This document shows positions 1 to 60,291 of a stretch of 60,291 nt of DNA, piece by piece. Each line of letters opens with the position of its first letter. Position 1 is the first letter of the stretch. The notes under the pieces are model-generated. The model was not told the origin of the DNA. It did not search any database and worked only from the letters and a program-made list of their open reading frames with translations. The translations under genes were made by a program, and so were the position numbers. Location of the stretch: IMG/VR virus record IMGVR_UViG_3300045931_000347, positions 1-60,291 of that record; one strand, written 5' to 3'. This stretch comes from a virus. Its lineage: Duplodnaviria; Caudoviricetes.

Positions 1-134
1 TGAACAGGTCTCAGTCTTCACGCCCACGCGCGCACCAACCTGAGCAACCTCCCACTGATCCCAAGCCTCTGACCAGCACAAACGTGCGGGTGGAGGGGGG
101 CGGGGCCAGCACGCAAAACGGACATACGGGGGAC
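1..134. repeat. Terminal direct repeat, left copy (likely circular assembly overlap)
   Basis: 1-134 matches 60158-60291 except C127 vs T60284. Confidence 0.95.
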
Positions 135-515
135 CCGACGCCCTTATCCCCCGATCCCCCCCCCACGGAGAGTGACGGGTTAACCGTCCGTGACGACGCT
201 ACCCAGCGTGACCTCGCAGCGGTGGTGGGTCTCGGTGACCGGCGGGCGTCGTTGCGGGCGATCCGCGACATGTTGGCCGTGGAGGCGGACGACACGAAGT
301 GGTCCCGTCACAAGCGTGAGTGCCACTGCGTGTGTGGGATGAGCGATGCCCGGGTGAGAGTTGCGATCGCCAAGCAGCTGTGCGCCGTGATGGCAGAGCT
401 GGACGCGCTACCGGGCGGCGAGGAGGAGACGGACCTTGACCGCAACGGCGCTGCCGTCGCCGACGAGCTCGCCGCAGCCCGTGCGCGTCGGGAGTCAGGT
501 ACCGCGGCTTCGTAG
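84..515 (+). CDS. terS: Terminase small subunit (true start may be later)
   Basis: Overlaps terL start; helical pattern LRAIRDMLA...AIAKQL..VMAELDAL...DELAAARARR resembles actinophage TerS. Confidence 0.7.
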   Translation: MRVEGGGASTQNGHTGDPTPLSPDPPPTESDGLTVRDDATQRDLAAVVGLGDRRASLRAIRDMLAVEADDTKWSRHKRECHCVCGMSDARVRVAIAKQLCAVMAELDALPGGEEETDLDRNGAAVADELAAARARRESGTAAS

Positions 516-2019
516 TGTCCCGCCCTACTCGCGGGGGGTGGGGAAAGAGGCCGTCGACTTCATGGCCTCGATCGGCCGGCCGCTGGACGAGTGGCAGCAG
601 TTGGTCGCGATGGACATGTTCGGGATCAACGACGAGGGCCTGTGGGCGGCCTTCGAGGTGGTCCTGCTGCTCAGCCGCCAGAACGGCAAGGGCGCGGTGG
701 CGGAGTGCCGGGAGTTGTTCGGGCTCTTCCAGCTGCGGGAGCGGCTGATCCTGCACTCGGCGCACCTGTTCCGGACCTCGGCGAAGCATTTCCAGAAGTG
801 CCTGGAACTGGTGGAGGGCAACGACTGGCTGCGCCGGCGGGTGCAGAAGATCAACCGGGGTAAGGGGTCGGAGTCGATCCAGTTGATGTCCCGCTACGGT
901 GGGGGGCAGTTGGACTTCATCGCCCGGACCCTGGGGGCGGGGCGCGGTGAGACGGGGGATTGCACCGTCTTCGACGAGGCAGCCTGGATGACGGTGGGCC
1001 ACTACCAGACCCAGACGCCCACGCTGGCGACGATTCCGAACCCGCAGATCCACTACCACTCGACTCCTCCCGACGAGGAGATCGGGCCGATGCCTGAGGA
1101 TGCGATGCTGCCCTCAGTGCGCAAGCGGGGCAAGGCCGGCGATGACCGGGTGCTGTACCTGGAGTGGTCGCCGGAGCCGGACTCGGACCGGTCCAACCCG
1201 GACACGTGGTTCGCGTGCAACCCGTCGGCGTACTCCCACGGTCCCCCCGGCAAGGGGCGGCGAATCGCGCTGTGGTTCCTGCGCAAGCAGCACGACAACC
1301 TGGCCGCGGCGGGCAGGCTCGAGAAGTACTGCACCGAGCACCTGGGGGAATGGCCCCCGGACGAGGGCCCCCAGTGGTCGGTGATCACCAAAACGGACTG
1401 GCAGAACGCCGGGGATTCGAACTCTCAGGCCAAGGACCCGTTGGTGCTCTCGGTCAACACCACTTGGGAGCGGACCCACACCACCGTCGCCGCGGTCGGG
1501 GAACGCCCAGACGGCGATCTTCACGGCGAGATCATCGAGCACCGCATTCACGGGGGCTGGGTGATCCCGAGGGTGGTGGAGCTGGCGAAGAAGTGGCGCC
1601 CGGCCCAACTCATCCTGGATCCTGCCGGCGCGACGAACGCCCTGACCGCGGAGCTGAACAACGCGCTCAAGGCCGCCGACGTCTACGACTTCAACGGCAA
1701 CATGCTCGAGGTGACCCTCATGACGGCCCGCGAGGCCGCGGCCGGGTGGGCCATGGTCTACGACGCCCTGTCCTCGAGGAAGCGCGAGAACCCCGACGAG
1801 CAGCTGGCCGGGCGGAGACTCAAATGGCGCTCCGACGTCTGCGTCGAGGAGCTCACCGACTCGGTGCGGGGCGGCACCAAACGCCCTGTCGGTGAGGGGT
1901 TCGCGTGGGAGTGCAAGACCACCAGCGTGGTCATGTCCCCGATCAAGGCGCTGACGGACGCGGTGTACGGGTTCGTCACCCGCCCCCCGGACGCGATCGA
2001 GCCGTGGGTGTTCCGGTGA
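436..2019 (+). CDS. terL: Terminase large subunit
   Basis: LSRQNGKG Walker A, ILHSAH, VFDEA Walker B, W.ACNPS motif; upstream of portal. Confidence 0.93.
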   Translation: MTATALPSPTSSPQPVRVGSQVPRLRSVPPYSRGVGKEAVDFMASIGRPLDEWQQLVAMDMFGINDEGLWAAFEVVLLLSRQNGKGAVAECRELFGLFQLRERLILHSAHLFRTSAKHFQKCLELVEGNDWLRRRVQKINRGKGSESIQLMSRYGGGQLDFIARTLGAGRGETGDCTVFDEAAWMTVGHYQTQTPTLATIPNPQIHYHSTPPDEEIGPMPEDAMLPSVRKRGKAGDDRVLYLEWSPEPDSDRSNPDTWFACNPSAYSHGPPGKGRRIALWFLRKQHDNLAAAGRLEKYCTEHLGEWPPDEGPQWSVITKTDWQNAGDSNSQAKDPLVLSVNTTWERTHTTVAAVGERPDGDLHGEIIEHRIHGGWVIPRVVELAKKWRPAQLILDPAGATNALTAELNNALKAADVYDFNGNMLEVTLMTAREAAAGWAMVYDALSSRKRENPDEQLAGRRLKWRSDVCVEELTDSVRGGTKRPVGEGFAWECKTTSVVMSPIKALTDAVYGFVTRPPDAIEPWVFR

Positions 2020-2201
2020 CGCCTATGGTCGCCTCCGCCCTGGTCGGGGCCGGGGTCCTGCTTGTCGTCGCCGGGTTGGTGTGGCTGTTCGGGCCGTACG
2101 GGCTGCTGGGCTGCGGGGTCGTCCTGGTCACCCTGGGGCTGCTTCTACCGGTGAGGGAGCGGCGTGGCGAACCTTCTGACCCTGCTGCGCCGCAAGCCTG
2201 A
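2016..2201 (+). CDS. Small two-TM membrane protein
   Basis: GTGA overlap with terL stop; hydrophobic; sits between terL and portal. Confidence 0.6.
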   Translation: MTPMVASALVGAGVLLVVAGLVWLFGPYGLLGCGVVLVTLGLLLPVRERRGEPSDPAAPQA

Positions 2202-5200
2202 GATCTCCCGGCTGAGCCAGCAGGACGTCCTCGACCTGTTCGCGCAGCAGCCGTACCTGGGCTACTCCACCTCGGTCTACACCACGGGTGGGCGCAAGAC
2301 CGAGAAGATCCCCAACTCCTACGCCGCCTACGCCGAGACCGCCTACTGCTCCTCCAGCGTGGTCGGCGCGGTGATGCGGGTGCGGCGCGACATCTTCCGC
2401 CAGGCCCGGTTCACCTGGCGGGAGCAGACCGAGGACGGCACCGGCGTGCTCATGCACGACGACGCCCTGGCCGTGCTCGAACGCCCGTGGCCCAACGGCA
2501 CCACCGGCGAGCTGCTCGTCAAGATGATCACCGACGTGGATCTGTGCGGGAACAGTTTCATCGTCAATGAGGGCGAGCGGCTGCGCTGGCGACGTCCCGA
2601 CTGGATGTACCTGGTCCTCTCCGGTGACCCCGAGGTCGACGTGGACGTGGACGTGATCGGCTACGTCTACACCCCCGGCGGTTGTGACATCCGGCAGGGA
2701 ACCCCGTACCTGCCGGAGAACGTGTGCCACTGGTCGCCGATCCCGGCCTGGGGTGCCCAGTACATCGGCCAGTCGTGGATGGTCTCCGCCCTGAAGGACA
2801 TCCAGGCCGACAAGGCCGCCACCGACCACAAGCTCGCGTTCTTCACCAACGGCGCCACTTTGGGCCCGATCTTCGTCCTGCCGCCGTCGATGACGCCGGA
2901 GCAGTTCAAGAAGTTCCGCGAGGCCAACGACGAGGCCCACGTCGGCGCGGACAACGCCTACAAGCCCCTCTATATCGGTGGCGGGGCAACTGTGACGATG
3001 TCCGCGTCGACGTTTCAGCAGCTGGAGCTGAAGGCGACCCAGGGGGCCGGCGAGACGCGGATAGCCGCTCTAGCGGGCGTTCATCCCGCTATCGTCGGAC
3101 TGTCCGAAGGGCTGGGGGGCTCCTCGCTGAACGCGGGCAACTTCACCGCGGCCCGCCGGATCACCTCCGACATCACGATGATGCCGCTGTGGCAGGACGT
3201 GTGCAGCGCCCTGTCCACCTTCGTCGAGATCCCCGACGGCTACGAGCTGTGGATCCGCGAGTCGGCGATCCCGTTCCTGCGTGAGGACGCCAAGGACGCC
3301 GCCGACATCGCCTCAGTCAACGCGCAGATGATCACGTCGTTGGTGCGGGAGGGCTACGAACCCGAGTCGGCCCAGCGCTACGCGATCACCCGCAACCCGA
3401 CCGACCTCAAGCACTCCGGCCTCATGTCGGTGCAACTGCAGCCCCCGGGCTCCGAGCAGGTCGCCGAAGAGGAATCTGGTGGCTTCTACTTCGATGAGGG
3501 GCAGCCGCAGGACCTGACCACCTTGCGGTCCGAGCTCTTCCGCGACGCCCGGTTCGAGTCCCTGCACAAGCGGGGCCGCGGCGGCCGGTTCGTCAAGATG
3601 GTCGATCGGATCTTCGAGGCGTTGACCCAATGGGCCGACGCCGGCATGGACGATGACTCCGATCCGCTGGAGGGCTTCAAGCGCGAACACCTCCGCGAGG
3701 CACTGAAGGCGCGCGGCATCACCCCGAAGCGCGGGGGCACGGAGGGGGATTTCAAGGCCCAGCTTCGCCAGGACGTGCGGGACGTGGTCGGCGGGAAGAA
3801 GACCGCACCCACCCCGGTCAAGAAGGCAGCCAAGAAGGCCGCTCCGGAAGCTGTTCCGCGTGGGGTTGAGATCGAAAACGATATCCGCGCGGCCTTCCGC
3901 GACCTGGTGGGCCGGACCGACCTGCCAAAGCCGGACGGAGCGAACAACCTGCACGACGCCTTCCGCGAGGAGGGATGGGTTTCGCTCGCCGACATCCGCG
4001 ACGCCCTCGGCGAGAAGTTCAACCGCACCGAGGTGGATGCGGCGCTTCGGCGGATGGTCACCGGCGACGACCCGTCGGCGCGGGTCATCCCCCAGGCCGC
4101 CCGGCACGGGCTGATGCAACGTGACCACGATGCCGCACTCAAGGGATTCGGTGACGCGGACCAGCACTGGCTGAAGATCGCCGACCCGTCACCGCGGGCC
4201 GCGAAGCCCGACGAGAAGCCAACCCCAAAGAAGGCCACCTTCGACGCCGCCGACGTTGCCGAGCAGGTCGCGGCCCAGTCCTCCGAAGAGGACGTCATCG
4301 GGCTCCTGAGTGCTGACCCCACCCTCACGGCGGCGAAGCTCCGCAAGGTCGCCGACGAGTTGGACATCGACATCCCGGAGAACAAGCGGGCCAAGACCTC
4401 GATCCTGCTGCACATCGCCGAGCACGCACCGAGGGGTGACGCTAAGCCGAACCCCGACGGTCTTGACGGGATGGATGAGGCCAAGCTGCGCTCCTACGCG
4501 CAGGAGTGGGACATCCCGAAGGCCCGGGAGAAGTCGGCCGCGCAACTGCGCAAGGAGCTGCGCGAGAAGGGCATCGGCTCACCGGCGGTGGAGCAGGCCA
4601 AGCGTCGCGCGGAGGCCGGCCCGGAGCCTTCCAGAGAGAGCCTGTCGCAGGACGAGCCGACCCGGCGGGTGCAGATCCAGAACCGGATCCGGGCCGCCTA
4701 CTCCGACCTGCTCCGGGAGCAGGGCAAGCGTCCCCCGGACGAGTACGGGGGTGGCTGGGTCAACCTCGCCGACCTGCGGGACCGGCTTGCTGACGACCTC
4801 TCCCGCGACGAGTTGGACACGCATCTCGTGACGCTGGCCCGGGTCAAAGGGGTCCAGATAGTCCCGGAGTCCAACCAGAAGACGTTGACCCAGCGCCAAC
4901 GCGACGCCTCGATCATGATCGGCAACCAGGACAGGCATCTGATCTCGATCCTCGACCCGACCCCGAAGACGGCCGAGCAGTACCGGGACATGGGCTTTCC
5001 CGTCGAGGGCCCGCCCCACCCGTCGAGGGCCCGCCCCAAGGTTGACGTCCACGGGGACCTGACGCCCACGAAGAAGGCGCCACCGAGAGATCTACCCAGT
5101 GGTGGCGACATCGAGACGGTCGGAAGCGTCAAGGAACTCACTCTGACCCAGATCGCGCGAGGCGAACATCTCACGCCCGCAGGCCGCCGCGCTCTCGACG

Positions 5201-8040
5201 CACTAGGGCCGGAAGGTCACCCGCGCATCGCCGCTATTCCCGACACCGAGCAGAAGATCCGCGAGGCGTATCGCATGCTCGCGGTCCCCGGCACTGGGTT
5301 TGATCACTACGTGGCCTTCACCGACTTGCGGAAGCTCATCGGCGAGCAGGTGCCGCGAGCCGAAGTAGACGACACGCTTCGGCGGATGATGAGGATGCAG
5401 GGCGTCCACATCTCGCCACAGTCGTATGCGCGCGAGAACTATGAGACGCGAAAGCCGGCAGCGCTCATCCTGGGCGGCCAGGAGAACGACGCTATCTGGA
5501 TCGAGGATCCATCGCTTGCCCGGCCCCGGCAGTTCGGCGCCGTGGCCATAGCCGAGGAACTAGCGAACCGACGCAGTGGCGGCCCCCGTGACCCGATGAT
5601 GTCGTTGCTGTCCGACGCCGAACTGCAGGCTGAGGTCGACCGGCGGGCAGCGGCGGATCCCGTGGTCACGCACGACTTAGCGACGCTTCTTCCGGCCAAG
5701 GCGGCGAAGAAGGCGGTGCCTAAAGCTACACCCACCGACACCTCCATCCACCGCCAACTGGACGCGCGTGAGATCGCGAAGGGCCTCGGCTCTGAAGCCG
5801 ACTTCAAGCACGGCACCGGCAGCTACCTCGACGACGTGCAGAAGAAACTCGACGACGGCAAGACCCCAGGACAGGTCGCCCGGGAGGTGGAGGTCAGCGC
5901 CCAGACCTTGGAGAACTCCACCGCCATCCGCTACGGCGGGTCGGGTCAGAGCGCCTTCGTCGTCGACGATCCCGACTACCGGGCGCAGCAGCAGCGCCTC
6001 TACGACGAGGGTATGGCCAAGGTCCGACGACTGCGGGAATTGGCCGAGCGGTTGCGGGCCACGAGGCGGACGCGCGAAGGTGCGCCGGCCCAAAAGGCAG
6101 CTCCCGCTGCACCCGAACCCACCGACCTCACCTCCATCCGAGCACATCGGACCGCAGGCCGGGACCTGGCTGGCACCCTGGACTATGAAGGTCTCTGGGC
6201 CATCCCCTATGTTCAGGGCGAAGGTGATTCGTCACTAGCCGAGATCTGGCGCCAACAGGGCTTTGACGGTCCACCAAGGATGGTCAGTCGGACCGAGTGG
6301 GATCGACTCAAGGCGCAGGGCGGTCGGCCGATCTACCGGGGTGTCCGGGGACGCGTCGGCGGAATCTCAGCCGCGGAGATGGTGGATCGCTACACGAGCG
6401 GCGACCACTATCCCGGGGTTGGGGTGTTCGGGAACGGCTCCTATTTCACCGATAGCGCCAAGACCGCCGGTAGATACTCGACAAGCGAGGCGTATGGCCC
6501 GCTCGCGTTCAACGTGGGCGCCGAGGCGTTCGAGGGCAGCGCGGTCATAGAGGCGATGCTGCTTCCGGATGCCCGGGTGGTCGACTTCCACGATCTGCAG
6601 CGTCAAGGTAAGGCGTTGGGGGTACCCGATGGCTTTACTGGCGTTACCGACCCGCGCTCACTTGTGCTCGGCGACCCCGGCCGGTTGGCGGCAGCGCTGG
6701 GCTACGATGCGATCGTCATCCGAACAGGCGAGGGGACGGGGGACTACGGCAACGAGGTCCTGGTTCTCAACCGTACTGCCACGGCCGTTAGGGGGCCCGA
6801 TGGAGCCCGAGATGTCTCGTCGCCTGGCCGCGATTCTGGGCCTGCACCCAGTCTCGATGCGGGAGCGCCTCAGGGTGGTCGTGGCGGCCCAGCAGGCGCG
6901 AGACTGGGACCACCTTCCGGACGACGTCAAGGTGCTGCTGGCCGAGATCGAGCGCCGACCCAGGTAGGAGCCGAACCCACCGACCTCGCCTCCATCCGGG
7001 CACTGTCCGACCCCGAATCCATGCGTGACGCCCTGGACCTACGCAAGGTAGACGACCTCAAGGCACTGCTGCGCCAAGAGCAGCTGCCGGTGTCGGGACG
7101 CAAACGGGAACTGGTCGACCGACTGGTGGAGCACCTGTCGGGCTCGAAGCCGTCACCCGCGAAGGCGGCCAAGGCAGCAGTGCCCAAGGCGGGCGGGCGG
7201 GCGCCTGCCGCGCCGGTGGTGGCGCGGGACCTGTTCGACGCTGATGACGCCACGGTCACCACGGCCTTGCGGGACGTGTTCGAGGGCCAGTTCGGCCCCT
7301 ACACCACCAAGGTCCAGGTCCGCGTCACCCGCGCCGGCACCAGGGTCGACAAGCGGGGGCGTGAGCACAAGGTCGAACCGTCGATCAGCGTCGACGGCAA
7401 GATCTACGACGCGGATGGAACGGAGATCGGCTACTTCGGCCGCACGATCTCCCCGGTGGAGGTGCACTACCCCGACGGCACCGTGCGGCGCGAGGTCTGG
7501 GCCGACCACAAGATTGTCCAGCTCGGCGGCGGTGACTACGACACCGACCCGGCCCGCTACCACGGCACCGGCTTCGGTGGGGAGTTCAACCGCCGGGCGA
7601 TCGAGTGGTACCGGGCGTCCGGAGTCCACGGGATCAGCCAGACCGACGAGAACGGCTACGTGTGGGCGTCGCAGGGCTTCAACTTCAGCCGAGGCGGAAC
7701 GGTCCCCGACTACCTGGCCGACAACATCCGCACGTTGATCTCGGACCTGCGCGCCGGCAGGACCACCAGCGAAGCGACCAAGGACGAGTACCGCACCCTA
7801 CCGAAGCAGATCCGCGACGCCCCTGACCTGGATGCGCAGATCGCCGCCGCCGAGGAGCTGCTCACCCGGGCGTCGGGTAAGCCCGGAGATCCCGGGTACC
7901 CGACCGCGTACGAGATCTCCCAGCTCGGCCGCAGGCAGGGTCAGCGCGGCAAGGGCGAGGTGTGGTTGGGCAAGCTACTGTTCGTCTCGGCCGATGAGAT
8001 GATCCTCAACCCGGACTCGGGCGAGGTGGTAGAGAAATGA
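2164..8040 (+). CDS. HK97-type portal protein (about aa 1-430) fused to a multidomain cargo (3 winged-helix-like repeats, SAP-like, ART-like, GNAT-like)
   Basis: Portal motifs RPWPNGTT, DLCGNSFI, FFTNGA, IAALAGVHPAIVG; ART-like IYRG..GVFGNGSYFT..GYDAI..NEVLV; SAP-like KVDDLKALLRQEQLPVSGRKRELVDRL; GNAT-like YHGTGFGGEF..GYVWASQGFNF. Confidence 0.85.
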   Translation: MANLLTLLRRKPEISRLSQQDVLDLFAQQPYLGYSTSVYTTGGRKTEKIPNSYAAYAETAYCSSSVVGAVMRVRRDIFRQARFTWREQTEDGTGVLMHDDALAVLERPWPNGTTGELLVKMITDVDLCGNSFIVNEGERLRWRRPDWMYLVLSGDPEVDVDVDVIGYVYTPGGCDIRQGTPYLPENVCHWSPIPAWGAQYIGQSWMVSALKDIQADKAATDHKLAFFTNGATLGPIFVLPPSMTPEQFKKFREANDEAHVGADNAYKPLYIGGGATVTMSASTFQQLELKATQGAGETRIAALAGVHPAIVGLSEGLGGSSLNAGNFTAARRITSDITMMPLWQDVCSALSTFVEIPDGYELWIRESAIPFLREDAKDAADIASVNAQMITSLVREGYEPESAQRYAITRNPTDLKHSGLMSVQLQPPGSEQVAEEESGGFYFDEGQPQDLTTLRSELFRDARFESLHKRGRGGRFVKMVDRIFEALTQWADAGMDDDSDPLEGFKREHLREALKARGITPKRGGTEGDFKAQLRQDVRDVVGGKKTAPTPVKKAAKKAAPEAVPRGVEIENDIRAAFRDLVGRTDLPKPDGANNLHDAFREEGWVSLADIRDALGEKFNRTEVDAALRRMVTGDDPSARVIPQAARHGLMQRDHDAALKGFGDADQHWLKIADPSPRAAKPDEKPTPKKATFDAADVAEQVAAQSSEEDVIGLLSADPTLTAAKLRKVADELDIDIPENKRAKTSILLHIAEHAPRGDAKPNPDGLDGMDEAKLRSYAQEWDIPKAREKSAAQLRKELREKGIGSPAVEQAKRRAEAGPEPSRESLSQDEPTRRVQIQNRIRAAYSDLLREQGKRPPDEYGGGWVNLADLRDRLADDLSRDELDTHLVTLARVKGVQIVPESNQKTLTQRQRDASIMIGNQDRHLISILDPTPKTAEQYRDMGFPVEGPPHPSRARPKVDVHGDLTPTKKAPPRDLPSGGDIETVGSVKELTLTQIARGEHLTPAGRRALDALGPEGHPRIAAIPDTEQKIREAYRMLAVPGTGFDHYVAFTDLRKLIGEQVPRAEVDDTLRRMMRMQGVHISPQSYARENYETRKPAALILGGQENDAIWIEDPSLARPRQFGAVAIAEELANRRSGGPRDPMMSLLSDAELQAEVDRRAAADPVVTHDLATLLPAKAAKKAVPKATPTDTSIHRQLDAREIAKGLGSEADFKHGTGSYLDDVQKKLDDGKTPGQVAREVEVSAQTLENSTAIRYGGSGQSAFVVDDPDYRAQQQRLYDEGMAKVRRLRELAERLRATRRTREGAPAQKAAPAAPEPTDLTSIRAHRTAGRDLAGTLDYEGLWAIPYVQGEGDSSLAEIWRQQGFDGPPRMVSRTEWDRLKAQGGRPIYRGVRGRVGGISAAEMVDRYTSGDHYPGVGVFGNGSYFTDSAKTAGRYSTSEAYGPLAFNVGAEAFEGSAVIEAMLLPDARVVDFHDLQRQGKALGVPDGFTGVTDPRSLVLGDPGRLAAALGYDAIVIRTGEGTGDYGNEVLVLNRTATAVRGPDGARDVSSPGRDSGPAPSLDAGAPQGGRGGPAGARLGPPSGRRQGAAGRDRAPTQVGAEPTDLASIRALSDPESMRDALDLRKVDDLKALLRQEQLPVSGRKRELVDRLVEHLSGSKPSPAKAAKAAVPKAGGRAPAAPVVARDLFDADDATVTTALRDVFEGQFGPYTTKVQVRVTRAGTRVDKRGREHKVEPSISVDGKIYDADGTEIGYFGRTISPVEVHYPDGTVRREVWADHKIVQLGGGDYDTDPARYHGTGFGGEFNRRAIEWYRASGVHGISQTDENGYVWASQGFNFSRGGTVPDYLADNIRTLISDLRAGRTTSEATKDEYRTLPKQIRDAPDLDAQIAAAEELLTRASGKPGDPGYPTAYEISQLGRRQGQRGKGEVWLGKLLFVSADEMILNPDSGEVVEK
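4999..5038 (+). repeat. Perfect 20-bp tandem duplication inside the portal fusion gene
   Basis: CCCGTCGAGGGCCCGCCCCA at 4999-5018 and 5019-5038. Confidence 0.95.
6113..6145 (+). repeat. 33-bp direct repeat, left copy, flanking ART cassette
   Basis: CCGAACCCACCGACCTCACCTCCATCCGAGCAC; 31/33 identical to 6971-7003. Confidence 0.92.
6800..6967 (+). CDS. Overprinted 55-aa protein, candidate immunity/antitoxin for the ART-like domain
   Basis: ATG at 6800 (or 6812 with GGAG upstream); MEPEMSRRLAAILGLH...LPDDVKVLLAEIERRPR looks protein-like while the portal frame here is G/R/P/A-rich; stop falls just before the right repeat. Confidence 0.6.
   Translation: MEPEMSRRLAAILGLHPVSMRERLRVVVAAQQARDWDHLPDDVKVLLAEIERRPR
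6971..7003 (+). repeat. 33-bp direct repeat, right copy
   Basis: CCGAACCCACCGACCTCGCCTCCATCCGGGCAC. Confidence 0.92.
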
Positions 8041-8579
8041 CCGTCCCCGTGGTCCGCTCCGTCGCCGATCCGCAGACGGTGCGGCGTCAGAACGAGCTGT
8101 CCGACCTCTACCACGGCTGGCCCGCAGATGACCCAGATGATGATCCGGAGTTCGTCGCCCAGGCCCGGGAGATCATGGGCCTGGCGCCATTGGGCGAGGA
8201 GACCGCGGCCCGCAGTGGTGGGGACGTTCTTGATCTGATCATCCGCACCGCGGTCGACGAGAGCCTCACCCAGGAAGACCTCGACTTCCTCTACGAGGCG
8301 ATGCGGGCCGCCGGTCGCGACGTCACCCCCGGCCGCGACGAGTTGCACCACTACTGGACCCGGGGCGAGGGTTTGGCCAAGTGGGCGAGCTCACCTACGC
8401 CGTGGAGAACACTACTGGCCCAGCTGGTGGAGCACGTGAAGCCACCCAAGCCGCTGACGGTCCTGAAAAAGTGGACGTCCCGCTGGTTCATCGAGGTGTT
8501 TGGCTACGCCGCCGGGTCGGACAAGAATCGGGTCGCTCACGGCAGGCCGCCGCGCGGCAACCGGGTCGGGCCCGGATAG
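8037..8579 (+). CDS. Head-module protein; acidic N-terminus may be an immunity module
   Basis: ATGA overlap with portal fusion stop; LHHYWTRGEGLAKW segment resembles a domain of actinophage head-module genes. Confidence 0.65.
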   Translation: MTVPVVRSVADPQTVRRQNELSDLYHGWPADDPDDDPEFVAQAREIMGLAPLGEETAARSGGDVLDLIIRTAVDESLTQEDLDFLYEAMRAAGRDVTPGRDELHHYWTRGEGLAKWASSPTPWRTLLAQLVEHVKPPKPLTVLKKWTSRWFIEVFGYAAGSDKNRVAHGRPPRGNRVGPG

Positions 8580-8588
8580 GAGGTCCGG

Positions 8589-9134
8589 GTGGAGGCGCAG
8601 CGGCGCGAGTACAGGCGCGACCCGAAGGGCACCTCCACCGGCGGCCAGTTCACCGTCACCACCGGTTCGGCCCCCAGCAAGGAACGCCAAGGTCGCGCAC
8701 CCCGTCGGGTGCAGGAGCAGGTTGCGCCGGCCGCGTCACGGCGGTTCACAACCCTGTCCCGGGATGACGACAACGACGCCGCAACGGTCAAGGAGCTCCA
8801 GCAGGTCCTGACCGCACTCGGTATGGGCAGCCTGAAACTCGACGGGAAGTTTGGCCCCAACACCGAGGCCGCGGTCAAGGCGGCCCAACGCCGCCTGGGG
8901 CTCAAACCCACCGGCAAAGCCTCCAAGACGCTGGTGAACAAGCTGCTCAACGCCTACGACCTGTCCCCGTGCGTGAAGCGATCGGAGGACCCCATGAGCG
9001 AGTACGACATCCTCCGGGCGGTCACCGAAGAAGAGGTCGACCTCGACGAGGACCTGGAGGATCTCCTGGCCGGTCTGAGCGACGACGAGGTCGACGAGCT
9101 CGGCGCCCTGGCCGAGGAAGGCGGCGACGAATGA
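8589..9134 (+). CDS. Peptidoglycan-binding domain protein
   Basis: VKELQQVL..LG..DGKFGPNTEAAVKAAQRRLGLKPTG is a PGBD signature; AGGAGG RBS. Confidence 0.8.
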   Translation: MEAQRREYRRDPKGTSTGGQFTVTTGSAPSKERQGRAPRRVQEQVAPAASRRFTTLSRDDDNDAATVKELQQVLTALGMGSLKLDGKFGPNTEAAVKAAQRRLGLKPTGKASKTLVNKLLNAYDLSPCVKRSEDPMSEYDILRAVTEEEVDLDEDLEDLLAGLSDDEVDELGALAEEGGDE

Positions 9135-10063
9135 GCAGATTCAGTCGGCTGTCCGCAGCGCTGGCCAAGAGGGGCGCCCACGACCCCGACGCCCTGGCCG
9201 CGCACATCGGCCGGCGCAAGTACGGGCGGGCCGGTATGGCGGCCTTGGCGGCGAAGGGCCGGGCCCGCCACGCCAAGCGCTCCGAGACACCCCTCGGCGG
9301 GGAGATCATGCGTTACGACCGGATGTGGCCGCTGGATGACATCCTCATCCGCTCCGGCGGCGACGGACGCACCGTCGAGGCCTACGCGGCGGTGTTCGAC
9401 TCACCCAGCGAGATCACTGACCAGCACGGCCACTACCTGGAGGTCATCTCCCGCACCGCGTTCAACCGCGCCATCTCCCACGGCATCGACCGCATCAACG
9501 TCTTCTACAACCACGGGCTCAACCTGCACGGCACCCCGTCCGACCTCGGCTCGGTCCCCATCGGCTCCCCGGTCGACATCCGGCCCGACGGGCGCGGTCT
9601 GCGCACCGTCACCCGGTTCAACCGCAGCACGCTGGCCGACTCCGTCCTCGAGGCCGTCCGCGCCGGCGACATCAAGGGCTACTCGTTTAGGGGGAGGGTG
9701 TTCCAGTCCAACCCCGCCCGGGTCCCGAGAAGCCGGCCGGGCTCGCCGCTGCCGACCATCACCCGCACCGAGCTCGGCCTGGCCGAGTACGGCCCCACCC
9801 CCACCCCCGCCTACGCCGAGGCCGGCATCCTCGCCGTCCGCTCGGCCGCGGCGGTGGCCGCCCAGATCGTCTCACTGCCGTCAGACGAACGGGCCGAACT
9901 GGTACGCATGCTCGCCGTCTCCACTCCGCTCGACCCGGAGACGGAACCCGCCACTCCCGACGTGGGACCCGGCACCGAGGACTCGCCCGACGGGCGCTCC
10001 GGTCGGAACAGGGAAGCGATCGCCGCCATCCTCGGCGATCTCCGCACACAAGGAGTGCTGTAG
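9131..10063 (+). CDS. HK97-family prohead protease with basic N-terminal extension
   Basis: VEAYAAVFD..EVISRTAF..FYNH..IKGYSF..PTPAY motifs; directly upstream of capsid. Confidence 0.88.
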   Translation: MSRFSRLSAALAKRGAHDPDALAAHIGRRKYGRAGMAALAAKGRARHAKRSETPLGGEIMRYDRMWPLDDILIRSGGDGRTVEAYAAVFDSPSEITDQHGHYLEVISRTAFNRAISHGIDRINVFYNHGLNLHGTPSDLGSVPIGSPVDIRPDGRGLRTVTRFNRSTLADSVLEAVRAGDIKGYSFRGRVFQSNPARVPRSRPGSPLPTITRTELGLAEYGPTPTPAYAEAGILAVRSAAAVAAQIVSLPSDERAELVRMLAVSTPLDPETEPATPDVGPGTEDSPDGRSGRNREAIAAILGDLRTQGVL

Positions 10064-11533
10064 ATGGGCAAGAAGACCTCGGAGCGTCTGGCCGATGAGG
10101 CCGAGATCATCCGAGCCGAGATCAAGCGCATCGGCGAGTCCGACGAACCGTCCGAAGACGACGTCATCCTCGCCGGCGAACTGGCCGAGAAGCTCAAGGG
10201 CAAGGAAGTCCAGCGCCGCCAGGCCATCGCCAATGAGGACCGGCTGGAGGAGATCCTCGCCGCCGCATCCACCCCGGCCCGCCGCGAAGGCGTCGGCGCA
10301 CCACAGATCGTCCGCAAGGTCGACCCCTACGACGAGGACACCTACAAGGAGCTGCAGCGCAGCCTCTACAACGGCGGCGCCGAGCGGGCCTCCTTCGACG
10401 TGGACTCCATCGTCAGCCGGGCCAAGTACGCCGCCGAAGCGGCCCCCAAGGAACTGTTCGCAACCGACAAGCAGCGCGACGCCGCCGCCGAGCGGGTCAT
10501 GGCCCTGCTGGAGATGGACAACATCCACGCCCCGCTGATCGCCCGGCACATCCTGCTCACCGGCTCCGAGGACTACCGCAAGGCCTTCCGCGAGTACGTG
10601 CAGTCCGTGGGCAACTACACCCCCGAGCTGCTGCGTACCGCGATGAGCCTGACCGCCGGCAACGGCGGCGTGCTCGTGCCGGTGTTCCTGGACCCGACGA
10701 TCATCCTCACCAACGCCGGCATCACCGGCCCCATCCGCTCCATCTCCACCGTCAAGACCATCGCCACGAAGGAATGGGACGGGGTCACCTCCGCCGGCAT
10801 CTCCGCCTCCTGGACGGCAGAAGGCACCGAGACCGCCGACGCCACCCCCACCTACACCGGCCCCACCATCACCCCCAAGAAGGCCGACGCCTGGGTGTTC
10901 GGCAGCTACGAGGTGTTCCAGGACTCCGGCTTCGCCGCCGAACTGGGCCGCCTCCTGGCCGACGCCAAGGTCCGCCTCGAAGAGGCCGCCTTCGCCACCG
11001 CCAACACCGGCGCCACCCGCCCCCGCGGCGTCGTCGCCGCAGTCCAGGCGGTCACCGCATCCATCGTCACCTCCGCCACCACCAACGCCTTCGTCATCGG
11101 CGACGTCTACAACACCTCCGACGCGGTCAACCCCCGCCAGGAGTCCTCGATGGCCTGGCTCGCCCACAAGAAGATCTTCAGCAAGGTCCGCCAGTTCGAC
11201 ACCTCCGGCGGCGGCGGCTTCTGGGCCAACCTCGGCATGGGCCTTCCCCCGCAGCTGCTCGGCGCCGCGGCCCTGTCCTGCTCCTCGATGACCTCGGTGG
11301 TCTCCACCGGCGCGAACATCCTCCTCGCCGGGGACTTCTCCCAGTACTACATCGTGGATCGAGTCGGAATGAGCGTCATTTACGACCCCGTTATCCGATC
11401 AACGGGCAATAACCGGCCAACAGGGCAGAGTGGCTGGTATGCTTTCTGGAGAGTTGGGGCCGACGTCGTCAACAGCGACGCTTTCAGGCTCCTTCAACTT
11501 AATCAAGTGGCGGCGGCCACCGCCCTCGGCTAG
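10064..11533 (+). CDS. Major capsid protein, HK97 fold
   Basis: N-terminal coiled coil, GGVLVP, WTAEG, GDFSQYYIVDRVGMS, GWYAFWRVGA. Confidence 0.93.
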   Translation: MGKKTSERLADEAEIIRAEIKRIGESDEPSEDDVILAGELAEKLKGKEVQRRQAIANEDRLEEILAAASTPARREGVGAPQIVRKVDPYDEDTYKELQRSLYNGGAERASFDVDSIVSRAKYAAEAAPKELFATDKQRDAAAERVMALLEMDNIHAPLIARHILLTGSEDYRKAFREYVQSVGNYTPELLRTAMSLTAGNGGVLVPVFLDPTIILTNAGITGPIRSISTVKTIATKEWDGVTSAGISASWTAEGTETADATPTYTGPTITPKKADAWVFGSYEVFQDSGFAAELGRLLADAKVRLEEAAFATANTGATRPRGVVAAVQAVTASIVTSATTNAFVIGDVYNTSDAVNPRQESSMAWLAHKKIFSKVRQFDTSGGGGFWANLGMGLPPQLLGAAALSCSSMTSVVSTGANILLAGDFSQYYIVDRVGMSVIYDPVIRSTGNNRPTGQSGWYAFWRVGADVVNSDAFRLLQLNQVAAATALG

Positions 11534-11551
11534 TACAGAGCAACCGAAACG

Positions 11552-11566
11552 TGGTACAGTGCGGGG
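11552..11566 (+). promoter_or_regulatory. Extended -10 promoter for leaderless HNH transcript
   Basis: TGG-TACAGT ends 6 nt before ATG 11567; no SD. Confidence 0.5.
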
Positions 11567-12412
11567 ATGGAACCACTCATTCCCGCACTGGTCACGTGCT
11601 CCGAACCAGGCTGTGACCGACCAATCCACAGCAAGGGCTTGTGCCAACCGCACTACCGTCAGGCTCGGCGCAAAGTCACCGCGCCGGATCTGAACTGCGT
11701 GCGATGCGGCACCCTCATCCCCTCGGGCCTGATTGGCCGGCGCCGGCAGTACTGCAGCGAAGAGTGCCGTAAGCCCAAGGCCAATCGCGTGCGTACGACA
11801 GACGCGGCGTGCATCGAGCCCGGCTGCGATCGGTACCCGAACGGCGCCCGCGGCTACTGTCGGCCGTGCTACCACAAGCACAAGAACGCTGGTGACTTCG
11901 GTGGCGAGCTCTGCACCGAGCCCGACTGTGAAGGGCTCGCGTACGGGCACGGGCGCTGCAGAAAGCACCTTTGGCAAGCGCAAGAGTCCGGCCTGATTCC
12001 CCGCCCAGCCTGCTCGGTAGAGGGTTGCGGAAGGCCGAGCAGGGCGAACGGCCTCTGTCAGCGCCACCTGATGCGGGTCAGGACTCACGGCGAGCCCGGT
12101 GAGGCGGCGGCCCGGAGGCGCGCCAGCGGCGAGGGCCACCTCTCGAGAGTCGGCTACATCGACATCTCCGTTGGCGGTCGGAAGATCGGCCAGCACCGTC
12201 ACGTGATGGAGGAGCACCTCGGCCGGTACCTCTGGCCGTGGGAGTCGGTGCACCACAAGAACGGGCGGCGCTCGGACAACCGGCTGGAGAACCTTGAACT
12301 GTGGGTGCGGGGTCAACCCGCAGGCCAGCGGCTTGAGGACCACATCGCCTTCATCGTCGAGCACTACCCCGAGGAAGTACGTCAAGCACTAGCGAAAAGG
12401 AGCTCGCCATGA
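11567..12412 (+). CDS. Free-standing HNH endonuclease with repeated Cys/His zinc motifs
   Basis: [30 protein letters not shown]; four CxxxxC..GxCxxH/C repeats. Confidence 0.9.
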
Positions 12413-12600
12413 CGAGCCCACACCAGTGGATGTCCGGTGACTACCTGGGCCCGGCCAACTCGGTGCATCCGGCCACAGCCACACCCGATGAGGGTGAGGC
12501 GAACTCGGCGGTCGCGTCGTCGACGGGTAACCGGGACGGGTCCGGGGTGCTGGATGTGGCGAACATGTCCAACCCGGGTACGCACTCGGCTGGTTCGTAA
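12409..12600 (+). CDS. Hypothetical protein
   Basis: AAGGAG RBS; coupled to neighbours. Confidence 0.6.
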
Positions 12601-12779
12601 TGCCCGACGAAGTGATGCGCGAGTCCGATGTCGAGCCGAGGGGTTCGGCGGGGCTGGTGAACCAGGGGTCGAAGGAGACGGTCGAGCAGGTCGGCCCGCT
12701 CTACAGCGACCTGGCTGCCGCCACGGCGGCGGCGGCGATGTCCAAACGGGACGCCGACCAGGCGGTCCTGGACAGGTAA
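12600..12779 (+). CDS. Hypothetical protein (59 aa, MPDEVMRES...)
   Basis: TAATG coupling; ends just before terminator. Confidence 0.5.
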   Translation: MPDEVMRESDVEPRGSAGLVNQGSKETVEQVGPLYSDLAAATAAAAMSKRDADQAVLDR

Positions 12780-12792
12780 GCACACACAGACG

Positions 12793-12821
12793 GAAGGCCG
12801 GTCTCCCAGGGACCGGCCTTC
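12793..12821 (+). terminator. Intrinsic terminator after capsid operon
   Basis: GAAGGCCGGTC / GACCGGCCTTC 11-bp stem followed by TCTAT. Confidence 0.75.
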
Positions 12822-12840
12822 TCTATGCCTGGGAGATGGA

Positions 12841-13095
12841 ATGAGAGATCTGGCACTTACCGAGGCCGAGCGTCGGACGCTCGCGTATGCCGCCCAGCGC
12901 GAGGCGGCCAACGAGGAAGATTTCCGCTACTGGCACCCAGATCCGGTCGAGCGCGAGCGGCTACGCAAGCGCTGGCGGGAGATCGCCGGTGTGCTGCTCG
13001 ATCAGGAGCCCGCCCGCCCGCTGGCCGAAAGCATCGCGGACGCGGTCGCGGAGGCAACGGCCAACCCCGGCCGCATCGTCGAGGCCCAGCCATGA
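12841..13095 (+). CDS. Hypothetical protein
   Basis: GGAG upstream; ATGA overlap with next gene. Confidence 0.55.
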   Translation: MRDLALTEAERRTLAYAAQREAANEEDFRYWHPDPVERERLRKRWREIAGVLLDQEPARPLAESIADAVAEATANPGRIVEAQP

Positions 13096-13850
13096 GAGAT
13101 CCGAACGAAAAGGTTGTGGTGGCGTTCCTGCACGCCGGCCAGTGGGAGTCCTCGTTCGGGGAGTCCCTGGTCAACCTGCTGATGTATGACGTGGCGCTGC
13201 ATCGGCGGATCGTGCACGGCGGCGGGTGGATGGCGGTGCAGGCTTCGGCGAACCTGGCCGGGCCCCGCAACGGGCTGGTCAGGCAGTTCCTCAACTACGG
13301 CGCCGCGGACTGGTTGTGGATCGTCGACTCGGACATGACGTTCTCCCCGGACACGCTGGAGCGCCTGCTGGAGCACGCCGACCCGGACCGGGCCCCGATC
13401 GTGGGGGCGTTGTGTTTCGGCTTCGACGACAAGGGCGAGGTGCAGCCGACCCTGTACGGGCTGGATGGGGACGAGTCCGACCCGGAGCATCTGGGGGTGG
13501 TCCGCTACCACGAGTGGCCGCCGGAGACGATGATGCAGATCGCGGCCACCGGCACCGGGTGCATCCTGGTGCACCGCGGCGTGTTCGAGCGGATCCGCGA
13601 CGTGCAGCTGCCCAACCGGGACCGGCCGGGGTTCAACGACGCGTTCCCGTGGTTTCAGGAGACCGAGCACAACGGCTCGCCGGTGGGGGAGGACATCACC
13701 TTCTGCTGGCGGGCGGGTCTGCTGGAGATCCCGGTGTACGTGAACACGGCGGTGCAGTGCGGGCACGTGAAGAAGCGGCTGCTGACCGCCGAGTCGTACT
13801 TCCTGGGGCGGGGGCTGCTGTCCCCCCAGCACGCGGGGGCGGCGGTATGA
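13092..13850 (+). CDS. Glycosyltransferase (GT-A fold)
   Basis: PRNGLV..WLWIVDSD (DxD), TGTGCILVHRGVFE, GEDITFC, GHVK. Confidence 0.85.
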   Translation: MRDPNEKVVVAFLHAGQWESSFGESLVNLLMYDVALHRRIVHGGGWMAVQASANLAGPRNGLVRQFLNYGAADWLWIVDSDMTFSPDTLERLLEHADPDRAPIVGALCFGFDDKGEVQPTLYGLDGDESDPEHLGVVRYHEWPPETMMQIAATGTGCILVHRGVFERIRDVQLPNRDRPGFNDAFPWFQETEHNGSPVGEDITFCWRAGLLEIPVYVNTAVQCGHVKKRLLTAESYFLGRGLLSPQHAGAAV

Positions 13851-14029
13851 AGATGCGCGCGACCCAGAACTTCGCCTACGGCACGAAGCTGGGCGAGTCG
13901 TGGATCCACGGCGGCACGGTCCTGGAAGAGGACGACCCGGTGGTGAAGGCGTTCCCGGACCTCTTCGAACCCGTCTACGAGACGGTGCCCAACCCGGCCC
14001 CACCGCCGAGGCGGCGACGCAATGGCTGA
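13847..14029 (+). CDS. Small hypothetical protein
   Basis: ATGA coupling; DDPVVKAFPDLFEP. Confidence 0.55.
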   Translation: MKMRATQNFAYGTKLGESWIHGGTVLEEDDPVVKAFPDLFEPVYETVPNPAPPPRRRRNG

Positions 14030-14309
14030 CTTCGTCGAACATGGAGGCCACGCCTCCGAGGCGGGTTTCGACGCTTCAAAGCTCCCGCGTTTGCCAGACG
14101 GACCGGGGCCCGGCGTGGCTGCACAGGAAGCCGTGCTGGTAAGGCCCGGCGACACCCTCGCGGTTCGGGTGCACCCTCACACAACGCCGGAACAGGGCAA
14201 GCGACTGCTCGACGAACTCCGTGCACTGTGGCCGGACGGTGAGGTCAAGGGCGTCGTTGTCGCCGCCGAGCAGATCCTGGTCTACCGCCCGGACGGCGAC
14301 GATGTTTGA
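14022..14309 (+). CDS. Hypothetical protein
   Basis: Coupled ORF. Confidence 0.5.
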   Translation: MADFVEHGGHASEAGFDASKLPRLPDGPGPGVAAQEAVLVRPGDTLAVRVHPHTTPEQGKRLLDELRALWPDGEVKGVVVAAEQILVYRPDGDDV

Positions 14310-14481
14310 CCGACTTCCGACTCTCCCCGAGGGGCAACATTGGTTGAGGCTCGCGGTGCCCGTCCCCGACACATGTCGCGATCCTTCCAGCGCCGATCAG
14401 CGAGAGCTTGTCAGGCAAGCCGTGCTTGAGGCACTCGATGCCCTCCTCGCCGAGGGCATCGAGTGGGAGCTGACGCCATGA
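14302..14481 (+). CDS. Hypothetical protein
   Basis: Coupled ORF MFDRLPTL... Confidence 0.45.
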   Translation: MFDRLPTLPEGQHWLRLAVPVPDTCRDPSSADQRELVRQAVLEALDALLAEGIEWELTP

Positions 14482-15167
14482 CCGACCTCGTCGTCATCGT
14501 GCCCTCCCGGGGTCGTCCGGAGGCCGCGCGGCAACTGGCCGAAGCGTTCCGCGCTACGGCGACCGGCTCCGCCTGGCTCGTGTTTGCCGTCGACGCCGAC
14601 GATCCGTCCGACTATGAAGGCGCGGTCGTCGAACCTCAGTTGGCGTCGGTGCTCAAGGGTGCTAGCCGCTGCATGGGCGAGGCGCTTAATGCCCGCGCCA
14701 CCGGCTTCGCTGAGATCGGTGAGGACAGCCCATTCGCAGTCGGGTTCATGGGTGACGATCATCGCCCACGCTCCGTCGGGTGGGACAAGGCCTACCTCGA
14801 CGCCCTGCGAGAACTGGGGACGGGCATCGTCTACGGCAACGACCTGCTGCAGGGGGAGAACCTGCCCACCCAGTGCGCGATGACCTCCGACATCATCCAG
14901 GCCCTCGGCTACATGGCACCGCCGTCGCTGAGGCACCTCTACATCGACAACTTCTGGAAGATCCTCGGCAACGGGGCGGACTGTCTGCGCTACCTGCCTG
15001 ACGTGATCGTCGAGCACGTGCATCCGATGGCGGGCAAGGCCGAGTGGGATGCCAACTACGCCCGGGTCAACTCCGCCCAGATGTACGAGCACGACAAGAC
15101 CGCGTTCGAGGAGTGGCTGCGAACGTCGATGGTCTCCGACGTGGCGAAGGTGCGGGCACTGCGGTGA
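14478..15167 (+). CDS. Glycosyltransferase (GT2-like)
   Basis: VVIVPSRGRP, FAVDADD, FMGDDH, HLYIDN, IVEHVHP. Confidence 0.82.
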   Translation: MTDLVVIVPSRGRPEAARQLAEAFRATATGSAWLVFAVDADDPSDYEGAVVEPQLASVLKGASRCMGEALNARATGFAEIGEDSPFAVGFMGDDHRPRSVGWDKAYLDALRELGTGIVYGNDLLQGENLPTQCAMTSDIIQALGYMAPPSLRHLYIDNFWKILGNGADCLRYLPDVIVEHVHPMAGKAEWDANYARVNSAQMYEHDKTAFEEWLRTSMVSDVAKVRALR

Positions 15168-16438
15168 AGCGGGTCATCTCCTTCACCCTGTTCGGGTCGG
15201 ATCCGACCTACGCCAAAGGCGCGGTGGCGAACGCGAAGCTGGCCGCCCAGTTCTACCCGGGCTGGGTGTGCCGCTTCCACGTCGGGGACAGCGTCGATCG
15301 GAACTGCCTGACCGAGTTGGTGATGGCACCCAACACCCAGGTGATCCTGCACACCGGCGAGCCGGAGGACTGGACGGCGCTGTTCTGGCGCTTCCACGGC
15401 CTGGACGACGAGCAGGTCGGCGCCTGGCTGCTTCGGGACTGCGACAGCCGCATCAACGCCCGCGAGGCGGCCGCGGTCAACGAATGGCTGGTCACGGACG
15501 CGCTGTTCCACGTGATGCGGGATCATCCAGCCCACGTCCTGCCGGTGATGGCGGGCATGTGGGGGGCGCGCGGGGAGGGAGCACGTAAGCTCGCCCCGCT
15601 GCTGCCGGACAAGCCCTCGGCCGAGCATTCCATGGTCGACCAGGTGTGGCTGCGCGATGTCGCCTACCCGGTGATGCGCCCGTCCCTGCTGGTGCACGCC
15701 GATGCCGGCATGGGCTTCGGGGACGAGGTGATCCACCCGTTCCCCACCCCCCGCGGCGCTTCGCCGTCGGGGGGGTTCGAGTTCGTTGGGCAGGGATTCG
15801 ACGGACAGGACAAGCCAAGGCTCGCCCAGGAGGGGTACCGGGTCTCCGCCGAACCCAGGCACGAGTGGCGACTCTTCCCCGAAGGAACGATCCCGGAGTG
15901 GACCACCCCGCAGTGGTATGCGGGGCGCGAGCACGCCCCGCACCTGGAACAGGCCGTGCACCGGGACCGGCTGATGCACTCGGCCGCCCAGGTGGCCCAG
16001 GAGGCCATGTCGGGGCTCCGGACGCTGGTGGACCTGGGCGCCGGCGACGGCGGACTGCTGTCCCTGCTCGGGCCGGCGATCCGGGCCTGGGGCTACGACC
16101 TGCAGCCTACCAACCTCGAGGCGGCCAAGCGCCGCGGCGTGGACGTCCGCTACGGCGACGTGCTCACCGACGACATCGAGTGGGGCGACATCGCGGTCGC
16201 GACGGAGATGCTCGAGCACCTGCTCGACCCGCACGGCTTCGTCCGGAAGATCGCCGAACACGCCAAGGTGCTCGTCTGCTCCTCGCCGAGACTGGAGACC
16301 GCCGACGAGCACTACGAGTTCCACACCTGGGCCTTCGATGCGGTGGGCTACCGGGCGCTGGTGGAGGACAACGGCTGGCGGGTCAAGCGCCACACCCCGG
16401 TGCACGGGTTCCAGGTCATCGTGGCGGTGAGGGCATGA
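15164..16438 (+). CDS. Putative glycosyltransferase fused to class I SAM methyltransferase
   Basis: N-half ISFTLFG..LFWRF..RDCDSR..MRDHP.H..MAGMWG; C-half LVDLGAGDG, TEMLEHL. Confidence 0.75.
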   Translation: MKRVISFTLFGSDPTYAKGAVANAKLAAQFYPGWVCRFHVGDSVDRNCLTELVMAPNTQVILHTGEPEDWTALFWRFHGLDDEQVGAWLLRDCDSRINAREAAAVNEWLVTDALFHVMRDHPAHVLPVMAGMWGARGEGARKLAPLLPDKPSAEHSMVDQVWLRDVAYPVMRPSLLVHADAGMGFGDEVIHPFPTPRGASPSGGFEFVGQGFDGQDKPRLAQEGYRVSAEPRHEWRLFPEGTIPEWTTPQWYAGREHAPHLEQAVHRDRLMHSAAQVAQEAMSGLRTLVDLGAGDGGLLSLLGPAIRAWGYDLQPTNLEAAKRRGVDVRYGDVLTDDIEWGDIAVATEMLEHLLDPHGFVRKIAEHAKVLVCSSPRLETADEHYEFHTWAFDAVGYRALVEDNGWRVKRHTPVHGFQVIVAVRA

Positions 16439-16773
16439 ACGAACTCGACACGCTGCACCGAGGGAAGATCGTCAACAGTGCCCGGCCCGAGTGGGTGATG
16501 CTCGGTGCCCAGTGGGACGGGCCCGGGGTGCTGCTCCTGGCGTCGCGGACCCTCACCCATGCCGAACTGGACTTCCGTGCCAAGCGGTACGACTTCCGCG
16601 ACTGGGCGCAGTTCCTGACGCAGTTCCGGCCGGAACTGACGCTCGCGGTGCATATGCACGACGACTACGTGCTCGTCTTCGGCGAGAGCTACGTCGAGTG
16701 CCTCGCGACCTTGCTGCGCCAGTGGACGCCGGACAACCCAGCTGTCCCGTTGGCGATCGAGGCGGCGACATGA
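16435..16773 (+). CDS. Hypothetical protein
   Basis: ATGA coupled on both sides. Confidence 0.55.
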   Translation: MNELDTLHRGKIVNSARPEWVMLGAQWDGPGVLLLASRTLTHAELDFRAKRYDFRDWAQFLTQFRPELTLAVHMHDDYVLVFGESYVECLATLLRQWTPDNPAVPLAIEAAT

Positions 16774-17324
16774 GACGCGAGCGGCTCCGCCCGGCCTACT
16801 CAGATGAGGTGCTGGGAACCTACTACGCCACCCCGCACCGCCACTTCGACAACCCCGACCACCGGTTACGGGTGGCGATCACCATTGCCATGGCCCGGGC
16901 GCTCGGCCCGGTTCAGTCCGTGGCCGACCTGGCGTGCGGGGACGCCGCCGTCGCCTCGGCGGTGAACGCCCCCCAGCGCTACCTCGGCGACCTGGGCGTG
17001 GGCTACCCCATCCACGGCCCGATCGAGTCGACGATCGAAGCGATCCCCCACGTGGACCTGTTCGTGTGCACCGAGACGATGGAGCATCTCGACGACCCGG
17101 ACACGGTCCTCAAGGCCATCCGGGGCAAGTCGACGACGCTGCTCCTGTCGACCCCGGTGGGGTGCTTCCACGACACGAATCCGGAGCACTACTGGGCCTG
17201 GGACCGCGAGGCGGTCGAAGCGATGGCCGCCGACGCCGGATTCGCCCCGTTCACCTACGCCAGCCTCGACCTGACCTCGTACGGCCCTGATCACTACGAG
17301 TTCGGGATCTGGCTATGCCGGTAG
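16770..17324 (+). CDS. SAM-dependent methyltransferase
   Basis: VADLACGD, DLFVCTETMEHLDDP, LLLSTP. Confidence 0.82.
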   Translation: MRRERLRPAYSDEVLGTYYATPHRHFDNPDHRLRVAITIAMARALGPVQSVADLACGDAAVASAVNAPQRYLGDLGVGYPIHGPIESTIEAIPHVDLFVCTETMEHLDDPDTVLKAIRGKSTTLLLSTPVGCFHDTNPEHYWAWDREAVEAMAADAGFAPFTYASLDLTSYGPDHYEFGIWLCR

Positions 17325-18109
17325 CCCTCGTCACGGGCAGCTCGGGGTTCCTGGGCCGCCACTTCGTCGCCGCCCTTTCGGGCTGGGATGTGGAGCAGGT
17401 CGACACCGCCTGGGGCGGGGACCTGATGCGGATGGTGCTGTCTCAGACCATGACCTACGACCTGGTGGTCCACGCCGCGGCACGCAGCCCCCACCGAGCC
17501 GCGATCGACGGCGACCCCGCAAGCCACCTCTACAACCGGATGCTGGACGCGGCCCTGTTCGACTGGGCGGTAAGGACCGGTCAGCGCCGGGTGCTCTACC
17601 TGTCCTCGTGTGCTGTCCTGGACGAGAAACCCGACGCCTACGGGCAGTACAAGCTGGCCGGGGAGACCATGGCTCAGCATGCGCGGGACGCGGGCGTGGC
17701 GGTGACGGTGGTCAGACCGTACTCCGGCTACGGCGAGGACCAGAGCGAGGACTTCCCCTTCGGCGCGTTCGTGGCGCGAGCCAAGCGCAGACAGGACCCG
17801 TTCCCGCTATGGAACCCGGACGCGGTGCGGGACTGGATCCACGTCGACGACGTGATTTCCGGGGCGCTGGCCATAGTCGAGTCGGGCACCGAGTATCCGG
17901 TGAGCCTGTGCACCGGCATCGGCACCTCCTGCGGGGATCTGGCGCGGATGGTGTGCGAGATCGCCGGCTACCACCCGGCGTTCCTGACCGAGGCCGGCAT
18001 GCCGCAGGGAACTCACCGCAGGGTCGGAGACCCCGCGGTGATGTTGACCCACTACACCCCGAAGGTGGACCTGGCCGAAGGCATCTGGCGGGCGTGGACA
18101 TCACCGTAG
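17315..18109 (+). CDS. NAD-dependent nucleotide-sugar epimerase/dehydratase
   Basis: LVTGSSGFLG, YLSS, YGQYK (YxxxK), RDWIHVDD. Confidence 0.92.
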   Translation: MPVALVTGSSGFLGRHFVAALSGWDVEQVDTAWGGDLMRMVLSQTMTYDLVVHAAARSPHRAAIDGDPASHLYNRMLDAALFDWAVRTGQRRVLYLSSCAVLDEKPDAYGQYKLAGETMAQHARDAGVAVTVVRPYSGYGEDQSEDFPFGAFVARAKRRQDPFPLWNPDAVRDWIHVDDVISGALAIVESGTEYPVSLCTGIGTSCGDLARMVCEIAGYHPAFLTEAGMPQGTHRRVGDPAVMLTHYTPKVDLAEGIWRAWTSP

Positions 18110-18639
18110 CGATCCCCACCATCCCGGGCCGGCGGGAACTGCTGCACCGCGCGATCGACTCGGTGCGGGCGCAGACCCACCCGACGAAGATCCAGGTGGC
18201 CCTCGACACGAACGGGGAGGGCGCGGCGGCGACCCGCAACCGGGCGCTGGCGCAGGTCGACACCGAGTGGGTGGCGTTCCTCGACGACGACGACGAGCTC
18301 AAACCCCACCACCTCAAGCTGTGCGCCCGCCACGCGGTCCTGACCGGCGCGGACCTGGTGTATCCGGGGTTTGACGGCGAGGACGACACCGGCATGTTCG
18401 GGGTGCCGTTCGACGCGCTGCTGCTGCGCCGGCGCAACTACATCCCCGTCACGGTCCTGGTCCGCACCGATCTGGTGCGAAGCGGGTTCACCCCCCACCC
18501 GGACGAGTACGGCAACCCGTGCGAGGACTGGGGACTGTGGCTGAAGCTCCTCGACGCCGGGGCGAGGTTTAGCCACCTGCCCCAGCGGACCTGGATCCGT
18601 AACCCCGGCGGAACCCGCGGACGACCCGAGGAGGGCTGA
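18094..18639 (+). CDS. Glycosyltransferase family 2
   Basis: ITVAIPT, RAIDSVRAQT, TRNRAL, WVAFLDDDD, EDWGLWL. Confidence 0.88.
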   Translation: MDITVAIPTIPGRRELLHRAIDSVRAQTHPTKIQVALDTNGEGAAATRNRALAQVDTEWVAFLDDDDELKPHHLKLCARHAVLTGADLVYPGFDGEDDTGMFGVPFDALLLRRRNYIPVTVLVRTDLVRSGFTPHPDEYGNPCEDWGLWLKLLDAGARFSHLPQRTWIRNPGGTRGRPEEG

Positions 18640-18641
18640 AG

Positions 18642-19310
18642 GTGCCATTCAACAACCCGGCCAAGCACGTCATGCTCGACGCCCTGGACGAGTCGCAGTC
18701 CGCCGGGGTCGACTTCATCGGCATCTTCACCCTCTCCGACCCGGGCACGGGAACGGACTTCACTGGCACTGAGGCCAGCGGTGGTTCGCCCCCGTACGCG
18801 CGGCAGGCGGTCACCTGGGGCGCGGCGGCGTCGGGGCAGAAGACCAACACCAGCACCCTGACCTTCGACCTGGCGGCCGGCACGTACGGGTTCTTCGGGC
18901 TGTTCAACGCGGTCTCCGGCAACACCAACAACTTCCTGGGCTATCTGCCCTTCGCCGGTAACCCGGCCAGCGCGGTCAAGGGGTTCGGGACGGTCGACGC
19001 GACCGGGGTCACCAACGACACGATCACCTCCAACGGCCACGGGTTGGCCGCCGACGACCGGGTGATCGTCTATAACGTCTTCGCCGAGTCCCTTCCCACC
19101 GGCCTGACCGAGGGCACGATCTACTTCGTGCTGTCCTCGGGCCTGACCACGGACGTGTTCAAGCTCTCCACCACCTCCGGCGGTTCGGCGGTGAACCTGA
19201 CCGGGCAGGGCGAGCTGTACTTCCAGGAAGTCATCCCCGAGGTGTTCGCCGGCCAGGGCCAGCTCACCGTGGCCGCCTCCGCGCTGGTGCTCGACGCCAC
19301 CACGATCTAG
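18642..19310 (+). CDS. Virion structural protein
   Basis: E.SGG..YARQAVTW motif typical of phage head/tail accessory proteins; G/T-rich. Confidence 0.6.
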   Translation: MPFNNPAKHVMLDALDESQSAGVDFIGIFTLSDPGTGTDFTGTEASGGSPPYARQAVTWGAAASGQKTNTSTLTFDLAAGTYGFFGLFNAVSGNTNNFLGYLPFAGNPASAVKGFGTVDATGVTNDTITSNGHGLAADDRVIVYNVFAESLPTGLTEGTIYFVLSSGLTTDVFKLSTTSGGSAVNLTGQGELYFQEVIPEVFAGQGQLTVAASALVLDATTI

Positions 19311-19318
19311 GGAGCGCC

Positions 19319-19636
19319 ATGTCCACCTACGTCACCACCGAGCACTTCTCCGCCAACAGCGGCGAGGAGGTCTACGACACCTGGTACGGCACCGAGGTGC
19401 AGTACGCGCCGGGCTACAACCCGCTCACCTCGGTGGTCATCGGCGGTTCGTACGAGCTGTCCGGGCCGGGAGCCGGCGACGTGGAAGTCGTGACCGGGCT
19501 GGGTGAGACCGGGGTGCACGGCGGTCCGCTGGAGCCCAACTGGCCCTACGGCGACTACGGCTACCACGTGCACGTGCGCCAGGCCGCCGGCGGGGACTCC
19601 TTCGACCTCGAAGTGACGCTTCTCTACGTGATCTGA
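19319..19636 (+). CDS. Putative structural protein
   Basis: GGAG RBS; beta-rich composition. Confidence 0.5.
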   Translation: MSTYVTTEHFSANSGEEVYDTWYGTEVQYAPGYNPLTSVVIGGSYELSGPGAGDVEVVTGLGETGVHGGPLEPNWPYGDYGYHVHVRQAAGGDSFDLEVTLLYVI

Positions 19637-20850
19637 TGCCGACCCTGCTCGCCTGCACCGGCTTCGAGTTCGGCAGCACGGCAGGCTGGGCGACCGGCAA
19701 CGCCGGTAACAAGATCTTCGACGCGATCGTCGGCACCCCCACGATCGTCACCACCTCGCCCCGCACCGGCACCTACTGCCTGGAGGTGTCCGCGTCGGCG
19801 GCGACCGAGGGCGTGCGCTGGGGCACCGACACCCTGGGCAGCTCCAAGACCCACCTGGTCAGCGTGGTCTACGTCTACTTCCCGACCTCCTTGCCGTCGG
19901 GCGACTTCGACCTGATCCAGTTCCAGTGCGTCGGCCCCAACTACATCCTGATGTACCGTAACTCCGACTCGAAGCTGTGCGTCGGCATCCCCGGCGGGTC
20001 GGTGGTCAGCGGACCGGTCGTCACCACCAACACCTGGTACCGCCTCGATGTCCACATGGACGTCTCCGCCAACCCCAACACCATCGACTGGCAGGTCGAC
20101 GGGGTAGCGCAGACCCAGTTCAGCAACGCCGTGGCCGCGGACACGCTGTTCTCCATGGACCTGGGCCCGACCCTGGCGGGCGAGACGGGCACGGTCCGTT
20201 TCGACGACTGGTGCGCATCCACGACCTCCGGCGACTACCCGCTGGGCGAGCACAAGGTGGTGCTGCTCTCGGTCGACCCGGCCGGCACGTTCACCCTGTC
20301 TGGCACATCCGGCAACTTCAACACGTTCACGAATAACGGGACCTTGGCGGCCTGGAACGCCACCACGGCCCGCAACAACACCGACGAGATCCCGCCCACC
20401 ATCGGCTCCACCGCCGACGGATGGGTGCAGATCACCCTCGCTGCGTCGGACTACGTCGAGACGCCGATGACCAGCTACACGCTGGCCGGCGGAGAAACAG
20501 TCTCCGGGCTGCGGATGCTCGCCCCCGGCTGGGCAACCTCCGGGACAGCGGCGACGATCGGGTTCAGGTCTTATAACGGCACCACCGAGACGACCCTGTT
20601 CGCCGCCGCCGACCCGAACTTCGACAACTCCACCACCGCGCCGGCGTGGGTGTGCAAGATGTGCACCCTGGCCGACTTCGACACTCAGTCGGAGCTGGAT
20701 GCTCTCGCATTCAGGGTCGGGTTCTCCGGTGACGCCACCCCGGATGTCGGCATCCACGCCATCTACGCGGAGCTTGCGGTCAAGGTTGCGGCCGCGGCCA
20801 CCTCCTTCCTTCCCGTCCGGCGCCAGATGGGCGCCCTGCTGCAGATGTAG
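19636..20850 (+). CDS. Putative virion protein with lectin/LamG-like beta sandwich
   Basis: TGFE start, NTWYRLDV..WQVDG..VRFDD pattern; T/S/G-rich. Confidence 0.55.
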   Translation: MPTLLACTGFEFGSTAGWATGNAGNKIFDAIVGTPTIVTTSPRTGTYCLEVSASAATEGVRWGTDTLGSSKTHLVSVVYVYFPTSLPSGDFDLIQFQCVGPNYILMYRNSDSKLCVGIPGGSVVSGPVVTTNTWYRLDVHMDVSANPNTIDWQVDGVAQTQFSNAVAADTLFSMDLGPTLAGETGTVRFDDWCASTTSGDYPLGEHKVVLLSVDPAGTFTLSGTSGNFNTFTNNGTLAAWNATTARNNTDEIPPTIGSTADGWVQITLAASDYVETPMTSYTLAGGETVSGLRMLAPGWATSGTAATIGFRSYNGTTETTLFAAADPNFDNSTTAPAWVCKMCTLADFDTQSELDALAFRVGFSGDATPDVGIHAIYAELAVKVAAAATSFLPVRRQMGALLQM

Positions 20851-20858
20851 GAGGGTCC

Positions 20859-21341
20859 ATGGCCGCCCAGCGGGGCATCTACACGGTCAGCTTCGCCGCG
20901 AGCTCGTTCACCAACGCCAATGGCGACTACGACTTCTTCGAGCTGACCCCCGTCGATGACCGGCCGATCGAGATCGTGGCGATCTACATCGGCAACAAGA
21001 GCGAGATCGGCGACGCCCAGGAGGAGTTCGTCGAGTGGTCGATCGTCACCGACAACGCCTCCTCCGGTAACGGCACCTCCACCACCCCCCGCCCGCTGGA
21101 CCCCCGGGACGGGGCGGCCGGGTTCACCGCCGAGACGGTCGCGTCGACGCCCGCCAGCACCGGCACCGAGATCTTCGTCCACCAGGACACCTTCAACATC
21201 CGGGCCGGGCTGGCGTTCATCGTGCCGGAGTTCATGCGGGCCAAGGTGGACCAGGCCGACACGATGCTGTGCATCCGGATGGAGCAGGGACTGGCCGACG
21301 ACGCGTCGATCGCCGGCACCGTCTACGTGCGCGAGCTGTAA
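20859..21341 (+). CDS. Putative virion structural protein
   Basis: AGGAGG RBS; within structural operon. Confidence 0.55.
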   Translation: MAAQRGIYTVSFAASSFTNANGDYDFFELTPVDDRPIEIVAIYIGNKSEIGDAQEEFVEWSIVTDNASSGNGTSTTPRPLDPRDGAAGFTAETVASTPASTGTEIFVHQDTFNIRAGLAFIVPEFMRAKVDQADTMLCIRMEQGLADDASIAGTVYVREL

Positions 21342-22127
21342 GTGGGGCTGTTCCGCCCAGCCGACGTCGTCATCCCGCCGCGGCGGTTCATCCCGACCGC
21401 CGTCCCGATCTCCGGCCCGCAGCAGTCCGGCACTGCTGCACTGGATGTCTCCGGCTCGGGTGTCGCGGTCAAGGTTGCGGTCCAGACCGGCTCCTGCTCG
21501 GTTGGACTCACAGGTACCGGGGTCGGGCGGAAGGTCGGGACGGAGTCCGGTCAGTCTCCGGCCGGTCTGGTCGGAGCCGGGACGCAACGCAAGGTCGTTC
21601 CCAACGCCGGGGTCTCGTCCGTCGGTGCTTCGGCCCGCGGCGTGGGACGCAAGGTCGCACCCAACGCCGCGACCGCGGTCCTCGGTGTAACTGGGACGGG
21701 CCTGCAGCGCAAGGTCCAGGCGGCGGCTGCCCGGGCGAGCGTGGGTCTGGTCGGTTCGGGTGCCGATCGGAAGTCCGCTGCTGTCACGGGCCGCTCTGTC
21801 GTCGGGCTCGTCGGGGCCGGATCGGAGACCCAGGGGACGCCGGCGGTCGCGCAGTCCGGCGCTCTGGCCGTGGGGTTCGCGGCGTTCGGGTCGGGTGCGA
21901 AGAGCGCGGCCGGGCGCGGGAGCGCCGCGCTGGGCGTCGGCGGCTACGGGCGCTCCGGGGTCGAGGCGCAGACCACACCGCTGATCACCAACACCACCGC
22001 CAACCCCACGGTGTCCACCACGCTTGGCCCGGAAGCGACGACCACGTCCACCGGCGGCGTCCTGGTGACCGTCGGAGTCTCCAACTCCTTGACCACCAAC
22101 ACCGACATCCGTGCGGAGGTGACGTGA
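21342..22127 (+). CDS. Repetitive Gly/Ala/Val/Ser-rich putative structural protein
   Basis: About 20-aa repeats of VGLxGxG.xRKV. Confidence 0.55.
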   Translation: MGLFRPADVVIPPRRFIPTAVPISGPQQSGTAALDVSGSGVAVKVAVQTGSCSVGLTGTGVGRKVGTESGQSPAGLVGAGTQRKVVPNAGVSSVGASARGVGRKVAPNAATAVLGVTGTGLQRKVQAAAARASVGLVGSGADRKSAAVTGRSVVGLVGAGSETQGTPAVAQSGALAVGFAAFGSGAKSAAGRGSAALGVGGYGRSGVEAQTTPLITNTTANPTVSTTLGPEATTTSTGGVLVTVGVSNSLTTNTDIRAEVT

Positions 22128-22984
22128 CCGTCTACGACGTGGGGGATCAGGCCACCCTCCGACACGAGGTGCGGGTCTCCGGCGTGCTCACCGACGCCAC
22201 CGTGGTCCTGTCGGTGACCGCCCCGGATGGGACCGTGTCGACCCCGTCGGTGACCCACGCCTCCACCGGCGTCTACACCGCACCGGTCCCGGTAACCCAG
22301 GCCGGCCCGTGGACCTACGTGTTCACCATGTCCGGGACCGTCATCGATGTCGCGGTGGGCACGTTCTCCGGACAGAACCCGCAACCCCCCACCTACATCA
22401 CCCTCGCCCAGCTCAAGTCGTACCTGCGGATCACCGACGCCACCGAGGACGACCTCCTACTGGGCGCGCTGGCGTCCATCTGCCGGGAGATCGACAAGTT
22501 CTGCCAGCGGCGCTTCTACGCCGACCTGACTGCGACCGCGCGCGAGTACGACGTGCACAGCATCCGCCGCCTCGAGGTCGACGACTTCTGGACCACGACC
22601 GGGCTGGTCGTGGAAGGCGACTACGGCGGGGACGGGACGTTCGAGACGACGATCGCCTCCACCAACTACAAGCCCTACCCCCTCAACGGGATCGTCGACG
22701 GCGAGTCGGGCTGGCCCTTCAACGAGCTGCGGGCCGTCAACGTGACCTGGCCGACCCAATCCCTCACCCCGGGAATGAGGGTCACCGCGAAGTGGGGCTG
22801 GGCGGCGGTCCCGGCGCCGGTCGTCGAGGCGACGAAGATCCTCGCGTCGGAGACGTTCAAACTCAAGGGCGCCCCGTTCGGGGTGGCATCCTTCGACCAG
22901 TTCGGTCCGATCCGGGTGCGGGACAACCCTATGGCGGCCAAGAAGCTGTCCCCCTACGTGCGTAGTCTGGTCCTGGTCGCATGA
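22124..22984 (+). CDS. Head-to-tail adaptor with N-terminal Ig-like domain
   Basis: YITLAQLKSYLRI..D.LL..ICREIDKFCQRRF, KWGWAAVPAPV; N-term V.APDG..TGVY. Confidence 0.8.
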   Translation: MTVYDVGDQATLRHEVRVSGVLTDATVVLSVTAPDGTVSTPSVTHASTGVYTAPVPVTQAGPWTYVFTMSGTVIDVAVGTFSGQNPQPPTYITLAQLKSYLRITDATEDDLLLGALASICREIDKFCQRRFYADLTATAREYDVHSIRRLEVDDFWTTTGLVVEGDYGGDGTFETTIASTNYKPYPLNGIVDGESGWPFNELRAVNVTWPTQSLTPGMRVTAKWGWAAVPAPVVEATKILASETFKLKGAPFGVASFDQFGPIRVRDNPMAAKKLSPYVRSLVLVA

Positions 22985-23406
22985 GCGACCTCGCCGACGT
23001 CGTGGAGGCACTCGCGGCGCGGATCCGCACCGGCCTGGCCGGGGACGTCCTGGAAGGACGCACCTACGCCTTCGCCCCCGACTCGATCGTCCCGCCCACC
23101 GCGATCGTGCTCCCCTCCAGCGACGACTTCCTCGACTTCGACGTGACCTTCGACGGCCAGGACGACTTCGGCCTCGTGGTGAAGATCCTCATGGGGACCC
23201 AGGACGACCGGTCCGGCCAGGCGGAGCTGCTCGGCTACCTGTCCCGCTCCGGCTCGACCTCCATCCGCACCGCCATCTACGGCGATGCCACCCTGGGCGG
23301 AGTGGTCTCGGACCTGAAGGTCACCGGGGCCCGCGGGTACGGAGACATCGAGTGGGCGGGGCAGGTCTTCTACGGCGCCGAGCTGACGGTGCAGGCCTAC
23401 GCGTGA
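22981..23406 (+). CDS. Tail terminator / tail completion protein
   Basis: PDSIVPP, SIRTAIYGDATLGG; position after adaptor. Confidence 0.7.
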   Translation: MSDLADVVEALAARIRTGLAGDVLEGRTYAFAPDSIVPPTAIVLPSSDDFLDFDVTFDGQDDFGLVVKILMGTQDDRSGQAELLGYLSRSGSTSIRTAIYGDATLGGVVSDLKVTGARGYGDIEWAGQVFYGAELTVQAYA

Positions 23407-24425
23407 GGTGGGTGGTTGCCGAACCCGGCCCGGCGTTCTCGGTGAAGGACGTCTACGCCGGCTGGGTGGAGGCGCTGCGGGAACTGGGCCAGCACGTCAT
23501 CGAATACAACCTGAGCGAGCGTCTGACCTTTTACTCCTCGACGCTCAAGCAGGTCTCCGAGCACACCTTCGTCCCCTACCTGACCCACGACCAGGCCCTC
23601 GAGCTGGCGATCAACGGCCTCTACGCCACCCTGTACAAGGCCCGCCCGGACGTGCTGCTGGTGGTCTCCGGCTTCTTCGTCCCACCGGAGCTGCTGGACC
23701 GGGCCCGCCGCTCCGGCACCCGGACCGTGGTCGCCTACACCGAGGTCCCGTACGAGAACGACCGCCAGTTGCGGCTGGCGCCGTACGCGGATGTGAACCT
23801 CGTCGACGACCCGACCGGGATCGACGAGTTCACCCGGCATGGCTTCACCTGGTACGTCCCGCACGCCTACCGCCCCTCGGTGCACAGCCCCGGCCCTTCC
23901 ATTTCGGAGCTGGAGTGCGACCTGGCCTTCGTGGGGACCGGGTTCCCGTCCCGGATCGACTTCCTTGAGGCAATGGACCTCGAGGGTCTGGATGTGCTGC
24001 TGGCCGGCAACTGGGCCGCGGTCGCGGAGTCCTCTCCGCTTCGTCGGTTCATCGCCACCTCGGTCGATGACTGCCTGGACAACGACAAGACGGTGCAGGT
24101 GTACCGGTCGGCGCGGCTCGGACTGAACCTCTACCGGCGCGAGGCCCAACGCCCGGAGCTGACCCAGGGCTGGGCGATGGGTCCGCGCGAGGTGGAGATG
24201 GCCGCGTGCGGGCTGTTCTTCCTCCGCGACCCGAGGCCGGAGGGCGATGAGGTGCTGGACATGCTGCCCACCTTCACCAGCCCGGACGAGGCCTCGGACC
24301 TGCTGCGGTACTGGCTGGCCCGGCCCCGGGAGCGGGCGGAGCTGGCCCTCAAGGCCCGCGAGGCGGTCGCGGACCGCACGTTTACCAACTACGCGGCGCA
24401 GCTGTTGCGTCTGCTGGAGCGCTAG
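23403..24425 (+). CDS. GT-B glycosyltransferase (CgeB/YkvP-like)
   Basis: DLAFVGT, VYRSARLGLN, PREVEMAACG, TFTNYA. Confidence 0.82.
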   Translation: MRWVVAEPGPAFSVKDVYAGWVEALRELGQHVIEYNLSERLTFYSSTLKQVSEHTFVPYLTHDQALELAINGLYATLYKARPDVLLVVSGFFVPPELLDRARRSGTRTVVAYTEVPYENDRQLRLAPYADVNLVDDPTGIDEFTRHGFTWYVPHAYRPSVHSPGPSISELECDLAFVGTGFPSRIDFLEAMDLEGLDVLLAGNWAAVAESSPLRRFIATSVDDCLDNDKTVQVYRSARLGLNLYRREAQRPELTQGWAMGPREVEMAACGLFFLRDPRPEGDEVLDMLPTFTSPDEASDLLRYWLARPRERAELALKAREAVADRTFTNYAAQLLRLLER

Positions 24426-24435
24426 AGGAGTCAGG

Positions 24436-24843
24436 ATGCCTGCCGTTGGACGCCAAGCGGGACGCAACGCCCGGATCTATGTCGGCCACGCCTCCGGCGC
24501 TGAGGCGTCGCCGCTGGCGTACCAGGCCGAGTGGACGATCAACTTCGGGACGCCGAAGCTCGACGTGACCGCGTTCGGCGACCCGAACAAGGTGACCGTC
24601 AACGGCCTGCCAGAGTCCACCGGCGGGTTTAGCGGCTTCTACGACGACACGTCGAACCAGACCTACACCGCCGCGGTGGACGGGGTGGCCCGCAAGATGT
24701 ACCTGTACCCGAACGCGAACTTGGCCACCCGGTACTTCTTCGGCACCGTCAACCCGGACGTGAGCTTCGGCGGCGCGGTGGCCGGCGCGATCACCGTCTC
24801 CTCGGCGTGGGAGGCGGCCAGCCAGATCCAGCTGGTCGGCTGA
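24436..24843 (+). CDS. Major tail protein
   Basis: GAGGAG RBS; DVTAFGD.NK.TV.GL, GFSGFYD, YLYP. Confidence 0.75.
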   Translation: MPAVGRQAGRNARIYVGHASGAEASPLAYQAEWTINFGTPKLDVTAFGDPNKVTVNGLPESTGGFSGFYDDTSNQTYTAAVDGVARKMYLYPNANLATRYFFGTVNPDVSFGGAVAGAITVSSAWEAASQIQLVG

Positions 24844-25304
24844 TGCCGGTCTCCCTGACCGTCTCCGGCGGCCCGGAGATGCGCTATGTGGCGGCGCTGC
24901 TGCGCAAGGCCGGGCTAGGGGATCTGAAGAAGGAGCGCAACAAGGCCCAACGCGATGCGGTCAAGCCGTTGCAGCGCGAGATCAGGCTGGAGGCGGCGGC
25001 CACCCTGCCCGGCGAGTACGCCGGGATCATGGCCCGGGCGGTGCGGGTCAGCGTCACCCACGGCCGCGGGGATGTGGTCCTGCACGCGCGGGTGCACGCG
25101 CGCGGGCGCAAGGAGGCCCGGGACGTGCGGGCCGTCAACGACGGCCGGCTACGCCACCCGCTGTTCGGCAACCGCAGGCGCTGGTACGCCCAGGCGGTCC
25201 GGCCGGGGTTCGTGACCCGGCCGGTGGAGCGGACCTGGGACCGGGTCTACGAGGCCTCCGACGAGGCCCACCGGCGCTATCTGGAGAGGATCGCGAGAGC
25301 CTAG
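24843..25304 (+). CDS. HK97 gp10-like neck/tail protein
   Basis: Basic; GRLRHPLFGNRRRWY.Q..PGF. Confidence 0.65.
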   Translation: MPVSLTVSGGPEMRYVAALLRKAGLGDLKKERNKAQRDAVKPLQREIRLEAAATLPGEYAGIMARAVRVSVTHGRGDVVLHARVHARGRKEARDVRAVNDGRLRHPLFGNRRRWYAQAVRPGFVTRPVERTWDRVYEASDEAHRRYLERIARA

Positions 25305-25708
25305 TGGCGAAGCTGCGACTGACCGAGGCGGACCGCAAGAGGTTCGGCGTCACCGGGGACCTCCCCATCGACCTGGGCGGGATCACCAACCGCGAGGCGA
25401 TCGCGTTGAAGGCCTTGGGGTATCCCACCCCGAGGCTGTTCCGGGCGGTCAACCAGGACGAGGACCCGGGTCCGCTGTGGTGGACCGGGCTGGTGTGGCT
25501 GGCTCTGCGCCGGGCCGGGGTCGACACGGACCTGGACACACTCGAGTTCAACATCGACGAGTTGGGCATCGTCGCGGACACCGAGCCGGTGGCGGTGGAG
25601 GGAAAAGCACCGCCGGCCCCCGACGGCTCGACGAGCTCAGCCAGGAAGAGCTCGACATCCACCGCGACGTCGAGGCCGAGGTCGAAGCCCAGATCCTCCC
25701 GTTCCTGA
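25304..25708 (+). CDS. Tail assembly chaperone (short form)
   Basis: Upstream of tape measure; slippery site G GGA AAA at 25600-25606. Confidence 0.8.
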   Translation: MAKLRLTEADRKRFGVTGDLPIDLGGITNREAIALKALGYPTPRLFRAVNQDEDPGPLWWTGLVWLALRRAGVDTDLDTLEFNIDELGIVADTEPVAVEGKAPPAPDGSTSSARKSSTSTATSRPRSKPRSSRS

Positions 25709-25806
25709 TCTACCTGCCGGGTATCGCGTGGTGGCGCGAGATCTGGGACATGCCGTTCTGGCTGTTCGAGCAGTGCGTCGACTACGTGGACGCGAAGCGG
25801 GGGTGA
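25600..25806 (+). CDS. Tail assembly chaperone, -1 frameshift extension
   Basis: -1 frame reads GKSTAG...WREIWDMPFWLFEQ and stops immediately before tape measure. Confidence 0.75.
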   Translation, partial: GKSTAGPRRLDELSQEELDIHRDVEAEVEAQILPFLIYLPGIAWWREIWDMPFWLFEQCVDYVDAKRG

Positions 25807-25807
25807 C

Positions 25808-27703
25808 ATGCCGGTCCGCGACCTGATCCTCAACCTGAAGGAGAAGAAGTCCGGCCGGGCCCTGCTCGACGCCGCGAACGACCTGGACCGTGCAGCGGAC
25901 GGGGTGGACCGGTTCGCCGACCGGTCCAAGGATGCGGCACGCGACCTGGCGGGGCTCAACCACGAACTGCAGCGGGCCACCGCCCGGGCGTCGGATCTTC
26001 GCAGCCAGTTCGCCCGCACCGGCGACCGAGGGTTGTTCGGCGACATCGGCAAGGAGGAGGCGGCGATCCGCCGCATCCGCCGGCTGATCGGCAACCAGGG
26101 CGGCGGCGGAAACCTCCTCGGCTCGATCCCCAACATCGGCGGTGTGCCCGGTCCGCTGATCGCGGGTGGGGCCGCCGCCGTCGCTGCGCTCTCCCCCGCC
26201 ATCGGCGCCACCATCGCCGCCGCGGTCCTGGGCGGGGTGGGAACGGGCGGGCTGATCGGCGGGGTGGCCCTGGCCTCCCAGGACACCCGGGTACAGGCGG
26301 CGTTCAAGGACTTCGGCACCGAGGCGTTCCGGGGTCTGAGCGACGCGTCCTCACCCCTGGTCAAGCCGCTGGTGGGGGCTGCGCACAAGTTCGGCGACGC
26401 CTGGCGCAAGGAGCTACCCGCCGTCCAGCAGGACTTCCGGATCCTCGCCCAGGCGGTGGACCCGATCGCGGGCAGCCTCACCGGCTTCGTCCACAACCTT
26501 CACCCCGGGCTGACCACAGCACTGAAGGCGTCGATCCCGATCGCGGCGCAGTTCGAGAAGGAGTTCTCCGGCTTCGGCACCGCAACCGGTGAGTTCCTGC
26601 GGGACATGGCCCGCTCGGCCCCCGGCGCGAAGATCGCCCTGCACGACCTGTTCACGGTCATCGACATGGGCCTGGACCATCTCGGCGACGGGGTCAAGAT
26701 CCTGTCCGGTGCGTATGAGGGGATGCGCAAGCTCGGCCTGGTTGCGCCGCCCGAGTGGCTGATGCAGATGAGCCAGGGCACCCTGACGACGGCGATCGAG
26801 ATCCTCAACCCGGAGCTGACCAAGGCCAGCAACAACCTCAGGGACGTGTACACCCCGACCCAGGAACTCGCCCGCGCGCAGGAGGACGCCGCCGACGCGG
26901 CGAAGTCGCAGGCCGACGCGATAGCCAAGCTGAACAAGCAGGTCGACGACTACTACGACGGGATCCTCGGCCCACTGGACGCGGAGGAGCGTTGGGCGGC
27001 GGCACTCCTGGACACCGCCGACGCCCTCCGGGAGAACGGCCGGACCCTGGACATCCACACCCGGCAGGGCCTGGCGAACCGGGACGCGATCGAAGAGCAG
27101 TTCCTGGCCACGAAGAACCGACTCGACCAGGGCACCCTCACCGAGCAGCAGTATCAGCGGGAGATCGACAAATTGGCGGCGCTGGGCACCAAGTTCCACG
27201 ACACGACCGGGTTCGTTGCCGGGCTGGTCGAGGCCTACCGGAGGGTGCCCAGCGAGATCAGGTCGACCCTGTCCGTGACGGCCGGGGGCAGTGGTCTGAG
27301 CATCCTGCTACGGCTGCTCAAGGGCACGGTCAGCGGCAAGATGGCGTTCTCGATGGGCGAGCACTCGGGCGGCCAGATCGGGATGCTGGTCGGGTCGACG
27401 GCCGGACTTCCGGGCCCGGGACACGGCGCGTTCATCGAAGGCTTCGCCGGCGGCGGGACAACGCCGGCGTTCCGTCCGTTCCGGGTCCACGCCGGCGAGA
27501 CGCTGTGGTCAGACCGGGAACACTTCGTGGCCACCGCCTCCCAGACGCGGGCGATGGGCGGCGGAGCGCAGGTGATGGTCACGTTGGATCCGGCCCTGAC
27601 CGGGCCGAGTCGGGATCTCGCCGCGGCGATGCTGGGGCTGCTGCGCTACGAGATCCGCACCGGCTACGGCGGTGACCCCGTCCTGGCATTGGGGCAGCGC
27701 TAG
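25808..27703 (+). CDS. Tape measure protein
   Basis: Ala/Gly-rich helical, hydrophobic segment, C-terminal FAGGG..VHAGE. Confidence 0.85.
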   Translation: MPVRDLILNLKEKKSGRALLDAANDLDRAADGVDRFADRSKDAARDLAGLNHELQRATARASDLRSQFARTGDRGLFGDIGKEEAAIRRIRRLIGNQGGGGNLLGSIPNIGGVPGPLIAGGAAAVAALSPAIGATIAAAVLGGVGTGGLIGGVALASQDTRVQAAFKDFGTEAFRGLSDASSPLVKPLVGAAHKFGDAWRKELPAVQQDFRILAQAVDPIAGSLTGFVHNLHPGLTTALKASIPIAAQFEKEFSGFGTATGEFLRDMARSAPGAKIALHDLFTVIDMGLDHLGDGVKILSGAYEGMRKLGLVAPPEWLMQMSQGTLTTAIEILNPELTKASNNLRDVYTPTQELARAQEDAADAAKSQADAIAKLNKQVDDYYDGILGPLDAEERWAAALLDTADALRENGRTLDIHTRQGLANRDAIEEQFLATKNRLDQGTLTEQQYQREIDKLAALGTKFHDTTGFVAGLVEAYRRVPSEIRSTLSVTAGGSGLSILLRLLKGTVSGKMAFSMGEHSGGQIGMLVGSTAGLPGPGHGAFIEGFAGGGTTPAFRPFRVHAGETLWSDREHFVATASQTRAMGGGAQVMVTLDPALTGPSRDLAAAMLGLLRYEIRTGYGGDPVLALGQR

Positions 27704-36904: not shown

Positions 36905-37114
36905 CTATCCGGCCTTACGCCGCCGGTTGTGCTGCTGCACCGCCTTGCGCACCGCGGCCTCGGACACCCCGAGCGCCGCCGCCACAGCCTTGGCCGGCTC
37001 CTGGCGGGTCGCCTCGTACACAGCCTCGTCGGCAAGGGCGGCAGCGAGGGCGGACAGGGCGCTCAGGTCGGACGCCAGCTTGCGGGCAGTCGCGGCGCGG
37101 GTCACGTCGATCAC
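36905..37114 (-). CDS. Small HTH DNA-binding protein
   Basis: AKAVAAALGVSEAAVRKAV; GTG overlaps upstream stop. Confidence 0.65.
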   Translation of the reverse strand: MIDVTRAATARKLASDLSALSALAAALADEAVYEATRQEPAKAVAAALGVSEAAVRKAVQQHNRRRKAG

Positions 37115-37317
37115 GGCCGCCGACACAGGTCGCCGAGGTGGTAGAGCCAGTAGTCGCCGTTGGCGTCCTCGTCGCCCCATGCGTCGTGCTCAAGGCAGCC
37201 TTCGGTCCCGCACTCGTGCGGGACGATCTCGCTTGACCAGCACGACGGGCACCCGGAGTTGCCGACGACATGTCCGTCGGACTCGTCTCCGAAGCTGAAG
37301 GTCTCGGCCACGAGCAC
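37111..37317 (-). CDS. Small Cys-rich hypothetical protein
   Basis: GGGGAG RBS; CPSC and C..GC motifs. Confidence 0.5.
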   Translation of the reverse strand: MLVAETFSFGDESDGHVVGNSGCPSCWSSEIVPHECGTEGCLEHDAWGDEDANGDYWLYHLGDLCRRP

Positions 37318-37391
37318 GACGATACTCCCCCGTCGCGAACTGTCCGATCATCCGACGGCGTTTCGTCCTTCGATCTGCCACCCTCGGCGCC

Positions 37392-37763
37392 ATGACGCAG
37401 CCCCAGCCCCAGTTGATCGTCAAGCCCGGCGGACTGACCACCGGCGAGCACCTGGTGCACATCCTCGTCGTGCTGGTCACCTGCGGGCTGTGGATCCCCG
37501 GCTACATCTACTTCGCGGTCAAGGCACCCAAGGCCCGCTACGAGGTGGCGATCCCGTACGGTGCGGATCCGGCCGCGGTTCAGGCGCTCTACGCCCAGGT
37601 CGCCGCCATGAACGCGGCCCCGCAGGTGCAGCCGGACACCCGCACCCCCGAGGAGCGCAAGGCCCAGCACCGCCAGTCCATCCAGATCGCGGTCATCGTC
37701 ACCCTCGGCGTGCTCGCGGTGCTCGCTCTCGTGGTCGCCAACTCCTGGCTGAGCAACCACTAG
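37392..37763 (+). CDS. Membrane protein
   Basis: HLVHILVVLVTCGLW.P.Y motif and C-terminal TM. Confidence 0.65.
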   Translation: MTQPQPQLIVKPGGLTTGEHLVHILVVLVTCGLWIPGYIYFAVKAPKARYEVAIPYGADPAAVQALYAQVAAMNAAPQVQPDTRTPEERKAQHRQSIQIAVIVTLGVLAVLALVVANSWLSNH

Positions 37764-37906
37764 AGTCCGGCGCGGTCCAGCGCCTGGTCCATGTCCTGTC
37801 GTCCGCATGCCACCCGCAGCTCCAACACGAGATCGCCGGTGAGGTTCGTGGCGCGGGAGCGCAGCAGCTCCACCAGCGTGCGGTGGCGCGGGTTGAGCCG
37901 GAACAT
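37760..37906 (-). CDS. Small hypothetical protein
   Basis: GGGAGG RBS before MFRLNPR. Confidence 0.4.
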   Translation of the reverse strand: MFRLNPRHRTLVELLRSRATNLTGDLVLELRVACGRQDMDQALDRAGL

Positions 37907-38121
37907 GTCGCCTCCCTGGCGGTGCGACGGGCGCCCCCCTTCCCGCCGCACCGAGTCCTAGGACCGGGCACGCCACGCAGGGGTGGCGCACCCGGGTGTC
38001 CTTCGGTGTCTAGCCAGGGACACCCGCTAAGCTTAACCGGCATTGCGCGTAATGCAAGCCATGCTCTTGAAGTGGGGAGGTGAACGTGGTGAGATCGTCC
38101 GGTCTAGCCAGGAGCGAGTCC

Positions 38122-38364
38122 ATGTCCGAACCGTTCTACCGGCGTATCCGCGCCGACATCCAGGCCCGCATCGCCAGCGGCGAGTGGCCGCCGGGCACCC
38201 AACTGCCCTCGACCCGGGAGCTGGTCGCGTACTACCGGGACAAGTTCGGCTCCCGCACCCTGGCCCACTCGACCGTCCGCCACACCATCTCCCTGATGAT
38301 CGAGCGTGGTGAGTTGCGGGGACAGCAGGGTATCGGGGTGTTCGTGGAGGGAGGGGGCGCGTGA
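38122..38364 (+). CDS. GntR-family winged-helix regulator
   Basis: YRRIRADI..RI.SGEW.PG..LPS.REL..TVR..G.GVFV. Confidence 0.88.
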   Translation: MSEPFYRRIRADIQARIASGEWPPGTQLPSTRELVAYYRDKFGSRTLAHSTVRHTISLMIERGELRGQQGIGVFVEGGGA

Positions 38365-38807
38365 GCGATCTCGTGGAGTGGCTGAGGGCGCGACTCGACG
38401 AGGACGAGGCGACCGCCCGCGCCGCGGCCGGTGACGTCTACATCGACGACACGGGCGCGCGCTGGTCGCGTCCCGACCCGGAGTACCGGCCCGGGCGTAT
38501 CGTGGACGCCGCCGGCTGTGTGATCACGTACGACGAGGGCAGCCCGGCTGATTCGGAGGCCGAGCACATCGCCCGCTGGGATCCCGCCCGCGTTCTGTCC
38601 GAGGTAGCGGCCCGACGTGCGACTCTCGCTCTGCACGTCGCTGACGAAGACTCGATGCCGGACTACCTGTATTGCAGCAGCTGTGGCGGCGGCGGCGTGA
38701 ACGAGTTCCCGACCCACTGGCCGTGCGACACGGTCAAGCTCCTCGCCCTGCCCTACGCCGACCAGCCCGGCTTCGATCCAGCGTGGAGGCTTAACGCGCA
38801 AAGCTAG
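38361..38807 (+). CDS. DUF6221-like protein
   Basis: LVEWLRARLDEDE..HIARWDPARVL.EV..LALPYAD.PGF..W. Confidence 0.75.
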   Translation: MSDLVEWLRARLDEDEATARAAAGDVYIDDTGARWSRPDPEYRPGRIVDAAGCVITYDEGSPADSEAEHIARWDPARVLSEVAARRATLALHVADEDSMPDYLYCSSCGGGGVNEFPTHWPCDTVKLLALPYADQPGFDPAWRLNAQS

Positions 38808-38851
38808 TTAGCCGACCCTCCCGAACCTGTCACCCGATCGCCCGACAATGT

Positions 38852-38885
38852 AGCGCCGCCTGTCGATATTCCGACAGGCGGCGCT
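38852..38885. terminator. Hairpin terminator between convergent genes
   Basis: AGCGCCGCCTGTCG / CGACAGGCGGCGCT 14-bp perfect stem. Confidence 0.75.
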
Positions 38886-38942
38886 TGTGCAATGATCGTC
38901 ACGCACGCGATCAGGCGGTCGCCCGCGAGCGACTCCGGCCAG

Positions 38943-39776
38943 CTACTGACTGGCCGGAGTCCCAAAACCCGGCACCGGAAGAGCCGCCACGGCGGCGGCC
39001 CGCTGCGACCCGGTGATGAGGGTGTAGCCCACGGTCGAGGTGATGCTGGAGTGGCGCATGAGCTCCTGGGTCACCCGGATGTCGCCGCCCAAGGCCTGGG
39101 CGAGAGTGCCGAAGCGGTGTCTTCCCCGGTGCATGTGCACCTCGGTCATGCCGACCTTGTTGAGGTGGTAGCGGGCGGTCACCGAGATCCAGTGCCCGGA
39201 CACCGGCTCTCCCCGGCGGTTGGTGACCAGCAGCCCGGACGGACGCTGCGCCACCCACTGCCAGACGAACGGGTGGGTCGGCACGGTGCCGGGCCGGCCG
39301 CCCTTACCGCGGGGGATCACCACCATCTCCTCGGTGACGTGTTCCCGCCGACAGGCCGCGATCTCGCTGACGCGCATGCCCTCGAACCCGGCCAGGACCG
39401 CGGCGGTCGCGATCGGCTCCGGTAGCCCGAACATGCGCAGCAGGTCCTCTTCGCTGACCGGATTCGGCAACGGCTTGGGGCGACGTGGTTTGGCGATCGC
39501 GGCACTGGGATCTCCGTCCAGGAACCCGGCGGACGTGGCCCACCGGTAGAACATGGTCAAGTGGTAGTGGTAGGTGGACAGCGTCCACTCCGAGCATTTG
39601 GCGGTCCGCAGGTCGGCCAGCCAGGCCTCCAGCAGCTCGGTCGCGGCGTAGGCCAGGCCGAACGGGAGGCGGTGGTGCAGTTGGCGAAGCACGTAGGCGC
39701 GCTTCTCGATGGTGTGCGTGGAGTAGCCCCCGGCTTGCAGGTGTGCGATGTGGAGGCTGATGAGGTCATCACTCAT
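38943..39776 (-). CDS. int: Tyrosine integrase/recombinase lacking an N-terminal arm-binding domain
   Basis: GMRVSE (R), GKGG (K), HRGRH (HxxR), LMRHS (H), TVGY (Y). Confidence 0.92.
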   Translation of the reverse strand: MSDDLISLHIAHLQAGGYSTHTIEKRAYVLRQLHHRLPFGLAYAATELLEAWLADLRTAKCSEWTLSTYHYHLTMFYRWATSAGFLDGDPSAAIAKPRRPKPLPNPVSEEDLLRMFGLPEPIATAAVLAGFEGMRVSEIAACRREHVTEEMVVIPRGKGGRPGTVPTHPFVWQWVAQRPSGLLVTNRRGEPVSGHWISVTARYHLNKVGMTEVHMHRGRHRFGTLAQALGGDIRVTQELMRHSSITSTVGYTLITGSQRAAAVAALPVPGFGTPASQ

Positions 39777-39819
39777 CCTGCGTAGGTTGTCACGATCGGT
39801 GATCACTCCTAACCCCCGT

Positions 39820-40248
39820 TCACACCGAGATGGGTGAGCGTTGGGTCAGCGACACACCGACGAGCGGGCGGGTCTGACGTACCGCCCGGGTCGGGAGTAG
39901 GTGCCCGAACGATGAAGGGTGTTTGGGGGTCGTCGAGGAGGTCGCCAGCACGCGGGTTGAGCCATACGCACTAGTACGTATCTGGCCCCGGTTCGGCCCG
40001 TGCACGAGCCACAGGAAGTCGCAGCCGACAACCGGTGCGATGGTCATCGAGATGGTGACGAGACGCTTGGGCTCGATGCCGTCGCGCTCCCATCGCCGCC
40101 AGTTCTCTGCTGGTAGGCCGCACTTCTGAGCCGCCTCCTTTACGTTCCAGCCCAGCTTCTGCCGTACGAGGGCGAGCCGGGCGCCGAAGGTCGCGTCCGT
40201 AGGGATCCATCCCGCTGTCTGCTCCTGGAGCACTGCCTCCGTGGTCAT
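39820..40248 (-). CDS. Immunity repressor, XRE-family HTH
   Basis: FGARLALVRQKLGWNVKEAAQKCGL..NWRRWE; divergent from Cro-like gene. Confidence 0.85.
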   Translation of the reverse strand: MTTEAVLQEQTAGWIPTDATFGARLALVRQKLGWNVKEAAQKCGLPAENWRRWERDGIEPKRLVTISMTIAPVVGCDFLWLVHGPNRGQIRTSAYGSTRVLATSSTTPKHPSSFGHLLPTRAVRQTRPLVGVSLTQRSPISV

Positions 40249-40340
40249 GTGCACAGGATACGACGCAATGCACAGGACGCAAGGGTTACACCCACGCACG
40301 ACGCTTGACACCACGCGAGTGGAAGCCTACGGTGCAGTGC
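40249..40340. promoter_or_regulatory. Divergent leaderless promoters of the lysis/lysogeny switch
   Basis: Rightward TTGACA(40305)-N17-TACGGT ending 7 nt before ATG 40341; leftward TTGCGT-N16-TATCCT ending 6 nt before ATG 40248; repeated TGCACAGGA and ACGACGC. Confidence 0.75.
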
Positions 40341-40562
40341 ATGGCACCACGGAAGTCTCTCCTCACCGCCGACGAGGTGGTCGAGATGATGTCCGCGGCC
40401 GGCTACGAGGTCTCTGCGGAGACTGTCCGCCGCTGGGGCAGGACCGGCAAGGTCAAGGTCATCCGCATGCCCGGTGGCTTCAAGAAGGCCCGGGTCCGGT
40501 TCCGCCGCACCGAGTTCGAGGCGATCCTGCGGGGCGAGTACGTACCTGAGGCCGTGGCGTGA
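40341..40562 (+). CDS. Cro/excisionase-like HTH protein
   Basis: LLTADEV..VSAETVRRW..GKV..IRMPGG..RFRR. Confidence 0.8.
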   Translation: MAPRKSLLTADEVVEMMSAAGYEVSAETVRRWGRTGKVKVIRMPGGFKKARVRFRRTEFEAILRGEYVPEAVA

Positions 40563-40732
40563 ACACGGGCTGCCCGATCTGTGGCTTCGACTACGCCGGT
40601 TGGTCACTCTTCGGCCAGATGGGTCACCTCGTCGGCGACCACACGTGGTGGCAACGTTGCGTGCTCAGGTGGCGCACCCGTACCTACCTCAAGGACCTGT
40701 TGATCAACCGTAAGTACGGTGCCCGGCCGTGA
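40559..40732 (+). CDS. Small hypothetical protein (CPIC..H..H)
   Basis: GTGA coupling on both sides. Confidence 0.45.
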   Translation: MNTGCPICGFDYAGWSLFGQMGHLVGDHTWWQRCVLRWRTRTYLKDLLINRKYGARP

Positions 40733-40923
40733 GCGCCCGCAAGGTCATGCGTGGCCGCGGTGCCGGGCTCGGCCCGGGCCGTCGTCCACGCCGGCGCTCC
40801 GGCGGCGGCGGCAAGAAGGGCGGCGGGATCTCCTGCCCCTTCTCGTTGCCCTCCATCCCTGTAGCCCTGGCCCGTGGGGTCTTGGCCGCGTGGACGATCC
40901 GCTCTTTGGAGGCGTCCCGATGA
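40729..40923 (+). CDS. Small basic hypothetical protein
   Basis: Coupled ORF. Confidence 0.4.
   Translation: MSARKVMRGRGAGLGPGRRPRRRSGGGGKKGGGISCPFSLPSIPVALARGVLAAWTIRSLEASR
40881..40905 (+). repeat. 25-bp direct repeat, left copy (right copy 41542-41566)
   Basis: CTTGGCCGCGTGGACGATCCGCTCT flanks the exonuclease gene. Confidence 0.9.
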
Positions 40924-41537
40924 CGCTCGTCTTTCTCGACACCGAGACCACCGGCCTCGCCGACGACTGCGACGTGTGGGAGATCGGCCTCATCGTCCGC
41001 ACCGACCGCCCGGAGGACGTGGACGACGCGCTTGGTGACATGGCCAGCCACATCGACACCGAGCACTGCTGGCGGGTCCGGCCCGACCTGTTCACCGCCG
41101 AACCGACCGGCCTGCGCATCGGCCGCTACTACGAGCGGATGGGCCACGTCGCCGATCGTCCGGTTGGATACGCCTACACGGTCACCTGCCCCGACGACGG
41201 CATCCTCTACCCCGAGGAGCGACACACCGACTCCACCACTGTCGCCGCTCGCGTGGCCCGCATGCTCGACGGCGCCACCATCGTCGGGGCCGTGCCCGAC
41301 TTCGACGACCGTCACCTGCGGCGGTTCCTGCGTAGCAACGGTCATGCCGGCACCTGGCACTACCACCTCGTCGACGTGGAGACCCTCGCCGCCGGGGCGC
41401 TGCGCATGCCGCCGCCGTGGGGCTTCGACAAGCTCCTCGGCGAGTTCGGGCTGACCTACGACGAGGCCGACCGACACACCGCGCTCGGTGACGCCCGCAT
41501 GGTCCGCGACCTCTACGACAAGGTGCTCGGGCGATGA
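40920..41537 (+). CDS. DEDDh 3'-5' exonuclease (DnaQ-like)
   Basis: FLDTETTGL, WEIG, FD, VDV, HTALGDA. Confidence 0.9.
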   Translation: MTLVFLDTETTGLADDCDVWEIGLIVRTDRPEDVDDALGDMASHIDTEHCWRVRPDLFTAEPTGLRIGRYYERMGHVADRPVGYAYTVTCPDDGILYPEERHTDSTTVAARVARMLDGATIVGAVPDFDDRHLRRFLRSNGHAGTWHYHLVDVETLAAGALRMPPPWGFDKLLGEFGLTYDEADRHTALGDARMVRDLYDKVLGR

Positions 41538-41906
41538 AGTCCTTGGCCGCGTGGACGATCCGCTCTCTGGGAGGTGCGGGGTGACGACCCGCCGCCTACC
41601 CGTCTCCTCGGCGCCGCCCTTCCGGCTCGGCCCTCTTGCTGCTGACGGCGAGTACGAAGCGTGGCTTGCCTCCCGCCCTGTCGCCCCGGCAGCGACGGAT
41701 GGTGCGCGCAAGGTCGAGGGGTCCGGGATCGCGCACACCCCCGCCGTCACACCCTCTTCCCTGACGGCGGGGGCCGAACGGCTGTCGGGAGTTGATCCAG
41801 GCCCGGCAGATGGGGCGGCCCCATCCGGGACACACACCGCCGCCCCAGCGCCCACCCCGACCGGGTTGCGAGCGGCCGGGGTGGGCGTAACCCCGGGGGG
41901 TGCGCT

Positions 41907-42311
41907 GTGAGCGACTTGACTTTCCGCGAGGTCAGCGACATCAACCGCAAGCGCTGTGAGCGCTGGCACCCCGGCTTCCCCGACGACGGTAACTGGACCG
42001 GCTCCGACTGGTCCAACGCTATGGCGGGGGAGGCCGGCGAGACCTGCAACGTGGTCAAGAAGCTGCGTCGGATCGAGGCGGGAATGCAACAGGCCGCCGG
42101 GGACACGCGGCCGGACCTGCTCGCCAAACTGGCCACCGAGATCGGTGACACCTTCATCTACCTCGATCTGCTGGCGCAGTACTACGGCCTCGACATCGGT
42201 GGCTGTGTACGGGCCACATTCAACCGCGTCAGCGAACGCGAAGGCTTCCCGGAACGCATCGACCCGACATCCCCCGGCCCGGAGCCCCACAACTACAGGA
42301 GAACCACTTGA
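41907..42311 (+). CDS. MazG-like nucleotide pyrophosphohydrolase
   Basis: GEAGETCNVVKK..LATEIGDTFIYL. Confidence 0.85.
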   Translation: MSDLTFREVSDINRKRCERWHPGFPDDGNWTGSDWSNAMAGEAGETCNVVKKLRRIEAGMQQAAGDTRPDLLAKLATEIGDTFIYLDLLAQYYGLDIGGCVRATFNRVSEREGFPERIDPTSPGPEPHNYRRTT

Positions 42312-42529
42312 AGACGATCAACGAGGTGCCGGAGTCCATCACCCGCGCGGACTACCTCGCTCTCATGGCCGCTGTGGGGTTCGAACCTAAGCGCCTGAAG
42401 AGCCTGCGGTTCGAGCCGTTCGGCATCTACGCCGAGGTCTACCACCGCAACGACGACGGCAAGCAGGTGCTGGACGGTCCTCGTGGTGTGCCAGCGATCC
42501 ACCAGATCTACATCCCCGTCAAGGACTGA
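42308..42529 (+). CDS. Hypothetical protein
   Basis: AGGAG RBS; TTG start. Confidence 0.55.
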   Translation: MKTINEVPESITRADYLALMAAVGFEPKRLKSLRFEPFGIYAEVYHRNDDGKQVLDGPRGVPAIHQIYIPVKD

Positions 42530-42673
42530 CAACTGAATCAACCCGCCGGGTTGCTGCTACGTGCGTAGCCCGGCGGAAGACCCGGATCGGTGAGCGGGGC
42601 ACCGGTTCGGGGACAACGAAACCCCGGGCGGGGGAAGCCCGGGGTTCCAACGAGACCAAGGAAGGTGGTCCTA

Positions 42674-42946
42674 GTGACAGAGAGTACCAAGCGCAGCCCG
42701 GTGCTGAGCGACGAAGACGCCGCGTTGCTTAGCCGCGCGTCGGACTGGCTTTGGGATATCACCGACCCGGACAAGGTCGGCCATGGCGACTACGAGCGCA
42801 CGCTTCTGCGCGTCGAGGTCGCCCGGTCCGTTGCCCAACTGCTCACGGCGATCAGGAACGCCGCCGTGATCGATCCGCTGATCCTCGGCACGGCGCCGTC
42901 GGTGGCGTCGTTCGTCCTGGAGGGCCTGGAGGGCAAGCGGTCATGA
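42674..42946 (+). CDS. Hypothetical protein
   Basis: AAGGAAGG upstream; coupled to next gene. Confidence 0.5.
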   Translation: MTESTKRSPVLSDEDAALLSRASDWLWDITDPDKVGHGDYERTLLRVEVARSVAQLLTAIRNAAVIDPLILGTAPSVASFVLEGLEGKRS

Positions 42947-43314
42947 CCGACCTCGACGACCTCCGCGCCACCACGCTGCAGACGATCGTGGTCCTGCACC
43001 ACGACCAAGGTCTACCCGTCCCACAGGAGGTCCGCTTCCAGGAGATGGACCACCAGACGCTGCCGCTGTGCTCGCTGACACTGACCTTCGACGCCCCCTA
43101 CGCGGTCGATCTGTGGGCCAAGCACATCGGGCTGCGGGACGCCGAGTGGATGGAGGGCGAGCTGCACCGGATCTACCGGGTGGAGCGCTTCGCCTGGCCG
43201 AGGGTGTGCTGGGCCGGGTGGCACTCGGTGCACCTGGTGGCGTTGGTGGCCAAGCCCGAGCTGGTGGCTGCTGCCGCGCTGACGCCCGACTCGCTGCCAG
43301 GAGGTGGGGAGTGA
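42943..43314 (+). CDS. Hypothetical protein
   Basis: Coupled ORF. Confidence 0.55.
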   Translation: MTDLDDLRATTLQTIVVLHHDQGLPVPQEVRFQEMDHQTLPLCSLTLTFDAPYAVDLWAKHIGLRDAEWMEGELHRIYRVERFAWPRVCWAGWHSVHLVALVAKPELVAAAALTPDSLPGGGE

Positions 43315-43604
43315 GCGAGCTGAAGCTGACTCCGGCGCGCAGGGCGCTGCTCCAGGCGATCGACGACGGGGCGGTGACGAAGCACTTCGGCATCTTCCCG
43401 GCGCGGGACTGGATCGACTGGGACCGAGGGCCGGGGTGGAAGGGAACAGGGCGTCGGTACAAGACCGTCACCAAGCCGGCGCATCTCCTGTGGTGTGAGG
43501 GTTGGGTTGAGCTCGTCGAGCCCCCTGTCGGCGCACCGTACAAGTTCTCGCGGAAGTTCCGTCTCACCGACGCCGGTCGTGCCGTTCTGGACGGTGCGAA
43601 GTGA
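43311..43604 (+). CDS. Hypothetical protein, winged-helix-like
   Basis: LTPARRALL...RLTDAGRAVL. Confidence 0.6.
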   Translation: MSELKLTPARRALLQAIDDGAVTKHFGIFPARDWIDWDRGPGWKGTGRRYKTVTKPAHLLWCEGWVELVEPPVGAPYKFSRKFRLTDAGRAVLDGAK

Positions 43605-43936
43605 GCGACACCGAGGCCATGGTGCGGCTGATGGAGCACGCGGCCGATCTGCTGCAGGCCGCAGTCGACGCCGAGAAGACCTGGCACGGCGGCGACAAGG
43701 ACTACCAACTCATGCGCAACCGCTCCATCGCCGCGAAGTCCTTCGCCTGCGCGACGCTGCGCATGGTCGCCGCCTCCGTCGCACCCGAGGGCCGCGGGAC
43801 AACCCTCGATCTCGCCGACCGGATCGCCAAGGACTACCCAGTCTGGGCTGAGGAGTCCGACGGCGTCGTCATGACCGACGGGGAGCTGGGCTCAGTGGCG
43901 CGGTTCCTGCGCAGCACACTGGACGGCACCCCATGA
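43601..43936 (+). CDS. Hypothetical protein
   Basis: Coupled ORF. Confidence 0.55.
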   Translation: MSDTEAMVRLMEHAADLLQAAVDAEKTWHGGDKDYQLMRNRSIAAKSFACATLRMVAASVAPEGRGTTLDLADRIAKDYPVWAEESDGVVMTDGELGSVARFLRSTLDGTP

Positions 43937-44253
43937 CCCCCGATATTGCGACCCAGGCGGCTGTCAGAGTTCTCCGCGCCTATGTGGCCCAGGTTGACGA
44001 GGTCAACTGTCAGTGGGAGTGGTGCGGTAACCCCCGGCCACATGTGACGGGCAACTGCCTCGGGTTCCCCGACGCGATCGCCGACGAGGCCGACGCGATC
44101 GAAGCTGGCGATGAGGAGTCTCCGCTCTGGAAGCCGATCATCTCTGTTGCCGGGCTCTATGAGCTGTGCTGGACCCAGCCAGTCGACCGCTTCGTCGCCT
44201 GCGACCGAGCCAAAGACCACAAGGGCAAGCACTCCTGGGAGTTGCCGTCATGA
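43933..44253 (+). CDS. Hypothetical protein with Cys/His motifs
   Basis: Coupled; C..ACDR.KDH.G.H. Confidence 0.55.
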   Translation: MTPDIATQAAVRVLRAYVAQVDEVNCQWEWCGNPRPHVTGNCLGFPDAIADEADAIEAGDEESPLWKPIISVAGLYELCWTQPVDRFVACDRAKDHKGKHSWELPS

Positions 44254-44378
44254 GCCCCTTCACCCGTGGTGTCCTCGCTCTGGCCGCCGCTGGCTGTGCC
44301 GGCCTGATCACCCTGTTTCTCTTCGGCATCATCGCCGCCGCCATCGCGGCGAGCACCGGAAAGAAGGTCGACAAGTGA
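44250..44378 (+). CDS. Small membrane protein
   Basis: Single TM; coupled. Confidence 0.45.
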   Translation: MSPFTRGVLALAAAGCAGLITLFLFGIIAAAIAASTGKKVDK

Positions 44379-44656
44379 GCGAACTGACCGAGATCGACAT
44401 TCGACTGCACGCGCTGAACTTGGCCGTGGCACAGCGGCGCGAGGTCTTCCGCCTCAATCTGAGCGAGTTCAAGCGTAAGGACGACGACCCTGACAGCCTG
44501 GAGCGGAAGGAAGATGGCTGGCTCGCCCGAGAGACCCTGACTGACGCACGTCTCTACGCCGAGTGGCTCACGAATGGCGACGTGCCGGTTGAGACGCCGG
44601 AACAGTCGGCCACCATCATAGACGTCGGCCTCGAACGGATGGGCGTGAGGCCATGA
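44375..44656 (+). CDS. Hypothetical protein
   Basis: Coupled ORF. Confidence 0.55.
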   Translation: MSELTEIDIRLHALNLAVAQRREVFRLNLSEFKRKDDDPDSLERKEDGWLARETLTDARLYAEWLTNGDVPVETPEQSATIIDVGLERMGVRP

Positions 44657-45111
44657 TCCCCGTCTACCTCTACCTCGTGGGCTCCGGCCTGGTCGGCTTC
44701 GGCTTCTGGATCGGCCGGGTGTCGGGCCGTTCCGCCGAGCGACACGACCGCGAGTCCATCCTCGGTGACGTGGAGCGCATCCGCGCCGCGTACGCGATCG
44801 CGGCGCTGCCGGCGCAGCAGGGAACCCTGGCCGAGAACCGGCTGGAGCTGACCGCCACCCCGCACGTGCCGCAGGTGGAGGAGTCCTGGCCGCTGCTGTG
44901 GCGGGTGCTCTGGCCCGTCCTGCTCTTCGCTGCGCACTTCTGGTGGACCCCCGTGGGTGTCGGGCTGGATCGGGCGGCTGTGTGGCTGTGGGGCTTCCTG
45001 GGCCGCCGGGAGCGGCATTGGTGGAACGACTACAACACCGGCGCGCACCGGCTGGTCACACCGGAGCAGCAGCGGCGGGAGTGGGTCGGGGAGTTGGTGG
45101 GGACGACGTGA
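44653..45111 (+). CDS. Membrane protein
   Basis: N-terminal TM; Trp-rich segment. Confidence 0.55.
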   Translation: MIPVYLYLVGSGLVGFGFWIGRVSGRSAERHDRESILGDVERIRAAYAIAALPAQQGTLAENRLELTATPHVPQVEESWPLLWRVLWPVLLFAAHFWWTPVGVGLDRAAVWLWGFLGRRERHWWNDYNTGAHRLVTPEQQRREWVGELVGTT

Positions 45112-45416
45112 GCGACTTTGTCGAGATCACGATCCGGCTTCCTGCCGTAGCGGCATACGGGCCACCCGATGAGATCAGCGTCCCTGCAATGTCCTGTCGC
45201 CGCTGCCGTAAAGACTTCGACGACGGTGAGCGGATCGCCAAGTTCGACCGCTCCTGGTTCTGCCTTGACTGTCTCAACAGCAGCGACTGGCTGACCCGGC
45301 TGAATTGGTGCGCGATCGCCGACCACATCGCCGAGCGACCCAGCCAGCAGACCGCTGCCACGATTAAGGCCACGCTGCAGAACCTCGCAGCCATGGCGAG
45401 AGGGCAGTGGCGATGA
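45108..45416 (+). CDS. Zinc-finger-like hypothetical protein
   Basis: CRRC..FCLDC. Confidence 0.55.
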   Translation: MSDFVEITIRLPAVAAYGPPDEISVPAMSCRRCRKDFDDGERIAKFDRSWFCLDCLNSSDWLTRLNWCAIADHIAERPSQQTAATIKATLQNLAAMARGQWR

Positions 45417-45500
45417 CCGACGAACCCTGCGGCTGCACCCCCACCCAGGAATGTGACCGGCACTACCTGGACGACGACGCTCGGTTCGAGCGGAGTCAAG

Positions 45501-46349
45501 ATGTCTGACAAGCCGACCGTCGTCGAGGCGCTCAGCGCGGCCATGGCCGAGGTGCAGGCCGTCGGCAAGAACTCACGCAACACCGAGCAGGGCTACAACT
45601 TCCGCGGTGTCGACGCGGTGGTCAACGCGGTCGGGCCGGTACTGAAGAAGCACGGTGTGATCGTCCTGCCCGAGGTTCTCGACGCGTCGTTCCGCGACGT
45701 GCGTACCACGAAGGACAAGCCGGCCCGCGAGTGCACCGTTCGGGTGCGGTACCGGTTCTACGGGCCGGCGGGCGACTACATCGACGCGGTGGTGCCGGGT
45801 GAGTCGCTCGACTTCTCCGACAAGGGCGCGGCGAAGGCAATGTCGGTGGCGTATCGCATCGTGCTGCTGCAGGCCCTGTGTATCCCCACTGATGATGCAG
45901 ATCCCGACTCCCACTCGGTCGAGCGCAGCAACGAGGGCGCGGGCAGTCCGGAGGCCATCGAGCTCTTCGCCGCGATCATGGACGCGAAGACGCAGCCCCA
46001 GTTGCGCGCCGCGTGGGGAGCCGTGCGGGACGCCCGGAACGAGGGCCGGATCAACGAACGCGAGGCCGTCCAGCTGAACAACCACGTCAAGCGCCGCAAG
46101 AGCGAGGTGACCGATGACAGCACCGCTGACACCCAACCAGGTGGCGCTGGAACTGTCCCGACTAGCTCGGGACCTGGCGACGACGGTGGACCAGCTGGAG
46201 ATAGCGGATCGGGACGCGACGGAGAAACGGGCAGCGTACGACCTGGCGTTCAGCCGGGCCTTCATCTCGGCGACGGGGGCGATGGAGCAGCGAAAACACC
46301 AGGCCGTGATCAACGTGCACCAACTGCGGCTGGAGGCAGACGTGGGTGA
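45501..46349 (+). CDS. ERF-family single-strand annealing protein
   Basis: VGK..N..QGYNFRGVD.V.N, GES.D.SDK..AKAMSVAYR..L.IPT...DPD. Confidence 0.88.
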   Translation: MSDKPTVVEALSAAMAEVQAVGKNSRNTEQGYNFRGVDAVVNAVGPVLKKHGVIVLPEVLDASFRDVRTTKDKPARECTVRVRYRFYGPAGDYIDAVVPGESLDFSDKGAAKAMSVAYRIVLLQALCIPTDDADPDSHSVERSNEGAGSPEAIELFAAIMDAKTQPQLRAAWGAVRDARNEGRINEREAVQLNNHVKRRKSEVTDDSTADTQPGGAGTVPTSSGPGDDGGPAGDSGSGRDGETGSVRPGVQPGLHLGDGGDGAAKTPGRDQRAPTAAGGRRG

Positions 46350-46470
46350 TGCGTTGGTTCGACACCTGCGCCGAAGGATCGACGCGATCAAGGTACGCAT
46401 TGACTGTGCTCGCAGCTACGGGGCCGCTATACGGGCCGAGCTGAACCTGAGCGCTGCGGGGGTGGACTGA
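46114..46470 (+). CDS. Coiled-coil hypothetical protein overlapping the erf 3' end
   Basis: GAGG RBS; LTPNQV...RSYGAAIR. Confidence 0.7.
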   Translation: MTAPLTPNQVALELSRLARDLATTVDQLEIADRDATEKRAAYDLAFSRAFISATGAMEQRKHQAVINVHQLRLEADVGDALVRHLRRRIDAIKVRIDCARSYGAAIRAELNLSAAGVD

Positions 46471-47009
46471 TGACGGACGAGACCGAGCCGATGACCGTCC
46501 AGGAGCGGGTGACCGCCAAACTCTGGCTCGACGCCATCGCCGCCGCCGCCGGGGAAGCGTCGAAGCGGATCAGCGCCGAATTGGCGGCAGACGCCAGGCG
46601 CGACTACGAGGCGGGCAATGGCCTGCTGACCCAACGCTTTCCTGACCTCGCCAACGTCTCGGCGTCGGCGACCCACGAGGCGTCCGTGGTGGTCAACGAG
46701 GCCGCGTTCACCAAGTGGGTGGCGCTTCGCTACCCGACCGCCGTCTACACCGAGACGAAGGTCTCACCGGCCTGGCAGACGGCGTTCCTGAAGCGGGCCA
46801 TCCGCAACGGCGGGAAGGTCTTCGACGCCGCCACCGACGAGCAGGTGCCCGGGGTTGAGGTGAAGCCCGGCGGGGAGTTCATCGGCGTGAGCGTCAACCA
46901 GAAGTCGAAGGTGGCCACGGAGATGTTCGCCGCTCTCGCCGAGAACGGCCTGAGACAGCTCGCGGCGGTGGCCGGTTCCCGTCCGCTCGCACTACCGGGG
47001 GTGGAGTAG
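46470..47009 (+). CDS. Hypothetical protein of the recombination module
   Basis: V.NEAAF.KWV...TDEQVPGVEV; TGATG coupling. Confidence 0.6.
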   Translation: MTDETEPMTVQERVTAKLWLDAIAAAAGEASKRISAELAADARRDYEAGNGLLTQRFPDLANVSASATHEASVVVNEAAFTKWVALRYPTAVYTETKVSPAWQTAFLKRAIRNGGKVFDAATDEQVPGVEVKPGGEFIGVSVNQKSKVATEMFAALAENGLRQLAAVAGSRPLALPGVE

Positions 47010-47011
47010 TA

Positions 47012-47347
47012 GTGAACGAGCTCGAGGTCCGCAAGCTGTCTGCCGTCGTACCGATCAGCGAGGAGATGGCCGCCGAGGTGGAGCGATTGAGGGCCGGCAT
47101 CAACTGGGCGCTGGCCGCCACACCCGAGGAGATGGCCGCATACCAGGAGCAGCGGCGTCGGGAGCGGACTGCCGAGCGTGCCGCCAGTGAGGTCCGGCCG
47201 CTGACACTGGATCGGCTGATTAAGGACCTTGGCTGGTCCGGGGCGTACGCCCTGCACTTCGTCCAGCCGTACTGCACCTGCTCCGACAGCTACGACGGGT
47301 GGGACTACTGCCAGCACGCACACGACGAGGGGGTGATCCCCGAGTGA
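47012..47347 (+). CDS. Hypothetical protein
   Basis: GGAG RBS. Confidence 0.55.
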   Translation: MNELEVRKLSAVVPISEEMAAEVERLRAGINWALAATPEEMAAYQEQRRRERTAERAASEVRPLTLDRLIKDLGWSGAYALHFVQPYCTCSDSYDGWDYCQHAHDEGVIPE

Positions 47348-47348
47348 A
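47326..47348 (+). repeat. 23-bp direct repeat, left copy (right copy 47526-47548)
   Basis: CGAGGGGGTGATCCCCGAGTGAA. Confidence 0.92.
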
Positions 47349-47547
47349 CGAGTTCGATCATCGATTGACCCCGGAGGGGCGCGAGGGCTTCCTCGCCGCT
47401 ATCTCCTACATCACGCTCGCGGGGCACATGAGCATGGATCCGGTCGAGCGCGGCGTGATCGCTGGCCTCGTCAGAGCGCTGAAGCGCAGGGCAGACGCCG
47501 AGTATCTCATTGGCAAGCCGCCACCCGAGGGGGTGATCCCCGAGTGA
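47344..47547 (+). CDS. Small hypothetical protein flanked by direct repeats
   Basis: GTGA coupling; ends EGVIPE like the preceding gene. Confidence 0.55.
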   Translation: MNEFDHRLTPEGREGFLAAISYITLAGHMSMDPVERGVIAGLVRALKRRADAEYLIGKPPPEGVIPE

Positions 47548-47960
47548 AGGAGCAGTTGAGTCCGCAGCGCGTGGAGGAGATCTTCCTCGACTGCCTACCC
47601 CGCGACGAGGAAGACGGGGTGCCCCTGGTGCAGGTGGACGGGATCGTCACGAGCGCTGCCTTCAATCTCGCTCGGCTGGACGTATACCGCAACTCCATCG
47701 CCCGACTGCTCGGTGAGCTGCCGGATGAGTTCATCCGCGGCTTGGGCGGCGGGATGTCTTTCCTGAACGCGTGCATGGACCGCCATGGCGACCAGTGGAC
47801 CGGTGAGCACCGGACGATGGACCAACTGTTCTTGCTGGGAATGGCCACTGGCTTGGTCACCTGTCTCATGGGCCGCGAGTTGTGGGACGTGCTGCCGGGC
47901 GGCATGCCGTACTACGCGGTGTCCGGCGAGTGTCGCAGGGTCGCCGATGTCCAGTCGTAG
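47544..47960 (+). CDS. Phage hypothetical protein
   Basis: LPDEF..GGGMSFLNACMD..G.QWTG.H..M..L..LG...LPGGMPY. Confidence 0.75.
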   Translation: MKEQLSPQRVEEIFLDCLPRDEEDGVPLVQVDGIVTSAAFNLARLDVYRNSIARLLGELPDEFIRGLGGGMSFLNACMDRHGDQWTGEHRTMDQLFLLGMATGLVTCLMGRELWDVLPGGMPYYAVSGECRRVADVQS

Positions 47961-48915
47961 ATACACCGGCCCCACGGCGGCGGAGAGCCCGAGGGTGAAG
48001 CGTCGTGCTTTCCGACCGTCCACGCAGGGCGGAAGAGACGCGCTCGCGGCGGTGGGCCGCGGCCGTATTGCAGAGGTCCTTGCCGAGGCCGAGCGACGCT
48101 CCTGGTTCTCCTGTGGTGATCTCTGCGACGGTCGCCTGAGGCGCTCCCCGTTTTTCAAGGGACTCCCCGATCGTCAGCGGTTCGCGTTGTCGTGGGTTCT
48201 AGGCGAGACAGGATGCTGGGAGTGGGTCGGAGCTAAGAAGAAGCAGGGCGGCTACGGCCAGTTTCGCTTCGGCCGCCGCAACTGCAACGTCCACCGGGTG
48301 GCCTACGAGATCCACGTGGGTCCGATTCCGACGGGACTGACTATCGATCACAAGTGCCGTAACAAGGGCTGCGTTAACCCTGATCACCTCGAGCCAGTAA
48401 CGGGCGCCGAGAACACGCGTCGCTACGGAGAGACGTTTACGGCATGTCCGAAGGGACACCTCTACACCCCCGAGAACACGCTGGCCAAACCCCGGCGTAA
48501 CTGCCGCCGCTGCCACAATGAGCGAACCTCGGTGAGCAGCAAGGTCAACGTTCGGCTTAGGGCGGCGGCACCGTGGATCCTGTCGGCACTGGCTGGTCGT
48601 TCCGGCGGGCTCTGCGAGATGGCGCTTGCGGGGTGCACTGGCGTCGCTACCGACCCCGCACACCGAATCAGCCGGAAGGCCGGCGGCCGTCCCGACCGGA
48701 CCAAGTTTGATCGGCTGAGCAACTTCGTCCACGCATGCCGTAGATGCCACCGGTGGACCCATGAACGGCCGGCCGAGGCGTACGACCTAGGTCTCATGCT
48801 GAAGGAGCACCAGGACCCGGCCGCCGAGCCCTTCGCGTTTCGCGGGATGGGTTGGATCTTCCTCACCGACGATGGTCGGTACTCAGATGACCCACCGGAG
48901 CGTGAGGTGGCATGA
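47947..48915 (+). CDS. Double HNH endonuclease
   Basis: GCWEW..GYG..VHRVAYE..IDHKCRNKGCVNPDHLE plus RSGGLCE..AHR..LSN..CRRCH. Confidence 0.8.
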   Translation: MSSRRYTGPTAAESPRVKRRAFRPSTQGGRDALAAVGRGRIAEVLAEAERRSWFSCGDLCDGRLRRSPFFKGLPDRQRFALSWVLGETGCWEWVGAKKKQGGYGQFRFGRRNCNVHRVAYEIHVGPIPTGLTIDHKCRNKGCVNPDHLEPVTGAENTRRYGETFTACPKGHLYTPENTLAKPRRNCRRCHNERTSVSSKVNVRLRAAAPWILSALAGRSGGLCEMALAGCTGVATDPAHRISRKAGGRPDRTKFDRLSNFVHACRRCHRWTHERPAEAYDLGLMLKEHQDPAAEPFAFRGMGWIFLTDDGRYSDDPPEREVA

Positions 48916-49316
48916 GCGACGAACTGTGGTGGGCGGACGAAGCCGCTGAGGTACTCCAGGCGAGTGTGCGACACCAACCGATCGCCAAGGTCGGGGTGCG
49001 CTGGAAAGTGCGTGTCGACGAGCCGCACCCGCGGCGCACGGAGAAGCGCGGCGACTTCATCGACATGGCCGACGGGCGCGTCACGCTGGCTGCGCGCACG
49101 ATCTGGGCCGGGTGGACGCCGGGCTACGAACTGCACGTCACCCTCGCTGACGGCACCCGCATCACCGGGCCATGGCGGGAACGCCTCGTCTGCTGCGACA
49201 TGCACAGCCACAACTGCGAACCGCCGGCTGACCTGTGCTGCGAATACTGCACCGAACTGCACCATCCGAACCACAACAAGCTAATGCCGTGCGTGCTCGC
49301 GGCGGTGACCCCATGA
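48912..49316 (+). CDS. Hypothetical protein with Cys-rich C-terminus
   Basis: Coupled; CCDMH..CEPP..CCEYC. Confidence 0.55.
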   Translation: MSDELWWADEAAEVLQASVRHQPIAKVGVRWKVRVDEPHPRRTEKRGDFIDMADGRVTLAARTIWAGWTPGYELHVTLADGTRITGPWRERLVCCDMHSHNCEPPADLCCEYCTELHHPNHNKLMPCVLAAVTP

Positions 49317-49480
49317 CCACCTACACCACCAACCGCGGCCCCTGCGCCAACTGTGGACACGGGGAGATCTCACACCTGTTCCGGGAGAGCAAGGAGCGCG
49401 GCCGGTGCACGGTGACCGAAGCGCTCGGCTCCAAGCCGGAGCCGTGCACCTGTCCGTACTACCAGGAGGTGACCAGGTGA
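49313..49480 (+). CDS. Small zinc-binding protein
   Basis: C.NCGH...H...C...CTC. Confidence 0.55.
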   Translation: MTTYTTNRGPCANCGHGEISHLFRESKERGRCTVTEALGSKPEPCTCPYYQEVTR

Positions 49481-49728
49481 GCGCCGACGACCTCACGGCT
49501 GGCTACCCGGTTCACGCAGTAGCCAGCTACCAACCATGGACTAACCCCCACGGGGCCGCCTTCACCGACTGGACCGCCAGCTGCGGTGTCACCGGCACGA
49601 TCGCCGGTAGATCCTTCGGACGTGCCGGTAGCGCGCGGCGGCGCGAGCTCTGCGCCACGTGCTGGCCGCTGGACTGGAGCACCCACCACCCCGCTCCAAT
49701 TCGAGCCCAGGAGGTGAGCCGTGGCTGA
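49477..49728 (+). CDS. Hypothetical protein
   Basis: AGGAGG RBS; VH..SCG..CATC. Confidence 0.5.
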   Translation: MSADDLTAGYPVHAVASYQPWTNPHGAAFTDWTASCGVTGTIAGRSFGRAGSARRRELCATCWPLDWSTHHPAPIRAQEVSRG

Positions 49729-49897
49729 GGTGACGCTGGCCCGGGTGATCGCGGACGTGAACAAGCTCGGCGGTGACCCGGAGACCACGCTGATCTGCGT
49801 CAACGGCGCGACCACCGAGGACTACGAGTACGCGTACGAGGTCTACCGCGCCGGTGGGATCGTCCTGGTCGACTTTTCGGACGATGACGATGACTAG
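49721..49897 (+). CDS. Small acidic hypothetical protein
   Basis: AGGAGG RBS; 58-aa ORF. Confidence 0.45.
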   Translation: MAEVTLARVIADVNKLGGDPETTLICVNGATTEDYEYAYEVYRAGGIVLVDFSDDDDD

Positions 49898-50183
49898 ACT
49901 CCGCGACGTTCCGCTATTCCCGGCACCCCAGGAGCCCGTGCTGGAGCTGTCGGGAACCTTCGCCCACCTCGGCGCCCAGAAGGGCCACTACGCCCGCTAC
50001 CGCCCCGTCAAGCGGGTGGCGTGCGACGAGTGCGTGGCGTTCCTGCACACGCACAAGGGAGTCGGCCCACCGCCACGCGGCGCTCGGGTGACCCGTCGCG
50101 CGCTCGGCGGCGAAACCTTGCGGCTGTGCACCGGCCACGGCGATCTCTGGCGCGAGCACGACAAGACGGTGGTGGGACTGTGA
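49884..50183 (+). CDS. Hypothetical protein
   Basis: CDEC..LC.GH; coupled. Confidence 0.5.
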   Translation: MTMTRLRDVPLFPAPQEPVLELSGTFAHLGAQKGHYARYRPVKRVACDECVAFLHTHKGVGPPPRGARVTRRALGGETLRLCTGHGDLWREHDKTVVGL

Positions 50184-50410
50184 GGAGCTCCTGGGGCATG
50201 TCCTCGGACCACCTGGCGGTCGAGCGGCAACGGGAACGAGCCGTGCGCATGATCCGCTGCCCGGTGTGCGACGCCCCGTCGCGCAAGCCCTGCCGCTACC
50301 CGAAGCGGGTGGCGCGCAAGGACGGCAAGCCGGGCGGCACCACCCAGAGCCACGCCCACGTCGGCCGCTACGACCTGGCCGCGTCGAAGGGACTGGTGCC
50401 GCATGTCTAG
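50180..50410 (+). CDS. Small zinc-finger protein
   Basis: CPVC.A...PC...AH.GR. Confidence 0.55.
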   Translation: MRSSWGMSSDHLAVERQRERAVRMIRCPVCDAPSRKPCRYPKRVARKDGKPGGTTQSHAHVGRYDLAASKGLVPHV

Positions 50411-50678
50411 GTCAGCGTGGGGCTTCGGTACCGACACGGTGATGGACTGGCGCACCGACGCGGCGTGCCGGGGTAGCACCGTCCCGGACGCGTGGTTCGT
50501 GACGAGGGCCGACCTATCGTCGGCGAACGTGATGGCGCTCAAGATCTGCCGCACGTGTCCGGTGATGGACCAATGCCGATCCTGGTATGAGTCGCTGGAT
50601 CCCGAGCTCCGCCAGTCGGTGATCGCGGGTGGGATCAAGTGGAACTCCTACGGCCCACCCCGACGAGCGGATGCGTGA
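50403..50678 (+). CDS. whiB: WhiB-family transcription factor
   Basis: WR..AAC..WF..A.KIC.TCPV..QC..IAGG. Confidence 0.8.
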   Translation: MSRSAWGFGTDTVMDWRTDAACRGSTVPDAWFVTRADLSSANVMALKICRTCPVMDQCRSWYESLDPELRQSVIAGGIKWNSYGPPRRADA

Positions 50679-50898
50679 CGTCCACTTCCCGCCGGGGTCG
50701 TTCACGGCCAAGGAGGTCGGCGTGGTGCTGCGGGTCAGCCGCAACACGGTGTCGATGTGGTGCGCCACCGGCAAGATCCCCGCCACACGTGACGACAACG
50801 GCCGCTGGCTCATCGCCGCCGCCGCCCTCAACCGCTACGTCGAGTCGTGTCGTGAGTCACAACGTCAATTAGGGAAAGGAGATTCGTGGAGTGGGTGA
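50671..50898 (+). CDS. Excisionase-like HTH DNA-binding protein
   Basis: TAKEV..LRVSRNTV..W...GKIPA..GRWLI. Confidence 0.75.
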   Translation: MRDVHFPPGSFTAKEVGVVLRVSRNTVSMWCATGKIPATRDDNGRWLIAAAALNRYVESCRESQRQLGKGDSWSG

Positions 50899-51590
50899 AG
50901 CTGCACGGCCGGTACTACGGCGACCCGAAGGTCATGGCGTTGCCGGACGCGGACACCGAGGTGCTCTTCGTCCGGTCGCTGGCCTACGCGGGCGACCAGG
51001 AGACCGGCGGCTTCATCCCCGAGCACGCGGTGCGTGCGCTCACTCGGGTACGCCGAAGCGGGGTTCTCGTCAGGGCCCTCGTGAAAACCGGACTGTGGAC
51101 GGCCGTATCAGGCGGGTGGCAGATCACCCGCTGGGACGTCTGGCAGGCGGATCACGACGTGCTGGCGAAACGTCGCCACGTGGATCGCGAGCGTCAGCGT
51201 CGCAAGCGGGCTGCGGAGCGCTCCAACATGTCACGTGACACGTCGTCGGACAGTCACGTGACTGTCCGACATAGAGAGAAAGAGAAAGAACTACCCCCCG
51301 TAGCCCCCCACGGGGGGCGGAGCGTTGGCTACGAGACCGATCCCGACTTCGTCCGGTTCTGGGAGATCTACCCACGCAAGGTCGCGAAACCCGCCGCGTT
51401 CAAGGCCTGGCGAACCCAGGTCAGCCGAGGCGTCGACCCGACGTTGATCCAGTTGGCGGCGCGGCGCTACGCCGAGGACCGTCGCGGCCAGGACCCGAAG
51501 TTCACCGCTCATCCCGCAACGTGGCTCAACGGTGAGCGCTTCAACGACCAACCGGTCAACGGAAGTGGCGGAGGGTGGTGGGACAACTAG
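50886..51590 (+). CDS. Replication initiator / replisome organizer
   Basis: WVKL...DPK, RERQRRKR, F.RFW.IYPRKV.K..A, HPATWLNGERF. Confidence 0.82.
   Translation: MEWVKLHGRYYGDPKVMALPDADTEVLFVRSLAYAGDQETGGFIPEHAVRALTRVRRSGVLVRALVKTGLWTAVSGGWQITRWDVWQADHDVLAKRRHVDRERQRRKRAAERSNMSRDTSSDSHVTVRHREKEKELPPVAPHGGRSVGYETDPDFVRFWEIYPRKVAKPAAFKAWRTQVSRGVDPTLIQLAARRYAEDRRGQDPKFTAHPATWLNGERFNDQPVNGSGGGWWDN
51229..51290. other. Candidate replication origin inside the initiator gene
   Basis: Palindromes TGTCACGTGACA (51229-51240) and 26-bp GTCGGACAGTCACGTGACTGTCCGAC (51245-51270), then an A-rich tract. Confidence 0.55.
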
Positions 51591-53152
51591 TGGACGTACT
51601 GCGCGAACTCGTCCTGCCACGGCTGGACAAGGTCCGCCCGGCAGCCGGCGGGTATACGGCCCGCTGCCCCGCCCACGCCGACACCAACCCGTCCCTGTCG
51701 GTGTCGGCGGGCAAGGACCACCCGGTGGTGCTGCACTGCCAGGCCGGCTGCGCGGCGGAGGACGTCCTCGCCGCGCTGGGTCTGGCGTGGGGGGATCTGC
51801 TGGCACCGAAGGAGACGCCGAAGGGTGAGTGGACCCCGGCCGGCCCGGCGACAGCGGTCTACGACTACACCGACGAGCAGGGCAACCTGCTCTTCCAGGT
51901 GCTGCGCACCGCCGGCAAGCAGTTCCGCCAGCGCGTGCCCGACGTGAACTCCGAGTCCGGTTGGACATGGCGACTCGGGGACGTGCGACGGGTGCTGTAC
52001 CGTCTACCCGCGGTACTCAAGGCGGTTGCCGACGGACACATGATCTACATCTGTGAGGGCGAGAAGGACGTCCACACCCTCGTCGGGCACGGGCTCGAGG
52101 CCACGTGCAACCCCGGCGGGGCCGGCAAGTGGCGGGCCGAGTACGCCGAGCACTTCTGCGACGCGGTGGTAACGATTGTCGCCGACCGGGACGACCCGGG
52201 CCAGGCCCACGCGCGCAGGGTCTGGGACTGTCTCGAGCCGGTGGCCGCGTGTGTGAGCATCGTCGAAGCTCTCGAGGGCAAGGACGCCACTGACCACGTC
52301 AACGCCGGGCACACCCTGGACAAGTTGGTCGTCACGAGGACCAACGACCGCCCGTCCGTGGCACCCGACCTGGCACCGGATCTGTGGCAGTTCCTCGCGA
52401 CGCCCGACGACGAGTACGACTGGATCGTGCCGCACCTGCTCGAGCGCGGGGATCGGCTCATGCTCACCGGCTTCGAGGGGCTCGGTAAGAGCATGCTGGT
52501 GCGACAGTTCGCGGTCGCGATCGCAGCCGGACTGCACCCGTTCGGGCTGCAAGGGATCGACCCGCGGCGGGTACTGCTGATCGACTGCGAGAACTCCGAG
52601 CGCCAGTCGCGGCGGCAGTTCCGCCGCCTCGCCGACGCGGTCACACGGCAGGGTTTCCGCATCGAGCAGGGATGGCTCAGGCTCATCCACAAGCCCGCCG
52701 GACTGGACCTGACCCACCCCGACGACGAGGCGTGGCTGATCGAGCGGGTGACGGCGCACCGGCCCGACGTGTTGTTCATCGGACCGTTCTACCGGCTACA
52801 CAACGCGAACCTGAACGAGGAACTCCCGGCCCGGCGGACAGTGGCGGCGCTCGACCGTGCACGGACACTGGCCGGTTGCGCACTGGTCATCGAGGCGCAC
52901 GCCGGACACGGTGAGGTGGGCATCAAGCGGTCGGTGCGACCGACGGGCTCGAGCCTGTTGCTGCGCTGGCCGGAGTTCGGCTATGGCCTGGCGCCTGCGG
53001 TTGATCCGGCCCCTGGGGAGCCGGCCCGGCACGTGAAGGTCCTCCCCTGGCGGGGGCCGAGGGACGAGAGACGGTGGCCTACCCATCTCTCGTGGGGTGG
53101 GGCTCTTCCATGGCGGGTGACGCGGGAGGACGAAATGGCGGAGTTGTCATGA
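51575..53152 (+). CDS. DNA primase-helicase (zinc ribbon, TOPRIM, RepA-like helicase)
   Basis: CPAH.D..PSLS..HCQAGC; ICEGEKD; ADRDDPG; GFEGLGKS; IDCEN. Confidence 0.9.
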   Translation: MVGQLVDVLRELVLPRLDKVRPAAGGYTARCPAHADTNPSLSVSAGKDHPVVLHCQAGCAAEDVLAALGLAWGDLLAPKETPKGEWTPAGPATAVYDYTDEQGNLLFQVLRTAGKQFRQRVPDVNSESGWTWRLGDVRRVLYRLPAVLKAVADGHMIYICEGEKDVHTLVGHGLEATCNPGGAGKWRAEYAEHFCDAVVTIVADRDDPGQAHARRVWDCLEPVAACVSIVEALEGKDATDHVNAGHTLDKLVVTRTNDRPSVAPDLAPDLWQFLATPDDEYDWIVPHLLERGDRLMLTGFEGLGKSMLVRQFAVAIAAGLHPFGLQGIDPRRVLLIDCENSERQSRRQFRRLADAVTRQGFRIEQGWLRLIHKPAGLDLTHPDDEAWLIERVTAHRPDVLFIGPFYRLHNANLNEELPARRTVAALDRARTLAGCALVIEAHAGHGEVGIKRSVRPTGSSLLLRWPEFGYGLAPAVDPAPGEPARHVKVLPWRGPRDERRWPTHLSWGGALPWRVTREDEMAELS

Positions 53153-53658
53153 CTATCCAGGCCATTCCCGTCACCTACCGGGGCATCAAGTTCCGGTCGG
53201 CGCTCGAGGCCGACTGGGCATCGACGTTCGATTGGTACGACATCTACTGGGAGTACGAGAACCTCGGCATCGAACTCAAGGACGGCACCCGGTACCTGCC
53301 GGACTTCTACCTGCCCGAGTCGCACATCTGGTGCGAGGCCAAGGGGCCACACAACGAGCGGCTGGTGAAGGCCCAGGACCTCAACGCCGAGATCTGGTCG
53401 GACGACTGGCTCGAGCGTGAGCCGTTCGTGGTCGTCCTGAGGGCGGCGGGCCCGGGCAACCGGGCGACGTGGGAGTCCTGCAACCCGAGCATGAAGATCA
53501 GCCTCTACCAGTGTCCCTACTGCCTGAAGTACAGCTTCGCCGACTACAACGGGCTGTGGCGCTGCCGTTTGGTGAACTGCCGTCAACCGCTCGAGCGATG
53601 GCACCTTGGTCGCTACTTCTCCGGCGACGGGCACTTCCAGAGAGCGCCGCGGCCATGA
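53149..53658 (+). CDS. PD-(D/E)XK nuclease-like protein
   Basis: YRGIKFRSALEA.WA..FD..W.YE..YLPDFYL..EAKG. Confidence 0.8.
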   Translation: MTIQAIPVTYRGIKFRSALEADWASTFDWYDIYWEYENLGIELKDGTRYLPDFYLPESHIWCEAKGPHNERLVKAQDLNAEIWSDDWLEREPFVVVLRAAGPGNRATWESCNPSMKISLYQCPYCLKYSFADYNGLWRCRLVNCRQPLERWHLGRYFSGDGHFQRAPRP

Positions 53659-53837
53659 GCGACTGGCAGGCACGCCTGGCCGCGGCGGTCGCCGAGTATC
53701 ACCGGCGCCGCGAGTTCCGCGCCGTGCCATCCGGACGAGAACTGGAACGTCCCCGCGCGGCGGGGCTGCGCGTACGGCAACGCGAGAAATCAGACCGCGC
53801 CAAATGCCCGCCGCCTGACCCCGGAGGAACACCATGA
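53655..53837 (+). CDS. Small basic hypothetical protein
   Basis: Coupled ORF. Confidence 0.4.
   Translation: MSDWQARLAAAVAEYHRRREFRAVPSGRELERPRAAGLRVRQREKSDRAKCPPPDPGGTP
53824..53837 (+). repeat. 14-bp direct repeat, left copy (right copy 54074-54087)
   Basis: GAGGAACACCATGA, RBS plus start codon. Confidence 0.8.
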
Positions 53838-54091
53838 AGATCGTTGAGGATCCACCGAACGTCCGTCCCCACCACCCGGCATGCGAACCCGGCGACGAGC
53901 GGATCACCCACACGTTCGACGCCGACGGCACCAACCGCCAGATCTGGCGCCAGGTCGGCTGGCACGGCCAGTCGGGTGCGTTCTACGCGCTGCCCGAGGA
54001 CCCGAGCCGCTACGAACCGGGATCGTTCTCGCCGCTGTGGCTGCTCGTCGACGACGAGCCGGAACTGTCCCGCGAGGAACACCATGAGTGA
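53834..54091 (+). CDS. Hypothetical protein
   Basis: GGAGG RBS. Confidence 0.6.
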   Translation: MKIVEDPPNVRPHHPACEPGDERITHTFDADGTNRQIWRQVGWHGQSGAFYALPEDPSRYEPGSFSPLWLLVDDEPELSREEHHE

Positions 54092-54527
54092 ACAAGAACG
54101 CGAGCGGTTCGCGGCGATCGAACACGAACGCTGGGCGCACTGGCAGCAGTGGATGCACGAGCAGTGCTACCCGGGCACGCCGTTCGGCGACATGGTCATT
54201 CCGCGGTCGCTGTATGAGCGCTGGGAGCGCCAGATCGCCACCAAGTACGAAGATCTCAGCGAGGACGAGAAGCGGCTGGACCGCGAACAGGTCGAGCGCT
54301 ACTGGCCACTCGTCGAGAAACTTCTCGCCGAAGCGTACAGCCGCGGGTACCGAAGAGCAGTAGAAGCGCTGCGGGCCAAGGACGAGGAAGAAGCGGCCGA
54401 GTTCGAGCGCAGCATCCGCGAGAACCCGCGGTACTGGGACGGCTGGCCGTACGGGCACTTCTACCGCAAAGCCGCCGAGCACCTCGAATCCCTCGCCGCC
54501 GCACACAACGAAGGAGAGAAGACGTGA
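54084..54527 (+). CDS. Hypothetical protein with RyR-like HERW...YEDLSEDEK..DR motif
   Basis: Motif read from translation; RBS. Confidence 0.65.
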   Translation: MSEQERERFAAIEHERWAHWQQWMHEQCYPGTPFGDMVIPRSLYERWERQIATKYEDLSEDEKRLDREQVERYWPLVEKLLAEAYSRGYRRAVEALRAKDEEEAAEFERSIRENPRYWDGWPYGHFYRKAAEHLESLAAAHNEGEKT

Positions 54528-54862
54528 GCGAGAAGATTCACCCGGTCGCCGTTGAAATCGACGGCCGGCTCTGGTTCGATCTGCCGCTGCGCGACGGGCT
54601 GTGGTCGCTCGGCACGCTGCTGCGCGAGATCGGCTGGACGCCGCCACCGGAACCCGCCGGCATGCCGGTCTTCCCGATCAAGGCCAAGGACGCGCTGGCA
54701 CCCGAAGCTGTGGCGGCGTACCGGGATCTGTGTGAGCGGTACGAACTGCACGACCAGGCGGTGCAGGTGCAGCTCGCGCTCGACGAGATCACGGCATGGC
54801 AGGCGGCCAACGAGGAGTTGCTGAAGCTTCCCGATCACCAACATGTCGGCGTGACCCCGTGA
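54524..54862 (+). CDS. Hypothetical protein
   Basis: AAGGAG RBS; PVF.IKAKD.LA...K.PD. Confidence 0.6.
   Translation: MSEKIHPVAVEIDGRLWFDLPLRDGLWSLGTLLREIGWTPPPEPAGMPVFPIKAKDALAPEAVAAYRDLCERYELHDQAVQVQLALDEITAWQAANEELLKLPDHQHVGVTP

Positions 54863-60291: not shown

What the first reader, a model, noticed from the sequence alone, without database searches (positions are those of the whole stretch)
2164..8040. Portal protein fused to a 1500-aa polyvalent effector cargo
Seen: after a normal portal domain (about 430 aa) the frame continues through KKAAKKA tracts, three homologous domains, SAP/Rho-N-like helices, a domain with ADP-ribosyltransferase-type motifs (IYRG, GNGSYFT, GYDAI, NE.LV; about 6240-6790) and a C-terminal GNAT-like domain (YHGTGFG, GYVWASQGF; from about 7490). 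Established: MuF-fused polymorphic toxins and polyvalent proteins carry ART and GNAT domains in phage heads. Inference: here the portal itself is the carrier, so up to 12 copies of the enzymes would be packaged and possibly released and injected with the DNA to modify host targets.
Basis: partly seen in the sequence, partly recalled or inferred. Interest (0 to 1): 0.85.

Follow-up and report, generated by a model that had tools for sequence, protein, structure and literature searches.

The report
Portal protein fused to enzyme cargo
The only portal (DNA-entry ring) gene of this soil phage runs on into about 1500 residues of DNA-binding-like and enzyme-like domains, a kind of fusion already described by computation, and a small conserved partner gene lies hidden in another reading frame inside it.

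Summary
ORF 2164-8040 (1958 aa) is open and is reproduced in contigs of four soil runs. It is the only portal gene found in a complete 60-kb virus record.

The ADP-ribosyltransferase (ART) and GNAT acetyltransferase calls are supported by predicted fold, not by Pfam thresholds. Cargo swapping is confirmed. At least 17 other long proteins carry related cargo on portals of two unrelated families (PF04860, PF06074). In unfused relatives, the gene after the portal begins with the peptide tag that here sits at the portal/cargo junction.

Portal-fused "polyvalent" effectors were described by Iyer et al. 2017 (PMC5512222). This scan also reported such fusions on other DNA. So the kind is known.

- The ART domain and a conserved 55-aa gene (6800-6967, +1 frame, own ribosome-binding site) form an 858-nt in-frame cassette flanked by 33-nt direct repeats.
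- The carrier frame reads through the small gene in another frame (GC3 0.41 against 0.87).
- The same nesting occurs in a virus with a Mu-type portal.

Packaging, release and injection remain untested.

The parts
2164..8040 (+). Single 1958-aa ORF: portal plus polyvalent extension
   Evidence: contigs
2164..3513 (+). Portal domain (aa 1 to about 450), Phage_portal PF04860
   Evidence: GC3 0.918
3553..3597 (+). Junction tag FESLHKRGRGGRFVK (aa 464-478), of the type [WF]..x.HPR..G.F. It is N-terminal in stand-alone cargo proteins.
3862..4206 (+). Repeated domain copy 1 (aa 567-681); unknown family, HTH-like by a weak lead only
4321..4599 (+). HeH / Rho_N / RecX-like helices (aa 720-812); weak Pfam hits below cut-off
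4663..4983 (+). Repeated domain copy 2 (aa 834-940)
5242..5577 (+). Repeated domain copy 3 (aa 1027-1138)
6113..6145 (+). Direct repeat, copy 1 (33 nt). It encodes a truncated start of the SAP module (EPTDLTSIRA).
6145..6798 (+). ART-fold domain (aa 1328-1545) with R1392, Y1427, E1531. It ends where 36 stand-alone homologs end.
   Evidence: GC3 0.737
6790..6795 (+). AGGGGG ribosome-binding site, 4 nt before the partner's ATG
6800..6967 (+). Partner gene, 55 aa, in the +1 frame relative to the carrier. It is nested in the carrier's Gly/Pro/Arg/Ala-rich linker (aa 1546-1601).
6971..7003 (+). Direct repeat, copy 2 (31 of 33 identical). It starts 858 nt after copy 1 and 4 nt after the partner's stop.
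7033..7137 (+). SAP domain (aa 1624-1658), PF02037
   Evidence: homologs
7231..8037 (+). C-terminal GNAT-like domain with a conserved extra C-terminal subdomain (aa about 1690-1958)
8037..8579 (+). Head-module gene of unknown function. Its homolog is fused to the end of the second cargo ORF in L030.
8589..9134 (+). PG_binding_1 protein with a tag-like N-terminus and an acidic tail
9131..10063 (+). Prohead serine protease (Peptidase_S78). It could process the cargo; this is inference.
10064..11533 (+). Major capsid protein (Phage_capsid)
436..2019 (+). Terminase large subunit

Best explanation
This is a portal-anchored polyvalent head-cargo protein.

**Shown**
- The phage's only detectable portal gene continues in frame into the following parts, in order: a short tag, Lys/Ala tracts, three copies of an unknown (possibly HTH-like) domain, SAP-type helices, a divergent ART-fold domain, a SAP domain, and a C-terminal GNAT-like domain.
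- Relatives carry the same modules as separate genes right after the portal, or fused in other combinations, on two unrelated portal families.
- The ART domain and a 55-aa partner gene form an 858-nt cassette bounded by 33-nt direct repeats, inserted in frame at the start of the SAP module.
- The ART stop codon is absent, so the carrier frame reads through the partner gene in another frame as a Gly/Pro/Arg/Ala-rich linker (GC3 0.41).
- The partner keeps its own ribosome-binding site, its codon bias, and a substitution pattern typical of purifying selection.

**Inferred**
- Twelve copies assemble through the portal domain, with the extensions inside the head.
- The partner binds the ART domain, either as an inhibitor in the producing cell or as a docking piece.
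- The neighbouring S78 prohead protease or another cut frees the cargo, which leaves with the DNA and acts on host targets or coats the incoming DNA.
For: **The fusion is real**
- The frame is open.
- Contigs of four soil runs agree. X1 and X2 may be the source sample. A piece from another study (X4) crosses the ART end without indels.
- There is one PF04860 match in the 100%-complete record, and no MuF domain.

**The family**
- An HMMER search of 1.84 billion representatives with aa 1301-1958 gave 1251 hits at E<=1e-3.
- Of the 149 listed proteins other than the query itself, 56 are 700 aa or longer. Of those, 13 have a portal like ours and 4 have a Mu-type portal.
- L004, L005 and L007 combine Portal_Mu (PF06074) with this ART family, and L004 and L005 also carry SAP. 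L009 combines PF04860 with the ART.
- Of 80 related portals in IMG/VR, 4 are fused, 71 are unfused and 5 are unclear.

**Origin by fusion**
- In 10 of 78 loci the gene right after the portal stop starts with the tag.
- Those genes end in our GNAT-like domain (L036, L050) or in ADPrib_exo_Tox (L032, E 5.6e-21).
- The tag lies at residue 8-13 in stand-alone proteins and at 466-496 in fusions. My pattern matched 45 of 152 proteins.

**ART fold**. **GNAT fold**.

**Cassette**
- Repeats at 6113-6145 and 6971-7003; 0 of 100 shuffles gave 2 matches.
- All 36 stand-alone homologs end within about 20 residues of the invariant Asn-Arg.
- GC3 is 0.737 in the ART part against 0.89-0.92 in the flanks.

**Partner**
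- 13 of 13 profile hits lie 210 nt or less downstream of an ART domain.
- Profile search found 40 protein clusters of 46-85 aa, with no Pfam family.
- Against L004, differences by partner codon position are 11/14/29. Identity is 32 of 54 aa in the partner frame and 21 of 53 in the carrier frame.
- L004 has the same nesting.

**Complex prediction**: weak support. Score 0.50, best of 3 controls 0.00. The mark was reached by 58 of 80 solved complexes and 2 of 110 mismatched pairs. At 0.60 or under it was reached by only 7 of those 80 and by both mismatches that passed. Runs agree in at least 79% of contacts, and the partner's pLDDT is at least 81.
Against: - No virion data exist. Packaging, copy number, cleavage and injection are inference.
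- Neither enzyme domain passes a Pfam threshold. ART-PolyVal finds nothing in the record at E<=1, and PARP reaches only E 0.02.
- The best PDB Foldseek hit for the ART model is E 7.6e-3 with TM below 0.4.
- The ART family's strand-5 position is E, Q, Y, W, T or H across members. Tandem arrays of 5-6 copies occur (L008, L022). Both fit a binding or structural domain as well as an enzyme.
- 28 of 41 complete ART domains have no partner within 210 nt.
- In L030 the partner is the N-terminus of a 1208-aa second cargo ORF, which is odd for a pure immunity protein.
- No protease site was identified.
- Most of the extension consists of DNA-binding-like or unknown modules.
Confidence: 0.6

Rival explanations
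1. The extension is mainly a structural, DNA-organising internal head protein in the role of MuF/gp7. Lys/Ala tracts, SAP and HTH-like repeats would hold or escort the genome end at the portal. The ART-like and GNAT-like domains would be inactive scaffolds or binding modules rather than host-modifying enzymes.
For: - No MuF gene is in the record, and the extension sits where muf genes lie (Jamet 2017 passages).
- SAP passes its Pfam cut-off.
- The catalytic-position Glu varies in the family, and the domain occurs in tandem arrays.
- A BFVD hit is annotated 'capsid maturation protease and MuF-like fusion protein' (E 3.3e-6).
- The GNAT-like protein is the regular post-portal gene in some unfused relatives.
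Against: - This copy and its nearest relatives keep R, Y and E at the three ART positions.
- The GNAT-like domain keeps R-x-x-G-x-G, and invariant residues are spread over the fold.
- Relatives put a bona fide ADPrib_exo_Tox in the same slot.
- A dedicated conserved partner suggests an activity that needs control.
Confidence: 0.22
2. The small +1 gene is not an inhibitor of the ART. It is a docking adaptor that ties a second cargo protein to the portal-borne ART-like domain during head assembly.
For: - In L030 the partner module is the N-terminus of a 1208-aa cargo ORF, directly after a portal-tag-ART gene.
- The complex prediction gave weak support for binding: 0.50 against a best control of 0.00, with the calibration counts given under the best explanation.
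Against: - In the other nine distinct loci the partner is a free protein of 54-63 aa with a stop.
- 40 clusters of 46-85 aa were found.
- A free 55-aa protein has nothing to dock.
Confidence: 0.12
3. The long ORF is an assembly or sequencing artefact that joins two or three genes: portal; cargo ending in ART; SAP-GNAT.
For: - GC3 of the long frame is 0.41 across nt 6799-6966.
- ART homologs normally end there.
- A frame whose first codon position is about 90% G+C would often stay open by chance (my estimate).
Against: - The sequence is identical in contigs of four runs, including a piece from another study across 6640-6833, and no indels are listed.
- The same read-through occurs in L004, whose ART-and-linker stretch is 58% identical, on a different portal family.
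- The 858-nt cassette is a multiple of 3.
- Many independent fused relatives exist.
Confidence: 0.03

Closest known systems
Polyvalent proteins of phages and conjugative elements, including portal-fused forms (Iyer, Burroughs, Anand, de Souza, Aravind 2017, PMC5512222; passages read)
   Same: - Several unrelated enzyme-like and DNA-binding domains in one polypeptide, encoded in the head and packaging module of a terminase-portal phage.
- ART domains in one or many copies.
- A GNAT next to an ART.
- Effector domains (PBECR, 2H, InPase) fused to portal domains.
- Predicted packaging and injection.
   Different: - The ART here has R-Y-E, not the H-Y-D of ART-PolyVal, and fails PF18760.
- The GNAT-like family carries an extra C-terminal subdomain.
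- The passages I read mention no junction tag and no partner gene nested in another frame.
- I could not see the paper's supplementary architecture lists.
MuF polymorphic toxins of temperate phages (Jamet et al. 2017, PMC5576092; passages read)
   Same: - The gene lies right after the portal gene.
- Variable C-terminal toxin domains, including ARTs.
[quoted passage not shown]
- Toxin and small ORF move as a module.
   Different: - No MuF domain is present; the portal itself is the carrier.
- The toxin-like domain is internal, not terminal.
- The small ORF lies inside the carrier ORF in the +1 frame.
Phage T4 Alt, a head-packaged and injected ART (as summarised in PMC5512222)
   Same: An ART carried in the head and delivered with the DNA to modify host proteins.
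   Different: - Alt is a free protein of the R-S-E clade.
- By my recollection it is loaded by an N-terminal capsid-targeting sequence.
- Here the ART-like domain is covalently joined to the portal.
'Portal and MuF-like fusion protein' annotations in actinobacteriophages (PMC9584339, PMC9584337; search listing only)
   Same: The portal is fused to the next head gene in phages of Actinobacteria.
   Different: I saw only the search listing. Those fusions are to MuF-like domains, which are absent here.

Membership tests
Phage portal protein (Pfam PF04860) | Profile match above the gathering score | tested here: met
   96.1 bits against 39.1, aa 89-383. 100.6 bits in the six-frame search, and the only match in the record.
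Polyvalent proteins (Iyer et al. 2017) | Two or more domains of disparate predicted activity in one polypeptide | tested here: met
   ART fold, GNAT-like fold, SAP and three repeats of an unknown domain.
Polyvalent proteins (Iyer et al. 2017) | Encoded by a terminase-portal phage among virion genes | tested here: met
   Terminase at 436-2019, S78 protease at 9131-10063, capsid protein at 10064-11533.
Polyvalent proteins (Iyer et al. 2017) | Packaged in the virion and delivered with the DNA | not testable with these tools
   Needs virion proteomics and infection assays.
ART-PolyVal (Pfam PF18760) | Profile match above the gathering score (31.2 bits) | tested here: not met
   No match in the record at E<=1. 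2 of 37 family members reach E 0.034 at best.
ART-PolyVal (Pfam PF18760) | H-Y-D active-site configuration (PMC5512222) | tested here: not met
   Invariant R in strand 1 and invariant Y in strand 2. Strand 5 is E here and E/Q/Y/W/T/H across the family.
ADP-ribosyltransferase fold (superfamily) | Structural similarity to solved ARTs | tested here: inconclusive
   Almost all listed PDB hits are ARTs (tankyrase, diphtheria toxin, exotoxin A, RES, NatT). They are weak: E 7.6e-3 or worse, TM 0.33-0.39. BFVD has 28 hits at E<=1e-3, including annotated ART-PolyVal proteins. Atlas gives 23 of 30 neighbours.
GNAT acetyltransferases (Pfam Acetyltransf_1 and relatives) | Profile match above the gathering score | tested here: not met
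   No family for aa 1663-1958 at E<=10. The homolog in L036 reaches E 0.005, 17.6 bits against 20.7.
GNAT acetyltransferases | GNAT fold and acetyl-CoA loop R/Q-x-x-G-x-G/A (motif recalled) | tested here: inconclusive
   Foldseek finds nourseothricin acetyltransferase, OrfE, GmvT, AAC(2') and KacT at E 7e-4 to 2e-2, prob 0.97-1.00, TM to target about 0.4. R1798-Y-H-G-T-G1803 is present; relatives have Q-G-x-G-F-A.
MuF polymorphic toxins (Jamet et al. 2017) | MuF domain (PF04233 and relatives) | tested here: not met
   No hit at E<=1 in the protein or the record; the control rang in 8 of 14 genomes. PF06152 and the paper's MuF3/MuF4 profiles were not tested separately.
Toxin-immunity pair | Small gene immediately downstream of the toxin domain, co-occurring with it | tested here: met
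   13 of 13 partner hits lie 210 nt or less after an ART domain. 13 of 41 complete ART domains have one.
Toxin-immunity pair | Partner binds and neutralises the toxin | tested here: inconclusive
   Complex prediction gives weak support: 0.50 against a best control of 0.00, with the calibration counts as. Neutralisation is not testable here. The L030 fusion argues against a simple reading.
SAP domain (PF02037) | Profile match above the gathering score | tested here: met
   38.9 bits against 23.9, aa 1624-1658.

The most novel reading that the evidence does not exclude
The ART domain and its 55-aa partner are a mobile toxin-antidote-like cassette. It hops between portal-anchored carriers of unrelated portal families by short-homology recombination. 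After insertion the carrier keeps translating through the antidote gene in another frame, so one stretch of DNA encodes both a disordered linker of the injected polyprotein and, from an internal ribosome-binding site, the protein that controls or docks the enzyme. Together with the HPR..G.F tag that marks head cargo, this would define a modular cargo-loading system for actinophage heads that the passages I read and my three paper searches do not describe.
Probability: 0.3. Interest if true: 0.72.

Novelty: new variant of a known kind. Interest (0 to 1): 0.55.

Why it matters
Head-packaged effectors are how a phage acts on the cell before any of its own genes are expressed. Very few have been studied at the bench.

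A cargo fixed to the portal has a set copy number and position. That makes packaging, processing and ejection directly testable by virion proteomics and cryo-EM.

The nested partner gene matters for annotation. Gene callers that accept the long ORF will hide it.

It also gives a concrete example of how a toxin-type cassette can be absorbed into a larger ORF without losing its partner.

The shared tag and the exchange of modules between two portal families suggest a general cargo system in soil actinophages.

Tried and rejected
**Searches that gave nothing useful**
- Self-blast of the whole protein returned only the self hit or nothing. I replaced it with 150-aa segments. One blast call printed nothing because of its options and was repeated.
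- The search for related loci with aa 1323-1958 as a single protein found no relative in viral contigs.
- tblastn against isolated phages gave no match for the ART domain at E<=1e-3. For the partner it gave only chance-level hits at E>=4.
- Pfam on ten segments gave only weak hits.
- PDB sequence searches with the ART domain, the GNAT-like domain, repeat copy 2, the partner profile and the ART profile gave nothing below E 0.02.
- The Atlas search for repeat copy 2 gave unnamed clusters at 0.85, one labelled helix-turn-helix. That is a lead only.

**Ideas rejected**
- A -1 frameshift making a short portal. The heptamer CCCGGGC at nt 3445 is followed by a stop 17 codons on in the -1 frame. The one close relative I examined (L030) has CCACCAGGT there, so I dropped the idea.
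- MuF membership.
- Assembly artefact.

**Limits**
- In read laying, several listed runs leave parts of the stretch without a listed piece. I draw nothing from those gaps, and 80 pieces were not shown.
- I did not search papers for the tag motif. An earlier scan note says it is absent from Pfam and from the papers that agent searched; I did not check this.
- My claim that a nested partner gene is not in print rests (1 unrelated paper) and on the passages read.
- The supplementary architecture lists of PMC5512222 and the tables of PMC5576092 were not seen and may hold similar architectures.

Full report
**What the window is.** The window is a whole IMG/VR virus record of 60,291 bases that CheckV rates 100% complete. 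It has 66-72% G+C. The head module reads:
- terminase large subunit, 436-2019
- the ORF in question, 2164-8040
- a 180-aa gene, 8037-8579
- a PG_binding_1 protein, 8589-9134
- an S78 prohead protease, 9131-10063
- an HK97-type capsid protein, 10064-11533

**Observation.** The 1958-codon frame is open. Phage_portal covers aa 89-383 at 96.1 bits against a cut-off of 39.1. In tblastn against 50,697 isolated phages, 68 records match. The 40 listed match aa 1 to about 434 only and none of the 68 covers 80% of the query. The best are Rhodococcus, Gordonia and Mycobacterium phages, and the two portals I opened stand alone at about 470 aa. SAP passes its cut-off at aa 1624-1658.

Contigs of four soil-metagenome runs reproduce the sequence. 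One contig of X2 spans 2000-8200, but X1 and X2 may be the source sample. In X4, another study, pieces cover 6640-6833 and 6958-7306 with no difference and no gap, and no indels are listed anywhere. PF04860 matches once in the record. PF06074 finds nothing, but its control rang in no genome, so that shows nothing. PF04233 (MuF) finds nothing, and its control rang in 8 of 14 genomes. So this is the phage's only detectable portal gene, and no MuF gene is present.

**The family.** An HMMER search of 1.84 billion representatives with aa 1301-1958 gave 1251 proteins at E<=1e-3. P0003 is the query itself. Of the other 149 listed, 56 are 700 aa or longer. Thirteen of these start with a portal like ours (P0006 has only its last part). 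Four start with a Mu-type portal.

From IMG/VR DNA, L004, L005 and L007 are Portal_Mu (PF06074) carriers of 1566-1694 aa carrying this ART family, and L004 and L005 also carry SAP. L009 is a PF04860 portal plus ART of 790 aa.

Of 80 IMG/VR loci with a portal related to ours, 4 are fused, 71 are unfused and 5 are unclear. The fused ones carry different cargo:
- L030: the tag plus this ART family
- L031: a variant tag plus the repeat domain
- L082: a variant tag plus a domain with what I recall as R-S-E-type ART motifs

**Origin by fusion, and a tag.** A motif of the form [WF]-x-[PE]-x-x-H-P-R-x(2-10)-G-x-F lies at residue 8-13 of many stand-alone homologs. In portal fusions it lies at 466-496, that is, at the junction. 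My pattern matched 45 of 152 proteins. In this protein it is aa 464-478. In 10 of 78 loci with an unfused portal, the next gene starts with the tag within 400 nt of the portal stop. Those genes end either in our C-terminal domain (L036, L050) or in a clear ADPrib_exo_Tox (L032, E 5.6e-21). The simplest reading is that the portal gene fused with the tagged cargo gene behind it. What the tag does is unknown. A capsid-loading signal is my inference, by analogy with T4's capsid-targeting sequence, which I recall rather than tested.

**The ART-like domain (aa 1328-1545).**
- No Pfam threshold is reached: PARP gives E 0.02, and ART-PolyVal finds nothing in the record at E<=1.
- With 36 stand-alone homologs as alignment, the AlphaFold model has pLDDT 89.7.
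- Almost all listed PDB Foldseek hits are ART-fold proteins, but they are weak: best E 7.6e-3, TM 0.33-0.39.
- Against viral models there are 28 hits at E<=1e-3. The best are uncharacterised phage proteins (E 1e-14). Several are annotated ART-PolyVal, and one is annotated capsid maturation protease and MuF-like fusion.
- 23 of 30 Atlas neighbours are ART-PolyVal clusters.
- Invariant residues include R1392 (strand 1) and Y1427 (strand 2). E1531 opens the fifth core strand here and in the nearest relatives, but that position is E/Q/Y/W/T/H across the family.

So I call it an ART fold. It is not a member of PF18760, whose triad is H-Y-D. Activity is open.

**The C-terminal domain (aa about 1690-1958).** It sits at the very end of many long proteins. 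It models at pLDDT 92.6. Its hits are mostly GNAT enzymes and GNAT toxins at E 7e-4 to 2e-2 with prob 0.97-1.00; TM to target is only about 0.4, and BPI-fold (SPLUNC1) proteins sit among the top ten rows. It carries R-x-x-G-x-G, and a homolog touches Acetyltransf_1 at E 0.005. An additional conserved subdomain of about 90 aa follows.

**The nested gene.** GC3 of the long frame by segment:

| Segment | GC3 |
|---|---|
| Portal (aa 1-450) | 0.92 |
| SAP-GNAT part (aa 1614-1958) | 0.89 |
| ART part (aa 1328-1544) | 0.74 |
| Long frame over nt 6799-6966 | 0.41 |
| +1 frame over nt 6800-6964 | 0.87 |

The +1 frame has ATG at 6800, AGGGGG four bases upstream, and a stop at 6965-6967. All 36 stand-alone ART homologs end within about 20 residues of the invariant Asn-Arg, which is exactly where this frame starts.

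Profile searches of the fetched loci find the 55-aa protein only downstream of ART domains. All 13 hits lie 210 nt or less after one, and four of those loci are near-identical to each other. Thirteen of 41 complete ART domains have it. In most loci it is a separate gene of 54-63 aa after the ART stop. The 5.8-billion-protein collection holds 40 clusters of 46-85 aa with no Pfam family, named only 'hypothetical' apart from one 'transposase'.

In L004, whose ART-and-linker stretch is 58% identical and which has a Mu-type portal, the arrangement is the same as here. The carrier frame reads on, and the partner sits in +1 behind AGGAGG. Between the two, differences fall 11/14/29 on partner codon positions 1/2/3. 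Identity is 32 of 54 aa in the partner frame and 21 of 53 in the carrier frame. So the partner frame is the one under purifying selection, and the carrier only needs to stay open. By my estimate a frame whose first codon position is about 90% G+C stays open over 56 codons more often than not.

**The cassette.** A 33-nt direct repeat (31 of 33 identical) lies at 6113-6145 and 6971-7003. None of 100 shuffles gave two matches. The spacing is 858 nt, or 286 codons, so the frame is kept. Copy 2 encodes the normal start of the SAP module seen in relatives (DL.S[IL]R.L...). Copy 1 is that start cut off and followed by the ART domain. The partner's stop lies 4 nt before copy 2. The lower GC3 of the ART part also fits a recent arrival. 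I read this as insertion of an ART-plus-partner cassette into a portal-tag-...-SAP-GNAT carrier, with loss of the ART stop.

**What the partner does.** The complex prediction of ART domain with partner gave weak support:
- Score 0.50, best of 3 controls 0.00.
- The mark was reached by 58 of 80 solved complexes and 2 of 110 mismatched pairs.
- At 0.60 or under it was reached by only 7 of those 80 and by both mismatches that passed.
- Runs agree in at least 79% of contacts, and the partner's pLDDT is at least 81.

The position mirrors the small ORFs after MuF toxins, where 89.4% of 191 muf toxin genes are followed by one (PMC5576092). Against a simple immunity reading, 28 of 41 ART domains lack it. 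In L030 it is the N-terminus of a 1208-aa second cargo ORF that also ends in a homolog of window gene 8037-8579. I put an inhibitor at about 0.4, a docking piece at about 0.25 and something else at the rest.

**Mechanism, with the inferred steps marked.**
- Shown: the architecture, the single portal gene, module exchange, and the nested conserved gene.
- Inferred: twelve extensions lie inside the head. At about 165 kDa each that is roughly 2 MDa, a load of the order that other phages carry by my recollection.
- Inferred: the S78 protease or another cut frees them, and they leave with the DNA. No cleavage site was found.

**Comparison and novelty.** Iyer et al. 2017 describe polyvalent proteins, portal-fused effector domains, multi-copy ARTs and a GNAT next to an ART. 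Earlier notes of this scan report a portal fused to four enzyme domains (e1-3414180). They also report tagged head cargo with a partner gene hidden in another frame (e1-6129394), on other DNA. So the kind is known.

The variant features are:
- the R-Y-E ART family and its partner
- the nesting of the partner inside the carrier ORF, seen in two viruses with unrelated portals
- the repeat-flanked cassette
- the junction tag

My paper search for a nested immunity gene found one unrelated paper.

Noticed in passing
window 3553-3597; proteins P0004-P0150; loci L032, L036, L038, L050: A short tag of the form [WF]..x.HPR..G.F marks the N-terminus of many stand-alone head-module cargo proteins and the portal/cargo junction in fusions. 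My pattern matched 45 of 152 proteins. In 10 of 78 loci the tag is on the gene right after the portal.
   Followed up: partly
window 8589-9134: A 181-aa protein lies between the cargo and the protease. It has a tag-like start (YRRDPKGTSTGGQF), a PG_binding_1 domain (E 1e-14) and a strongly acidic tail. It may be another head-carried protein or a scaffold-like one.
   Followed up: partly
L030 4488-8114: In the closest portal relative (68% identity), the partner module is the first 55 residues of a 1208-aa ORF. That ORF holds two more tags and another ART-family domain, and it ends in a homolog of window gene 8037-8579.
   Followed up: partly
L008 3120-9158; L022 2566-7668: Arrays of six (L008) and five (L022) ART-family domains lie in a row, without the partner gene.
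   Followed up: no
window 5014-6111 (aa 951-1316): GC3 is 0.795 here, against 0.88-0.92 upstream. Repeat copy 3 and the unknown region before the ART cassette may also be later additions.
   Followed up: no
window 11567-12412, 12825-13850, 14463-15167: An HNH endonuclease gene lies directly after the capsid gene. It is followed by glycosyltransferase-like and methyltransferase/glycosyltransferase-like genes (PHROG hits).
   Followed up: no
window 3445-3451: The heptamer CCCGGGC lies at the end of the portal domain, with a stop 17 codons on in the -1 frame. It is not conserved in L030.
   Followed up: yes
L082 (portal ORF, 760 aa); L032 4015-5355: Related portals carry (L082, by motifs I recall) or are followed by (L032, E 5.6e-21) an ART of the classical exoenzyme type with a variant tag. 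Two different ART families therefore use the same slot.
   Followed up: partly

What the first reader, a model, noticed from the sequence alone, without database searches (positions are those of the whole stretch)
6113..7003. Toxin plus hidden immunity cassette inserted in frame inside the portal gene
Seen: 33-bp direct repeats (6113-6145 and 6971-7003, 31/33 identical, 858 bp apart, a multiple of 3) bracket the ART-like domain. The last 170 bp inside them look like off-frame filler in the portal frame but encode a protein-like 55-aa ORF (6800-6967) in another frame, with its own SD/ATG and a stop just before the right repeat. Inference: a two-gene toxin-immunity module was captured, with the toxin now reading through its own immunity gene so downstream SAP and GNAT modules stay fused. 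Recombination between the repeats would excise it cleanly in frame, suggesting a mechanism for stacking effectors on the portal.
Basis: partly seen in the sequence, partly recalled or inferred. Interest (0 to 1): 0.9.

Follow-up and report, generated by a model that had tools for sequence, protein, structure and literature searches.

The report
Small gene nested inside phage portal fusion
A soil phage's giant portal-fusion gene reads straight through a conserved small gene in the wrong frame, so a former two-gene enzyme-plus-partner module now sits in the middle of one long virion protein.

Summary
The 33-bp direct repeats (6113-6145, 6971-7003; 31/33; 858 bp apart) are real and beyond chance. 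In 6800-6967 the codon-position GC pattern switches from the portal frame to the frame of the 55-aa ORF.

The 55-aa ORF belongs to a real family of small proteins: 51 database members and a confident three-helix model. In other phages this family lies directly behind the same ADP-ribosyltransferase-like (ART-like) domain, usually with an ATGA stop/start overlap. In the window, in L002 and in L031 the host ORF has no stop and crosses the small gene one base out of frame. Between these three, the nested frame is under purifying selection (dN/dS 0.23-0.34) and the portal-frame peptide is not (1.4-2.9). Contigs from three other soil runs reproduce the junction exactly.

Not shown:
- That the small protein is an immunity protein. 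13 of 23 ART-like loci lack it, and in some loci it is fused to the next head gene.
- That the repeats act as an excision device. Only this window has them, and no deleted form was seen.

Verdict: a new variant of known phage effector/partner cassettes.

The parts
2164..8040 (+). Giant portal-fusion (polyvalent) ORF, 1958 aa. Portal domain at aa 89-383, then repeated domains, the ART-like domain, the read-through segment, SAP and a C-terminal module.
   Evidence: ORF list and translation. Pfam Phage_portal 3e-27 and SAP 6e-10. PHROG portal families. An identical protein comes from a second assembler.
6113..6145 (+). Left copy of the 33-bp direct repeat (portal-frame peptide EPTDLTSIRA), immediately upstream of the ART-like domain. 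This is the extra, window-specific copy.
   Evidence: No counterpart upstream of the domain in L002, P0204, P0006, P0008 or P0010.
6127..6795 (+). ART-like enzymatic domain in the portal frame.
   Evidence: phmmer against 1.84 billion representatives gave 1354 hits at E<=1e-3. HMM placement. AlphaFold2 pLDDT 90.9. Top Foldseek PDB hits are tankyrase/PARP, RES toxin, diphtheria toxin catalytic domain and NatT, at weak scores. Pfam PARP and ART-PolyVal hits are below threshold. Third-position GC is 0.74 against 0.87-0.88 in the flanks.
6790..6795 (+). Shine-Dalgarno-like AGGGGG, 4 nt before the nested ATG. L002 has AGGAGG at the same place.
6800..6967 (+). Nested 55-aa gene, whose codons start one base after the portal codons. 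Member of a small three-helix protein family that normally follows this ART-like domain as a separate gene.
   Evidence: GC by codon position. Homologues in L002, L003, L005, L009, L011, L012, L014, L018, L024, L030, L031, L033, L035 and L036. 51 database proteins, mostly 53-60 aa. dN/dS 0.34, 0.23 and 0.32 in this frame. AlphaFold2 pLDDT 93.6, three helices.
6796..6969 (+). Portal-frame read-through segment: a Gly/Arg/Pro/Ala-rich peptide of about 58 aa that serves only as a connector.
   Evidence: Translation. Portal-frame third-position GC 0.41. dN/dS 1.42 to 2.94 in this frame. No ATG, GTG or TTG in this frame within the segment (my reading).
6971..7003 (+). Right copy of the 33-bp repeat. 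This is the native N-terminal edge of the SAP module.
   Evidence: The edge and its continuation are conserved in L002, L003, P0006 and P0208.
7033..7137 (+). SAP (helix-extended-helix) domain, aa 1624-1658.
   Evidence: Pfam SAP 6e-10.
8037..8579 (+). Next gene, 180 aa, with a phrog_6439 domain. Its start overlaps the portal stop by 4 nt. In L005 and L033 the homologous protein carries the small three-helix domain at its N-terminus.
   Evidence: L005 and L033.

Best explanation
A two-gene module has been turned into an internal module of a polyvalent portal protein. The module is a C-terminal ART-like effector domain followed by a translationally coupled small gene for a three-helix partner.

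The standard form. The host gene stops at an ATGA or GTGA overlap with the small gene's start. Different virion proteins carry the domain in this form (MuF-type, Mu-type portal, VG15, or stand-alone).

The form in this window. In this phage and in L002, the host frame enters the small gene one base before its ATG. That differs by a net one base (mod 3) from the standard frame, so the TGA is not read. The host ORF then crosses all 55 codons in a frame that is open about one time in three by composition alone. It emerges behind the small gene's stop into the SAP module and the C-terminal module.

Consequences. The out-of-frame stretch is an unconstrained Gly/Arg/Pro-rich connector. The small gene keeps its own Shine-Dalgarno and ATG and stays under purifying selection, so it is most likely still translated from inside the portal mRNA.

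Inferred function. The small protein binds and restrains the ART-like enzyme in the producing cell, in an immunity-like way, until the fusion is packaged and injected.

The repeats. The 33-bp repeat is a duplicated N-edge of the SAP module. It marks the rearrangement joint in this phage only. It would allow an in-frame deletion, but none was seen.

Shown: anatomy, homology, linkage, selection and reproducibility. Inferred: translation of the nested gene, binding, inhibition and enzymatic activity.
For: 1. Frame switch in composition. Third-position GC in 6800-6967 is 0.88 in the nested frame and 0.41 in the portal frame. L031 shows the same pattern.

2. Linkage, forward. Of 23 distinct locus groups fetched with the ART-like domain alone, 10 have the small ORF at or just after the host gene's stop.

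3. Linkage, reverse. All 6 loci fetched with the small protein alone (4 of them new contigs) have an ART-like domain ending 9-43 nt upstream.

4. Junction type. Of the 12 stop-terminated groups, 8 have a 4-nt ATGA/GTGA overlap, 1 a 1-nt overlap, 1 abuts, and 2 have gaps of 15 and 59 nt.

5. Varied hosts. The N-terminal parts of the host proteins differ: Phage_min_cap2, Phage_Mu_F, VG15, Portal_Mu, or none. The pair therefore travels with the domain, not with one host gene.

6. Read-through in relatives. L002 has the same junction and the same frame offset as the window. L031 has the same frame offset. The post-domain peptide of P0204 aligns without gaps to the window's read-through peptide.

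7. Selection. dN/dS in the nested frame is 0.34 (window vs L002), 0.23 (window vs L031) and 0.32 (L002 vs L031). In the portal frame it is 1.42, 1.82 and 2.94. For comparison, the ART-like domain gives 0.15.

8. The small family is real. There are 51 proteins, mostly 53-60 aa and called as separate genes, including two in actinomycete genomes. The AlphaFold2 model has pLDDT 93.6.

9. Downstream modules need the read-through. The connector has no start codon in the portal frame. The only nearby ATG (7021) lacks a Shine-Dalgarno and cuts into the conserved SAP edge (my reading).

10. Reproduced sequence.

11. Precedent. [quoted passage not shown] Toxin cassettes move as toxin-immunity pairs (PMC3482391, passages read). 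ART domains occur in one or many copies in phage polyvalent proteins (PMC5512222, section 9 read).
Against: - 13 of the 23 ART-like locus groups have no adjacent small ORF detectable by the HMM. These include the closest stand-alone form (L004) and a five-copy array (L028). L026 has only a weak match 880 nt away.
- In multi-copy proteins only the last copy is followed by the small ORF (L002, L003, L005).
- In L005 and L033 the small domain is fused in frame to the phrog_6439 head-module protein. In L012 and L036 it is fused to ORFs of about 1000 aa. That is unusual for an immunity protein.
- The ART assignment is weak. Pfam PARP scores 14.7 bits against a cut-off of 26.7, and ART-PolyVal matches 2 of 44 members at E 0.034. 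Foldseek E-values are 6e-3 or worse with TM about 0.33. The acidic residue expected in strand 5 is not invariant in the family.
- An open read-through frame is not evidence of selection. It is open in 35% (window), 34% (L002) and 42% (L031) of synonymous resamples, and in 4 of 10 stop-terminated relatives.
- L031 also has a frameshift inside its ART-like domain, so its integrity is uncertain.
- Translation of the nested ORF was not observed.
Confidence: 0.55

Rival explanations
1. The small three-helix protein is not an inhibitor. It is an assembly adaptor: a docking domain that ties the next head-module protein (the phrog_6439 family) or other cargo to the C-terminal ART-like domain of the portal or MuF protein. 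In the window it survives as a free adaptor nested in the portal gene.
For: In L005 and L033 the small domain is the N-terminus of a 178-182-aa protein whose C-terminus is the phrog_6439 domain. In L012 and L036 it heads ORFs of 1039 and 933 aa. The window's next gene (8037-8579) carries the same phrog_6439 domain without the small domain. More than half of the ART-like loci lack the small ORF, and only the last domain copy has it.
Against: Most family members are free-standing proteins of 53-60 aa. The pair also follows stand-alone ART-like genes of 283-339 codons (stop-to-stop) that have no recognisable virion scaffold (L014, L018). ATGA coupling to an enzyme domain is the classic arrangement for an enzyme and its inhibitor.
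Confidence: 0.25
2. The nested ORF is a relic with no present function. Only the read-through connector matters, and the intact frame reflects recent shared ancestry.
For: An open alternative frame is cheap in 68% GC DNA. The connector peptide is unconstrained. No expression data exist.
Against: The three read-through copies differ at 30-33% of nucleotides, yet all keep the ATG, the Shine-Dalgarno, the stop and an uninterrupted frame. Their dN/dS is 0.23-0.34 and changes are concentrated at third positions (10, 14 and 28 at positions 1, 2 and 3).
Confidence: 0.08
3. The fusion is an assembly or sequencing artefact. In truth the portal gene stops behind the ART-like domain, and the SAP and C-terminal modules form a separate gene.
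For: The record is a metagenomic contig, and a single-base error would create this picture.
Against: A second assembler gives the identical 1958-aa protein. Contigs from three other runs cover 6640-6928, and one spans 5674-7235, all with 0 differences and 0 gaps. L002 shows the same read-through junction and P0204 appears to, judged from protein only. The downstream modules have no start codon of their own.
Confidence: 0.03
4. Programmed ribosomal frameshifting at the junction makes two products: a portal...ART-small fusion ending at 6967 and the full-length protein.
For: Two overlapping open frames meet at a G-rich run (AGGGGGCCC, 6790-6798).
Against: The run is not conserved: L002 has AGGAGGCCA and L031 a different sequence. 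The small gene keeps its own start and Shine-Dalgarno. Everywhere else it is a separate, coupled gene.
Confidence: 0.03

Closest known systems
MuF polymorphic toxins of temperate phages with downstream small immunity ORFs (Jamet et al. 2017, PMC5576092; passages read)
   Same: A variable C-terminal enzymatic domain on a virion-packaged head protein next to or fused with the portal, followed at once by a small ORF in the same direction. ADP-ribosyltransferases are among the toxin domains. Relatives L009 and L011 carry this very module on MuF2 and MuF1 proteins.
   Different: In the window the domain is internal, not C-terminal. The host gene has no stop, and the small gene lies wholly inside it in another frame. 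Neither the domain nor the small protein matches a Pfam family at threshold. The paper's supplementary toxin tables could not be opened, so I cannot say whether this domain family is listed there.
Polyvalent proteins of phages and conjugative elements (Iyer et al. 2017, PMC5512222; passages and section 9 read)
   Same: A multidomain virion protein built on a portal, with ART, SAP/Rho-N and GNAT-type modules. The ART domain occurs in one or several copies per protein: two copies in L002, L003 and L005, five in L028, and six matched stretches in P0004.
   Different: The passages I read say nothing of partner or immunity genes for these ARTs; a term search found 0 occurrences of 'immunity protein' in the main text. 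The ART family described there has a His-Tyr-Asp site, whereas this family has an invariant Arg and Tyr and a variable acidic position.
Toxin-immunity cassettes of polymorphic toxin systems (Zhang et al. 2012, PMC3482391; passages read)
   Same: Toxin-then-immunity gene order, and cassettes that move as pairs so that one recombination brings both.
   Different: Those cassettes replace the 3' end of the toxin gene. Here the pair has been absorbed into the middle of the gene by read-through.
Embedded gene pairs of phages such as the lambda spanin genes Rz/Rz1 (recalled from general knowledge, not from a call)
   Same: One gene lies entirely inside another in a shifted frame.
   Different: In Rz/Rz1 both frames encode functional, constrained protein. 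Here only the nested frame is constrained, and the host frame uses the stretch as a spacer.

Membership tests
ADP-ribosyltransferase (ART) superfamily | Sequence match to an ART-clan Pfam family at its gathering score | tested here: not met
   PARP scores 14.7 bits against a cut-off of 26.7 (E 0.022) for the window's domain. ART-PolyVal matches 2 of 44 family members, best E 0.034. No hit. No PDB sequence hit of meaning.
ADP-ribosyltransferase (ART) superfamily | ART fold (split beta-sheet NAD+ pocket) | tested here: inconclusive
   The model is confident (pLDDT 90.9). The top Foldseek PDB hits are nearly all ART-superfamily members (tankyrase 1/2, Xre-RES toxin, diphtheria toxin catalytic domain, NatT), but at E 6e-3 to 0.3 and TM about 0.3-0.37.
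ADP-ribosyltransferase (ART) superfamily | Catalytic triad on strands 1, 2 and 5 (His/Arg, Tyr/Ser, Glu/Asp) | tested here: inconclusive
   Among 44 sequences, R76 (on strand 72-81) and G109/Y111 (strand 110-113) are invariant. The acidic position before strand 215-218 is Glu in the window but varies across the family. N220 and R221 are invariant instead.
ADP-ribosyltransferase (ART) superfamily | NAD+-dependent ADP-ribosylation or NADase activity | not testable with these tools
   Needs an enzyme assay.
Phage polymorphic toxin plus immunity module (MuF-toxin type) | Variable enzymatic domain at the C-terminus of a virion head protein (MuF or portal) | tested here: met
   Met in relatives: Phage_min_cap2 (L009), Phage_Mu_F (L011), Portal_Mu (L035) and VG15 (L030), each with the domain at the C-terminus. 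In the window the domain is internal (aa about 1322-1545 of 1958).
Phage polymorphic toxin plus immunity module (MuF-toxin type) | Small ORF (<150 aa) immediately downstream, same strand, linked to the toxin domain | tested here: met
   10 of 23 ART-fetched groups and 6 of 6 small-ORF-fetched loci show the pair. 8 of 12 stop-terminated groups have an ATGA/GTGA overlap. In the window the ORF is nested (6800-6967).
Phage polymorphic toxin plus immunity module (MuF-toxin type) | Domain is toxic and the small protein neutralises it by binding | not testable with these tools
   Needs co-expression and binding experiments.
Phage polymorphic toxin plus immunity module (MuF-toxin type) | Carried by a temperate phage | not tested
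   I did not look for an integrase or repressor in the window.
Polyvalent proteins (Iyer et al. 2017) | Many effector and DNA-binding domains in one polypeptide of a portal-terminase phage, in a virion-gene context | tested here: met
   The protein has a portal domain, an ART-like domain, SAP and further modules in 1958 aa. It lies between terminase large subunit (436-2016) and the head genes.
Programmed ribosomal frameshift site | Conserved slippery sequence at the frame junction | tested here: not met
   The junction sequences differ among the window, L002 and L031.

The most novel reading that the evidence does not exclude
Out-of-frame read-through of a coupled immunity gene may be a general evolutionary route. 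By this route, terminal effector-immunity cassettes of phage head proteins would become internal modules of ever longer polyvalent virion proteins. The nested gene would still be translated from within the portal mRNA and would protect the producing cell. High-GC composition would supply a ready-made open Gly/Arg/Pro connector. Short in-frame boundary repeats, such as the 33-bp pair here, would let the module be lost or exchanged without breaking the fusion.
Probability: 0.3. Interest if true: 0.75.

Novelty: new variant of a known kind. Interest (0 to 1): 0.62.

Why it matters
It shows, with comparative evidence, how a two-gene effector/partner module can be absorbed into a single giant virion protein without losing the partner gene. 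The partner's reading frame is reused, one base out of step, as a spacer.

That bears on three things:
- How polyvalent injected proteins grow by adding modules.
- How gene callers miss small functional genes hidden inside long ORFs.
- Where to look for inhibitors of phage-borne NAD+-utilising enzymes.

It also defines two families that Pfam, PHROGs and NCBIfam do not name. One is a widespread ART-like domain with 1354 representative hits. The other is its three-helix partner. Both can now be tested at the bench.

Tried and rejected
Searches that found nothing:
- Phage GenBank collection: no DNA or protein match for the region, the domain or the small ORF.
- Single-sequence scans of IMG/VR with the domain, the small ORF and the SAP/C-terminal part: no relatives. 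Alignments were needed.
- PHROGs and NCBIfam: nothing for the domain, the small ORF or the C-terminal module. GNAT was not confirmed by Pfam.
- The PDB fold search with the small protein gave only generic three-helix bundles at E>3.
- A search of 401 sampled genomes of the class of G001 with the small-protein profile gave 0 matches at E<=1e-4. The correct wording is 'not found in those searched'.

Checks that gave no answer:
- Complex prediction with the ART-like domain (A1) and the small protein (A3) scored 0.04 and 0.02, with the verdict 'no answer'. This counts neither for nor against binding.
- Read laying showed no joint that skips the 858 bp in the contigs of 4 runs. Contigs drop rare variants, so this is no evidence of absence. 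The RNA-run contigs (X7, at 5673-5823 and 6233-6450) do not show transcription.
- A scan for the contig of P0204 returned only portal relatives (L037, L038). Its nested ORF therefore could not be checked at the DNA level.

Ideas rejected:
- That an open read-through frame shows selection.
- That the conversion was a simple stop-codon loss at ATGA. The read-through frame is the other alternative frame.

Literature: searches turned up no paper describing an immunity-type gene nested out of frame in a phage portal or polyvalent protein. These were keyword searches of an open-access library only.

Left untested: by eye, L006 and L010 have a different small ORF behind the domain that may be a distant relative. 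It is not significant by the HMM.

Full report
**What the window is.** The window is a complete-looking 60,291-bp viral record from a metagenome, with 68% GC. A single ORF runs from 2164 to 8040 on the + strand (1958 aa, P0001). It has a portal domain at aa 89-383 and a SAP domain at aa 1624-1658 and matches PHROG portal families. It lies between a terminase large subunit gene (436-2016) and head genes. It is therefore a portal-based polyvalent virion protein of the kind described by Iyer et al. 2017 (PMC5512222; passages and section 9 read).

**The repeats.** The 33-bp direct repeats lie at 6113-6145 and 6971-7003. They are 31/33 identical and 858 bp apart.
- They are the only two copies in the window, with 0 expected by chance.
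- The best 33-mer repeat in 40 codon shuffles of the ORF reached at most 26/33.
- Both copies are in the portal frame.

**The nested ORF.** It runs from ATG 6800 to the stop TAG at 6965-6967 and encodes 55 aa. AGGGGG precedes the ATG by 4 nt. Codon-position GC settles which frame evolved as coding. In 6800-6967, third-position GC is 0.88 in the nested frame and 0.41 in the portal frame. In the portal frame it is 0.87 upstream and 0.88 downstream.

**The sequence is reproduced.** A second assembler gives the same 1958-aa protein. Contigs from three other soil runs cover the junction with 0 differences and 0 gaps:
- X2 has one 1,562-nt contig spanning 5674-7235.
- X3 has a contig at 6740-6928.
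- X4 has a contig at 6640-6833.
These runs belong to different studies, but all are 2023 soil metagenomes and may be one campaign.

**The domain between the repeats.** It matches no Pfam, PHROG or NCBIfam model at threshold. phmmer against 1.84 billion representatives nevertheless finds 1354 proteins at E<=1e-3.
- In most short hits the domain is the C-terminal end of the protein, which stops 2-5 residues after the conserved last strand.
- An AlphaFold2 model built on 44 sequences is confident (pLDDT 90.9).
- Its best PDB matches are almost all ART-superfamily members: tankyrases, a RES toxin, the diphtheria toxin catalytic domain and NatT. The scores are weak, with E 6e-3 or worse and TM about 0.33.
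- Pfam PARP (E 0.022) and ART-PolyVal (2 of 44 members) appear only below threshold.
- The family keeps an invariant Arg, a Gly-x-Tyr and an Asn-Arg. The acidic residue expected before the last strand varies.
'ART-like' is therefore a reasonable name, but membership is not established.

**Linkage of the small ORF to the domain.** An alignment-based scan of IMG/VR fetched 22 loci with the domain. Genome and metagenome scans added 7 more. I searched six-frame translations of all loci with profiles of the domain and of the small ORF.
- Among 23 distinct locus groups fetched with the domain alone, 10 carry a homologue of the small ORF at or just after the host gene's stop: L002, L003, L005, L009, L011, L012, L014, L018, L024 and L030.
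- 12 carry none: L004, L006, L010, L013, L017, L020, L021, L022, L023, L025, L028 and L029.
- L026 has a weak match 880 nt away.
- In the reverse direction, all 6 loci fetched with the small protein alone have an ART-like domain ending 9-43 nt upstream. Four of them are new contigs: L031, L033, L035 and L036.
- In the 12 stop-terminated groups the junction is a 4-nt ATGA/GTGA overlap in 8, a 1-nt overlap in 1, abutting in 1, and a gap of 15 or 59 nt in 2.
- The host proteins differ: MuF2, MuF1, VG15, Mu-type portal, or none recognisable.
The pair therefore travels with the domain. A profile search of 5.8 billion proteins finds 51 small proteins of this family, mostly 53-60 aa and without Pfam domains. 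Two of them are hypothetical proteins of Micromonospora and Paractinoplanes. The window's copy folds confidently into three helices (pLDDT 93.6), with no informative structural neighbour.

**The read-through state.** The window, L002 and L031 lack the stop, and the host ORF runs on through the small gene.
- L002 is a 1590-aa portal fusion whose domain is 62% identical to the window's.
- In the standard form the host frame is the one that reads TGA inside ATGA. In the read-through form the host codon starts one base before the ATG.
- The conversion was therefore not a simple stop loss. It needed a net one-base change (mod 3) in the domain's tail.
- The window and L002 share the junction peptide (AVR-G/R-PDG) and the position of the Shine-Dalgarno, so the event probably predates their split.
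- P0204 is a 1280-aa portal fusion, 66% identical over the matched part of the query. Its post-domain peptide aligns without gaps to the window's connector. Its DNA could not be fetched.
- L031 also has a frameshift inside the domain, so it is a less clean example.

**Selection.**

| Pair | Codons | dN/dS, nested frame | dN/dS, portal frame |
|---|---|---|---|
| Window vs L002 | 53 | 0.34 (60% aa identity) | 1.42 (38% aa identity) |
| Window vs L031 | 53 | 0.23 | 1.82 |
| L002 vs L031 | 53 | 0.32 | 2.94 |

For window vs L002 there are 52 nucleotide differences among 159, falling 10, 14 and 28 at nested codon positions 1, 2 and 3. The ART-like domain itself gives 0.15.

An open portal frame is not itself evidence of selection. 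Synonymous resampling leaves it open in 35%, 34% and 42% of trials, and 4 of 10 stop-terminated relatives have it open too. This makes the step easy to reach in high-GC DNA.

The downstream SAP and C-terminal modules depend on the read-through. There is no start codon in the portal frame within the connector. The only nearby ATG (7021) has no Shine-Dalgarno and cuts into the conserved SAP edge.

**What the repeats are.** The right copy is the native N-terminal edge of the SAP module. The edge and its continuation recur in L002, L003, P0006 and P0208. The left copy has no counterpart upstream of the domain in L002, P0204, P0006, P0008 or P0010, and L002 has no comparable flanking repeat. The repeat is therefore specific to this phage.

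The most economical reading, which is an inference, is a joint left by one illegitimate crossover. The crossover would be between a genome ending in the SAP edge and a relative carrying ART-small-SAP. An alternative is that the left copy is the stub of a deleted upstream SAP module, because the order SAP-ART-small does exist in L003 and L033.

No such joint was seen in the contigs of four runs, but contigs cannot exclude rare variants.

ART-like followed directly by SAP, without a nested gene, occurs in P0006, in the first copy of L003 and in P0208. The neighbourhood is therefore older than this rearrangement.

**Function.** The pattern has three parts: a virion-borne enzymatic domain, a coupled small gene, and movement as a pair among different head proteins. 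[quoted passage not shown] It also matches the toxin-immunity cassette logic of Zhang et al. 2012 (PMC3482391; passages read).

I therefore favour an inhibitor that keeps the enzyme silent in the producing cell. I put the immunity-type function at about even odds; the alternatives are scored under Rival explanations. The points against it are real:
- More than half of the ART-like loci lack the small ORF.
- Only the last domain copy in a multi-copy protein has it.
- In L005 and L033 the small domain is fused to the phrog_6439 head-module protein, and in L012 and L036 to very long ORFs.
These points fit an adaptor role, which I keep as the main rival. The window's next gene (8037-8579) carries the phrog_6439 domain without the small domain.

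**Comparison and novelty.** The parts are of known kinds: polyvalent portal fusions, ART-type effectors, and effector plus small-partner cassettes. One feature appeared in none of my five keyword searches. It is a partner gene lying wholly inside the effector-bearing ORF, one base out of frame, kept under purifying selection while the host frame uses the same bases as an unconstrained spacer. It recurs in at least two and probably four related phages. The nearest formal analogy, the embedded spanin genes, is recalled rather than tested, and it differs in that both of its frames are constrained. I rate this a new variant of a known kind, of moderate to high interest. The supplementary tables of the MuF paper, which might list this domain, were closed.

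Noticed in passing
window 3850-5500 (about aa 565-680, 835-935, 1025-1120 of the portal fusion): Three homologous domains of about 100 aa, each opening with a similar short helix motif, are spaced along the fusion (read from the translation). They look like repeated DNA-binding-type modules. Their opening motif resembles the SAP-edge peptide that forms the 33-bp repeat.
   Followed up: no
window 6112-6799: The ART-like segment has a lower third-position GC (0.74) than the rest of the ORF (0.87-0.88). This fits a different or more recent origin.
   Followed up: no
L028 1691-6402: Five ART-like domain copies lie in a row in successive ORFs and frames on one metagenome contig, with no small partner ORF.
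   Followed up: no
L031 3281-3984: The ART-like domain is split between two frames near 3550 (HMM positions 95/96). This is either a real frameshift or a contig error. The same locus reads through its small ORF into a HeH module and a phrog_6439 domain.
   Followed up: partly
L002 5835-5853 and 6123-6141: A weak in-frame direct repeat (19 nt, 84%, spacing 288) brackets the extra module between the nested ORF and SAP. Both copies encode a SAP-edge-like peptide. Short boundary motifs may recur at module joints.
   Followed up: no
window 8037-8579: The 180-aa gene after the portal fusion starts with a 4-nt overlap on the portal stop and carries a phrog_6439 domain. PHROGs also finds this domain in head maturation protease and virion structural protein families.
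   Followed up: partly
window 8589-9131: A 181-aa ORF with endolysin-family PHROG hits sits inside the head-gene block.
   Followed up: no
P0002 (identical to the translation of window 6800-6964): The identical 55-aa protein was called as a gene of its own on a separate 915-bp JGI contig. Gene callers see it only when the long ORF is cut away.
   Followed up: no
L006 and L010, just behind the ART-like domain: A different small ORF follows the domain. By eye it shares the layout of the three-helix family, but it is not significant by the HMM.
   Followed up: no
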